Assembly (NCBI RefSeq): GCF_036365525.1
Contig: NC_090404.1
Span: 6,386,001 to 6,450,000 of the forward strand
DNA: 64,000 nt
Direction of reading: 5' to 3'
Source: Heterodontus francisci
Taxonomy: Eukaryota
Shown: positions 1 through 64,000 of the stretch, one piece after another
Layout of the letters: the number at the start of each line of letters is the position of its first letter
Position numbering within the stretch: position 1 is the first letter of the stretch
Translations under genes and position numbers: made by a program
The notes under the pieces: model-generated
What the model was told of the DNA's origin: nothing
The model's input: the letters and a program-made list of their open reading frames with translations, nothing else
Databases searched by the model: none

Positions 1-720
1 AGAATTATTCCAGGGATGCAGGATTTTTGTTACAAGGTTAGGTTGGAAAAACTTGGGTTACTCTGCATAGAACAAAGGAGATTCCGAGGGGAGTTAATAG
101 AAATGCACAGGATTTTGGCAGGCAGTTAGTAAGTTAGACAAAAAAAAATTGTTCACATTAATCAATGGTACAAGGACTAGGGGACACAGATTGAAGGTTT
201 AAGGCAAGAGATGCAGGGGGAATATGAGGAAACACTTTTTTATCCATTGGATGGTAATGACCTGAAACTTGCTGCCCACGAAGGTGGTGTAAGTGGAGAC
301 AAGAAATGACTTCATAAGGACATTGGATAACCAGATGAGGGAAATAGACTTACAGGGCTACGAGGATCAAGTGGGGGAGTGGGATGACTGAAAATCTCTG
401 TGAGGAGCCGGCATGGATTCGATGGGCAGAATAGCCGTAAATGTCTCTATAACCCAATAAATTTCGACGATATGAGGGGGACGATAAATGACAGAGCAAA
501 TTGATATTATCTGGAATGTACTGCCTGAAAGGATGGTGGAAACAAATTAAATGAATACTTTAAAAAGGGAATTGAATAAATACTTCCAATAGAACAAATG
601 TTGCACGGCACTTGGAAAACAGCAGGGAGTATTTGAATAATTTGTTAGTTCTTTGAAGAGCTGGTACAGTCCTGAAAGGCTGAATGGCCTCCTTCTCAGC
701 TTTATCATTATAGGATTGTA
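1..720 (+). mobile_element. Degraded CR1-type LINE 3' fragments
   Basis: Resembles the C-terminal coding region and 3' UTR of the CR1 copies elsewhere in the window. Confidence 0.7.
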
Positions 721-784
721 TGATTTACCGGTTCAATCCAACACCCCTTTTTACACCTATTGTTGATAAAAAAGAACAAAACGA

Positions 785-1212
785 AAAATGTTGCATTTAT
801 ATAGCGCCTTTCGCGACCACAGGACGCCTCAAAGGCTTTGTAGCCAATGAGCTACTTGCGAAGTGTCGTTCCTGTGTCATGGAGGAAACCCGGTACACGA
901 TTTTCACACAGAAAACTCCACAAACGGCAATATGTTAATACCCATATAATCTGCTGGTCATGTTGATTGAGGGATATATATTGATCAGGATAACTCTCCT
1001 GCACTGGTTCCAAATAGTGTTATGGCATCTTTTACACCTGAGAGGGCAGATGGTACCATTTCGAACCAGTGCAGGGGTTCCATGTCCCATCCAAAAAACG
1101 GTATCACTGACAGTGCAGCACTCCACTTGAGTGCCGGTGTAATTTCTTTGCTCAATTCCTGGAGTAGGTTTTGAAACTGGAACGTGCTCGTTCCAACTGA
1201 GCCACGGCCGAT
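785..1212 (-). mobile_element. Deu-domain SINE (SacSINE1/AmnSINE-like), degraded
   Basis: tRNA-like head (reverse complement GCCGTGGCTCAGTTGG), Deu-like core GACAGTGCAGCACTCC, tail TTGCATTTATATAGCGCCTTT; family assignment from recalled consensus. Confidence 0.6.
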
Positions 1213-2319
1213 GATCTAGGTTTGTTTCGCGAAGTAATCAAGAAGAAATAAGAGAATAGAATTCCAGGCATTCAACAGTTCCACTTATATCAGAAAAAGT
1301 CTGGAATTATACTGCAACTTTCAACCATTTATTAGATAACCCAGAACTGCACGAATGATGAACGTGAATGGGAACTGTGCACAAACCAGATTAATAATCC
1401 TAGATCACGGTAGAGAGTCTCTTATACAAGGCGTGGGATCAATTGGGAATCGATAAACCGGGAGCCGTGCAACTAAAAACACATCATCAATTATACCTCA
1501 ATATAATAATATATTTTGTAGCGCCTTGGAACATTCGGAGCAGAAATTTGTGTGGAAAAGCAATTCCTGAATATTGACATACTGGCATCTTATTGGAGGC
1601 TTTATATCCATACAGTGGGTGTTAGCGGGAATGAATCTAGAAGAATCATTCGACACTCAGGTCTGCTCCAATGTCAAACAGTTTATTTTGTTCCGCCAGC
1701 GGGGAGCAGGTCACTGGGCTGTCCAGATGCCTCTCCACTGAACAAAGGAAAATCATCCAGACTTATACATTTTCAAACAGTTACTCAGCCCATCCCAGCC
1801 GGACATGGTCCAATCACAATGATTATCGATTATATACATTGATTATTAGAGCCAATAGAAGCGGTTACTAGGCATGACCGGCCCATACACAGATAGGGGA
1901 TTACTCATGATGTTTTCACCTCGTTACAGGATAGCACCTTTGTCAGCATTCCACAAGGGTGTCTGCTTTTCATTTTACTAAGCCTTTTGTTTGATATTGG
2001 ATTACTCAGTTCCTGTGGAATGTGGTCAAGTTCACTGAGCCCCATGGTGCTTTGCAACCTCCTCACTGTTCACTCATATTATATGTTACTGGTTACTCAA
2101 ATAATATTTAAACAGTATGATATTTACGGCAGGTGCCTCTGCACTTGGGAATACCCGACAACAGTGGGTTTCCCCGATACGAAACAAGCATAACACAGAA
2201 GTGCAGCCGGATGAAAAACAGGATTCTGCATTAACCTCATGCTATAGAGCACTGGCCTGAAAATCATCTTCAAAATTGTGATTGAAATCACCATACTCAG
2301 CAATATCACTGACTCATTT

Positions 2320-5300
2320 AATAAGTACTTACTTATTTATTTTAGATTAATTAACTAATTAGTGCTAGCAATGACAGTTAGAGGGGTGAAGTGCTTCACC
2401 TGTGAGATGTGGGAAGTCCGTGATGCTTCCATCGTTCCGGACGACAACACCTGCAGGAAGTGTACCCAGTTGCAGCTCCTCACAGACCGCATGGATCGGT
2501 TGGAGCGGCAACTGGATGCACTTAGGAGCATACAAGAGGCAGAAAGTGTCATAGACAGGAGTTTTAGAGAATTGGTTACACCCAAGGTGCAGGCAGATAG
2601 ATGGGTGACCGCTAGAAGGGGCAGGCAGTCAGTGCAGGAATCCCCTGTGGCTATCCCCCTCTCTAACAAGTATACCGTTTTGGATACTGTTGGGGGGATG
2701 GCCTATCAGGGGAAAACGGCAGCAGCCAGAGCAGTGACACCACGGCTGGCACTGTTGTTCAGCAGGGAGGGACAAAGCGCAGAAGAGCAACAGTTATAGG
2801 GGACTCTACAGTCAGGGGCACAGATAGGCGCTGCTGTGGACGTGAAGAGACTCCAAGATGGTATGTTGCCTCCCTGGTGCCAGGGTCAAGGATGTCTCTG
2901 AACTGACAGGGGGCAATCTGAAGAGGGAGGGAGAACAGCCAGAGGTTGTGGTACACATTGGTACCAACGACATAGGCAGGAAGAGTGATGAGGTCCTGCA
3001 GGGGGAGTTTAGGGAGATAGGCAGAAAGTTAAAAAACAGGACCACCAGGGTTGTAATCTCGGGATTACTCCCTGTGCCACGTGCCAGTGAGGTGAGAAAT
3101 AGAAAGATAGTGCAGCTAAACACGTGGCTGAACAGCTGGTGTAGAAGGGAGGGTTTCAGATATCTGGACCATTGGGCTCTCTTCAGGGACAGATGGGACC
3201 TGGACAAGAAGGACGGGTTGCATCTAAACTGGAGGGGCACAAATATCCTGACTGCGAGGTTTGCTAGCGTCACTCAGGAGGGTTTAAACTAGTGTGGCAG
3301 GGGGGTGGGAACCAGAGCAGTAGGACAGAAGTGAAATAAATGAAGGGGAACTAGTAAATAAGGCCAGTCAGACTAAGAGGAAGAGCAGGCAGGTAGATGT
3401 TATGGAGAACAGCGGGACTGGTGGTCTGAAGTGCATTTGTTTCAATTCAAGAAGGATAACAGGTAAGGCAGGTGAACTTAGAGCTTGGATTAGTACTTGG
3501 AACTTTGATGTTGTTGCTATTACAGAGACTTCGTTGAGGGAAAGACAGGATTGGTAGCTAAATGTTCCAGGATTTAGAAGCTTCAGGCGGGACAGAGGGG
3601 GATGTAAAAGGGGTGGGGGAGTTGCATTACTGGTTAAGGAAAATATCACAGCTGTACTGCGGGAGGACACCTCGGAGGGGTCATGCAGCGAGGCACTATG
3701 GGTGGAGCTCAGGAATAGGAAGGGTACAGTCACGATGTTGGAGGTTTTCCACAGGCCTCCCAACAGCCAGCGGAAGGTAGAGGGCAGATATGTAGACAGA
3801 TTTTGGAAATATGTAAAGGTAACAGGGTTGCAGTGGTGGGTGATTTTAACTTCCCCTATATTGACTGGGACTCACTTAGTGCTAGGGGCTTGGATGGGGC
3901 AGAATTTGTAAGGAGCATCCAGGAGGGCTTCCTGAAACAATATGTAGACAGTCCAACTAGGGATGTGGCCGTACTGGACCTGGTATTGGGGAATGAGCCC
4001 GGCCAAGTGGTCGAAGTTTCAGTAGGGGACCATTTCGGGAACAGTGACCATAATTCCATAAGTTTTAAGGTACTTGTGGATAAGGATAAGAGTAGTCCTC
4101 GGGTGAAGGTGCTAAATTGGGGGAAGGCTAATTACAAGAATATTATGCAGGAACTGAAGAATTTAGATTGGGGGCGGCTATTTGAGGGTAAATCAACATC
4201 TGACATGTGGGAGTCTTTCAAATGTCAGTTGATTAGCATCCAGGACCAGCATGTTCCTGTGAGGAAGAAGGATAAGTTTGGCAAATTTTGGGAACCTTGG
4301 ATAAAGCGGGATATTGTGAGCCTCGTCAAAAAGAAAATGGAAGCATTCATAAGGGCTGGAAGGCTAGGAACAGACGATTCCCTTGAGGAATATAAAGACA
4401 GTAGGAAGGAACTTAAACAGGGAGTGAGGAGGGCTAAATGGGATTATGAGAAGTAATTGGCAAACAGGATTACGGAAAATCCCATGGCTTTTTATACGTT
4501 TATAAAGAGCAAGTGGGTTACCAGGGAAAGGGTTGGCCCACTCAAGGACAGAGAAGGGAATCTATGTGTGGAGCCAGAGGAAATGGGTGAGGTACTAAAT
4601 GATTACTTTGCATCAGTATTCACCAAGGAGAAGGACTTGTTGGATAATGAGCCTAGGGAAGGGAGTGCAGATAGTCTCAGTCATCTCATTATCAAAAAGG
4701 AGGAGGTGTTGGGTGTCTTGAAAAGCATTAAGGTAGATAGGACCCCAGGGCCTGATGGGATCTACCCCAGAATACTGAGGGAGGCAAGGGAAGAAATTGC
4801 TGGGGCCTTGACAGAAATCTTTGCATCCTCATTTTTTACAGGTGAGGTCCCAGAGGACTGGAGAATAGCCAATGTTGTTCCTTTGTTTAAGAAGGGTGGC
4901 AAGGACAATCCAGGAAATTATAGACCGGTGAGCATTACGTCAGTGGTGGGGAAACTATTAGAGAGGATTATTCGGGACAGGCAAACGAACTTATTAGCGA
5001 GAGACAGCATGGTTTTGTGAAGGGGAGGTCGTGTTTAAGTAATTTGATTGAGTTTTTTGAGGAAGTGACGAAGATGATTGATGAAGGAAGGGCGGTGGAT
5101 GTTGTCTATGTGGACTTTAGTAAAGCCTTTGACAAGGTCCCGCATGGCAGACTGGTACAAAAGGTGAAGTCACACGGGATCAGAGGTGAGCTGGCAAGAT
5201 GGATGCAGAATTGGCTCAGTCATAGAAGACAGAGGGTAGCAGTGGAAGGGTGCTTTTCTGAATGGAGGGATGTGACTAGTGGTGTTCCGCAGGGATCAGT

Positions 5301-6299
5301 GCTGGGACCTTTGCTGTTTGTAGTATATATAAATGATTTGGAGGAAAATATAGCTGGTCTGATTAGTAAGTTTATGGACGACACAAAGGTTGGTGGAGTT
5401 GCGGATAATGATGAGGAATGTCAGAGGATGCAGCAGTATATCGATCGGTTGGAGATTTGGGTGGAGAAATGGCAGATGGAGTTCAATTCGGACAAATGTG
5501 AGGTAATGCATTTTGGAAGGTCTAATGCAGGTGGGAAGTTTACAGTAAATGGCAGAACCCTTAGGAGTATTGACAGGCAGAGTGATCAGGGCGTACAGGT
5601 TCACAGGTATTTGAAAGTGGCAACGCAGGTGGATAAGGTAGTCAAGAAGGCATACGGCATGCTTGCCTTCATCGGTCGGGGCATAGAGTATAAAAATAGG
5701 CAATTCATGCTGCAGCTGTACAGAACTTTAGTTAGGCCACACTTAGAATATTGCGTGCAATTCTGGTCGCCACACTACTAGAAGGACGTGGAGGCTTTGG
5801 AGTGGGTACAGAAGAGGTTTACCAGGATGTTGCCTGGTCTGGAGGGCTTTAGCTATGAGGAGAAGTTGGATAAACTCGGATTGTTTTCACTGGAACGACG
5901 GAGGTGGAGGGGCGACATGATAGACGTTTACACAGTTATAAGCGGCATGGACAGAGTGGATAGTCAGAAGCTTTTTCACAAGGTGGAAGAGTCAGTTACT
6001 GGGGGACATAAGTTTAAGGTGCGAGGGGCAAAGTTTAGAGGGGATGTGCGAGGCAAGTTCTTTACACAGAGGGTGGTGAGTGCATGGAACTTGTTGCCGG
6101 GCGAAGTGGTGGAAGCAGGTACCATAGAGACGTTTAAGAGACATCTTGACAAATACGTGAATAGGATGGGAATAGAGGGATATGGACCACGGAAGTGCTG
6201 AAGGTTTTAGTTTAGGCAGGCATCAAGATCGGCGCAGTCTTGGAGGGCCGAATGGCCTGTTTCTGTGCTGTACTGTTCTTTGTTCTTTGTTCTTTGTTC
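2320..6299 (+). mobile_element. Near full-length CR1-clade LINE (HER1-like), inactivated
   Basis: ORF1 with Zn-finger/coiled coil and SGNH esterase (VVHIGTND, DGLHLN); ORF2 endonuclease (VVGDFN, SDH) and RT (GVPQGSVLGP, FMDD) broken by stops and frameshifts; (TTCTTTG)n tail. Confidence 0.95.
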
Positions 6300-7224
6300 A
6301 TCTCTGTCCGGCTGATATACCATGCCCACTCTAACCATATGTCTGCATCCTGCTCCTGTGTATGTGCATATATTTGTTGTTGAAAAAGGAATCAAGACCC
6401 ATGGGGGCAGGCAGCAAAGTGGAGTTAAGACCACAATCAGATCAACCATGATCTTATTGAATGGTGGAGCAAGCTCGAGGGGGCCGAATAGTCTACTCCT
6501 GCACCTATTTCTATGCTCTTATCACAGTGACCCTGTACCATCAACCTGAGCACATCTCATTGAAGTACTGACCTTATGCGTCCAATTCATTCAGTGCATC
6601 AATGGACTGAATGGAGAGGCTCTGGGGAGTGTGATTAAAGGAGTTCAAGACATTTGAATTTTCAACCGCAATGTCTAACGCCCACAGGATATATTTCACT
6701 GTGGTAATGTCTTAAAATGACTATATGGCGGCACTAAAAAGTTAGAATTCATGTTCTGTTTATGTGTGACCTTACTCGTCTCACAGAGGGATAAGTATTT
6801 ATGGAGGGAAGTGGAAAAACGTATCCAATAGATTGCTATATTTCTGCTGTGATTGAAGTAATTCTGGTAAAGATGTTCTGTGTGCTTTGTTGGACATGAA
6901 AAACCACATGACTACAAATACTGAAATTGCCCCTTCTCTACCCAGTCATATTTTTGAGACGAAGATTCTCCATCAGCATAGAAGGAGCATCAGTACCACA
7001 GAGATATCTCCAGGCATCTCATTGTGAATTCAACTCAGGTTCATCTATTCATCTCTCATTTCGTCATCCATCCATCAATCAAAACGTTCATTGGTCCTTT
7101 AAATAAAACATTCAGACATCCAACTGTGCACTCATTCCAGCATCGCTGCGTCTGTCCCTCCATCCACGCAAATAAGCATATTTATCTATTTCAAAATGAA
7201 TCGCCTCTCTGATGTCCTTATTAT

Positions 7225-8515
7225 CTGTCTGCCTGTCTATCTATCTATGTATCTATCTATCTATGTATCTATCTATCTATTACAGCGTTATGATGTGATG
7301 CACAGATCCTCCAGTGAACTGTTCTTACCAACAGGGTGTCTGAGACGCTGGATGTATTTCCTTTCCTGAGATGGGAACAATTCACAGTTTCACAACTGAA
7401 AAAAATAAAATTGATTTCAATATTGTTGCTGGGTAGATATGTTTATGAGTAGGCCTCATTGACAATTTTAAGGGTTTGAAGTTGGCTTGCAGCCAAGCGG
7501 TCAGTAATGAGGAAACAGATCTTTGATTTACTGCACAGAACCCGCAGATGCTTCCGGTAAATAACATTGGGTCTTTGAGCCTCCCTGACTGCACACGGCT
7601 GGGTTCCTGCCAAATACTGTGTGGGGCAAATTAGCGTGAATATGAAAGGACAAAAACAGGATTTAACCACTTGAACATTAACTTATTCAGCAGTGATCTT
7701 ACGAAGCTAAAAGAAAGCATTTTACGAGGTATCATATCTAAAGAATGTTTTTCTGTAAATTCAGTTATCATATTATGGTAAAATGGGAGCGCCAAATAAT
7801 AAATTGACCAACGTGATCATTAAAAATAATTCTGGATAATTAAGATCATTTATTTAGTACTGCATGAAGTTCTCGAGAGAACATTTAATGACACCACCTC
7901 CTCCCCCCGCCACCACCCACCTCCCCCCCCCCCCACCGCCCCCCCCCCCCCCCCACCCCCCACCCGCCCCCAAACACACACACAGCGAAATGAGATATTG
8001 GGAATAACAAAATGAATAAATAGGTGGAATTGTCTTGAACCCGCTGCATTTCTTTGAATATTCTCACACTGCTGGGAATCACATTCAAACTAAATACTCC
8101 TTTATTGATAACAGCTGCATACTATACAGTTTAATTTATTATAATTTGAATTGCTTAACAAGCCCTTTCATTGCCAGGCTACCACTGGGTAGAGAATTTC
8201 CCAGTTTACGATCCGATTCCACAGCAAGTAAAGCGTCTATTCTTGTGATATTCAGTAGCACAGCGCTAAGTACTGATATATTGCGTTCCTGATACTAGTG
8301 TATGGTACACAGTCTTTCGCTAATAAAGTTAGCTGCAACGATTTGGAGCCGGGGGATAGATTTGCTCATAGCGATATCAGTTCGGATTCACTAACTCCTC
8401 TAGCTGATCTGAATTTTACATGTCACTCCTTAATTATCAGGCAAGCGGACTTCTTTTGCAAATAATTTTCAAAGGCTGGCTTAGGATCACAAAATCAGGA
8501 GCAATTTGTGAAATT

Positions 8516-8551
<36 letters not shown>

Positions 8552-8555
8552 GAGA
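7225..8555. repeat. Simple repeats upstream of VH: (TCTA)n 7235-7280, poly-C 7895-7971, (AG)n 8519-8555
   Basis: Seen directly. Confidence 0.9.
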
Positions 8556-9010
8556 CACTTGTATAATGTGAGGCGTTTATATTCACTCTGCTCCTAAATC
8601 ATGTAACTACAGCCATTCACACTGCAAATAGAATCACTTTACTAATATCCCGCATTTAGTTGCACAAATTGATAACAATTCAAATTATCGGGGGTACTTT
8701 ATTGATATAAATTGAAGGAATAGATCGACCGAGATGGATTAACATCTACTCGCAGTCACTTTAGACCCTGGTAACATAACTTAATCGAAGAGATTCACAT
8801 GCCCTGTGAAGAGGTGAGGGAATAAAGTGATTTGATTCGCAGCCCACAATGCAATTATTTATTATTGAACAAATATTCAACTGCAATATCTCCATTTACG
8901 ACCAAGTAACACATTGCACTGAAATCATACCGTCATATGCGTATCCACGGATACAGATGAAAAGTCACATTTAATAATATCCCAATGTAATGATATGAGT
9001 CCATTCTGTT

Positions 9011-9108
9011 AGTGATGTGGAAGGTGGGACGTGGATCCAGTAACCGCCTCTATCAGGGAACCTATAGGCGGCCCCTGTAACCTCGCCCCTTCTGCCGGGT
9101 ATTTAAAT
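9011..9108 (+). promoter_or_regulatory. VH promoter: TATA-like box and TCR-decamer-like motif, no canonical octamer seen
   Basis: TATTTAAAT at 9100-9108; AGTGATGTGG at 9011-9020 is 8/10 to the TCR-V decamer AGTGATGTCA; no ATGCAAAT/ATTTGCAT seen in the proximal region. Confidence 0.55.
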
Positions 9109-9198
9109 GCCGGTCACTGGGACCGCAATGGAGCAGTCCGGGAGCGGGTTTGCTCAGTGAGTTCTTACCAGAACCATTTTCCCCGAATTGTCAGAAGG

Positions 9199-9244
9199 AT
9201 GAGGTCGGCGATTTCTCTCAGTCTGTTACTTGTTTTCTTGTCCT
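9199..9244 (+). CDS. IgH leader exon (MRSAISLSLLLVFLS)
   Basis: ATG at 9199, hydrophobic signal peptide, phase-1 donor T|GTGAGT at 9245; about 90 bp downstream of TATTTAAAT. Confidence 0.95.
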
Positions 9245-9371
9245 GTGAGTCGTTTTTATTGTCCGAGTCTCTCACTGTTACCGTCTCAGTGTTAGTCTCT
9301 CTCTGGAATGTTACAGAGACAGGAATCATTTCACCAGGATTAATCCTCGGGGTTTTTGATAGTTTTTACAG

Positions 9372-9746
9372 GTGTCCATTCGGATATCGTGTTGACTCAG
9401 CCAGAGGCAGAGACGGGGAAACCCGGCGGCTCCCTCAGACTGACCTGTAAAACCAGCGGGTTTGATCTTGGCAGCCATTGGATCTGCTGGGTCCGACAGG
9501 TTCCCGGGCAGGAGCTGGAGTGGTTGGTTGGCTACTATGGTTTGTTCAGCAGCTTCTACGCCCCAGGGATTAAAGATCGATTTACTGCGTCCAAAGACAC
9601 TTCAAACAACATCTTCACTTTGGACATGAAGAACCTGAAGACAGAAGACACCGCCATCTATTTCTGTGTAAGACAGTACTCCGGGGGTGCTGGGCCGTAC
9701 GACCTGGGCTACTGGGGACAAGGGACCAGGGTGACGGTGACTGCAG
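9372..9746 (+). CDS. Germline-joined, in-frame IgH V-D-J exon
   Basis: Acceptor TTTTTACAG. Translates (C)[50 protein letters not shown]...[34 protein letters not shown], then donor G|GTAAGA at 9747. No heptamer/nonamer between FR3 and FR4. Confidence 0.95.
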
Positions 9747-9859
9747 GTAAGAAACATGCATTTATTCAGTAACTGTTTTATTTGTGCTTTTCTTTTATAT
9801 TTCAATTTATTTTAATGATACATTCGTTCACTGAAATGTGGGCTCAATGCATTCTATAT

Positions 9860-11060
9860 TGAGAGTTGTTGCAATGCTTTGTGATTTTACTGGAAAGAGA
9901 TTAGAGATTTGAATGGCTTCTCCACAAACGGTGCTGTTGAGGGATTCAGTTACTGTTTGTGATTTGGTGTTTATTTGCTGATGAGACTGTGTGTTTGGGG
10001 TACTTTAAATACCCAACTGTTGTGAAACTGTTGGACGCTTCTGCAATGTTTAATCTTGCTGACATCTAGTTGCTGCAGGTTTTCTGATCGAACACAAACA
10101 ATAAGTGTTTAAATATGTTCGAAATAAGATTCTCGGCAGAAAGCTTCAGCAGTCAAAATAGCCTGATGATATTTCGATCTATTTTTATTTGTGGTAATTA
10201 AATTGTCATCTATCAATCTACTGCTCACGAACGCTCATATGTAATACAAGATTTGATATAATTAAGAACTACATAAGTAACAAACTTGCAGATTTACCTT
10301 AGTATAATCTCACTTATTAAAATGTTGTGATATCAGCCAATATCAATGAAATATGCTATAGTATCAACGTTAATTTATTAGACATGTTCTCTGTACTAAC
10401 AGTTCTGCTACCATCATGTTATACATTGAGCAACTTCAGTAACTAACTTGTTCCAAGACAGCCCGGCTCGATGGATTTTGTCGTGAGATCTTTTGCAATG
10501 TTTCATTGGAATCGTTTGAAATTTTTTGTATAATTAAGCTGCTTGTCCATGAAATGTACTGTGGCAGGATTCAGTCCGTCAGTGATGTGATTTGGTGTTT
10601 ATCTGCTGAAGAGAGTGTGTTACTTTAAATAAGTAAAATTTGTGAAACAGTTTGGCATTTCTGCATTGTTTAATCTCGAGGGGCTGCAGGTTTTCCAATT
10701 GAATGGAAACATTCTACGTGTTTAAAACTGTTTGAAAGCCGATTGTAGCCGGAAAACTGGCAGGTTTCCGAAATGAGAAAAAGCATTCAAAGATATTTCA
10801 AGGTATTTTTTTTAAAACAATTTACGTGCTAATTGCAGATTAAACTATTAAGCCATAGTTTGCAACGTTCATTCAGTACGTGAAATGTTACTGCAATTAC
10901 AAACTGCATAATTAGCAAGTTTACAGATTGAAGAGTAAAGTTAATGTAATTCAAACAATTATAATGTGACAATATCTCCTCTTATAAACCAAATATGCTT
11001 CAGTATAAACATCGATTCATTATTTATTAATCGCCTTTCACAATTCTGGTATGCCACGTG
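9860..11060 (+). repeat. Diverged tandem duplication (period about 625 bp) at the start of the J-C intron
   Basis: GGATTCAGT...GTGATTTGGTGTTTAT-TGCTGA-GAGA...TACTTTAAATA...TGTGAAAC...GCTGCAGGTTTT at about 9942 and 10567; AAATATGCT--AGTAT at about 10349 and 10991. Confidence 0.75.
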
Positions 11061-12919
11061 CACAATTATTGTGACCAGAAAATGTTATGGGCTGGAGACA
11101 ATTTTTAATTATGCTTGAAATTATTTCAATAAGCATACTTATTCCAGTGCTGTGTTCTGTTAAGTTTGATAAGTGGTTTTGAATTAATTGTTACATTCCT
11201 GATTAAAACAGGTGAATTACAGCTTGTATTTACTTACAACGTCAATAGGCGTTGTAAATTGCAGTTTCTCAATGTAATATATCTGTCTGGTTATTACATT
11301 CTTTGCGTGCAGCCCAAACCATGTTCTTCCTTCAATGTCATTGTTGTTGGATAGTGAGATAATTATCACTAATCTAATATTAACTATTTCCTAATACAAG
11401 AAGTCGCTGGCTGTTAAAGAATTGTTCATATGATTTTATTCAAATTGAAGAAACTTGCAGACTGCGTAAGATGAGAGCCAAATAAATAACACGTTGAAAT
11501 TTAAGCAGATTCAATTAATTACAAAAGGTTGATGTTAGTTTTGAATTCAATAACAGCACCTGTTAATTAGGATATAATTAAAGGCAATGAACAGGTTATA
11601 CCTGATAGTTATTCTTCATGCTTATTAAATATTAAAGTGATCAGAAAAATCTCGGCTACATTTGCTCATTAAGTTTCAAATGTCGCAGATGATCTGATGA
11701 ACTGTTCTCGTCCACCTTTACAGTGATCATTTAGGAGCTTCTTTCAATAAAAAAAACACAATATATTTAACCATTAATTTACAGGGATTGTGTGAACCAC
11801 GAGAGTGAAATATAAAAACATTGTGTGATTAAATAGTGGCAGCACAGTTACTGATCGCAAAATGCTCGGGTGTTTTTGATTTTTTTTCTTATATGGTTAA
11901 GATTTATGACAATATTTAAACACGAGAGTCCTGTTTTCACAAACAGGCGATGTTACAGCCCATGGTCAGTTCGTCACCCCGGCCAGGCCTGGAACTATTT
12001 AAAGTATTCCACTCCTACATCTATCGTGTGAAATACTTGCTGAGAATAGACCGAGTTTGATATATCAACTCATTCAGATACATGTGTAGTTTACAAGTTT
12101 GCAGAGAGAAAACAGGGTGGGACTAGAAATTATAGTTCATTTCAAATTATTGAACTGTGGTTCGATTTAAGTAAAAGTAATATATTTGTCTGAATGTTTT
12201 CATCTATCAATATGACGTTTATTATTTAATATTGATTAAGTGTCATAATAATTTAATTAAAACCCTATTATTTCACAAGGTTCCAGGCAGAAACTAGTCT
12301 TGAATTAATATTAACTAATGATTAAATATCAGCTAACATGAATATTAACCGAGAATATAATAGTGTTCATTAATTAAACATAAATGACCTCCCACAATTC
12401 AGTAGTATATTTACCTGTATTCCAATGAGTGCAAAATCTCAAGGGTCAGAGAGAAATTTGAATTATGTCTGAAAACGATTTAGAGAACAATACATTTCTT
12501 ACTCAGCTGCACTCAGTTCGAAATGGTGTCACCACAGATTTTAATGAATTAACTGTGTGTATTGGTTCAATTTTTTTGGAACACTTAATGATAAAATTGT
12601 GTCAAACCAAGTGGATAATCGGTTTGTAAGGTAAATGTCTCCTGATTTTCTAAATTTTTACTCTGTCACTGAGCTGCTGTTAAGGACATCAAATTTTCCT
12701 GAAAGTGAATTGTTTTGATGTACTCATTTTAAGGGAAACTATGTCTTTCATGTTTTTAAGATTGCGAACAGACAGGGAGAAACAGTTGGAAGTCGAAGGG
12801 AGCTTTCGAAATGACTTTCAGTTAAATTTCAAAGAGCTTACAGACTTGCAGTGGTCACACTTTGACAGTTGATAAATTAGAATCAAGCAGCTTCATTGAA
12901 ATTGACAGATTGAATAGCC

Positions 12920-13280
12920 TGGACTTGAGGGCATGTCCTACGAAGAAAGATTGAGGGTGCTAGGGCTTTTCTCATTGGAGCGAAGAAGGATGAGAGGTGA
13001 CTTGATAGAGGGGTACAAGATGATGAGAGGCATAGAGAGAGTGGATAGCCACAGACTTTTTCCCAGGGTGGAAAGGGCTATCACCAGGGGGCATAATTGG
13101 AGGAAGGTTTCGGGGAGATGTCAGAGGTAGGTTCTTTACACAGAGAGTGGTGGGTGCGTGGATTGCGCTGCCAGCGGTGGTAGTAGAAGCAAATACATTA
13201 GGGCATTTAAGCGACTCTTGGATAGGTACATGGATGATAATAGAATGAAAGGTAGGTAGTTAGTTTGATCTTAAAGTAGG
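12920..13280 (+). mobile_element. CR1 3' fragment in J-C intron
   Basis: [25 protein letters not shown] motif. Confidence 0.85.
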
Positions 13281-15190
13281 GTGGTCACAAAGCTTAATTC
13301 TTTCCAATCAGAAAAGCGTTAGTTCACCGTTTCCTTCTGCTTCCTATACCTTGGCAGGTTACCACCATCCCTTTAATCCATGCACTTCTATTTTCCGAAT
13401 GTTCTCTTATGTATTATGTTTTCTAATGCCATTTGAAAGCTCATATGTCCAACTTTTGCGCCACCATCATCGACAATCTCTCGGTGAGCGAGCTTTCAAT
13501 ATCCGACCAATAAGCCTCAAGTGTTTGCATTATCCACAGAAACCAGAGATGAGAGTTGACTATGTCAGCAATAAACACTTCATTATTTTTTGTCCTTCCT
13601 TGCATGGAACCCAATGATATTCACTCGATGTATAATGTGTAAGTGATGTCAATATCAGATATTTATAGAAGAAACCTGTCCTGATGTTCACATTATGGTC
13701 GGTGCAAGCAGCAAGAAGATAGGAATATGGGATTAGTGTAGGATTAGTGTAAACGGGTGGTCGATGGTCGGCACAGACTCGGTGGGCCGAAGGGCCTGTT
13801 TCAGTGCTGTATCTCTAAACTAAACTAAAAAAGAGGTGTCTGTAACGACACAGTCAGCAACACCAGTTCTCACTGGTGAGAGATGTCAAGATATTTGCAA
13901 AATTGACTGGAACATTTGCAGAACATCAATCCAAATGTCTGATCTTTAGGAATCGGATTTGATTCGGATTATTAAAGTATTTAGAGGTAGAAACAAACTC
14001 GGGAGAGATCCATTCAGTAAAATAAGATAGAATACCAATCACAATCCTCAAGTACTGAGAAGGAAAGTGATAGCATAGAGTCAGTGCCGAGTCATCGGAA
14101 GCTTTACTTCCAGAAACTAGGTTGTGTAAAAACTCCTCTCTGAGATCTGTGTCCTAAAAGATTCTGTCCACATTTTAAAGAAAACTTCAACTATTTATTG
14201 TAAAAGATCTTTATTGTCGAGGGGACGTAGAAGTTGAAAATGAAGTCTGGTAGAGGTGTTTTGAATAATGAATGGTTTTATACAGAAATACAGAAACCAA
14301 TTTCCCCAGATCAATGAGTTGGTCTGTAGAGGGCACTGATTTAAAATCAGCATCAAAAGAATGAAGGAAGAGGGTATGAATCTACTTTTCTACACAGGGG
14401 GTTGTTAGGATCTGGGATGTCCTATCAGAAAGAGGGTTGTAAACAGAATCTAAAATAGCTGGATAAAATGGAATTTTTGAAAAGAAGATTAGGAGTTGGA
14501 AATCTGTGGGATCGCTGGAGTGATCTTTCACAGGCCTGATGGACCGAATGGCCTCCTTCACTGCTATCATTTCCATTATTTTACAGTCTGGGGACATTAA
14601 TAACCCAAAGAAGCTCAAATGCCACTGTAGGTTTTTATTGGAAAATAGTTGAATTACTTTGCCCGATAGTCAGGTTTCAAGTTCGAAGCTCATTTTAAAG
14701 CACGCATTGCGATGGCACTTTGTAAAATTAGTCACTATTTTTTAGGGGAATTGTGTTGGGGAAGAGATGGAGGGGTGGGGAAACACAGCAGTCTATTTGC
14801 AGAGAGCAAATTTCCAAAAACTGCAATTAATAAAAGTCGAGTGTTCTTTTTTGGACAAAAGGATGCTGGTTTTGGAATAAATACTGACCGAAATGGTGGG
14901 AAATTTCTACTTCCAGTTTAATCCAATGAAAGATACTTTATTGAGATGACTTCAAAAGGCTCTTCATTTTGTAATGTGACAGGTCCTGAAAGAGAGGTGT
15001 GTTCCTGACCAGGGGACCCGACAGGTGATGATCAGCAAATTATGGAAATGCTAGAAACTCAAATGCGGATGAAGGTTTTAAGCAGAAAATATTGGAATCA
15101 GTTTCTAGCTGGAGTTAAATTCCGAGTTGTCTGGTTATTTAATAAGCATGAATCACAGTCTAACTTGTTCAATCTGCCATTCTTTCCCAG

Positions 15191-15487
15191 CGACACCGTC
15201 TCCCCCAACCCTTTATGGCCTGTGCTCCTGTGAACAACCCAACTCCGGCGGCTCCGTGGCCTACGGCTGTTTGGCGATGGACTACATCCCCGAAATCACC
15301 AGCGTTTCCTGGAAGAAAGATCAAGAGCTAATCACCACTGGATTAAAGACTTACCCGTCAGTGCTGAACAAGAAGGGAACCTACACCCTGAGCAGCCAGT
15401 TAACCATCACCGAGTCAGAGGTGGGAAGCAGCAAAATCTACTGCGAGGTTCGACGTGGAGAGTCAGTCTGGATCAAAGAAATTCCAG
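15191..15487 (+). CDS. IGHM: IgM CH1 exon
   Basis: TTTCCCAG acceptor; (A)[15 protein letters not shown]...GCLAMDY...VSWKK...[17 protein letters not shown]; G|GTTAGT donor; 297 nt, phase 1/1. Confidence 0.95.
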
Positions 15488-15597
15488 GTTAGTGTTGTGA
15501 AAACTGTGAAAAACAGAAAAGCTATCGTTATCTTGTGTATAGCTTTGGCTATATCACATTTAGAGTACAGTGCACAGTTCTGAAACCTGGGAACCCC

Positions 15598-15962
15598 AGT
15601 TAGTTTAGTTTATGTTTAGTTTAGAGATACAGCACTGAAACAGGCCCTTCGGCCCACCGAGTCTGTGCCGACCATCAACCACCCGTTTACACTAATCCTA
15701 CACTAATCCCATATTCCTATCACATCCCCACCTATCCCTATATATTTCCCTACCACCTACCTATACGAGGGGCAATTTCTAATGGCCAATTTACCTATCA
15801 ACCTGCAAGTCTTTGGCATGTGGGAGGAAACCGGAGCACCCGGAGGAAACCCACGCAGACACAGGGAGAACTTGCAAACTCCACACAGGCAGTACCCGGA
15901 ATTGAACCCGGGTCGCTGGAGCTGTGAGGCTGCGGTGCTAACCACTGCGCCACTGTGCCACC
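15598..15962 (-). mobile_element. HE1-type V-SINE, full length
   Basis: tRNA-derived head GGCACAGTGGCGCAGTGGTTAGCAC...GGTTCAATTCC, V-domain core, CR1-like 3' tail GGGCCGAAGGGCCTGTTTCAGTGCTGTATCTCT(AAACT)n. Confidence 0.9.
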
Positions 15963-16060
15963 CCGTGTCTGCTTGACAGCAAAGAACCTGTTAAAATATA
16001 AGGACAGTTTGCATTCGTTGTTACTTTCTTCTAGAAATGTCTAGCATGTTTTTCTTGAAG

Positions 16061-16378
16061 ATTGTCAAGGTGACATCGTCCATCCAACTGTTACCCTCAC
16101 CCAGATTTCCAGTGAAGAAATCAGAAGCAGCAGATTTGCAACTGTCGTGTGTTCAATCATCGATTTCCATCCAGAGTCATTAACCGTGAGTTGGTTGAAG
16201 GATGGACAACCCATGGATTCGGGCTTCGTCACCTCTGCCGCTTGTGAGGTGAACGGGAACTTCTCGGCGACCAGTCGGCTGACAGTCCCCGCTGGGGAAT
16301 GGTTCAACAACACGGTCTATACCTGCCAGGTCTCCCATCAAGGGGTCACCCAAAGCCGAAACATCACCGGATCTCAGG
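16061..16378 (+). CDS. IGHM: IgM CH2 exon
   Basis: TTCTTGAAG acceptor; (D)[10 protein letters not shown]...[20 protein letters not shown]...[20 protein letters not shown]; G|GTAAGA donor; 318 nt. Confidence 0.95.
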
Positions 16379-16729
16379 GTAAGAGATGCAATCCCACGTC
16401 GCTCCAGATCATACAGTGCTCCGACGATAACCAAATTCAAAGATTTATTTGAATTAGTACAAAGCACTGAATATTTTTCCAATTTGCCATCGTGCAGTTG
16501 TATGCCTCATTCCACTGTGAGTGCTGAATTAGGATTGCTCACGGTTCAACATGTCATCACATCACCAAAGAATGTTTCCCTCTTCTGTGATGTCATATAG
16601 CGAGTGAGGTGGCCTTGATATCAGGTTGATCCTGAGTTGGCCGATCATATTCGGAGCGGCAATAGGTGTCTGGAACACTTCACTGTTCACAACCTCGGGA
16701 TCGGTTGCCAGAAAGAGCATCTTCTCTAT

Positions 16730-18880
16730 TTAGAAAACTGTGTTCAATTCTGGACTCATGAGCTCAAGAAGAACATATTGGCAGTGGGAGTGATGCAACA
16801 CAAATTGATTAGAATTATAACGTGACTGAACGGGTTAAATTAAGAGGACAGGTTTCACAGGCCAAACTGGTATTCCTTTGTGTATAGAAGATTGAAGGGT
16901 GTTTAAGATGTTTCCTGGAATTAATGGAATCGATGGAGAAAATATTTCCTCTGTCGGTGGTCTCCAGAACAAGGGTGCATAACCTTCAAATTAGACCAAG
17001 ATTACTCGGGGATGAAGTCAGGAAAGCTATTCACACAGTGGGTAGTGGAAATCTGGAATTCTCTCCCTCAACTCACTCTTGAAGTTTGGCATGAATTGAA
17101 AATTTTCATGTTGAAATTGATAAATTGAAGTGAGGCAGGGGTATTAAGAGATACATAGGGGCCGGGTGAATTACATCCCAGGTTGTTAAAGGAGGCCAGG
17201 GAGGAAATAACGGATGCGCTGAGGATCATTTTCAACTCCTCACTAGAGACAGGAGAGGTGCCATACGATTAGATGTCTGGGAACATTGTACAATTTTTCA
17301 AAAAGGGTGTGAGGGATGTTCCAAATAATTATAGGTCGGTCAGTCTGACCACGGTGGTGGGTCAATTGTTAGAAGATGTACTGAGGAGCAGGAGAAACTG
17401 CCACTTAGAAAGACACAGATTAATTAGGGATAGTCAGCATGGATGTTTTAAGGGAAGGGCATGTCTTTCTAACTTAATTGAGTTTTTTGAGGAAGTAACA
17501 AGAAAGATTGATGAGGGTAATGCAGTAGATCTGGTCTACATGGACTTTAGTAAGGTATTTGACAAGGTCCCACATGGCAGACTGCTCAGTAAAATGAAAG
17601 CCCGTGGGATGCAGGGGAATATGTCAGGTTGGATCCAGAATTGTCTCAGAGCCAGTAAACAAAGGGTATTGACCGACGGATGCTTTTGTGAATGGAAAGC
17701 TGTTTCCAGTGGTGTTCCACAGGGTTCAGTTGTGGGTCCCTTCCTGTTCGTGACATGTATTCATGATTTGGACTTAACTGTGGGAGGCATTATTGGGAAA
17801 TTTTCTGCTGACACAAAAATTGCCCATGTCGTTGATAGTGAAGAGGATAGCTGTAGACTGCAAAATTGTATGAACGGTTCAATTGAGTGGACAGAAAAGT
17901 GGCAGATGGCATTCAATCCAGAAAAGTGTGAGGTAATGCATTTGGGGAGGGCAAATAAAGCAAGGGAGTACACAATAAACGGGAGGATATTGAGAGGGGT
18001 AGAAAAAGTGAGAGACCTTGGAGTACATATCCATAGGTTCCAGAAGGTGGCAGGACAGGTAGATAGAGTGGTGAAGAAGGCACATGGAATACTTTCCTTT
18101 ATTGGCCGAGATATGAAAATCAAATACAGGGATGTAATTCTTGAACTGTATAAAATACTGGTTAGGCCACAGTTGGAATATTGCGTGCAGTTCTGGTGAC
18201 CACATTACAGAAAGGACATAATTGCTCTGGAGTGAGTACAGAGGAGATTTACAAGAATGTTGTCAGGGCTCGAAAGTTGCAGCTATGAGGAAAGGTTGGA
18301 TAGGCTAGGGTTGTTTTCCTTAGAACGGAGGAGGCTGAGGGGTGGCTTAATAGAGGAGTCATAGAGATATATTGCACAGAAACGGTCCATTCGGCCCATC
18401 GTATCTGTGCCGGCCATCACGCACCTAACTATTCTAATCCCATTTTCCAACGTTTGGTCCGCAGCCTTGTACAAAATTATGAAGGGTCCAGATAGAGTAG
18501 ACAGGAAGGACCTGTTTCGCCTAGTGGAGAGGTCAATTATCAGGGGAACACAGATTTAAGTCGATTTCTAGAAGGTTTCGAAGGGAGATGAAGAAAAACG
18601 TTTTCACGCAGAGGGTGGTGGGTGTCTGGAATTCAGTACCAGGAACGGTGGTGGAGGCACAGACCTTCAATTTGTTCAAAAGGTATCTGGACATGCATCT
18701 GAAGTGCTGTCATCGGCAAGGCTATGGACCAAACCCTGGAAGGTGGGATTAGCTTGGCCTCCTTCTAAGCAGTAATTTTTCTATGGTTCTATGGTAGACT
18801 GTATTAAGATACAGATGAGCCATTGTCTACTGATTGGCAGAACAGGCTCGAGGGGCTGAATGGCCAACTCTTTTTCCTTT
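16730..18880 (+). mobile_element. Nested CR1 fragments in CH2-CH3 intron
   Basis: RT ORF 17273-18199 (YMDFSKVFDKVPH, GVPQGSV) inserted into an older CR1 3' end. Confidence 0.9.
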
Positions 18881-19154
18881 GGCTTTATGATTGCCCTCTG
18901 GTCAGATCGCCCTCTGTCGCCTACTTGCTTCAAAGTCCATTACAGGCTTCTTAGGGTGCAAGCACACAGTATATGTTATAGAATCTCCCGGAAGCTTTTC
19001 AGGTTGTTGTCCTTCCAATAAGTGATATTATTTAAGCAACAGTTTGAGGTCGATATCTCGAAGTTGATTTATTCTCCTCGAGACAGTGAAGGCTGAATAT
19101 TGGTGTCTGATTCTGAAGATGAATCTTTGTTTGACTTTCATATCTGTTTTACAG

Positions 19155-19463
19155 TTCCTTGTTCCTGCAATGATCCAGTAATTAAACTACTGCCACCATC
19201 AATAGAACAGGTCTTACTGGAGGCGACGGTGACCTTAACCTGCGTCGTGTCTAATGCTCCTTATGGCGTCAACGTGTCCTGGACCCAAGAAAAGAAGCCT
19301 TTGAAATCAAAGATTGCCGTGCAACCCGGAGAGGATCCCGACAGCGTGATCAGCACCGTAAACATCTCGACGCAAGACTGGCTGAGTGGGGCTGAGTTCT
19401 ACTGTGTGGTGAGCCATCAGGATCTGCCGACTCCTCTCAGAGATTCCATCCACAAGGAAAAAG
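19155..19463 (+). CDS. IGHM: IgM CH3 exon
   Basis: TTTTACAG acceptor; (V)[31 protein letters not shown]...VSW...[22 protein letters not shown]; G|GTGAGC donor; 309 nt. Confidence 0.95.
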
Positions 19464-19948
19464 GTGAGCAGTGAGATTGAAGCAGTAAGTGCGAGGTTGT
19501 GTTTATTTCCGGTGTTTGTGCAAGGCCCAATTCAACCTATTAAATGGTTGAATGGATTACTCTGATAATTTAATTGTAATTCACTAACGAACCTCTCTGG
19601 AACCATCGGTGATGCATTTAAGGGGATGCTAGATAGGTAGATGATGGAGAAAGGAATAGAAGGAGATGTAGTAAGGTGGGAGGAGGTTCGTGTGCAGCAT
19701 AAACACCAGCAGAGGCTCGTTGGGCCAAATGGCCTGTTCCTGTGTTGTAAATGCTATGTAATTTTCCATTCCGATCCTTTTAAGTTCTCAGAGAGGGGGA
19801 TTGCACCCGCCTCTGCTCCGGGTTGGAAAAGAGGCCAGGCCCCAGAGGGGAAAAGGAAAACCTTTAAAATTTCTCTCACATCTAACCCCCGGTTTCATTG
19901 TATCTGGGATTCTCCATTTTATTGATATTTATTTTACTTTTTCTGCAG

Positions 19949-20337
19949 TTAAAGATATTCGAGAACCGTCCGTGTCTGTCCTCCTGCCCCCGGCAGAAGA
20001 TGTCTCCGCTCAGAGGTTCCTCTACCTCACCTGCTTAGTGAGAGGTTTCTCCCCCCGAGAGATCTTCGTCAAGTGGACCATCAATGACAAGTCGGTGAAT
20101 CCCGGAAACTACAAGAACACCGAGGTGATGGCGGAGAACGACAATAGCTCCTTCTTCATCTACAGCCTGTTATCCATTGCAGCGGAGGAGTGGGCCAGCG
20201 GCGCTTCTTACTCCTGTGTGGTGGGACATGAAGTGATCCCCTTGAAGATCATCAACAGAACAGTTAATAAATCCAGTGGTAAACCGAGTTTTGTGAACAT
20301 TTCCCTTGCACTGTTGGACACTGTCAATTTATGTTAA
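19949..20337 (+). CDS. IGHM: IgM CH4 exon plus secretory tailpiece (internal membrane-form donor after 20278)
   Basis: TTCTGCAG acceptor; (V)[14 protein letters not shown]...[17 protein letters not shown]...YSCVVGHE...[26 protein letters not shown]; G|GTAAAC donor at 20279. Spliced secreted ORF is 1734 nt (577 aa). Confidence 0.95.
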
Positions 20338-20378
20338 TGAGAATCTCTCGATTGCATTTTAATTCTTACATAAAAATC

Positions 20379-20477
20379 AATAAAGATCTTTTCTTTCAAT
20401 CACGATTTAAATACACAACCGCTCAATTAATTTTGCTTACCACATTTTCTAAGTGTAGCTCTATTGACTTAAATAAA
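20379..20477 (+). terminator. Secretory-form polyadenylation signals
   Basis: AATAAA at 20379-20384 and 20472-20477, just after the tailpiece stop. Confidence 0.75.
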
Positions 20478-20819
20478 GATTTTGCTGGTCTTGGGCCCAA
20501 GTCTTGCAGAACCGTGCTCCCAGCTCAGATACACCACAGATTGTTGACAAAGAAAAGATGATTCGTTACAGGATTCTGCAGCTTTGCTGCCTTCTATTGG
20601 GAGAGGTCGGGGTGCAGGCGGGGGGTGGGGAGGGGGGAGGTTTCGCTGGAGTTGTGGAATGTGAAATGTTCTTTTTTCTAACAAATGCAGTGCATTTAGA
20701 GGTCGCTGTTCCTTCTTCTCGTGTTTTCCATCCCTTCAGAATTTGTGTCAGTTTTAAGTTGCAGCATCGCACCCACTAGGAGCTGAAATGAGGGCCACAC
20801 ACGAATACAAACTATACCG

Positions 20820-21050
20820 AAAATCCCCCACCAGAAAGAGGGGAAAGGGCAATTTATCACCCACTGTATCACCACTTCCTAAACAGAGACACGAAAAGGA
20901 CAATTGTTAATCCACTGTAACTCCACTTCTCCAATAGAGAGAGGGCAAAGACATTTGTCAATCGACTGCAATCCCTTCCTGGAATTCCTCCAACAGATAT
21001 AGCAGCAAGGGCATTTGTAACCCACTATATTCCCACTCCCCCGGCAGAGG
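20820..21050. repeat. Degenerate minisatellite of about 52 bp, about 4 units
   Basis: Recurrent CAGAGA...AAGG-CA-TTGT-A-CCACTGTA--CCACTTC. Confidence 0.65.
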
Positions 21051-21454
21051 TTTGGATGGCAACTGCTCTCTAATACATAGGCTCAATTGCTTTTAGTGCA
21101 ACGTCAGCTTCCAGCTCACTGTGCGAAGATTTTAAACTTTCTACACGAAAATCATATTGTAAACTACACATGTGTGCAACATATTCTCTTTAAAGGTTCC
21201 CCTGTTAACCTTATTCGAAGAGATTGAATTCTAATAGTCCAAATCTAACTGGTGATAGAATCCTCCTCTATATTCTTTTACTCTTGTGTTCCTGACGATT
21301 CCGAGGTCCTTCAGTTGCATTCAGCTGATGTCATATTCCATCTCGCACAGAATACATTTATACACAGAACGGCGAAGAATATTCTCTACAACACACACGG
21401 TCAAGGCCAGACCCGGTTATTGGTTCTCTGTGGAACTTTGAAAAAGAACAAAAA

Positions 21455-22310
21455 TGTACAGGCACACGGACACAAACACACACATAAACATGCTCACATG
21501 CACAACCACACACATGCACCTGCATAGACGAACAGAACCAAACACAGATATAAATGCACCCACAGTCAAAGCCACAAACATAAACATAAAAACACACCTA
21601 AGTGCAGTCTCACTTACACAGAAACATAGACCTAAAAACACACACCAGGATTCACATTAATACACACACATGGACGCACATACTCGCACATTAACAGACT
21701 CGTACACGTACTCACAAACACAGAGATAAATAGAGACATGAACACACCCTCACACACAAACAAACACCAACATTAATATACTGCCACACAAACACATGGA
21801 TGCACAAACACGCATATAAACACATACAGTAGCACACATACACATAATCACACATTAACGCACGCAATAATACATTAACGTAGACATCAACGCAAAAATA
21901 CACAAGTTATCACAATTATGTAGGCACATCACACATAAACAGACACATTAACACACCTACGTACACAGTCATTGACACATAAACACACATTAACGTAAAA
22001 GGACCCATAAACACATTCGCCAAAACAGAAGTACAGGTGAATAAGCTGATGGGGACACAAATACACACATTACCAAATATTAACACGCTCATACACACAC
22101 ATGGACAAATAGACACAACACAGCCACAGGCGGTCAATTGAATACACACATCAATGAACATTGGCACACTAACAGACATTAACCTACTTGGACACATACA
22201 CACAGCCATCAAGATATAAACAAACACATTAATACACTCGATTTTGAGTATACAAACAAACAAATAAACACACTCATTCACACTCACACAAACTCACATA
22301 TGGAGACCCA
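21455..22310. repeat. Degenerate (CA)-rich low-complexity tract between CH4 and TM1
   Basis: Seen directly. Confidence 0.9.
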
Positions 22311-22981
22311 AAGACAGAGTAATGCAAAGCAAGAGATACTCACATGCAGATTACTCTAAACCGCACAAACAAAAATGCCAGACTATAGATGAAAGTGGTA
22401 TTCAAATGCACTATTTGAACAGACGCCATCTTTAACATTTTTCCTCATACATGGAGGACCTGCAATCTCAAAGACGCAATGTTTTCACTTAGAAACGGAG
22501 ATAAATTAATGATCTACCGATCACTTTCACCACGAATAAACAAGTAAGATTGGAACACAAGCAAGATTGGAACTCACATCCGATCCCTTACCCAGCAACA
22601 TTGACAATCTCCAAATAAGTAGCTATCAGAACCTATCTTCAAAATAATTGTTATCGATCGGTAAACCTCCCTCTATATCTCACCATGATAATCCCTAATG
22701 ATAGAACAACATCGATCTAAACTAAAATAGCGCCTGACACTGAAGAAAAAAAATGACGTATTTTCCAACACGGCCTGGGCGAGGTTCATAAGGCAAGAAT
22801 GCTGAGGAGTTAGTGACAGAGATAGATTGCTGAACATGATTAACTTATTAGATATGCATTGAAAATTAAATTAAAGAATAAAATAATGGCTGAAGGAAGA
22901 GAACTGCGAATGTAAAATAGCAATCTTATATTTAGGATTAATAAGCGATCTAAATATATTTCCTCCCCTACATCTCCATAG

Positions 22982-23109
22982 ATTCATCAGACCACATCTG
23001 GATTGAAGACAATGAGGAAGAGAGCGGCAACATCTGGACAACCGCTTCCATATTCATCATCCTGTTCTTCCTGAACATTTTCTATAGTGCTGCCGTCACT
23101 CTGGTGAAG
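22982..23109 (+). CDS. IGHM: IgM TM1 exon
   Basis: CCATAG acceptor; (D)SSDHIWIEDNEEESGNIWTTASIFIILFFLNIFYSAAVTLVK; donor GTGGGA at 23110; antigen-receptor TM (CART) motif. Not in the ORF track. Confidence 0.93.
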
Positions 23110-23254
23110 GTGGGAATATTTAATCCACTCACACTTCAATTTGACTGAAGCTGTTTGACAAGTCTCTAAATTTTTCGCAGATTAAAATAAACCTGCGAGA
23201 TGAATTTCCCAGAACACCAAATCTCTGCTTCATTCTTTTATCCCTCTTTTACAG

Positions 23255-23263
23255 GTCAAGTGA
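23255..23263 (+). CDS. IGHM: IgM TM2 exon (VK-stop)
   Basis: TTTTACAG|GTC AAG TGA completes the KVK cytoplasmic tail. Membrane ORF is 1812 nt (603 aa). Confidence 0.9.
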   Translation, partial: VK

Positions 23264-23580
23264 TAGCTTGAATTTCGGCCGCTCAGGATTTTCCTCATTT
23301 TTTAAAACATCTTTGCACTATGAAAAAATTTGCAGTAGTAAAATGCCTTCAATTTATGTTTCCGAATCTGTAGATGAGAAATTCGGAAGCACTGTTTCAG
23401 TTTTTCTGTTTGAAATGTATGATATAATCGTGGTTATAAAGTAAATATATCTTCGAGTTTCTGTTACAGTTTTGTAGACAGCTGGCAACTCGGACTGCAT
23501 GTGTTCTGTTCTCAATGTGTCACGCAGTTGTTATTATTCAGTTTGAACCTTTTTAAAAATGGATTATTTTGAAAATTGTT

Positions 23581-23586
23581 AATAAA
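23581..23586 (+). terminator. Putative membrane-form polyadenylation signal
   Basis: First AATAAA I see after the TM2 stop. Confidence 0.5.
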
Positions 23587-23964
23587 TCTTGAACAGCAAA
23601 TGGAATAAGTTGCACTTTGCTGCCTTCCTTTACCCAAGGCCCATCCACCAGCTCAATTTTTCCTGTTATACGTTTTCCCCATTCCTGACAGCTATTTTTC
23701 ACCAGTCCTCTCTGGGTTGTGTTTAAATGTCCTCCGGTGAAAGCGACGCTGCGCCACGTCCCATCAGAATAAACACACCTTTTCCCCTGCTTGATTATGC
23801 CAATCCCCAGAGACATTATGATCGCAGAGCGACTAGGTTCACCTCACCGCCTTCTCTCATTTTATGGTCTGTCAGAGTCGCACGCCAGGTTACATAAAAG
23901 AGCAGCACTCTGCTCCATCACTGCCTGACATAGAACAGTATATGGAACATATGGTAGATATAGT

Positions 23965-24265
23965 GTATGTTCCATCAAACATTTTCAGGTAAGGCATGGC
24001 ATGGATTAGATACAGAGTAAAACTTCCTCTACATTGTCCCATCAAACACTGCCAGGGCAGGCACGGGTCAGCTTAAATAAAAAGGAAAGCTCCCTCTGCA
24101 CTGTGCCATAAAACACTGCCAAGCAGGTACAGTACGGGGAAGATGCAGATTCAATATCCCTCTACAAAGTCCCATCAACCACTGTGTACGGCACGGGTTA
24201 GATAAAGAGTAATGCTCCCTCTACACTTTCCCACTAATCACTGCCAGGGCAGGTAAAGCACAAGG
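23965..24265. repeat. Satellite of about 65 bp (CTCTACACTGTCCCATCAAACACTCCCAGGGCAGGTACAGCACGGGTTAGATACAGAGTAAAGCTCC-like)
   Basis: About 4-5 units; same repeat at 49865-49991 and 51013-51200. Confidence 0.85.
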
Positions 24266-24759
24266 TGACAGACACGTGGGGAAGCACAAATCCTGAGAAG
24301 CATTCCTAGAGACCGGTGCAAATGCAGCATCGAGCACAAACGCTGGCAATTATTCCAAGAGCCTGGGGTCCATCTGACACGCCAGGGAGCACAAACTAGA
24401 GGACTGATCCCAGAGCTTGAGGCCTATCTCATGCACCAGAGTGATTTACAAAGCCTGAAGCCTAAGTGACAAACAAGGAAGCAAAAGTGGCGGGATGATT
24501 CCCAGAGATTGGGGCCTAAATGACACAGGGGAGAGCATAAACTGTGGTAATGAACACTGCAGTCTGATCCTATCCAATACAGAGACTCTATCTTCACATT
24601 TTCTGTTTTGCACACAAACAGAAACTCTCCACCTGCTCTGTCAGATACAAACACACAATCCAATTTTCTGTTATGCACATGGCGACTCTCTGCCTCCACA
24701 TTTTCTATTATACATGGCACCCCTGACGCTCCGTCACTAGTTTGCCTGCTGACCTTTCT

Positions 24760-25100
24760 CTCTGCTCTGCTCCAATCTCTCTGATACCATCTCCCTAAAT
24801 TCACTGAACATCACCCCAGGGATCCTCTCTCCCTGCCCCAACTCCTCTGGTACCATCTCCCTGAACTCACTGATCAACACCACAGGGATACTCTCTCTCT
24901 GCCCTATTTCCTCTGGTGCCATCTCCATGATTTCACTGAACATCATCCCAGGGATCCTCTCTGCCAGCTAAATTCCGGCTGATGCCTTCTCCCTGACCTT
25001 ACTGATCATCACAGCAGGGATCGTCTCTCCCTGTCAATTCTGTCTCATAACCATCTTCCCGAATTCACCGAACTCACCCCAGGATTCGCCAGTGACCGTC
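24760..25100. repeat. Tandem repeat of about 63-66 bp, 3' of TM2
   Basis: Unit ...ACCATCTCCCTGAACTCACTGA-CATCACCCCAGGGATCCTCTCTCCCTG; homologous array at 46010-46180. Confidence 0.8.
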
Positions 25101-25239
25101 ACACCTTCTCTTCCTGAGGTTTCACTCCATCCCATTCACCATCTCATCAGATTTTTCAGTGTCCCCCAGCCACGGGAACATTTCCAAAGGTTTCTGATTA
25201 GACCCGAGTAACTTCTGACATTTCCATTCTGAAGCAAAA

Positions 25240-28200
25240 CCACATTTGCCAGAACAATTCTGCGAAGTTTAGTGATAGGTCGGAAGAGTGGACCGAATTT
25301 AAAGGTCAGAAAAGTGACTAAAAAAATGAGGTGGAAATTAGCATAGAAGAGAAAGCTCCCGAGAAATATAAAGCAGGTAGTAAGAGTTTCTATAATTATT
25401 TGAAAAGGAAAAGAGTAAAAAAAGTGAGCGTCGGTCCTCTGGAGAGTGAATCTGAGGAATTAATAATGGGAAACGAGGAAATGGCAAAAGCGTTGAACAG
25501 ATATTTTTTGTCTGTCTTCAACATAGAAGACACACGTAACATCCGAGAAATGCTTCTAAATCAAGAGGTGAAAGGAAGGGAGGAACTTAAATCAATCACA
25601 ATCACCAGGTAAAAGGTAGTGAGAAAACTATTGGGACTAAATGCTAACAGGTGCCCAGGACATGATGGACTTCAACCTGGGATCTTAAGTGTTTGTGGAG
25701 ATAATAGATGCATTGGTTGTAATTTTCCTAAAATCCCTAGAGTCTCGAAATGTCTCATCAAATTGAAAAATAAAAAAATATATCCCCCCCTCCCCCATTC
25801 AACAAAATATATAGACAGAAAGCAGGCAACTACAGGTCAGTTAGCCGAACATCTGTCTTCGGGAAAATGCGAGAATATATCATTAAGGAAATAATAACAG
25901 AGCACTTAAAAACCTTAATGCAATCAGGAAGAGTCAAAAAGGCTTGTGAAAGGGAAATTGTGTTTATATATAATTTATTAGAGTTCTTTGAGGAAGTAAC
26001 AAGCAACGTGGATAAAGGGAAACATATTGATGTGGTGTCCTTGGGTGACTAAAAGACGTTTTGTAAGGTGCCACATCAAAGGTGACTACACAAAATAGCA
26101 GCTCATCATGTAGGAGTAAAATATTATTGGTTGGCAAATTGGAAACAAGAGTAGGAATAAACGGATCTTTTTCTGAGCGGCAGACAGTGACTAGTGGGAC
26201 ACCGCAGGGATCAGTGCTAGGACCCCAGCGATTCACAATATATATTAATGATATAGATGAGAGAATTAAATGTAATATATCCAAGTTTGCAGATGACACA
26301 AAGCTGGGTGGGAGTGGAAGCTGTGAGGAGGATGCAGAGAAGCTCCAGTGTGATTTGTACAGATTGAGTGAGTGGGCAAATACATGGCAGATGCAGTATA
26401 ATGTGGATAAATGTCAGGTTATCCACTTTGGTGCAAAAGCAGAAAGGCAGATTATTATCTGAACGGCAATAGATTGGGAAAGGGGGAGGTGCAGCGAGAC
26501 CTGGGTGTCCTTATGCACCAGTCATTGAAAGTAAGCATCCAGGTGCAGCAGGCAGTTAAGAAGTCAAATGGTATGTTGGCCTTCATAGCGAGAGGATTCG
26601 AGTACAGGAGCAAGGATATCTTGCTGCAATGATGCAAGGCCTTGGTGAGACCACGTCTGGAGTATTGTGTTCAGTTTTGGTCTCCTTATCTGAGGAAGTA
26701 TGTTCTTTCTATGGAGGGAGTGAGCGAAGGTTCACCAGACTGATTCCTGGGATGGCAGGACTGACGTATGAAGTGAGATTCGGTCGATTAGGCTTGTACT
26801 TGCTAGAGTTTATACGAATGAGAGGGGATCTCATAGAAACCTACAACATTCTAACAGGACTGGACAGACTAGATGCAGGAAGGATGTTCTCGATGGCGGG
26901 GGAGTCCAGGACCAGGGTCACACTCTAAAGATAAGAGGTAAGCCATTTAGGACTGAGGTGAGGAGAGGTTTCTTCACCCAGAGATTGGTGAACCTTTGGA
27001 ATTCTCGACCATGGAAAGCAGTTGAGGCCAAATCATTAAATATATTTAAGAAAGAGTTAGATATAGTTCTTCGGGCTAATGGGATCAGGGGATACGGGGA
27101 GAAAGCGGGAACAGGTTACTGAGTTTGGATGATCAGCCATGATCGTATTGAATGGCGGAACATGCTCCAAGGACCGAATGGCCTACTCCTGTTCCTATTT
27201 TCTATGTTTCTATTAGCTTGGATAAAGGACTGCTTAGCTAACAGGAATCAGAGAGAAAGGATACATGGCTCATTTTCGGGTGAGTGAGCCGTACTAGTGG
27301 AGTGCCACAGGGATCACTGCTGAGGCCTTAACTATTTACAATCTATATCAATAATTTGGATGAATGGACCTAATGTATGGTTGCTAAATTTTCTGACAAT
27401 GCTAAGATAGGTAGAAAAGTAAGTTGCGGTGACATAATGAGTTTAAAAAGGGATTATAGATAGGTTGCCCTACTGGCTAAAAATTGGCAGATGGAGTATA
27501 ATGTGGAAAATGTGTACTTGTCCACTTTGGTAGGAAGAATAGAAAAACGGCATATCATTGAAATAGAGAGAGATTGCAGAACTCTGCGGTACAGAGGGAC
27601 CTGGATGTCTTGGTACATGAGTAACAAAATGTTAGTATGCAGGTACAGCAAGTGATTAGGAAGACAAATGGGATGTTGTAGTTTATTGCAAGGGGAACAG
27701 AATATAAAAGTAAGGAAGTTCTGCTGCAGTTGTAAAGGGCGTTGGTGAGACCACATCTGCAGTACCGTGTACAGATTTGGTCTTCTTACTTAGGAATGGT
27801 CCCTGTGGAAACAGGCAGATAATTATTTAACTCTCGAGTGTGAAATATCAGACTGTAAAAGACATCTTTCATAAAAGAAATAACGACATTGTGTAATGCC
27901 ATTCGGGATCTTAAGACCTCCGCAAGTGCTTTACGGCTGAAGAAGTAATTTTTATGTGGTGGTCCCTGTAGTAATGTAGAAATATTTTTTTCACGGAGGG
28001 ATCTGTAGAATCTTAGAATGGTTACAGCGCAAAAGGAGGCTATCTGGTTTGTCGGATCTGCCCTCACACTCTGCAAGTTTAACTCAGCTATGCCCACCGC
28101 ACTCTCAGGCAGTGCATTCCAGATCCTGACCACTTCTTGTGTAAAGACCTTTTTTACTTCATGTCGCCATTGGTTCTTTTGCCAATCATCTTAAACTGGT

Positions 28201-31200
28201 GTTCTCTGGTTCTCGATCCTTCCAGCAATGGAAACAGTTTCCCTCTGTCCCCTCATGACTTTGAACACCTCCATCAAATCTCCTCTCAATCGTTTCTCCA
28301 AAGAGGACAGCACCAGCTTCTCCAATCTATCCCTGTAATGGAAGTTCCTCACATCTGGAACTATTCTCATAACTTTATTCTGCACACCCTCTATAATGCC
28401 TTCACATCCTTCCTAAGGTGAGGTGCCCAGAACTGAACTTAATACTTCAGTTGAGGTCGAACCAGTGCATTATGCAAGATTATCACAACTTCCTTGCTTT
28501 TGTACTCCATGCCACTATTTATAAGTCCTAGCATCCCGTATGCTCTATTAACCAATCTCACAACCTGCCCTGCCATCTTCAATGATTTGCCCACATCTAC
28601 CTCTGTCCCTTTGCTCTTGCACCCCTTTGAGAATTGTACCCTTTATTTTACATACAAACAGACAAATTAGGAGCAGGAGAAGGTCACTCGGCTCCTCAAG
28701 CCTACTCCGCCATTCAATAAGATCATGGCTGATCTGATCATAACCTCAACTCCACATTCCCACCTACCCCCAATAACCATTCACCCCCTTGCTTCTGAAG
28801 AATCTGTCTACCTGTCTTAAAAATATTCAAAGACTTTGCTTCCATGGCCTTTTGAAGAAGAGAATTCCAAAGACTCACGAACCTCTGAGAGAGAAACAAA
28901 AAAATCTCCTTTTCTCTGTCTTAAATGGGTGACTTATCATTTTGAAGAATTCGCCCTAGATAGAGATTCTCCCACAAGAGGAAACATCCTTTCCACATTC
29001 ACCCTGTTGAGATCTCTCAGGATTTTGCCTGTTTAATCAAGATGCCTCTTACTCTTCAGCACCAGTGGATACAATAATATAAAAGCAAAATACTGCAGAT
29101 ACTGGAAAACCGAAGTAAAACAATAAATGTTGCAAATACTGAGCAGGTCTGGCAGCATCTGCGGGGAAAAAAGCAGACTTAACGTTTCAGATCAGTGACG
29201 TTTCATCAAAACAGGTGGATACAAGAATAACAGGAAGAGGCTGTTTACAGGTAAAGGGACGTCTGGCAAGTGGGAGGCTTTTAAAAGTGAGATCAGAAGA
29301 GTTCGGGGCCGGTATGTTCCTGTTAGATTGAAGGACAAAGCTGTCAAGTTTAGGGAACCTTGGTTGACGAGGGATATTGAGGGCCTGGTCAGGACAAAGA
29401 AGCAGGCATATGTCAGGTATAGGCAGCTGGGATCAATCAAGTCCCTCGAGAGGTATAAGGGATGTAGGAGTACACTTAAGAAGGAAATTAGGAGGGCGAA
29501 AAGGGGCCATGAGATTTCCCTGGCAGATAAGATAAAGGAGAATCCTAAAAGATTCTATAAGTATATTAAAAGTAAAAGGGTAGCAAGGGAGAGAGTAGGT
29601 CCCCTTAGGGATCACTGTGGTAATCTATGTGTGGAGCCACAGGAAATGGGAAAGCTCTTAAATAAGTACTTCTCATCTGTATTTACCCTAGAGAAGGTCA
29701 TGGAAGCTAGTGAGTTCAAGGGAGGGAACAGCGATATCCTGGAGCATATCAGCATTACAAAGAAGGAGGTGTTGGAGGTTTTGAAGCGCATTAAGGTGGA
29801 TTAATCCACAGGGCCTGACCAGGTGTATCCCAGGATGCTATGGGAAGCAAGGGAGGAAATTGCTGGGGCCCTGGCAGAGAATTTTATATCATCGTTAGCC
29901 ATGGGTGAGGCACCGGAAGACTGGAGGATAGCTAATGTTGTGCCTTTATTTAAGAAGGGCAGCAGGGATAAGCCAAGGAACTACAGGCCGGTGAGCCTTA
30001 CATCGTGGTGGGAACTTTATTGGAAGGGATTCTGAGAGACAGGATTTATATGCATTTGGAAAGGCAAGGTCTGATCAGGGATAGCCAGCATGGCTTTGTA
30101 CGTGGGAAATCATGTCTCACGAAATTGATTGAGTTTTTCGAGGAGGTGACCAAGAGGATTGACGAGGGCAGGGCATTGGACGTTGTATACATGGACTTTA
30201 ACAAGGCCTTTGACAAGGTCCCGCATGGTAGGCTGGTCCAGAAGGTTCCAACACATGGGATCCAGGGTGAGTGGCAAATTGGATACAAAATTGGCTTCGT
30301 GATAGGAGACAGAAGGAGGGTTGCTTTCCAGATTGGAGGCCAGTGACCGGTTGTGTGCCGCAGGGATCGGTGTTGGGCCCTCTGTTGTTTGTTATATATA
30401 TTAATGACTTGAATGTAAATGTAGGGGATATGATTAGTAAGTTTGCAGATGACACGAAAATTGGTGGTATAGTGGACAGTGAAGAAGGTTGTCTAAGGTT
30501 ACAACTGGATATGTATCAACTGGGAAAGTGGGCAACTGATTGGCAAATGGAATTCAATGCAGACAGGTGCGAAGTGATGCATTTTGGGAAGTTAAACCAG
30601 GGCAGGATATATACAGTGAATGACAGGGCCCTGGGAAGGGTTGTTGAGCAGAGAGACCTTGGGGTGCAAGTACATAATTCCCTGAAAGTGGCAACACAGG
30701 GAGGCAGGGTGGTGAAGAAGGCAGATGGCATACTTGCCTTCATCGGCCGAGGCAATGAGTTGGGACGTCATGTTACAGTTGTATATCACGTTGGTTAGGC
30801 TGCATTTGGAGTATTGTGTGCAGTTCTGTTCGCCGCACTACAGGAATGATGTGATTAAGCTAGAGAGGGTGCAGAAAAGATTCACAAGGATGGTGCCTGG
30901 TTTGGAGGGCTTACGTTATAAAGAGAGATTGGATAGGCTGGGTCTGTTTTTCCTGGAGCGAAGGAGGCTGAGAGGGGACATGATAGAGGTATATAAAATT
31001 ATGAGAGCATAGATAGGGCAGATAGCCAGAGTCTGTTTCCCATGGGAGGGGTGACTAAAACTAGAGGGCATAGATTTAATGTGAGAGAGAGGAGGTTTAA
31101 AGGGGATCAAAGGGGTAAATTTTTCACACAAAGAATAGTGGGTATCTGGAATGAGTTGCCAGAGGAGGTGGTGGAGGCAGGAACAGTAGTAACATTTAAG

Positions 31201-31960
31201 AGGCATCTGGACAGGTACTTGAAGGAGCAAGGCATAGAGGTATATGGAATTAATGCAGGCAGGTGGGATTAGTATAGATAGGCATTATGGTCGGAAAGGA
31301 CGTGGTGGGCCGAAGGGCCTGTTTCTATGCTATACGACTCTATGACTCTATGACTCTATAAGCCTAGCCTGTCCACTTTTGTCATAAGACAGACCGCCCA
31401 TTGCAGGTATTAGTCTAGTAAACCTTCCCTAAGCTGCTTCCAACACATTTATATCCTTCCTTAAATAAGGAGACCAATACTGTACACAGTACTCCAGATC
31501 TGTTCGCACCAATGCCCTGTATAACTGAAGCATATCCTCCTTACATTTGTATTCATTTCTCCTCACAATGAGCGATAACATTCGATTCGCTTTCCTAATT
31601 ACTTGATGTACCTTTATACTAACCTTTTGCGGTTCATGCACTAGGAGACCCAGATCCCTCTGCATCTCAGAGCTCTGCAATCTCTCATCATTCGCATTCT
31701 ATGCTTCTTTTTATTCTTCCTGCCAAAATGGGCAATTTGACATTTTCCCATATTATACCCCATTTGCCTGATCTTTTCCCACTCACCTAACCTATCTATA
31801 TTCCTTTGTAGCCTCCTTATGTCCTCTTCACAACATATTTTTCGACCAATCTTTGTGTCATCAGCAAATTTATCAACCATACCTTCGGTCCCTTCATGCA
31901 AGTCATTTATATAAATTGTGAAAGGTTGAGGCCCATGCATTAATCCCTTGGCACACCACT
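25240..31960. mobile_element. Cluster of CR1 LINE fragments on both strands
   Basis: RT motifs (QGSVLGP, KFADDTK) at 25240-27790 (+), about 27980-29060 (-), 29235-31358 (+, (TATGACTC)n tail) and 31360-31960 (-). Confidence 0.9.
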
Positions 31961-32019
31961 TAGAATTGAAGGTGGCAGGACAGGTTGAGAAAGCAGTTGA
32001 TGATGCATTTCCTTCATAT

Positions 32020-32412
32020 TCTTTCATGGAACATGGGCGTTGATGGCAAGGCCAGCATTTGGTGACCATCCTTAATTGCCCTTAAACCGAGTGGCTTGTT
32101 AGGCCACTTCAGAGCACAGTTGAGAATCAACCACATTGTTGTGGGTCTGGAGTCACATACAGGCCAACCCAGATAAGGACAGCATATTTCCTTCCGCAAT
32201 GGACATTCGTGAATTAAATGGGTTTTTACGAGAATCGATGATAATTTCATGGCACCAATACTGAAACCAGCTTTCAACTCCAGATTCCCATTAATCAATT
32301 GATTTTAAATTTCAACAGCTGCCGTGGTGGGATTTTAACCCAAGTGCCCAGGACTTTAGACTTGGCTTCAGGATTACTACGCCTGTGATATTATTACTAT
32401 CCCACCATCTCC
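32020..32412 (-). mobile_element. SINE-like derivative of the tRNA-headed LINE family
   Basis: 5' part matches 33290-33580; 3' part matches the LINE tails at 48810-48878 and 43565-43630. Confidence 0.75.
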
Positions 32413-33287
32413 CATAGAGAAAGAGCGATATATTGCCTCTCCTCGTTCATCCCAGAAAACGATTCGCAATATACTTCTTTGCTTCTCACTCTGTCCAAAA
32501 GACACACTGTTTTAAACAGAGGAGAAATTACACAGTTCCGTGACACTTCAGATCTTGGCGAAATGAAATGCCATTCTTAAAACTGGTTTCATTACAATGC
32601 AAAAAACAAAAAAGGAAACTGGGAAAGAAAACAGAATTTTTTGTTTACATTCATGCCCCATTCACTCTACCGACAATTTCCAGAATTTTCGTTGTACCTT
32701 CGCCATCCATGTAACTTAACATGGTTAAATTCGTGAAAACACGTCAGTGATAACATTGTTTTTCCCCAAAATATTTTCAAATGATAAGGCTGTAACAACA
32801 AACTCCATCAAGACATTCTAACAAAATCGGGTTGATCCGTGAGGTTTAGGACCGAGAATTATTAGTGAACTCCAGCTGTTTTGACTAGCTTCGATCAAGT
32901 TGTTTTCCAGCACGTATTGGATTTCTGCTTCTACTTGGGCCTGTTTGTCTAGACTTAAGCAGTAAGGATGTTGCTTTAAGGGAACGGATTTCCTTATATC
33001 CACACCATGTGTGGCTAAGGTTGCACATACTGGCTTATCCCTACAGACCCTTTTAAATGTTGTGAAAAGCCTGCTTAGGTCTTCATGTTATTTTGCCTCT
33101 AATTACAAATGCACGCTGTCCAATTTTCTTTGCCATTCGGTATTTGATAACCTAATAGTTGTAGGTTCAATCTGAGAATTGTCTAGGCCTCTTTCTGCCT
33201 CATCTGCAATATTCTTTTCCTTCTCAACGGCCCCCATTACCTGACATGCCTGTACTGGCTTATCCTCCTCCCTGCAGTGACATTGAT

Positions 33288-34245
33288 GGGGTGATGGTGG
33301 CAAAGTGGTGTTATCACTGGACTAATAGCCCAGAGACCCATGGTACTGATCTGGAGATACAGGTTCGAATCCCACCAAAGCAGAATTTGAATTTAACTAA
33401 TAAATCTGGAATTAAATGCCAGTCTAATGACAGCCATGAAACGATCGTCGATTGTTGTTAAAAACCCATCTGGTTCACTAATGCCCTTTACGGAAGCAAA
33501 TCTGCTGTTCTTACGTGGTCTGGCTCCAGACCCACAGCAATGTGGTTAACTTTCACGTGGCCTAACAAGCCACTCAGTTGTACCTAACCGCTACGAAGTC
33601 AATAAAAAGGAATTAAACCGAACGGACCACACGGCATCGACCTAGGCACCGGAAACGACAATGGCAAGCCCAGCCCTGTTGACCCGGCAAAGTCCTGCTT
33701 ACTAACAACTGGGGACTTGTACCAAAGTTGGGAGAGTTGTCCCACAGACTAGGCAAGCAACAGCCTGACATAGTCATACCCAAGGAATTGTACCTGACAG
33801 ACAATGTGCCAGACGCTGCTATCACTGTCCCTGGGTATGCCCTCTCCCACCGGCAGGACAGATCCAGCAGAGGTGGCGGGACAGTGGTCTACAGTAGGGA
33901 GGGAGTTGCCCTGGGAGTCCTCAACATCGGCTCCAGACCCCATAAAGTCTTATGGCATCAGGTCAATCATGGGCAAAGTAACCTTCTACTGATTACCACC
34001 TGCTGCCCTCCCTCAGCTGATGAGTCAGTACTCCTAAGTGTTGAATACGACTTGAAGGAAGCACTGAGGGTGGCAAGGCCACAAAATGTACTCTGGGTGA
34101 GGGACTTCAATGTCCATCAACAACAGTGGCTCGGTAGCACCACTAAAGACCGAGCTGGCCGAGTACTAAATGAGATAGCTCCAAGACTGGGTCTGCGGCA
34201 GATGGTGGGGGAACCAACACGAGGGGAAAACATACTTGACACAGA
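33288..34245 (+). mobile_element. 5' part of a second LINE family: tRNA-like head followed by AP-endonuclease ORF
   Basis: A box TGGCAAAGTGG (33298), B box GGTTCGAATCC (33362); ORF QQPDIVI...RQDRSSRGGG...DFNVH...PTRGENILD. Confidence 0.8.
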
Positions 34246-34585
34246 TGGCACAGTGGTGCAGTGGTTAGCACCGCAGCCTCACAGCTCCAGCGACCCGGGT
34301 TCAATTCTGGGTACTGCCTGTGTGGAGTTTGCAAGTTCTCCCTGTGTCTGCGTGAGTTTCCTCAGGGTGCTCAGTTTCCTCCCACATGCCAAAGACTTGC
34401 AGGTTGATAGGTAAATTGGCCATTATAAATTGCCCCTCGTATAGGTAGGTGGTAGGAGAATATAGGGGCGGGGGGGATGTGGTAGGAATATGGGATTAGT
34501 GTAGGATTAGTATAAATGGGTAGTTAATGGTTGGCACAGACTCAGTGGGCCGAAGGGCCTGTTTCAGTGCTGTATCTCTAAATCA
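34246..34585 (+). mobile_element. HE1-type V-SINE, full length
   Basis: Nearly identical to the reverse complement of 15598-15962; partial copies at about 13722-13830 and 57670-57855. Confidence 0.9.
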
Positions 34586-37185
34586 AAGCAAAAATTCAAA
34601 TCAAAATCATCAGCAATTTCCACTGGTTGCCTAGCTTTCAAAATTTTCAGGTTATCTGCATGAGTTCTCACTACTGAAGGAATTGAATTTTTAAACTCTT
34701 CCAACAGAATAAATTCTCTAAGGTTCTCATATGCGGTTTTCACCTTCAATGCCCATACCCAACGGCCAAAATTAATTTGCTTCACCCTCTCAAGTTCCAC
34801 ATATATCTGCCCTGCCAATGTCCGTAAGTTCCGAAACTTCTGATGGTAAGCTTCAAGGACTAACTCTTATACAGCGAGAATAGCCTTTTTTGCTATCTCA
34901 TAATCTGCAGAAGCCTCTTCAGGAAGCATGGCATAAAGTTGATGAGCTCTGCCTATCAACCTGCGTTGCATAAGCAGTGTCCAATTTTCCTTCGACCATT
35001 TCATTCGTTTGGCTATTCTTGCAAAATATATGAAAATGCCTCTACGTCCCTTTCCACAAACTTAGAGTTGTAAAAATTTAAACAACTTTTCGCTGGGTTT
35101 GGGCTGAATTCAGATTCTTCCTGACCCCAATTTTCCCTGGAGTCAAGTGTGATATAAACAGCGACTAGGTCTAGTGTAATAGAAACAAAGACACGCTATA
35201 GTGAAATATCAGCAGAGACTTAATTTAGTCTGAGGCAATGGAAATAGAGACACAGTTTAATAACTGAAAGAATAGGTAGTGCAATACAGAGTGAAAGAGA
35301 GATGGTATAGTGCAGTAGCTGAGACAGAATCTTGTATAATACACTAAGAGACACAGTCTTCCACTTTTAAAACTGAGCCATGGCCATAGAAACATCACTA
35401 GAAATAGGGTCGAGTGTAATGTAAACAGGGTCGAATGTGATGCAATGTAATGTGCACTACTGGACCATGTATATCTTTATATTACATTAGGCCTTGTACT
35501 AGGCCATAGACTACTCCAGTAGAAAAATGATCATGCTAATCTTTTGAAAAGTACCGGTAGGCCTCAACTGGAGTAATGTAACAATCCCCCAGAGATGAAC
35601 TGGGATTGAGGGACAGGACTAAAGGTGAGCAATAGTGCACTGCACTTTACACTACTTAGTGACAAACTGTTATGTTAACGTTTACTAATTCACTCTTGTG
35701 TTGTTACTGTTGTACTGTGATAATTGCTCACAGTTTATTTTTATTGTTAAGGGATTTTTTTTTTCCTGTAGAATTTTCTAATTAGCCTTTGTCTGACCCA
35801 CTGAATGTGTCAGACAGCACAGCAGTTTGGGCTGCCACAGGGCCCAAACGTCCACCGAATAACATAACTCTCAGCTGCTATATTGGAACAACATTGCTCT
35901 TTCATTAAAATTACATATGAATAATAACAATAAAAAGAAACAAAATTACCCTGTCACAAAAGTCTAACTTGATTAAGATATATGTTAAAGACTAATTCCA
36001 GTCAAGAGTCCCATCATGAGTGCATATCCTCATCCCTTCATCAAGCTCCTGTTAAAAGATTTTTAGAGAAAGGCACGAATGAGTTCAAGAACTAATTTGC
36101 CCTGCATCTCAGGGATTGTAGCCTGAACGAAATGAACAGCAATACTGAGACAAGGGGTGTTTCTCACTGTCCTTCAATCCAACACCAGAATAACTCTGCC
36201 ATTCGGGGAATTGTACTGTAATATTCAAATATTTATCAGGTAACCCAGAACTACACAATAATCCAAAGGCGATGGGGACAAAGTCCGCCATTTCTCTACA
36301 AAAGCAATTCACTGGACTGTAGATCGTTAAAGAACTGGAGATCATTAATGGATTGTGAAAGATCATTCGCTTGGGAGTGGTGAAAGGCTTCAGAAACGCT
36401 GATGCATCGAGAGACAGCAATCGGTTATTAATTGTTTGAGAAAGTTGATGGTGGTGGACCTATCAATTGGTTGGAACCATCAATGGATTGAGAAACAACT
36501 AATGTTTGGGAAACTCGAGGAAGGACAAAAATATTAAGAAATATAATTTGCTTTGAATATGAAACCTGATTGACCCCTCCACCTTGTATAAGAGGGAAAT
36601 ACCTATTGATCCAGAAAATTGATCCGTCCATCTGTTTCTGTTAGCTGATGCAGAGCAGTTTGTTACTCCTGATAGCAGGATAATGACCGAGAATTGTGCA
36701 CAAATCAGATTAATAATCTTAGGTTATGGAAGAGAATTTCTCATCCAAGGGGGAATGGGTCCATCGAGTATTGATCGACTCGGCGTCATTCCCCTAAAAC
36801 ACATCACCAATTACACCTCAACATTAATAATACATTTTGCAGGGCCTTGGTACATCCGGAAAAAGGGTTCGCAGCAGAAATTTGTGTGAAAAGTAATTAC
36901 TGAATATTGACATACTGGCATCTTATTGGAGGCATTATATCCACACAGCAGTGTTCCCCAACACTAAACAAGTCTAACAAAGAAGTGCAACCGGTGCATC
37001 AGTTCATTTATCCACCCATCAGTCTGCTCATCGGCCCTTTCAACAAAACATTCAGACATCCAACTATCCATTCATGCTTGCATCGCTGCGTGCATCTCTC
37101 CATCCACACAAACAAGCATATTTATCTATTTCATAATGTACACTCTCTGTCGGCCCGCCTCTCTGTCTGTCTATCTATCTATCTA

Positions 37186-38790
37186 CAGGCCAGTTAGCTT
37201 AACATCTGTCTTGGGAAAACATTAGGAGCTATTATTAAAGATGCTATAGCAGGGTAGTTAGACAAAAATCAGGATAATCTGACAGAATCAACATGATTTT
37301 ATGAAAGGGAAATTATATTTAACCAATTTATTGGAGTTCTTTGAAGAAGTAAAACATGTGCTGTGGATAAAGGGTAACCGGTGGATGTACTGTACTTAGA
37401 TATTCAGAAGGCATTTGATAAAGTGCAACATCAAAGGTTATTGCGCAAAATAAAAGCTCATGGTGTAGAGGGTAACATATTGGCATGGATAGAAGATTGG
37501 CTCGCTAACAGGAAACAGAGAGGAGGCAAAAATGAGTCATTTTCTGGTTGGCACGATGTAATAAGTGGTGTGCCACAGAGATCAGTGCTGGGGCCTCAAC
37601 TTTTAACAATTTATCTAACTGACTTGGATGAAGGAACCGAAGTACAGTTGCTAAATTTGCTGATGACACAAAGATAGATAGGAAAATAAGTTGCGAAGAG
37701 GACATAAGAAGGCAATAAAGGGATAGAGATAGGTTAAGTGAGCGGTAAAAGATCTGGCAAATGGAGTATAATGCGGGAAAATGTGAAACTTTCCATTTTG
37801 GCATGAAGAATACAAATGAAGAATGAAATAAAAGCAAGATGCTGCAGATGCTGGAAATCTGAAATAAAAACAGGAAGTTTGGGAAATTCTCAGCAGGTCA
37901 GGCAGCATCTCTGGAGACAGAAGAAAAGTTAATGTTTCAGGTCTCTGATGACCTGAAAATTTAACTCTGCTTCTCTGTCCACAGATGCTGCCTGACCTGC
38001 TGAATATTTCCAGTGTTTTCTATTTTTATTTTTCAAAAGAAGCATATCATCTACATGGTGAGAGACTGCAGAGCTCTGAGATGCAGAGGAATCTGGGTGC
38101 CTGGTCAATGAATCGCAAAACGCTAGTATGCAGGTACAGCAAGTAATTACGAAAGCTAATAGAATGTTATCATTTCTAGCGAGGGGAATTGAAAACAAAA
38201 GTAGGCTGATTATGCTTCAGTTATGCATGGCATTGGTGAGACCACATCTGGAGCACTGTGTACAGTATTGGGCTAATAGCTGGAATGGAGGCGAGAGGGG
38301 GTGGGGTGGGAGCGGTGGGGGTTGGTGGTGGTGGGGGGCGATTGTCTTATGAGGAGAGGTTGGACAGGCTAGGTTTGTATCCGCTGGAGTTTAAAAGAGT
38401 AAGAGGCGACTTGATTGAAACATATAAGATCCTGAGGGGTCTTGAAAGGGAAGCTATGGAAAGGATGCTCCCCCTTGTGGGAGGATCTAGAACTAGGCGT
38501 CACTGTTTAAAAATAGCACATTTAAGACAGAGATGAGGAGATGTTATTTTCTCTCAGAGGGTCGTGAGTCTTTGGAACTCTCTTCCTCAAACGGTGGTGG
38601 AAGCAGAGTCTTTGAATATTTTTAAGGTAGATAGATTCTTGATAAGCAAGGGGATAAAAGGTTATTGTAGGTAGACGGGAACGTGGAGTTGAGGTTACAG
38701 TCAGATCAGCCATGATCTTTTTGAATGCTGGAGCAGGCTCGAGGGGGCGAGTGGCCTACTCCTGCACCTAATTCGCATGTTTGTATGTTC
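37186..38790 (+). mobile_element. CR1 fragment inserted in the (TCTA)n tract of the ghost cluster
   Basis: [10 protein letters not shown] and [11 protein letters not shown] motifs; flanks align with 7235-7280, where the tract is uninterrupted. Confidence 0.85.
37826..38035. repeat. Foldback repeat, probably Penelope-like terminal repeat
   Basis: AAAAGCAA-A-TGC-GATGCTGGAAATCTGAAATAAAAACAG...CAGCAGGTC arm followed by its reverse complement; other copies at 29078-29210 and 55755-56065. Confidence 0.6.
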
Positions 38791-41627
38791 ATATCTTCTA
38801 TCTATCTCTTACAATATTATGATGTGCTGGACAGATCCTTCAGTGGACTATTGCTACTAACAGGATTTCTGAGACACTGGATATATTTCCTTTCGTGAGA
38901 GATGGGAGCAGTTCACATAGTTCCACAAATGATAAAATAAAATTGCCTCCACTATTGTTACTGGGTAGTGTTGTTTATGAATGGACCTCATTGACAATGT
39001 TAAGGATTTGAAGTTGCCTTGCAGCCAAGCGGTAAGTAATGAGGAAACAGATCTTTGATTTACTGCACAGACCCCCAGATGCTTCCTGCGAATAACATTG
39101 GGTGCTCGAACCTCCCTGACTGCAGTCTGCTGGGTTGCTGCCAAATACTATGTGGGGCAAATTAGCGTGAATATGAATGTACAGCGATAGGGTTTAACCA
39201 TTTGAACGTTAATTTATTCAGTAGCGCTCTTATAAAAAAGGAAGCATTTTAGGTGGTATCACATCTAAAGAATGATTTTCGATAAATTCGGTGTTCCTAT
39301 CATGATAAAATGGGATCGCGAAATAATAAATTGACACACGTGACAATTAAATATAGTTCTGGATAATTAAGACCATTTACTTCGGACTGTATGAAGTCCT
39401 AAAGAGAGATTTGAATAACCCATATGCACACCGTAATGAGATAAGTGGTAATCGCTTTTGAATTAATTATTATATTCCTGATTAAAACAGGTGAATGACA
39501 GCTTGTATTTACTTATAACTTCAATAGGAATTGTAAATTGCAGTTTGTCAGTCTAATATATCTGTCCGGTTATTACATTCTTTGTGTGCAGCCCAAATCA
39601 TGTTCTTCCTTCAATGTCATTTGTTGTTCGATAGTGAGATAATTATCACTAATCTAAAATTAACCATTTTCCTCATACAAGAAGTCTTTGGCAGTCAAAG
39701 AAAAGTTCATATGGTTTTATTTAAATATTTGCAGACTGCGCAAGGCGAAAGATAGACAAATAGCACCTTGAAATTCAAGCAGATTCAGTTAATTACAAAA
39801 GGTTAATTTTAGTTTTGAATTCAATAAAAAAATATCCTGTCTCTCATAGCTGTGATGTACACAGGATAGAATTATAGACAAAGAACAGATTATACCTGAA
39901 AGTTATGCTTAATTCTTATTAAGTATTAAATTGATCAACAAAATCTCGGCTACATTTGCTCATTAAGTTTCAAATGTCGCAGATGATCTGAAAGAATTGT
40001 TCTCGTCCAATTTTACAGTGATCATTTTGGAGCTTCTTTCAAAAAAAAACACAATATATTTAACAATTAATTTACAGGGATTGTGTGAATTACGGGAGTA
40101 AAATAGAAAAACATTGTGTGATTAAATAGAGGCAGCACTGTTCCTGATCGCAAACTGTCCGGATGTTTTTGCTTTTTTCTTATGTAGTTAAGATTTATGA
40201 CAATATTTAAACAGGAGAGAGCTGCTTTCACAAACAGGCGATGTTACAGCCCATGGACAGTTAGTGAGATGTGACCCCGGCCAGGCTTGAAACTATTTAA
40301 AATATTCCGCTCCTAAATCCATCATGTGAAATACTCGCTGAGAATAGACGGACTTTGTGACATATCAACACATTCAGATACATGCGCAGTTTACAAGTTT
40401 GTGGATAGAAAGCCGGGAGGGAGTAGAAATTATTGTCCATTTTAAATTATTGAACTGCGATTCGATTTCAGTAAAAGTAATATATTTGTCTGAATGTTTT
40501 CATCTATTGATATGACGTTTATTGTTCAATTTTGATTACGTGTCATAATAATTTAATTAAAACCCCATAATTTCACAAGGTGCCAGGCAGAAACTGGTTT
40601 TGAATTAATGTTAACTATTGTTCACACTGTATAAAATCAGCTAACATGAATATTAACCTAGAATATAATAGCAGTGCTAATTCATTAAACATCAATGATG
40701 AAACATCATTAAACAACAACAATTGACTAGTATAATTGCCTGGATTCCAGTGAGAGCAAAATCTCAAGGGCCGGAGAGAAGTTTGAATTATGTCTAAAAA
40801 TGATTTAGAGAACGAAATATTTCTTACTCAGCTGTTCTTCAGCTCGATAAGATGTCACCACAGATATTAATGAATTAACTGTGTGTATTGCTTCAATGTT
40901 TTGGGGTAAAATTTAATTCTGAAATTGTTTGCAAAGTAAATGTCTCCTGATTTGCTAAATTCTTACTCTGTCACTGAGTTCCTATTACGGATATCAAATT
41001 TTCCTGAAAGTGAATTGTTTTGATGTACTCATTTTAAGGGAAACTATCTCTTACATGTTTTTAAGATTGCAAACAGACAGGGAGTAACAGTTGGAGGTCG
41101 AAGGGAGTTTTGGAAATGACTATCAGTTTAATTTTAAAGAGCTTACAGCCTTGGAGTGGTCACAATTTGACAATTGATAAATTAGAATCAAACAGCTTCA
41201 TTGAAATTGACAGATTGAACAGGTCTATCTGCTGAGAGCCCGATTGTTGCACCGTTTGTGCCTGTTCTGTTTCTATGCGCCTGCTCACTGTTTCAGGACA
41301 AGGACAACTCCGTGCAGTTTGTAAACAGTTTGGTTCGTTCTCCTGCATTTCAAGGAGTGCAACTTGATCCATTTATCTAAGAGACTTGTACCTGTCAGAA
41401 ACCTAAAATTTTGACTTTAAGTTTGATGAAGCGCCTCAGCAATGAGATCAGTATTCCAGTCTGTGACAATCCGAAATAACAGTTCAGAGACACGGCAGAC
41501 AGACTGTAGAAGGAGATTTGGTCCGTTTGTAATCAGTAATGTACCTCCCTTGGGAGTGTTTGATTCGGCAATGTAGAGGAAGCTGCAAGTCCTGGGACCG
41601 TTTGATGAGGACAGTGTAGAAGGAGAA

Positions 41628-42470
41628 ATTCTTCTTCTTTGGCCTCCTTGTCTCGAGAGACAATGGGTAAGCGCCTGGAGATGGTCAGTGGTTTGTGAAG
41701 CAGCGCCTGGAATGGCTATAAAGGCCAATTCTGGAGTGACAGGCTCTTCCACAGGTGCAACATATAAAATTGGTTGTCGGGGTTGTTACACAGTTGGCTC
41801 TCCCCTTGCGCTTCTCTCTTTTTTCCTGCCAACTGCTAAGTCTCTTCAACTCGCCACACTTTAGCCCCGCCTTTATGGTTGCCCGCCAGCTCTGGCATCG
41901 CTGGCAACTGACTCCCACAACTTGTGATCAATGTCACAGGACTTCATGTCGCGTTTGCAGACGTCTTTAAAGCGGAGACATGGACGGCCGGTGGGTCTGA
42001 TACCAGTGGCGAGATCGCTGTACAATGTATCCTTGGGGATCCTGCCATTTTCCATGCAGCTCACATGGCCAAGCCATCTCAAGCGCTGCTGGCTCAGTAG
42101 GGTGTATATGCTGGGGATGTTGGCCGCCTCGAGGACTTCTGTGTTGGAGATACGGTCCTGACACCTGATGCCAAGGATTCTCCAGAGGCGGCGAAGATGG
42201 AATGAATTGAGACGTCTCTCTTGGCTGACATACGTTGTCCAGGCCTCGCTGCCGTAGAGCAAGGTACTGAGGACACAGGCTTGATACACTCGGACTTTTG
42301 TGTTCCGTGTCAGTGCGCCATTTTCCCACACTGTCTTGGCCAGTCTGGACATAGCAGTGGAAGCCTTTCCCATGCGCTTGTTGATTTCTGCATCGAGAGA
42401 CAGGTTACTGGTGATAGTTGAGCCTAGGTAGGTGAACTCTTGAACCACTTCCAGAGTGTGGTCGCCGATA
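41628..42470 (-). mobile_element. RTE-clade LINE 3' fragment
   Basis: VQEFTYLGSTI...LLYGSEAWT...RLRWLGHV...GRPCLRFKD; C-terminal CCTCGRAC...H Zn motif; (GAA)n tail. Confidence 0.9.
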
Positions 42471-42479
42471 ATATGTGCA

Positions 42480-45400
42480 ATGCAATTCTCAAAATACTAC
42501 AAATAGAAAAAGCAGTATATTATTTACACAGAGAGACTGCAAAGGGTGGCCAAGAAATTGATAAAGGAAGAGAGAAGAGAATATGAATGCAAGCTAGTGA
42601 GAAACATAAAGGCGGATTGAAAAGCTTTTTTCTTTGGTATGTGAGAGGAAAAGATTAGCAAGAACAAATGCGGATCCATTACAGACGGAAATGGAGAATT
42701 TATAACAGAGAATAGGGGAATTTCGGAGAAACTAAACAATTCTTTTGTGTCTGGCTTCATGGAGAAAGATACAGAAAATTTCCCAGAAATACTAAGGAAC
42801 CGAGGGACTGGTAGAGGCAGGATCCCTCACAACGTTTAAGAAGTATTTGGATGAGCACTTGAAGTGCCATAGCATACAAGGCTATGGGCCAAGTACTGGA
42901 AATGGGGTTAGAATAGATAGGTGCTTGATGGCCGGCACAGAAACGATGGGCCGAAGGGCCTGTTTCAGTGCTGTATCTCTAAACTAAACATCCCAAAGTG
43001 ATGAAGAAGGTGGTTCTGGAGATACTGGATGCATTGCTGATCATCTTTCAACATTCTGTAGATTCTGGAAAGGTTCCTGCAAACTGCAAAGTAGCAAATA
43101 TAACCCTACTATTTACGAAAGGATGGAGAGAGAAAACGGGGAACTACAGACCTGTTAGTTAGTCATGGGGGAAAATGTTAGAATGCATTCTAAAGGATAT
43201 GATAACTAGACACTTAGAAAATAATGATATGATTGAGCAGTGTAAATATGGATTTATGAAAGGGAAATCATGCTTGACAAACCTGTTGAAGGCTTTTTGA
43301 GGATGTTACCTGTAGCATAGATAAAGGAGAACCAGTGGATGTCGTGTATTGGATTTTCCGAAGGCTTTTGATAAGGTCCCATACAGGAGGTTAGGAAACA
43401 AAATTAGAGGACATGGGATTGGAGGTAATATACTGCTATGGATTGAGAATTGGTTAGCATACAGAAAACAGATAGTATGAATAAACGGGTCATTCTCAGG
43501 ATGGCAGACTGTTACTAGAGGGATATCGCAAGGATCGGTGCTCGGGCCAGAGCTGTTTTTTTTTTCTTTCATTCATGGGATGTGGGCGTCATTGGCTATG
43601 CCAGCATTTATTGCCCATCCCTAATTGCCCTTGAGAAGATGGTGGTGAGCTGCCTTCTTGAACCGCTGCAGTCCATGTGGGGTAGGTACACCCACAGTGC
43701 TGTCAGAAAGGGAGTTCCAGGATTTTGACCCAGCGACAGTGAAGGAACGGCGATATAGTCCCAAGTCAGGATGGTGTTTGACTTGGAGGGGAACTTGCAG
43801 GTGTTGGTGTTCCCATGCATTTGCTACCCTTTGTAGAGGTCGAAGGTTTGGGAGGTGCCGTCTAAGGAGCATTGGTGCGTTGCTGCAGTGCATCTTGTAG
43901 ATGGTACACACTGCTGCCACTGTGCGTCGGTGGTGGAGGGAGTGAATGTTTGTTGAGGGGTGCCAATCAAGCGGGCTGCTTTGTCCTGGATGATGTTGAG
44001 CTTCTTGAGTGTTGTTGGAGCTGCACCCATCCAGGCAAGTGGAGAGTATTCCATCACACTCTTGACTTGTGCCTTGTAGATGGTGGACAGGTTTTGGGGA
44101 GTCAGGTGGTGAGTTACTCTGCAGGATTCCTAGCCTCTGACCTGCCGTTGCAGCCGCGGTATTTATATGGCTACCCCAGTTCAGTTTCTGGTCAATGGTA
44201 GCCCCTGGGATGTTGATAGTGGGGTTTCAGCGATGGTAATTCCATTGAATGCCCAGGGGAGATGGTTAGATTCTCTTTTGTTGAAGATGGTCCTTGCCTG
44301 GCCTTATGTGATGCGAATGTTACTTGCCACTTGTTCACAATCTATGTTACTGATTTGAAGGTGGGGACCAAATGTAATGTTTCCATATTTGCTGATGACT
44401 CAAAACTTTGAGGGATTGTAAGTTGTGAGGATGTTCCAAGGGGGCTTCAAGGGGACTTGGACAGACTAAGTGAATGGGCAAGAACATGGAAGCTGGAATA
44501 TAATGTGAATAAGTGTTAAGTTAACTATTTTGGTACAAACAAGAGAAAGACTGAGTGTTTCTTAAATGCTGAGAGTTTGGGAAGTGTTGATGGCCAAAGA
44601 GATCTGGGTATCCTTGTTCCTGTGTCATTAAAAGCTAGCATGAAGGTGCAGCAAGCAATTATGAAGACAAATCGTATGTTGGCCTTCATCGCAAGGAGTT
44701 TTGAGTACAGGAGTACGGAAGTCATGTTACAATTGTATACAGCCATGGTGAGACTGCACCTGGACTATTGTGTACAGTTTTGGTCTCCTCATCGCAGGAA
44801 TGGTATACTTGCCATAGAGGGAGTGCAACGGATTAATGCCTGCAATAGTGGAATTGTCTTATAAGGAGAGATTGAGAAAACTAGCCCTGTATTCTTTAGT
44901 GTTTCGAAGAATGACAGGTGACCTAATTGTAACGTACAAAATTCTTACAGGTCATGACAGGGAGAATGCAGTTAGGAAATTTGCCCTGTCTGGCGAGTCT
45001 AGAACCAGGGGACATAGTCTAAGAATATGGGATAGGTCATTTAAGACTGTGATGAGGAGGAATTTCTTTACTCAGGGAGTGGTGAATCTTTGGAATTCTC
45101 TACCCAAGAGGATTGTGGAAGCTCAATCATTGATCATGTTCAAGAAAGAACCCGATACTAATGACATCAAGGGATATGGGGATAGCGCAGAAAGTGACAT
45201 TGAGGCAAATGGTCAGCCATGATCGAGTTGAATGGCGGAGCAGGCTTGACGGGCTGAATGACCTGTTCCTGCTCCTAGATACTGCAGAATGCTGTGGTAC
45301 AGAGGGATCTGCGTGGCCTTGTACATTAATCACAAAAGGTTAGCATGCAGGTACAGCAAGTATTTAGGGAGGCAAATAGAATGTTGGCATTTATTGTAAG

Positions 45401-46010
45401 AGGATGGAGTTTAAAAGCAGGGATGTCTTGCTAAAGCTGTACAGCGCATTGGTGAGACCGTACCTAGAGTACTGTGTACTGTTTTATACTGCTTTCTTAA
45501 GGAGGCATGTAGTTGCATTGGCAGAAGTTCAGAGGAGGTACACTAGGCTCATTCCTGAGATGGCGGGCTTGCCTTCTGAAGAAAGGGTGAGAAGGTTGGA
45601 CTTATACGTATTGGAGTGTAGAAGAATGAGAGGTGATCATATTGAAACAAGTAAGATTCTGAAGGTGCTAGAGAGGATAAATGCTGAGACGATGTTTCCC
45701 CTCGTGGGGAAATCTAGAACGAGGGACCCAGTTTCAAAATAAGGGAGCTTCCATTTAAGACGGAGATGAGGAGAAATTTCTTCTCCCACAGGATCGTAAA
45801 TCTTTGGAATTCTCCACACCAGAGAGCAGTGGAAGCGGGATCATTGAATATACTTAAGGCCGAGATAAAGGGAGTAACGGGATATGGGGAGTTGGCAGGA
45901 AAATTGAGTTAAGGCCCAGATCAGAGCAACCATGATCTTACTGAATGGGAGAGCAGACTCGTGGGGCCGAATGGCTGATAGTTGCACCTATTTCTTATGT
46001 TTCTATGATA
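42480..46010. mobile_element. CR1 fragments (+) with a nested second-family LINE 3' end (43565-44340, -)
   Basis: CR1 RT and 3' motifs; MEYSPLAWMGAAPTTLKKL motif on the minus strand. Confidence 0.85.
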
Positions 46011-47049
46011 CCATCTGCCTGAACTCACAGAATATCACCCCAAGGGATCCTCCCTCCCTGTTCCATTCCTTCTGATACCATCTCTCTGAACTCCCTGACA
46101 CCATCCCTGGGATCTTCTCACCCTGCTTCATCCCTCTGATTCCATCTCCCGGAGCTACTTACCATCACTCCAGGGATCCGCCAGTGACCTTCACGCCTTC
46201 ACTACCTGAACCTTCTCTTCACTTCCTTTACCGTCTCATCAGATTCTTTCAGAGCCTCCCGGCCACGGGTACATCTGATCAGAGCCAAATATCTTCTGAC
46301 ATTTTCTTTCAATGCGGAGCTGCTTTTTATCTAAACTCCTGGAGTTCAGGCGTGAGGTCTCATGTGGTTGAATATCACATCCGGTTAAGGGAGGAAATAA
46401 TTAACGGCTGTTTTGAAGGGTTCGGAATGATACTTGGGAATGGGTTGCGTTGATTATTGAACACTTACTGTGCCCCAATATCTCTGCCCCCACCATCATT
46501 CAGAGCAGCCCTGCACTCTCAGCTATATTCATCTTTAGCAGCCTTCGCTCTCTCTGTCCTTTCCTCAGCCTCGGACATTCTCACCGGTTGCAAGGCGCCT
46601 TTAAGATGTCAATTACTGACCCCCTTGGGTCACAGTCCTGTGTCAGGGGTCACGGAAGCTAAGCGGAGGCGGGAGACGTCCCGTGACCCCTGACATGATT
46701 CAATTGGGGAAATAGCCAATCACAGTGCTGTGACCTAAGAACAGTATTGTGTCGTCATTTGCTGGCAGAAAAGCGGGCGACCGCCATGTTTATGTGACGT
46801 CCCACACTACTCATGTTTGCCGTTTATTTAAAAGAAAAATTCAGTTTTGAAAGAGAAACCGGTTTCAGTTTCCATCAAAGCAACCGCTCGCGCTTAATCT
46901 GTAAAATTGAAAGCTTGGCCCGAGTGAATATAAAAGACGGTTGTGGATGTGCGCATGTGTGGTCCGGTCTCGCAAAGTGCAACGTGGCTCGTGCCACAGA
47001 CAGCAGTCTTTCCAGCGTCTGCTCCCTAGGTTGTCGCTCACGACAGACT

Positions 47050-48878
47050 TGAAAATGAGGTTACAACCTCGTGAAGCTACAAAACACGACTACATGCATG
47101 CTATGGAACAAAAGCAGCATGCGATGGCCAGAGCGAAGCAATCTCACAATGAACGGATCAGATCAAAGCTCTGCAGTCCTCCCAGATCTAGTAATCTATA
47201 GTGGTGGACAATTGAACAACTAACCAGAGGAGGAAGCTTCCAAAACACCTTCATCCTCAATGATGGGGCAGCTCAGCACGTCAGTGCAAAAGACAAGGCT
47301 GAGATAGTTATAGCCATCTTCAGCCAGAAGTGCTGAGTAGATGATCTATCTCAGCCTCCACCTGAGGTTCCCAGCATCAAAGAAGCCAGTCTTCAGCTAA
47401 TTCGATTCACTCCACATGATACTAAGAAATGGCTGAAGGTAATTGATACAGAACACTCTATGGGCCCTGACAACATTCCAGCTGTAGCACTAAAGACTTG
47501 TGCTCCAGAACTAGCTGCAACTCCAGCAAAGCTCTTCCTTTACAGCTGCAACAGTGGCATCTATCCTACAATATGGAAACTAGCCGAGGTCCGTCCTGCG
47601 CACAAAATGCAGGACAAATCCAATCCGACCAATTACTTCCCATCAGTCTAATCTCGATCATCAGCAAACTGATGGAGGTGTCATTGACAATGCTATCAAG
47701 TGGCACTTACTCAGCAATACTCACCGATGCTCAGTTTGGGACATTCAGTTACAGACCTTATTACAGCCTTGGTGTAAACATGGACAAAACAGTTGACTTC
47801 CAGGTGTGAAGTGAGAATGGCTGCTTTTGACATCAAGCCAGCATTTGACCATGTGTGGCATCAAGTAGACCTCACAAAATTAAAGTCAACGGGAATCTGT
47901 GGAAAACTCTCCACTAGCTGCAGTCATACCTGGCACAAAGGAAGATGGTTGTTTTTGTTGAAGGGTAATCAACTCACCCCCAGTGCATTATTGCAGGAGT
48001 TGCCCAGTCCTGGGGCGAACAATCTTCAGCTACTTCATCAATGACCTTCTCTCCATCATAAGATTAGAGTGTGAATGTTCGCTGATGTTTTCACAGTGGT
48101 CAGTGCGATTCAAGTCTCCTCAGATACTGAAGCAGTCCATGCCCGCAAGCAGCAAGACCTGGACAACGTTCAGGCTTGGGCTCATAAGTGCAAGTAAAAT
48201 TCGCAACACTTAATTTACAGGCAATGACCATCTCCAACAATAAAGAATCTAACCATCTTCCCTTGACGTTCAATATTGTGGCTGCATGAGCAGATCCGAG
48301 GCTGGGAATTCTGTGGCGAGTAATTCACATCCTGACTCCCCAAATCTGGCCACCATCTATAAGAAACAAGTAAGCAGTATGATAGAATGCTCTCTGATTG
48401 CCTGGATAAGCGTAGTTCCAACAGCACTTAAAAAGCTCAACCCTTTCCAGGACAAAGCAGCCCACTTGATCGGCACTCCATGCATCACCTTATACATTTA
48501 ATCTCTCCACCAACAGCACACAATGGCAGCAGAGTGTACCATCTACAACATGCACTGCAGCAACTCGCCAAGATTCCGTCAATAGCACCTTCCAAACCTG
48601 CGATTTCTACCACCTAGAAGAACAAGGGCAGCAGACGCATGGGAGCACCACCAACTGCAAGTTCCTCTCCAAGGCCGAACACCATCCTGACTTGCAAATA
48701 TTTCACTTTTGTCAGAAACCAAGACCTCCCTCCTTAACAGCACTGTGGGCGTAGCTACACCACACGGACAGCAGTGGTTCATGAAGTTTCTGGCCGCAAC
48801 CTTCTCAAGGACAATTAGGGATGGGCAGCCAATGTTGGTCTGGCCAGAGACTCTGCACATTCCGTGGAAGAATTAAAA
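47050..48878 (+). mobile_element. Degraded RT and 3' end of the second LINE family
   Basis: GPDNIPAVALKTCAPELA, FDIKPAFDHVWH; same 3' tail as 43565-43630. Confidence 0.85.
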
Positions 48879-49991
48879 CAAAACAGACTGCGGGTGCCCT
48901 GTTGAGCGGAGAGAGTCTCTGAGCCGATTGGGGACAAAATCCGGGACCTCACAGGAGGTGGTGACCGCTCATCAAGCAAACACGGATTGAACCAAAGAAA
49001 TGGAAAGCAACTCTACTGCTCCCTGTGGAGGAGTAAAGGGATTTGGTAGTCCAGGTACTTTCCAGATAATTCCAATTTATCGTCAGCAATAAAACACCAT
49101 CCGGTCACAAAATAATCGATACAATTGTCTGCATGTCTGTCTGTTTATGGCACATTGAAGTACCATTTTGAACGGACGAATTTTTATCCTTCTTCGCCAG
49201 ACTATACAATGACATTTGATTAATGCAAAAACACTGATTCCGACAGTTCACTGACTGAGTTAACCGTGCCATCATACCTGTAATTTACTCTTGCTGTAAA
49301 TACACCGCCGTGTGCGGTGTCACCACACCGAAGTATTTCATGTAACCATTAAACTGGCGGCTCTGCAAGTTTTGTCCAAAGGTGTGGCGCTGGAGCGCCA
49401 TCCAGTGGCGCCAGGCGGTAAATGTAATCCTGACTGAAAAGTTTGTATCCTCAATTCATCAATGATTGCTCCATGGTCATGTTCAACTATTATTATATTA
49501 GAGTACTACAGTTGTCATTGTTTTATTTGTAATATTTCATTAACTGCTGCCATTTTATTGTTTTGCTGTTGCTACCGTTGCTATTTTATGTTAATTCTAA
49601 GATTTCTTGTCTCAATTTTCGGGTATGCCCAAGTCACTAACGTATTAGATGTTCATTTGCATAAATTAGATAGATTTCACGTTAATAATTCCACAATTCA
49701 TCTGATTAGACTTTTAATTTCGTAAGAATGGAAGTATTTCGGCCTCGAATCATCAAATACGGAGATAACCAACATTCAGTAACTGCATGACGCGAAGGTT
49801 ATTAATATTTTACTATTGAGTTTTAATCTGTATGTTGAATCACGATATGTATGCAGACATATATCAATACAGAGTAAAGCTCCGTCTACCCTGCCCCATC
49901 AAACACTCCCAGGGCAGGTACAGCACGGACTAGATACAGAAGAAAAAAGAAAAAAGAACGGGTTAGATACAGAGTCACGCTCCCTCTATAC

Positions 49992-51012
49992 CAGGGTTGT
50001 CCAACATACAGCCCGCCGGGCAGGATCTGGCCCGCCAAATGTTTCCATCTGACCTGAGGATGTAAACTGTACCCGGCCGTTCCTCATCCTTGCCAGGGGT
50101 CCATGACTGGTAACTTCAAAGAGGAGAACTTTCCAATTGGCTTTTTCTTCCAGACCGGCTTTAAAAAAAAATCGCAAGTCAGTTTCACAGCTGGCAGGTG
50201 TTGAGAGCCGCAACAGCAGTTCTCAACTTCGGCCAGATTCGGGGTTTTCCAGCGCCCTTTTAAAAATATGGTGGAACCCGTTGGAAAACGCTGAATCTCT
50301 TCGAATTTGTGAAACTTCTGTTCCCGCTCCCAGCACCTGCCAGCTGTGAAACTGACTTGCGATTTTTTTTTTAAAGAAAACTGATCAAAAGCAAAGCTCT
50401 TCTGCTGAACGTTACCCGCTGTCTGCAACTGTCAGACAGAGAAGGGGCGATGTCAAAGAGAGATGGGGGAGAGAGTGAGGGGGCAGAGAGAGTGTGGGAG
50501 AAATAAGAGAGAGGGCAGAGAGAGAGGCGGGCCAGAGAGAGAGGCGGGGCAGAGCGAGAAAGAGAGAGAGAGGGGAGACAGAGAGAGAGTGGGTGGGTCA
50601 GAAAGAGAAAGTGAAAGAGAGGCGATACAGGGAGAGAGACAGAGACAGGGAGAGAGAAAGCGAGGGGGAGAGGGAGAGGGAGTGTCAAAATCACTCCTGA
50701 CAAATGGACAGCTATCCGGAAGATTCTGCAATAATACAAGTGTGCGGGCAAACATTGACTACTTTTGCAAGCCAACAAGTTGTCAGGAACCTCGCTAAAT
50801 CAGAGCCAAACATAGTGACGAGAAAGTAAGTCAATAAATTAATCTTCTCATTTAAAGCTTCTTCACAAAGATGCACATTTGATGTTGTTTTGATTCAGAG
50901 TAAGATAAATATTTAATGCCTTTATCTTTACAAGATTGTTTCACAGGTCCCCATTTAACACAAAAATTGTCATGTGTCCCCCTGTCCCAGGCGAAAAGGT
51001 TGGGGAACCCTG
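49992..51012. mobile_element. Non-autonomous hAT (Charlie-like) DNA transposon
   Basis: TIRs CAGGGTTGTCCAAC and GTTGGGGAACCCTG; 8-bp TSD CTCTATAC / CTCTACAC (7/8); partial second copy at about 59790-60130. Confidence 0.8.
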
Positions 51013-51444
51013 CTCTACACTATCCCATCAAACACTCCTAGGGCAGGTACAGCACAGGTTAGATGCAGAGTAAATCTCCCTCTACACTGTCCCATCAAAC
51101 ACTCCCAGGACATGTACAGCACGGGGGTTAGATACAGAGTAAAGTTCTCTCTACACTGTCCCCTCAAACACTCTCAGGGCAGGTACAGCACGAGGTAATA
51201 CACATAGGGGTTCTTCCCGTATCTGGTCCAATGATGCGCGAGAAGGTGAAAAATAAACATTTTGCAATAAGCAGTAAATATTATTTTATTTTATTAATAA
51301 TAATGTCTCTGGTGGTGTATTTTACTCAATTGAATTGCCTTATTGCAGATTTTACTTATGTCACACTAGGTTCTGGAGAACGTGAACTGCTCCTCTTCTC
51401 ACGTCCGTTACTCCACAGGTTCCTTATCGCTGAGCTTCAGCGTG

Positions 51445-51718
51445 TCGTATTGTATTTTAATATACCACAGCGCCTAACAGCCGAGCGGTGTTAACGGTGA
51501 CAGTGGTGGAGACTTTCTCACTGTCCACAGATATTTTAAACCTTCCCTCAACTTTCTCATCTCTGAATGTGGAGACTGGGGAACTTCATCGGAGAACTGC
51601 CGGTACCAGAGTACAAGGACACCTGTAGTGAAAGTAACATTGTGATGAAGTGAAATGGTTTGTCCTTCGGTTCCTCGATGCACCGACATCGGGAATGTCT
51701 CTGAGTGACAGGGAACAG
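51445..51718 (-). pseudogene. TCR alpha/delta-type V pseudogene
   Basis: TTTGACAG acceptor; ...GTEGQTISLHHNVTFTTGVLVLWYRQFSDEVPQ, frameshift, VEGRFKISVDSEKVSTTVTVNTARLLGAVVY*; degenerate heptamer CACGCTG (51438-51444). Both Cys lost. Confidence 0.75.
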
Positions 51719-51900
51719 CTGTCAAAGCAAGAACAATAATTAACAGAATGATGCATAAAAAGGGGAATTGAATACTTTGTGATCGATACTGGCAAAATGG
51801 ACATTTCCGTGCATTTCTCTATTGATCTATCTACATATTTGTCAGTCTATCTATTTATCCACATATCCATATTTATATCTAACTATACTTATTAATCTAC

Positions 51901-52036
51901 NNNNNNNNNNNNNNNNNNNNNNNNNNNNNNNNNNNNNNNNNNNNNNNNNNNNNNNNNNNNNNNNNNNNNNNNNNNNNNNNNNNNNNNNNNNNNNNNNNNN
52001 NNNNNNNNNNNNNNNNNNNNNNNNNNNNNNNNNNNN
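51901..52036. other. Assembly gap (N run)
   Basis: 136 N. Confidence 1.
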
Positions 52037-52264
52037 TGTTCCATGTCTGTCCATGTATTTACTCTGTATTTTTTGCAACCAAACAGAATATCTTAGTCAA
52101 CATATTTCGAAGCACTGTTTCCGCAGTAACAACTAGAAGATGCTGTAACTTTGTCCAGATGGAAGTTAAATACAGGCCTGTAACATTTCTGACTATCACC
52201 GGATGTCTAAATGACTTGATTTGGGGTAAAGGTTAACGGTGCAGCGGAGATATGGCAGCAAACA

Positions 52265-52453
52265 AGATGTTGTGTAGCTGGATCCGCTCTTTACCTCACT
52301 GTGTCCCCATGGCACAGTGATACAGTCCGGCGTCCGGTCCAGTAACTGCCAGTACCACTTAATACAAACATTGCATCTGGTGGTGGCATCGCACCGGATT
52401 TGAACCGCTTGCCTCCTGCTCGGATTGGGACATCCCGCCCTCACCACGGACCC
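52265..52453 (-). pseudogene. Internally deleted V pseudogene with 23-RSS
   Basis: TTAACAG acceptor; ...AVQIRCDATTRCNVCIKWYWQLLD joined out of frame to DAGLYHCAMG; CACAGTG (52303-52297) + 23 nt + ACAACATCT (52273-52265). Confidence 0.8.
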
Positions 52454-52656
52454 CTGTTAATAGAAACATGAAAAACTCTCAATAACTTTACTTTCCTACC
52501 CAGCCTTCTTAATTCGGAATAGCCGCATGAAAATAAAATAGTGAGTGTTCCAATTGGATGTATCGATATTTCAGGATGTTGGCTTTGAAATCACAGCATC
52601 TGTCTCATGCGTCACATTCAGACCCAGACTTGGATACATTTTGTGTTTGGCTGTAG

Positions 52657-52925
52657 GAGCATATGGCGCAGACTCAGTGTCCCTGGATCAGTCTGAGTTG
52701 ACGATTCCGGAAGAACATTCCGTAATATTCAGCTACAGTTACTCCACATTTGACAGCTTTCTCTACTTTTATCGGTGCATCAATATTCCGGGTAAGCTCG
52801 GAGATATTTACTGAGGAGGTAGAACTCGGGGCAGGTAAATAATTCTCAAGATTTCCCAGTCCGGTTCTCTTTTCATTTGGACAAGGATAAAGACAGCAAT
52901 ACAACTGTTTGATATATAAACCTGG
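52657..52925 (+). pseudogene. TCR alpha/delta-type V pseudogene, 3'-degraded
   Basis: CTGTAG acceptor; GAYGADSVSLDQSELTIPEEHSVIFSYSYSTFDSFLYFY, then frameshift and stop, ...DFPVRFSFHLDKDKDS; no YYC or RSS. Confidence 0.75.
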
Positions 52926-53014
52926 AAGTCTTCATTCTCCCTGAGCCCGGGATATAACTAACCCGCACATAAAGGCACCAAAGAACACTTAACGAAGCTG
53001 TAAGTGCTCGCTGA

Positions 53015-53053
53015 GGTTTTTGTGCAGGGTCTTGGCTTTTATCTGACGCTGTG
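53015..53053 (-). promoter_or_regulatory. 23-RSS
   Basis: CACAGCG + 23 nt + ACAAAAACC (consensus nonamer). Confidence 0.95.
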
Positions 53054-53594
53054 CCTCACTGCACAGTAATAGAGCGCCCCGTTTTCCACACTCAGGTCGC
53101 TTATATTGAGATAACCGCTCCTTTTAGACTTATCAGCAGCCGCCAGATATTGTCCTGAGATTTCGTTTTCCTTCACTGCAACTAATTTGGTAATAATCCA
53201 TCTTGGAGGCTGTGCCGGTTTCTGCCGATACCATTGCATGTAGTCAATATTCAGGGTTGTATATTCGCAAACTATCCGCACCGAACTCCCTTCTGACACG
53301 GTTATTTTCGCCGGAGACTGAGTTACTGGATCTGCAAATAGTCCGCCTGTGAACGTAGAGGAATAAAGAACAGGAGGTTAAATAGGAGCGGTGTAAAATT
53401 GTGACTATCAGTGTAAGTATATGTAATCTTCCATCTACCCGGCTGTCCATAATATGGATCTTTCTGATCGCAAATTACATTAAACGCGAGAACAAACTGT
53501 TAGCAGAAATCTGATAACCTGCTTTATTCAATCTAATCCAATACTTACTGTCCAACACAGCAGCCAGTATTATCAGAAACATGTCTGACTGCAT
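53054..53594 (-). CDS. Intact TCR alpha/delta-type V gene (leader 53594-53549; V exon 53346-53054)
   Basis: MQSDMFLIILAAVLD|GTAAGT...CACAG|SGLFADPVTQSPAKITVSEGSSVRIVCEYTTLNIDYMQWYRQKPAQPPRWII...LNISDLSVENGALYYCAVR; canonical Cys/Trp/Cys. Confidence 0.92.
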
Positions 53595-53707
53595 CCCTCG
53601 CAATGAACTGGAATGGAATGAGCCAGAGATTGAAAAGCGGAGAGGGGTAACTCGGGACCTGTTCAGCTCATTGTTCCACCCACACACTACAGGAGGCGTC
53701 CCCATTG

Positions 53708-53799
53708 TGACCTCACTCCGGCAGCGATTCCTATTGGCTGAGGCGCTGGTATCACGTGACTTTGTAAGTCCCGTGCTTGAGTTTGGCGCCCTCTGTTGG
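53708..53799 (-). promoter_or_regulatory. V promoter: CRE/TCR decamer, CCAAT, E-box, CTCF-like site
   Basis: AGTGAGGTCA (53717-53708), CCAAT (about 53737-53733), CACGTG (53753-53758), CCAACAGAGGGCGCCA (53799-53784). Decamer, CCAAT and CTCF-like site are conserved in the inverted paralog at 62359-62450. Confidence 0.65.
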
Positions 53800-53939
53800 A
53801 GGATTCTGATCAATCCGGTTTAGAATAGGGCCATTGAGTGGATTCAGGGTTTATTGTGTTACATACCAAAACACGAATGCCAGGCATTTTCTCCCAGAAA
53901 GCTAAATTGGAGCAGATTAAACCTATTCTTTATTGTTGT

Positions 53940-54520
53940 TAATGTTTATGCCACAAAGTGATGTTTAACCTTTCTAAATCATTGTTTAGACATCAGCTCG
54001 GGTTCTTTGTCCAATTCTGGGCACCACTATTTAGAAAGAATGTCAAGACATTGGAGAAAGTGCGGATGAAAGATACCAGAATGGTACCAGGGCTGAGGGA
54101 CATTTATGTGAACAGACTAGAGAAACTGGGATTGTTTTCCTTATATCAAAGTAGCTCAAAATTATAAATGGTTTTTATAGAGATGCTCACAGGTAACTGT
54201 TACACTCAGCAGGAAATTTGGATAACCCAGCACCTGGATTTACGAGAATTTATTTTAAAAAGACAACGAAAAATAAGATTTTATTCATCACACTGCGATT
54301 TGTTAAAATCGGGAATGCACTGCCCTAAAGGGCGGCGGAAAAAGATTCAATATGAACTTTCAAAGGGAATTGTCTATAACTTGAAAAGAAAAGAAAAAGA
54401 TGCCGGACTTTTTTGAAAACGCAGGGAGTGAAAGCTGAATTGGAGAGCTCCTTCAAAGAGGCACAGGTTAGATAGGCCGAATGGCTTCATTCCGTGCTCT
54501 AAGCTTCTAGTATTCGAGTC
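53940..54520 (+). mobile_element. Old CR1 3' fragment between divergent V promoters
   Basis: VQFWAPLFRK...RLEKLGLFSL motif; absent from the inverted paralogous block. Confidence 0.75.
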
Positions 54521-54864
54521 CGTTCACGTCCCTCCCACTCTGTTTGTTGCCAGTTAATTGAACAGTGAGCAGGTGCATGATGGCCACAGACTTCTGAAGC
54601 TTCAATCGTCACTATTTCCGCTCCGTCAGTTCCGAGTACAGCTGAGTGTCGCCGCACACTTCGCTTAATGTTGAGTCTGCGGTATCCCCGCCCACAGCTT
54701 CCGTTTGCTGCTCTCGCTCTGACCCAATTGTGTTATTGGAGCGATTGGTGCCGCTGGTCTATTCTTGTCATTGGTTGCATCAGCAGTGCAGTGGGACGGG
54801 GATCTGTATTTCTGTTCCGACAGAGACTTTCCTGCACTGCAGAGTTACAGATTCAGGAAGTATC

Positions 54865-55345
54865 ATGGGGAACCGTCTCTCACCGCTTCTCATCATTATA
54901 TCACTTCTCAGTAAAAATCCATTCTCCCCCTGACTGCTGTAACCCAGATATTATTGTTAGTAAAATAATAGTGATGGTGGTGATGATGGTTATATTGATC
55001 AATATGAAGCTGATGCTGATTGTTGCTGTTACTATTTTGTACTCTAAACTGGAAGAAACAGTGGAACAGCTGGTTCCTGAAATACCGGATGAAGAAGAAA
55101 GTAAGGTCACACTGACCTGCACCTTGAAAACAGGCGCTTATAATCCTTATTTGTACTGGTACGGTCAGCATCCTGGGCAGCCTCCACACTCCATACTTCG
55201 TCTCATTGGAAGGAATGTGCACGTGAACACCGATATCACTGATCAGTTTTCTTCTACGTTTAATAAAACTGCCAAGATTACCGAGCCAACGATCAGCAGC
55301 ACCCTGATTTCTGACAGCGCCGTGTGTCTCTGTGCCATGAGCCCC
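54865..55345 (+). pseudogene. TCR-type V with open frame but defective signals
   Basis: Leader MGNRLSPLLIIISLL with a 15-bp deletion over the donor relative to the 59005 paralog; no AG acceptor before SKLEETVEQ...VTLTCTL...YLYWYGQHPGQPP...DSAVCLCAMS; heptamer degraded (CGCACTG), no nonamer. Confidence 0.8.
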
Positions 55346-57899
55346 GCACTGAGAGTTCCAGTGAGTGCTCAGCAGAGGGCGCTCTCCAACCGATAAACAA
55401 GCAATAATTCAAACCCCACAGTGAGAATCACAGAGACCTTTTAAAAACTGCAACAAATTATAAACCTCAACAACAAGTGAGGTCCACTTGCGCAGTTGTC
55501 TTGGTTTGTGATTATAACTTGCATTTATCATAAAAAATTAGCTTTACAATTCGATGTGTGACGCCTGATTCACCTTTTGTCTTTCGATTCCCTTTCCCTG
55601 CCTACTTATTCCTTATTACACTCTGTCTCCACACTTTACGCATAATTGCATATATTTCCTTCTTCCACGCTTTACTTTACAGATATTAACCTTGGCTAAT
55701 TCTCTGTACCTTAATTCAGAACCACTTCAACCCAACTTCCCATATAGTCAATAAAATAAAAGCAAAATACTGCGGATGCTGAAAATCTGAAATAAAAACA
55801 GGAAATGCTGGAAATACTCAGCAGGTCTGGAGAGAGGAACACAGTTATCGTTTGAGGTCTGTTACCTTTGATCATTCAAGGTTGTTCCCTATCACAGACC
55901 TTCCCTTTTGTTCTTTACATCCTCCCACCTTTAGCTGCCTCTGTACTTGCACCTGTGACGGTTTCCAGTTCTGATGAAGGGTTACTGACCTGAAACGTTA
56001 TCTCTGTTTCTTTCTCCAAATATGCATTTTATATGCTGAATATTTCCAGAATTTTCTATGTTGATCTTATACAAGGTACAGTTCCTGCCTTGTTCCAGTT
56101 AATAAGATCATTAATTTTGCTTAACCATCTGGAGATGTCCGAACTTCCTCCCCCAATATGGCTCCTGTACGATTTGATAACATAGGGGTGTTTTAAAGTG
56201 GGAACAGACTTGTCAGCACAACGTTTGTTATGAATCGACTTTATTGAGTTAAAGGTAGGAAAAGTTTGTTAAGTTCTCAACTAAAGCATAGTCACCAACT
56301 CAGGCAGTAATTAACAATCTAACACAGATACTACCCGTATTAGAGACTGAACGGCAGAGTGCACGACTTGCAGCTTTGGGCCCTCAAGCTTTTGGCTCTC
56401 TCTCTCTCTCTCTCGTAGTTTCTCTTGTCTCTTGTTGTTTATGTTTTTGCTTTTTTTGCCACGCAGTAGCAAGGACAGGGCTCATTTTATCCTGGCAGCT
56501 TTCCAGTTAACCCTCCCCTCTCCCAATCGGTGATTAATCTTGTATTAAAGGATGCCTTTCATAACCAACCAAGGATCGTTTTGTGATGGTTGCCAACCTT
56601 TCGGATTTATGCAAGCAGCACACAAAGGGGTCTTTGTGTTGACTACCGTATCTCAAGCTTTTACTTCTCGAGGATGCCAGATCTCACTACGAGACAAATC
56701 TACGCAGAAGCTGTTTTCACTGTCTGTTCTCACAGTCTCACACATTTGCTGCAAGTAAGAATTTTAAAACTTGACATAATCTCCCAGAATCCCGCTGCCT
56801 TGACATCTTGTCGAGACTGTGCCCTGTTCCCTAAGTTTTTCCACTTTATCATACTATTAAAAAAAAATGTCAGTTTATGATAATAAGTCATTTTTTAGTT
56901 TATAATAGCTAGATTTTAACAATTGGCATGCTAGTTAGTAACTTTTAGCAACCAAATAGACAGTTTGCAAGACAGACTGTCCTGATAGACAGCGAGCATC
57001 TAAAAAGAGATCTCTCAGTTAATTTAAACTGAAAGAAGCGAATTTGGATTGTTTATTTTTTACCTCTCAAAATTCTAAAAGTGAAGCCAGATTGATTCTT
57101 TTGAAAGTGGTTGCGAATTGTTGATCTGTTGTGTTCATCACTGGAAAGACTAAGAGTTTGCAACTTCAAATGCTGAACTGAATTACTAAATTCCTTTCGT
57201 CGGATTCATTGGACCCTGAAAGATTGCGAGTGGACTTTGAATCAGAGAAATGTTCGTCAGGAAACATTGCCCTTAAACGAAACAGTGGGTTTATTTCTCT
57301 TCCATTCTATCCGGAAATTTATTTCACACATTCATCACTTTCTGATGCGTAAGACGGATTTCTCGATATAGTCCTATAATTACCTTTTATACTTTGGATC
57401 CGTGTCCCCCAGTTTGACTCAACAGTTCAATTTAATGTCATATTGCGTGATGCATTTTCAATACATGAATTATCTGATATTTCTCTCGATGTCATTGCAG
57501 TCCGGCACTGCGATAGGGTGCTGGTTGAATCACTTGCACATCCCCCAGCAGCGGGCCACAAGGGTTGGGTTCTGTCTCCTTGGGGTGGATTCTTTCAAAA
57601 AAAGGAGGAAGGAATCGCTGTGATAGAATGTGAGGACAGCGAAACCGTTTCTCACAAACGGATCCTACATTGGTTGATAGGTAAATTGGCCATTAGAAAT
57701 TGCCCCTAGTGTAGGTAGGTGGTAGGGAAAATATAAGGACAGGTGGGGATGTGGTAGAAATATGGAATTAGTGTAGGCTTTGTCTAAATGGGTGGTTGAT
57801 GGTCAGCGTGGACTCGGTGGACCGAAGGGCCTGTTTCAGTGCTGTATCTCTAAAAAAAATGATAACACTGCTGACCCCACTGTTTCCGTTTGCAGCTCT

Positions 57900-58895
57900 C
57901 CTGCTGTTTATAGAGTATATGAATGATTTAGACGTGAATATAGGAGGTACGATCAGTAAGTTCACAGATGACACGAAAATTGGTGGTGTCGTAAATAGTG
58001 AGGAGGAAAGCCTTAGATTACAGGACGATATAGATGGGCTGGTAAGATGGGCAGAGCAGTAGCAAATGGAATTTAATCCTGAGAATTGTGAGGTGAGGCA
58101 TTTTTGGGAGGACTAACAAGGTGAGGGAATATACAATGGATGGTACGACCCTAGGAAGTAGAGAGGGTCAGAGGGACCTTGGTGTACTTGTCCATAGATC
58201 ACTGAAGGCAGCAGCACAGGTGGATAAGATGGTTAAGAAGGCATATGGTATATTTGCCTTTATTAGCCGAGGCATAGAATATAAGAGCAGGGAGGTTATG
58301 ATGGAGCTGTACAAAACGCTAGTTAGGCCACAGCTGGAGTACTGAACAGTTCTGGGCACCACACTATAGGAAGGATGTGATTGCACTGGAGAGGGTGCAG
58401 CGAGATTCACCAGGATGTTGCCTGGGCTGGAGCATTTCAGCTATGACGACAGACTGGACAGGCTAGGGTTGTTTTCCTTACAGCAGAGAAGGATGGGGGG
58501 TATGGCGGGGGTGCTGATTGAGGTATACAAAATTATGAGGGGCATAAATAGAGTAGATAGGAAGAAACTTTTTCCCTTCGTGAAGGGGTCAATAACCAGG
58601 GGGCATAGATTTAATGTAAGGGGCAGGAGGTTTAAAGGGAATTGGAAGAATACTTTTTCCACTCAGAGGGAGGTTGGAATCTGGAACACACTGCCTGAAG
58701 AGGTGGTAGAGGCAGGAACCCTCACAACATTTAAAAAAGTATTTAGATGAGCACTTGAAACGCCATAGCATACAAGGCTACGGGCCAAGTGCTGGAAAAT
58801 GGGATTAGAATAGTTAGGTGCTTGATGGCCGGCGCGGACACGATGGGCAGAAGGGTCTGTCTCTGTGCTGTATAATTCTATGACTCTATGACTCT
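57900..58895 (+). mobile_element. CR1 3' fragment ending about 110 bp upstream of the 59005 V leader
   Basis: KFTDDTKIGG, LYKTLVRPQLEY, (TATGACTC)n tail. Confidence 0.9.
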
Positions 58896-59004
58896 CGCTC
58901 GGACCCACCTTCCTGCCTTGTAGTTTTGGAGCTGTTCCCTAATCTGTAATTCTGCTCCGACACAGGATTTCCCGGACTGCAGAGTTATAGAATCAGCTAT
59001 CATC

Positions 59005-59556
59005 ATGCGGAACTGTATCTATCTATTCTTCATAATTATATCACTTCTCCGTAAGTATGTTTCCAGTAAAAATCCATTCTCCGCTGACTGCTGTAACCCA
59101 CATATTATTGTTTGTTAAAAGGATGGTGATGATGGTGAAAGTAGCTTAAACTCACTTCGCATTTTATTTTGTTTTCCGTCAAGTTTTGAACCGGAATATT
59201 AAACATCCGTGTGTTTGATCCTTTCCTGTTTGAATATGTTTTTCAGATCTGAATCATGGAGATTCAGTCACTCAGCCGCTGTCCTCAGGTGTTAAGACAG
59301 AAGGACAAGCGGTGACTTTAATCTGTACCTATAATACTACACGGGGCGGCAGCTATAATTTGTACTGGTATCGGCAACACCCAGACACACAACCTGAGTT
59401 TATTCTGATTAAATACACAAGTGGTTCTGAAGATAAAGCAAAGTTTGCCAAAATCTGCTTCTCTGCACAACTCGACAGCTTGGCAGAATTCACCAACTTA
59501 ACCATCTCGGGGCTGCAGCTGACCGACACTGCAGTTTATTACTGCGCCCTGAGGTT
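59005..59556 (+). CDS. Open TCR alpha/delta-type V gene (leader 59005-59050; V exon 59247-59556)
   Basis: MRNCIYLFFIIISLL|GTAAGT...TTTCAG|HLNHGDSVTQPLSSGVKTEGQAVTLICTYNTTRGGSYNLYWYRQHPDTQPEFIL...LTISGLQLTDTAVYYCALR. Confidence 0.9.
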
Positions 59557-59595
59557 CACACTGATGGAAACCAGGTAAATCCTCGTAGATAAACT
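59557..59595 (+). promoter_or_regulatory. 23-RSS (weak)
   Basis: CACACTG + 23 nt + AGATAAACT (6/9 to ACAAAAACC). Confidence 0.8.
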
Positions 59596-60837
59596 CCCGT
59601 CGCTATGTAGATCGGAAGCTCCGCCAGCTGAAGTCCGTTATGACGGCGGTCAGGTGTGAAAATCGAAGGAAAATAATTATTTAGAGAATCTGTCATTTCT
59701 AATGTTCAATTACAATGTGAGCGACGCCTATCAGTAATGGTGGCATGAAACTATCAGCGATTGTCACACAAAAAAACATCTGCGGGACAGAGAGAGAGGA
59801 GGCAAAGAGAAAGGGAATAGAGGGAGAGGAGCAGAGAAAGAGAAGGGGGACAGAGAGAGAGAGTGATCAACATTACTCCTGACAGGATGACATCTATCCT
59901 GAATACTTCATATCGCTGCAACAAGAGTGCGGGCAAAAAATGACTACTTGTGCAAGCTAAAAAAAATGCCAGGAATCTCACTAAAACAGTGTCCAACATA
60001 GTGAAGAGAAAGTAGGTCAATGAATTAATCTTCTCATTTGAAACCTCTTCACAAAAATGCATATTTGTTGCTGTTTTGATTAATAGTAGGATTAATTTTA
60101 ATACCTTTATGTTTCCGAAATTGTCTTAATGTGCACCCCCACCCCCACCCCGCCACCAACGCGTATAGATTGGACAATCCTGCTTCAGATGTTGACGGAG
60201 CTCTTGTCTCTGACTCTCCTTGGTAACACTATGCACTGAGCTCCACACTGCTACATGGGCCCAGTCCGTCCGTACAAAAGTCATCAATGGACTCTCACCT
60301 CCTCTCACTGAATCAGATCTGGGGCCTAGATTGTTTAGAGATTATAGAACGACAGCAAAACTAAAGACCAGTTTTTTTAGAATGACACATTTATGTATTG
60401 TGGACGCTATGTCATTCTGTGTAATATCACTCTTAATATCATATGGGGGTTTCCCATGGTCAGTGAGCAGCTCTTTTAATGGGAGCCTCAGGCAGTGATA
60501 GCAGAACCACGTTAACTATTTTTCCTCACTGCTCCACCTCACCCTGTTAAGGGCCAACATTGCATTTAATCCTCGTCCAGTTCCCTGTTGTTAGCAGAAC
60601 AATTTCACTCATTTCCTGCTCCCCGCTCTGACCGAATGAATTGGAGAACAGAGGACCTGTGAGTTGATTGGGTGAATTGGAGAACAAAAGACTGAGCTGA
60701 TTAGGCGTCAGCTGTTGACTTTTTCAAGAATGAACCAATCGGTAGAGAGACCGGAAGTTAATAAACATCATGCCAATTCCTGACTGAAACAATTACAGAT
60801 TCAACCTGGTCTGTTCAAATCCACCATCTCTTCAAAC

Positions 60838-61359
60838 ATGTTGGTTGTTACTTTGTATGGATTCCTCACAGCTGCAGCTCTTTTAACTGGTAAAGTTTAC
60901 AATTTACACAATCTTCCTCTTACAGGCATCATTGACATTCTTTTAGTTGCACTTTTTTTTCTCTATTTACAATGTGTTCCGGCCGCTGATGATATTAGTT
61001 AGAATAAAGTGATAATAAAAGCTTAAAGTTCTGTATTTCTAAATTTCTGCAGGTGTTAGTGGTGCAGACTCAGTCTCACAGGGGCCCGTTGCAGCGATGC
61101 AGTTTGATGGAGATTCGGTGACCATTAATTACAGCTATTCGACCACTGCTAATATATATTCCTTACAACTGTATCGTCAGGACTGGGATAAAGGCCCCAC
61201 ATTCCTCATCTCCATCCCTAACTACGGAGATGTTTCCAGAGCAGAGGGCGTGGGCAATCGGTTTTCCGCATCTCTCGACGCTTCGAAGAGTGAGGGGAAT
61301 TTCACCATCCGCGACCTGCGGCTGTCTGACAGCGCGATGTATTACTGCGGGCTCAGAGA
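60838..61359 (+). CDS. Open TCR alpha/delta-type V gene lacking first Cys and core Trp (leader 60838-60889; V exon 61053-61359)
   Basis: MLVVTLYGFLTAAALLT|GTAAAG...CTGCAG|GVSGADSVSQGPVAAMQFDGDSVTINYSYSTTANIYSLQLYRQDWDKGPTFLI...NRFSASLDASKSEGNFTIRDLRLSDSAMYYCGLR. Confidence 0.9.
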
Positions 61360-61398
61360 CACAGTGACAGGAACCAGAGATAGCCTCGTACAAAAACA
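61360..61398 (+). promoter_or_regulatory. 23-RSS
   Basis: CACAGTG + 23 nt + ACAAAAACA. Confidence 0.95.
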
Positions 61399-62561
61399 CT
61401 GCCTCGGTGTGACAAGGTGAAAGGAGAAGCGGGCAGAGTGGGGTGAAACGCAAAGTTTCAGTATTGATCACAGGGGAGTGTTAGTTTCAAAACAGCCAAA
61501 CCAACAAACTGTCCAACTAACAACACAGCACAGAAATAATGTTTATCATTAATATCATAATCTTGGAGTTGATTTCACAATAAGATGTCTGATTGGACTG
61601 TTCTTCCAATCTCGGTTTATTTCCTGGTCATCTTAAATTTTAATCTTAGTGAAACAAATATAAAACTAGTACTCATTATGCGCCAGAGTCGCAATCAGAC
61701 CCGGCGCTTCAGTTGGCTGGAAATGAACTGAAAAGGCGGGTTGCATTTAGTCACTACTTAATAGACCATAGAGCACAAACCTTCAGAACAATGAAATCTC
61801 CTCTGAGCTGGGAAGCCGTGAGACTCGGGGCCTAAACTGTGCCGGAAGCCCGGGGTGCTGACTGCACCAGTTGAGAATATTTTCTGAGTCTGTAACTCCG
61901 CAGTGCGAGAGCTCTGTCCGAGCAGAAATACAAAGCCCCGTCCCACTGCACCTACTGATCCAACCAATATCAAACAGAGAACAGCAATCTCTCCAGTAAC
62001 ACAGGGTAGGCAAGGCGGGGCAGAGCGAGAACAGCAAACGGAAGCTGTGGAAGGGGCTACAGCAGAAGCAAATCGAGTAAATTCAAAACTCTGTGGAAGG
62101 ACAGATGTTGCACGGCGCCGCTCAGCTGCACTGCGAGCTGATGCAGCGGAAATGGCGATGGTTCCATCTCTAGATACCTGTGGCTGAACAGCTACTGCTC
62201 ACTGATCAAGGGATTGGGCGCGAAAAGAAGGCATTGTACAACATCAGAAATAAAGAGGGATTTAGTCATTATTAATGTCGATATTTGCAACACATCCTTT
62301 CATACATGATGCAAAAGCTCTGAATCCGTTCATTCGAAACCAGATGGAACAGAATCCGCCAGCAGAGGGCGCCAGACGCAAGTATGGTCATTTTAAATTC
62401 AAGTGATGCCAGCGTCAGCGCCAATAGGAGTCGCAGTCTGAGTGAGGTCACAATGGGGCCGCCCCCTGTAGTGTGTGGGTGGAACAATGGGCTGAACAGG
62501 CCCCGGTTTACCTCTCCCCTTCTCAATCTCCGGCTCATTCCATTCCAATTCACTGCGAGGG

Positions 62562-63078
62562 ATTCAGTCAGGTGTGTTTCCAATAATACTGGCGCTCTAT
62601 TGGACAGTAAGTACTGAATTAGATTAGACAACAGAGGTTAGCGAATTGATCCAAAGAGTTTGTGAAGGAACATACTACAATTATCACTCAGAAATCTCCA
62701 TATAATGGTTAGCTAGGTAGATGGGAGTTTACACGTACTCACACAGGTAGACTTATGTTTGGGTCGATCCTGTTTAACAGCCTATTTCCGATCTTCACAG
62801 ACGGACTATGGGGAGAGAGACTCATGCAATTATCGGTGACAATACTGTGTCAGGACCGGGGAAAGGGAAGAGTTCCGTGCAATGAAATTGCGAATATTCA
62901 GCCGCGGTTTTCAACAACATGCAATGCTGTCGGTAGAAACCGGCACAGCCTCCATGCTAGATAACGAGCAAAGTAGCAGCACTGAAGGGAGACGAAATCT
63001 ATGTGTGAAGGACAGGACAGCCTCTTACTGTGCACGAACGGACAGCATCAAAAAAGACAAAGGCCTCATACAAAATGC
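62562..63078 (+). pseudogene. V pseudogene, inverted paralog of the 53054-53594 gene
   Basis: Leader with ATG changed to ATT, GTAAGT donor; exon from 62801 (DGLWG...CEYS...NNMQCCR*KPAQPP...SYCART) with stops and an FR3 deletion; decayed RSS GACAGCA + 22 nt + ACAAAATGC. Confidence 0.85.
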
Positions 63079-63239
63079 TCAGCGGCTATTTACCGCTGCT
63101 TCGAGTCTGGATGGTAACAGTTAACCGGCCTTTGGTGAGTTGTTATCGGAGTGCCGACGCAACCGTTTCTGTCTCTTTACCAATAATCTGTAGCACAAAC
63201 ACTTCACAACGAATCTCAAATGGGAATATCGACCCACAA

Positions 63240-64000
63240 AATCACAGAATCGCAGAATCGTTTCAGTACAGAAGAAGGCCATTCGGGCCACCGGCTGTCC
63301 GAATGAGCAATACATCTAATGCCATTTCCCAGCCTTCTACACGTAAGCCTGCACATTCCTCCTTTTCAGACAACTATCTAATTCCCTTTTGAATGCTTCA
63401 ATCGAACCTGCCTCCACCAAACTATCAGGCAATGCATTCCAGATCCTAACCACATGCTGTGAATAAGTTTTTCCTCATGTCGCCATTGCTTCTTTTGCCA
63501 ATTATAGATCACAAGAACACACAAGAAATAGGAGCAGAAGTAGACCATATGGCCCATTGAGCCTGCTCCGCCATTCAATATGATCACGGCTGATCTTGGG
63601 CTTCAATTCACTTTTCTGTTCCTTCCCCATATCCCTTGATTCCCTGCGAGACCAAAATCTATCTATCTATCCCAGCCTTAAATGTATTCAATGATGGAGC
63701 ATCCACAACCCTCTGGGGTAGAGAATTCCAAAGATTCACAACCCTTTGAATGAAGTAATTTCTCCTCATCTCAGTCCTGAATGATTGGCCCCTTATCCTG
63801 AGACTATGTCCCCGTGTTTTAGATTCCCTGACCAGTGGGAACAATCAGCTTCTACCCTATCCAGCCCTTTCAGAATCTTGTATGTCTCAATTAGATCGCC
63901 TCTCATTCTTCTAAACTTCAGAGAATATAGGCCCAATTTACTCAGCATCTCATCATAGAACAAACCCCTCATCCCAGGGACCAATTTCGTAAATCTTCGA
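63240..64000 (-). mobile_element. CR1 3' fragments
   Basis: LGLYSLKFRRMRGDLIETYKIL, RVVNLWNSLPQ. Confidence 0.85.

Follow-up and report, generated by a model that had tools for sequence, protein, structure and literature searches.

A likely intact, RAG-joined germline IgM heavy chain gene in the horn shark Heterodontus francisci

Germline-joined heavy chain genes in sharks

Joined, partly joined and split heavy chain clusters are described as coexisting in the horned shark (PMC2193156, citing Kokubu 1988). Joined VDJ genes also make up many of the IgH genes reported in skates (PMC2435157), and one account puts the joined share of elasmobranch IgH loci at about half (PMC3308330). For the joined H chains of the horned shark, the account in PMC2193156 (citing Litman 1993) is that expression was not detected. 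Where joined genes are expressed, they are seen in early life (PMC2193156, PMC4279169). The joined L chains of the nurse shark are reported in pups and not in adults (PMC2193156), and nurse shark IgM1gj, which is described as a heavy chain without CH2 (PMC5192425, PMC4279169), is dominant in neonates (PMC4279169).

The window analyzed here is a 64,000-nucleotide stretch of H. francisci contig NC_090404.1, and it contains an IgM cluster in which V, D and J are already fused. This is likely an intact, RAG-joined germline IgM gene, and as such an additional copy of a kind known in sharks for decades. Our preferred explanation, with a probability of roughly 0.5, is that a complete four-domain IgM cluster was joined once by RAG in the germ cell of an ancestor and has been kept by selection, and that it is predicted to encode an IgM of fixed specificity that is minor and probably made early in life. 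Compared with the joined IgM clusters of the horned shark as they are described in PMC2193156, the gene has the same isotype, the same cluster layout and the same fused VDJ without recombination signal sequences (RSSs). It differs from those descriptions in being a whole copy with its C, tail and TM exons, in lying beside TCR V genes and in having a joint with a readable P-nucleotide mark.

Similar in kind is nurse shark IgM1gj (AAK07642.1, P0027), in which a VH joined completely in the germline is likewise carried on an IgM-type C region. That protein has no CH2 and is plentiful in neonates, whereas the horn shark gene retains CH2 and has a different CDR3. An orthologous relationship was considered and rejected, as a clade uniting the gene with AAK07642.1 has a p-AU of 0.00065 and CH2 is present at 16061-16378. 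In a C-region tree of 14 rows, the gene instead groups with two conventional IgMs of H. francisci (support 98/99), to which its CH1-CH4 domains are 84-93% identical. An FR4 arginine (9727-9730) is common to this gene and IgM1gj and occurs in only one of 27 comparators; judged from the sequences, its presence in two non-orthologous genes may be a case of convergence. In principle the gene would work like IgM1gj while standing outside that subclass.

This CDR3 is absent among the 19 and 4 matches returned by protein searches, which were weak, and the peptide was not found in the literature searched, where subscription papers, older scans and sequence figures lay outside the reach of the search. 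The same literature searches returned no study of this locus. Whale shark, smooth-hound and sawshark gene models (P0006, P0012, P0054 and P0085) also carry V and J in one frame with unrelated CDR3s, and they are probably other germline-joined IgH genes. P0029, a further database entry listed under Aeromonas veronii as a hypothetical protein, matches shark IgM CH3-CH4 (84% identical to the CH4 described here); it is probably host contamination.

Structure of the cluster

The fused VDJ exon occupies 9372..9746 on the + strand, as do the other exons of the cluster. Its bounds are exact, with an AG acceptor before 9372 and a GT donor after 9746, and it contains the end of the leader, the V domain (Pfam V-set, E = 1.2e-17), a junction of 15 residues between the FR3 cysteine and WGQG, and J. 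A single reading frame runs from FR3 through the 15 junction residues into WGQG. There is no RSS near the exon: a heptamer-plus-nonamer scan of all 64 kb (spacers of 11-13 and 21-24, at most three mismatches) gives four matches, none before 21117, and two of the four sit at TCR-type V genes. The coordinates, frame and scan therefore agree with the initial annotation, in which FR3 was said to run straight into a 15-residue junction and a WGQG-J with no RSS or intervening DNA. Because this VDJ is already joined in genomic DNA, the gene would make one fixed antibody.

The V domain is predicted to adopt a VH fold (pLDDT 74, TM score about 0.83 to an antibody VH), and the model supports that fold only, with CDR3 at low confidence (residues 101-106 under 50). 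At one position the domain has a cysteine found in none of 32 comparators, and the adjoining residue is isoleucine where all 32 have methionine. This extra cysteine (9485-9487) is unpaired, with no partner cysteine in the sequence. We also considered and rejected a V domain of the VHH type that functions free of a light chain. The hallmark of that type is change at four FR2 positions together with the loss of a usable CH1; here the FR2 hallmark is altered at one position only (G to E, also seen in 2 of the 32 comparators), and CH1 is intact.

The leader exon (9199..9244) matches H. francisci IgM P0073 at 18 of 19 leader residues and is followed by a retained leader intron (9245-9371). A J-C intron (9747-15190) is also retained and leads to CH1 (15191..15487), which is identical to horn shark IgM at 92 of 99 amino acids. 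CH2 (16061..16378), the domain absent from nurse shark IgM1gj, is identical to P0073 at 95 of 106. The CH3 exon (19155..19463) is followed by CH4 with the secretory tail (19949..20337), and AATAAA signals lie 3' of this exon at 20379 and 20472. An internal donor after 20278 would serve the membrane form, whose remaining exons are TM1 (22982..23109) and TM2 (23255..23263, encoding VK-stop). All introns are GT-AG, and the secreted (577 aa) and membrane (603 aa) reading frames each have a terminal stop only. Over the whole cluster Pfam finds one V-set and four C1-set domains, and this count, with the grouping of the C region among IgMs, bears out the earlier assignment to a four-domain IgM. The presence of both introns, and a DNA contig that crosses from J into the intron, likewise support the view that the gene is not a retrocopy.

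Two departures from the conventional sequence had been overlooked in the initial picture of an intact gene, which otherwise holds for its splice sites and its open secreted and membrane frames. One is the unpaired V cysteine. The other is in the secreted tail, which ends NLC-stop-stop in the assembly sequence (stop at 20335) and is one codon short of the NSCQ found in 16 of 16 secreted comparators. The change is most simply read as a Gln codon turned into a stop. The tail cysteine is kept, but it is terminal rather than penultimate as is typical of IgM, and an S to L change directly precedes it; in mammals the tailpiece cysteine is reported to bind J chain (PMC11729874). In TM1, two residues (T7I and S15N) differ from all five membrane comparators, and F8, L11, F12, Y18, S19, V22 and T23 of the conserved TM core are kept. 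These kept positions are the ones reported as change-intolerant in mouse, with the numbering carried over by eye from PMC11300204 and PMC9860311. The TM1 comparison covers two changes only and by itself is no evidence for function.

A TATA-like box (9100..9107) lies upstream of the leader, and no octamer was found upstream of it within 8500-9200. The RNA depth of paralogues begins within 9134-9169. Private changes in the promoter comprise a 1-nt deletion at 9085 and substitutions at 9130, 9131 and 9133, which lie beside this paralogue transcript start.

Downstream of the cluster, the window holds three TCR alpha/delta-type V exons: 53042-53377 on the - strand with a good 23-RSS (53053), 59234-59575 on the + strand with a degenerate RSS, and 61043-61417 on the + strand with a canonical 23-RSS (61360) and apparently without the first conserved cysteine. 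Decayed TCR-type V fragments lie at 51576-51704, 52647-52748, 55040-55393 and 62820-63044, and an assembly gap of 136 N occupies 51901-52036. Lying at 51-63 kb, and so 28-40 kb past the cluster, the TCR-type V exons fit the linkage of IgH with TCR alpha/delta described by Flajnik et al. in 2025 (PMC12227049), the main text of which makes no mention of Heterodontus. A joined VDJ without an RSS would be of no use in trans-rearrangement. The window also contains a relic duplicate of the cluster's non-coding DNA at 38797-41222, in which 38797-39407 matches 7268-7880 (83%) and 39456-41222 matches 11177-12917 (84%); no C exons follow it. Since these two flanking matches adjoin, 3.3 kb with the promoter, leader, V and J is missing from the relic.

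The joint and its germline origin

The joint can be divided by comparison with the J segment of split paralogues, which is seen directly after its heptamer in 10 reads from another animal (run X9, agreement 0.97). The J part of the fused exon (9699..9746) differs from this split-cluster J at 3 of 48 nt (9702, 9704 and 9729), and all three differences change an amino acid. The split J is itself very uniform: at 9729, all 15 X9 reads and all eight contigs of DNA run X1 with another letter agree. Positions 9699-9709 match the first 11 nt of the split J at 9 of 11, the first three included, and the J is likely untrimmed. The 3 nt directly before it (9696-9698) are palindromic to the start of the split J, forming the reverse complement of its opening 3 nt in the split-paralogue J reads, and are likely P nucleotides. 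The J-start match would arise by chance at a level of about 0.04 and the palindrome at about 0.02, and both features were noticed post hoc.

An untrimmed coding end with a palindromic addition is the product of off-centre opening of a RAG hairpin. On this comparison, the joining probably left J untrimmed with a 3-nt palindrome in front of it, which would be such a P-nucleotide mark. The mechanism would then begin with RAG cleavage at RSSs in an ordinary V-D-D-J cluster in the germ cell of an ancestor, and the J hairpin would have opened off-centre to leave the three P nucleotides. The J-start match implies that YDLGY in the junction is J-derived. With 11 J-like nucleotides and a 3-nt palindrome accounted for, only 22 nt (9674..9695) are left for the V end, D and N, presumably in the order V end, D1, N and D2. 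The initial annotation had taken the GC-rich junction for D remnants plus N additions. The junction is indeed G+C-rich (72% over the 36 nt of 9674-9709), but it is not all D and N, as 11 nt are J-like (9/11) and 3 nt are P-like. A YSG-like motif occurs in 3 of 27 comparator CDR3s and is a hint only toward D sequence. Two metagenome scans for shark VH contigs gave 179 and 251 pattern matches, of which none was confirmed.

Lee et al. applied the same P mark to joined light chains and describe heavy-chain joints as hard to dissect (PMC2193156). Their nurse shark NS4 light chains (Lee et al. 2000, PMC2193156) resemble this gene in that the RSS is gone, a P region is present, the joint is in frame, and joined copies are mixed with split paralogues. 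The NS4 joints are from a light chain and reflect little TdT activity, whereas the heavy chain described here has about 22 unassigned G+C-rich nt in which D and N could lie.

A joint recorded in a genome assembly could also stem from somatic rearrangement in a B cell or from a chimeric assembly. Four of 13 listed read runs were aligned to 9026-10105 only, at 90% likeness. In X1, a 119-nt contig (9633-9751) spans the joint with no differences at a depth of 8.19, extending 41 nt on the V side and, on the other side, 42 nt across J and into the intron. A contig in unique intron sequence (9820-9950) has no differences either and a depth of 8.0 (8-9.45 in the bins at 9854-9925), while summed depth over the shared V and J parts is 200-1000, as many paralogues would give. 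The joint of one B-cell clone among polyclonal or non-lymphoid cells would fall far below single-copy depth, and a germline origin is therefore likely; taken together, these reads lead us to regard the joint as germline with high confidence. The initial annotation's link of such joining to RAG in germ cells gains from the single-copy depth of the junction together with the P-nucleotide palindrome.

The somatic or chimeric origin is nonetheless consistent with several observations. The X1 run represents unspecified tissue of one animal, possibly the source animal. The gene's own leader and CDR1 letters are absent from the X1 contigs aligned, where a filter removes some records, and the bin at 9494-9529 has a depth of 0. 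Its CDRs are also heavily changed, as they would be after hypermutation. The 24 reads of run X9, from the other animal, amount to a depth far below one per single-copy gene; none is listed over the joint, and they are too few to speak either way. Against such an origin, the junction contig is free of mismatches through V, J and intron at the depth of the unique intron, and private changes are found in CH1-CH4, the tail and TM as well. We consider it quite improbable.

Constraint, expression and role

Within the V exon, the changes against paralogues appear focused on the CDRs. In the CDR1 region (9458-9487), 10 of 30 nt and with them 5 of 10 codons depart from the consensus of expressed paralogues; in the CDR2 region (9527-9556) the figures are 11 of 30 nt (about 7 nt against the best-matching variants) and 7 of 10 codons. 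These counts were made by eye, and the reference is a consensus built from mutated transcripts rather than the ancestral sequence. The differences are mostly replacements, and they contrast with a divergence from paralogues of 7-8% in introns (8/112 in the proximal and 11/131 in the distal J-C intron).

Such a density could arise if a somatically joined and hypermutated VDJ had been written back into the germline, or if AID had acted on the joined gene in germ cells. CDR1 and CDR2 divergence is about four times the intron background, 8 of the 10 CDR1 changes stand in adjacent runs (by eye), and tandem changes are reported as a mark of shark hypermutation (PMC5931798). At this density, though, chance alone would place about half of the changes next to one another. 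Adjacent mismatches also make up 64 of 286 between the non-coding duplicates in the window, and neighboring changes are also found 5' of the transcript start (9130-9131). Divergence in the proximal J-C intron is not above that in the distal part, and both introns are present. We therefore rejected a hypermutation signature, as the adjacency of changes is not above chance, and find write-back or AID action the most remote of the origins discussed here.

Changes of this kind in the CDRs would suit a binding site that altered while its scaffold was preserved. With nine outgroups used to polarize the C-region changes, the gene has 16 derived changes against 17 in P0073 and 14 against 23 in P0072, and so shows no excess. 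The end branch of its C region (0.045) is similarly close to those of the two H. francisci IgMs (0.047 and 0.056). Relaxed selection had been suggested by a first count of private changes at conserved columns (14/335 against 5/330 and 4/262 in two horn shark IgMs; Fisher p = 0.016), and it was rejected when the rate tests and the tree gave no excess. That count was set aside because its panel is mostly nurse shark, contains a twin of one of the comparators and includes V and J.

Simulated neutral decay indicates how long open frames would last. The indel rate was taken from the non-coding duplicates in the window, which show 19 frameshifting gaps to 286 mismatches. In sets of 3000 runs, 13% kept every frame, stop and splice site intact at 1% divergence, 1.6% did so at 2% and 0/3000 at 4%. 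A gene joined by RAG in the germline but silent, as a neutral passenger or a young pseudogene, would thus have to be recently joined or silenced (under about 1.5% neutral divergence) for its frames to be open still. One join in three would be in frame by chance, and the nonsense-like change of the last codon, the unpaired cysteine and the promoter changes would all be expected of a silent copy. Yet 3 of 48 positions in J and 17-21 of 60 in the CDRs differ from paralogues with no frame-breaking lesion in 1.8 kb, the sole early stop is the last codon, and the C region shows no rate excess. The constraint could also predate the joining and stem from the cluster's split stage.

The expression evidence comes from two IgM-rich runs of one animal (X5 and X6), which are RNA-like in their leader-V joints and in reading from J into CH1; their RNA status is a guess, and they are of unspecified age and tissue. 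Letters at 9729 other than the paralogue majority account for 0.16% (X5) and 0.12% (X6) of depth, compared with 0.82% in DNA, and such letters at 9231 for 0.08% and 0.09%. These percentages are upper bounds for this gene; contigs drop rare variants, and summed contig depth is a poor measure of expression. Among the 16 pieces listed of about 25,000 aligned, none spans the junction, where an RNA counterpart of the 119-nt DNA contig would be expected to rank among the longest. There is thus a weak indication that the gene is rare or silent in the mature IgM repertoire. Silence would agree with these low ceilings of 0.08-0.16% and with the report that expression was not found for the horned shark's joined H chains (PMC2193156), although the RNA runs are of unspecified tissue and age. 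We regard a silent gene as a serious possibility that falls short of an even chance.

Under the preferred explanation of a selected, minor IgM, transcription in early B cells is possible because a joined gene needs no rearrangement, and its product could pair with a light chain there. CDR1, CDR2 and the start of J would have changed fast while the frameworks and C domains held. A bolder proposal is that an inherited antibody of fixed specificity arose here a second time, independently, in sharks. Positive selection would then have remodeled CDR1-3 to form a dedicated binding site with an aromatic CDR2 and a free cysteine in the pocket, the gene would be expressed in embryos or pups, and its shortened tail could alter polymer or J-chain assembly. 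We think this proposal unlikely.

Whether the horn shark's joined IgH genes have any role has been a question ever since their expression went undetected (PMC2193156). The gene described here lends itself well to a test, as it is complete and has private markers in its junction, at 9729 and 9231, and in the tail stop. The hairpin mark that can be read in this germline joint of a heavy chain supports the action of RAG in germ cells. If the gene is silent, it is one more among many such copies. If early expression and selection both prove true, then an adaptive receptor would have become an innate-like antibody more than once, in this case with CH2 retained.
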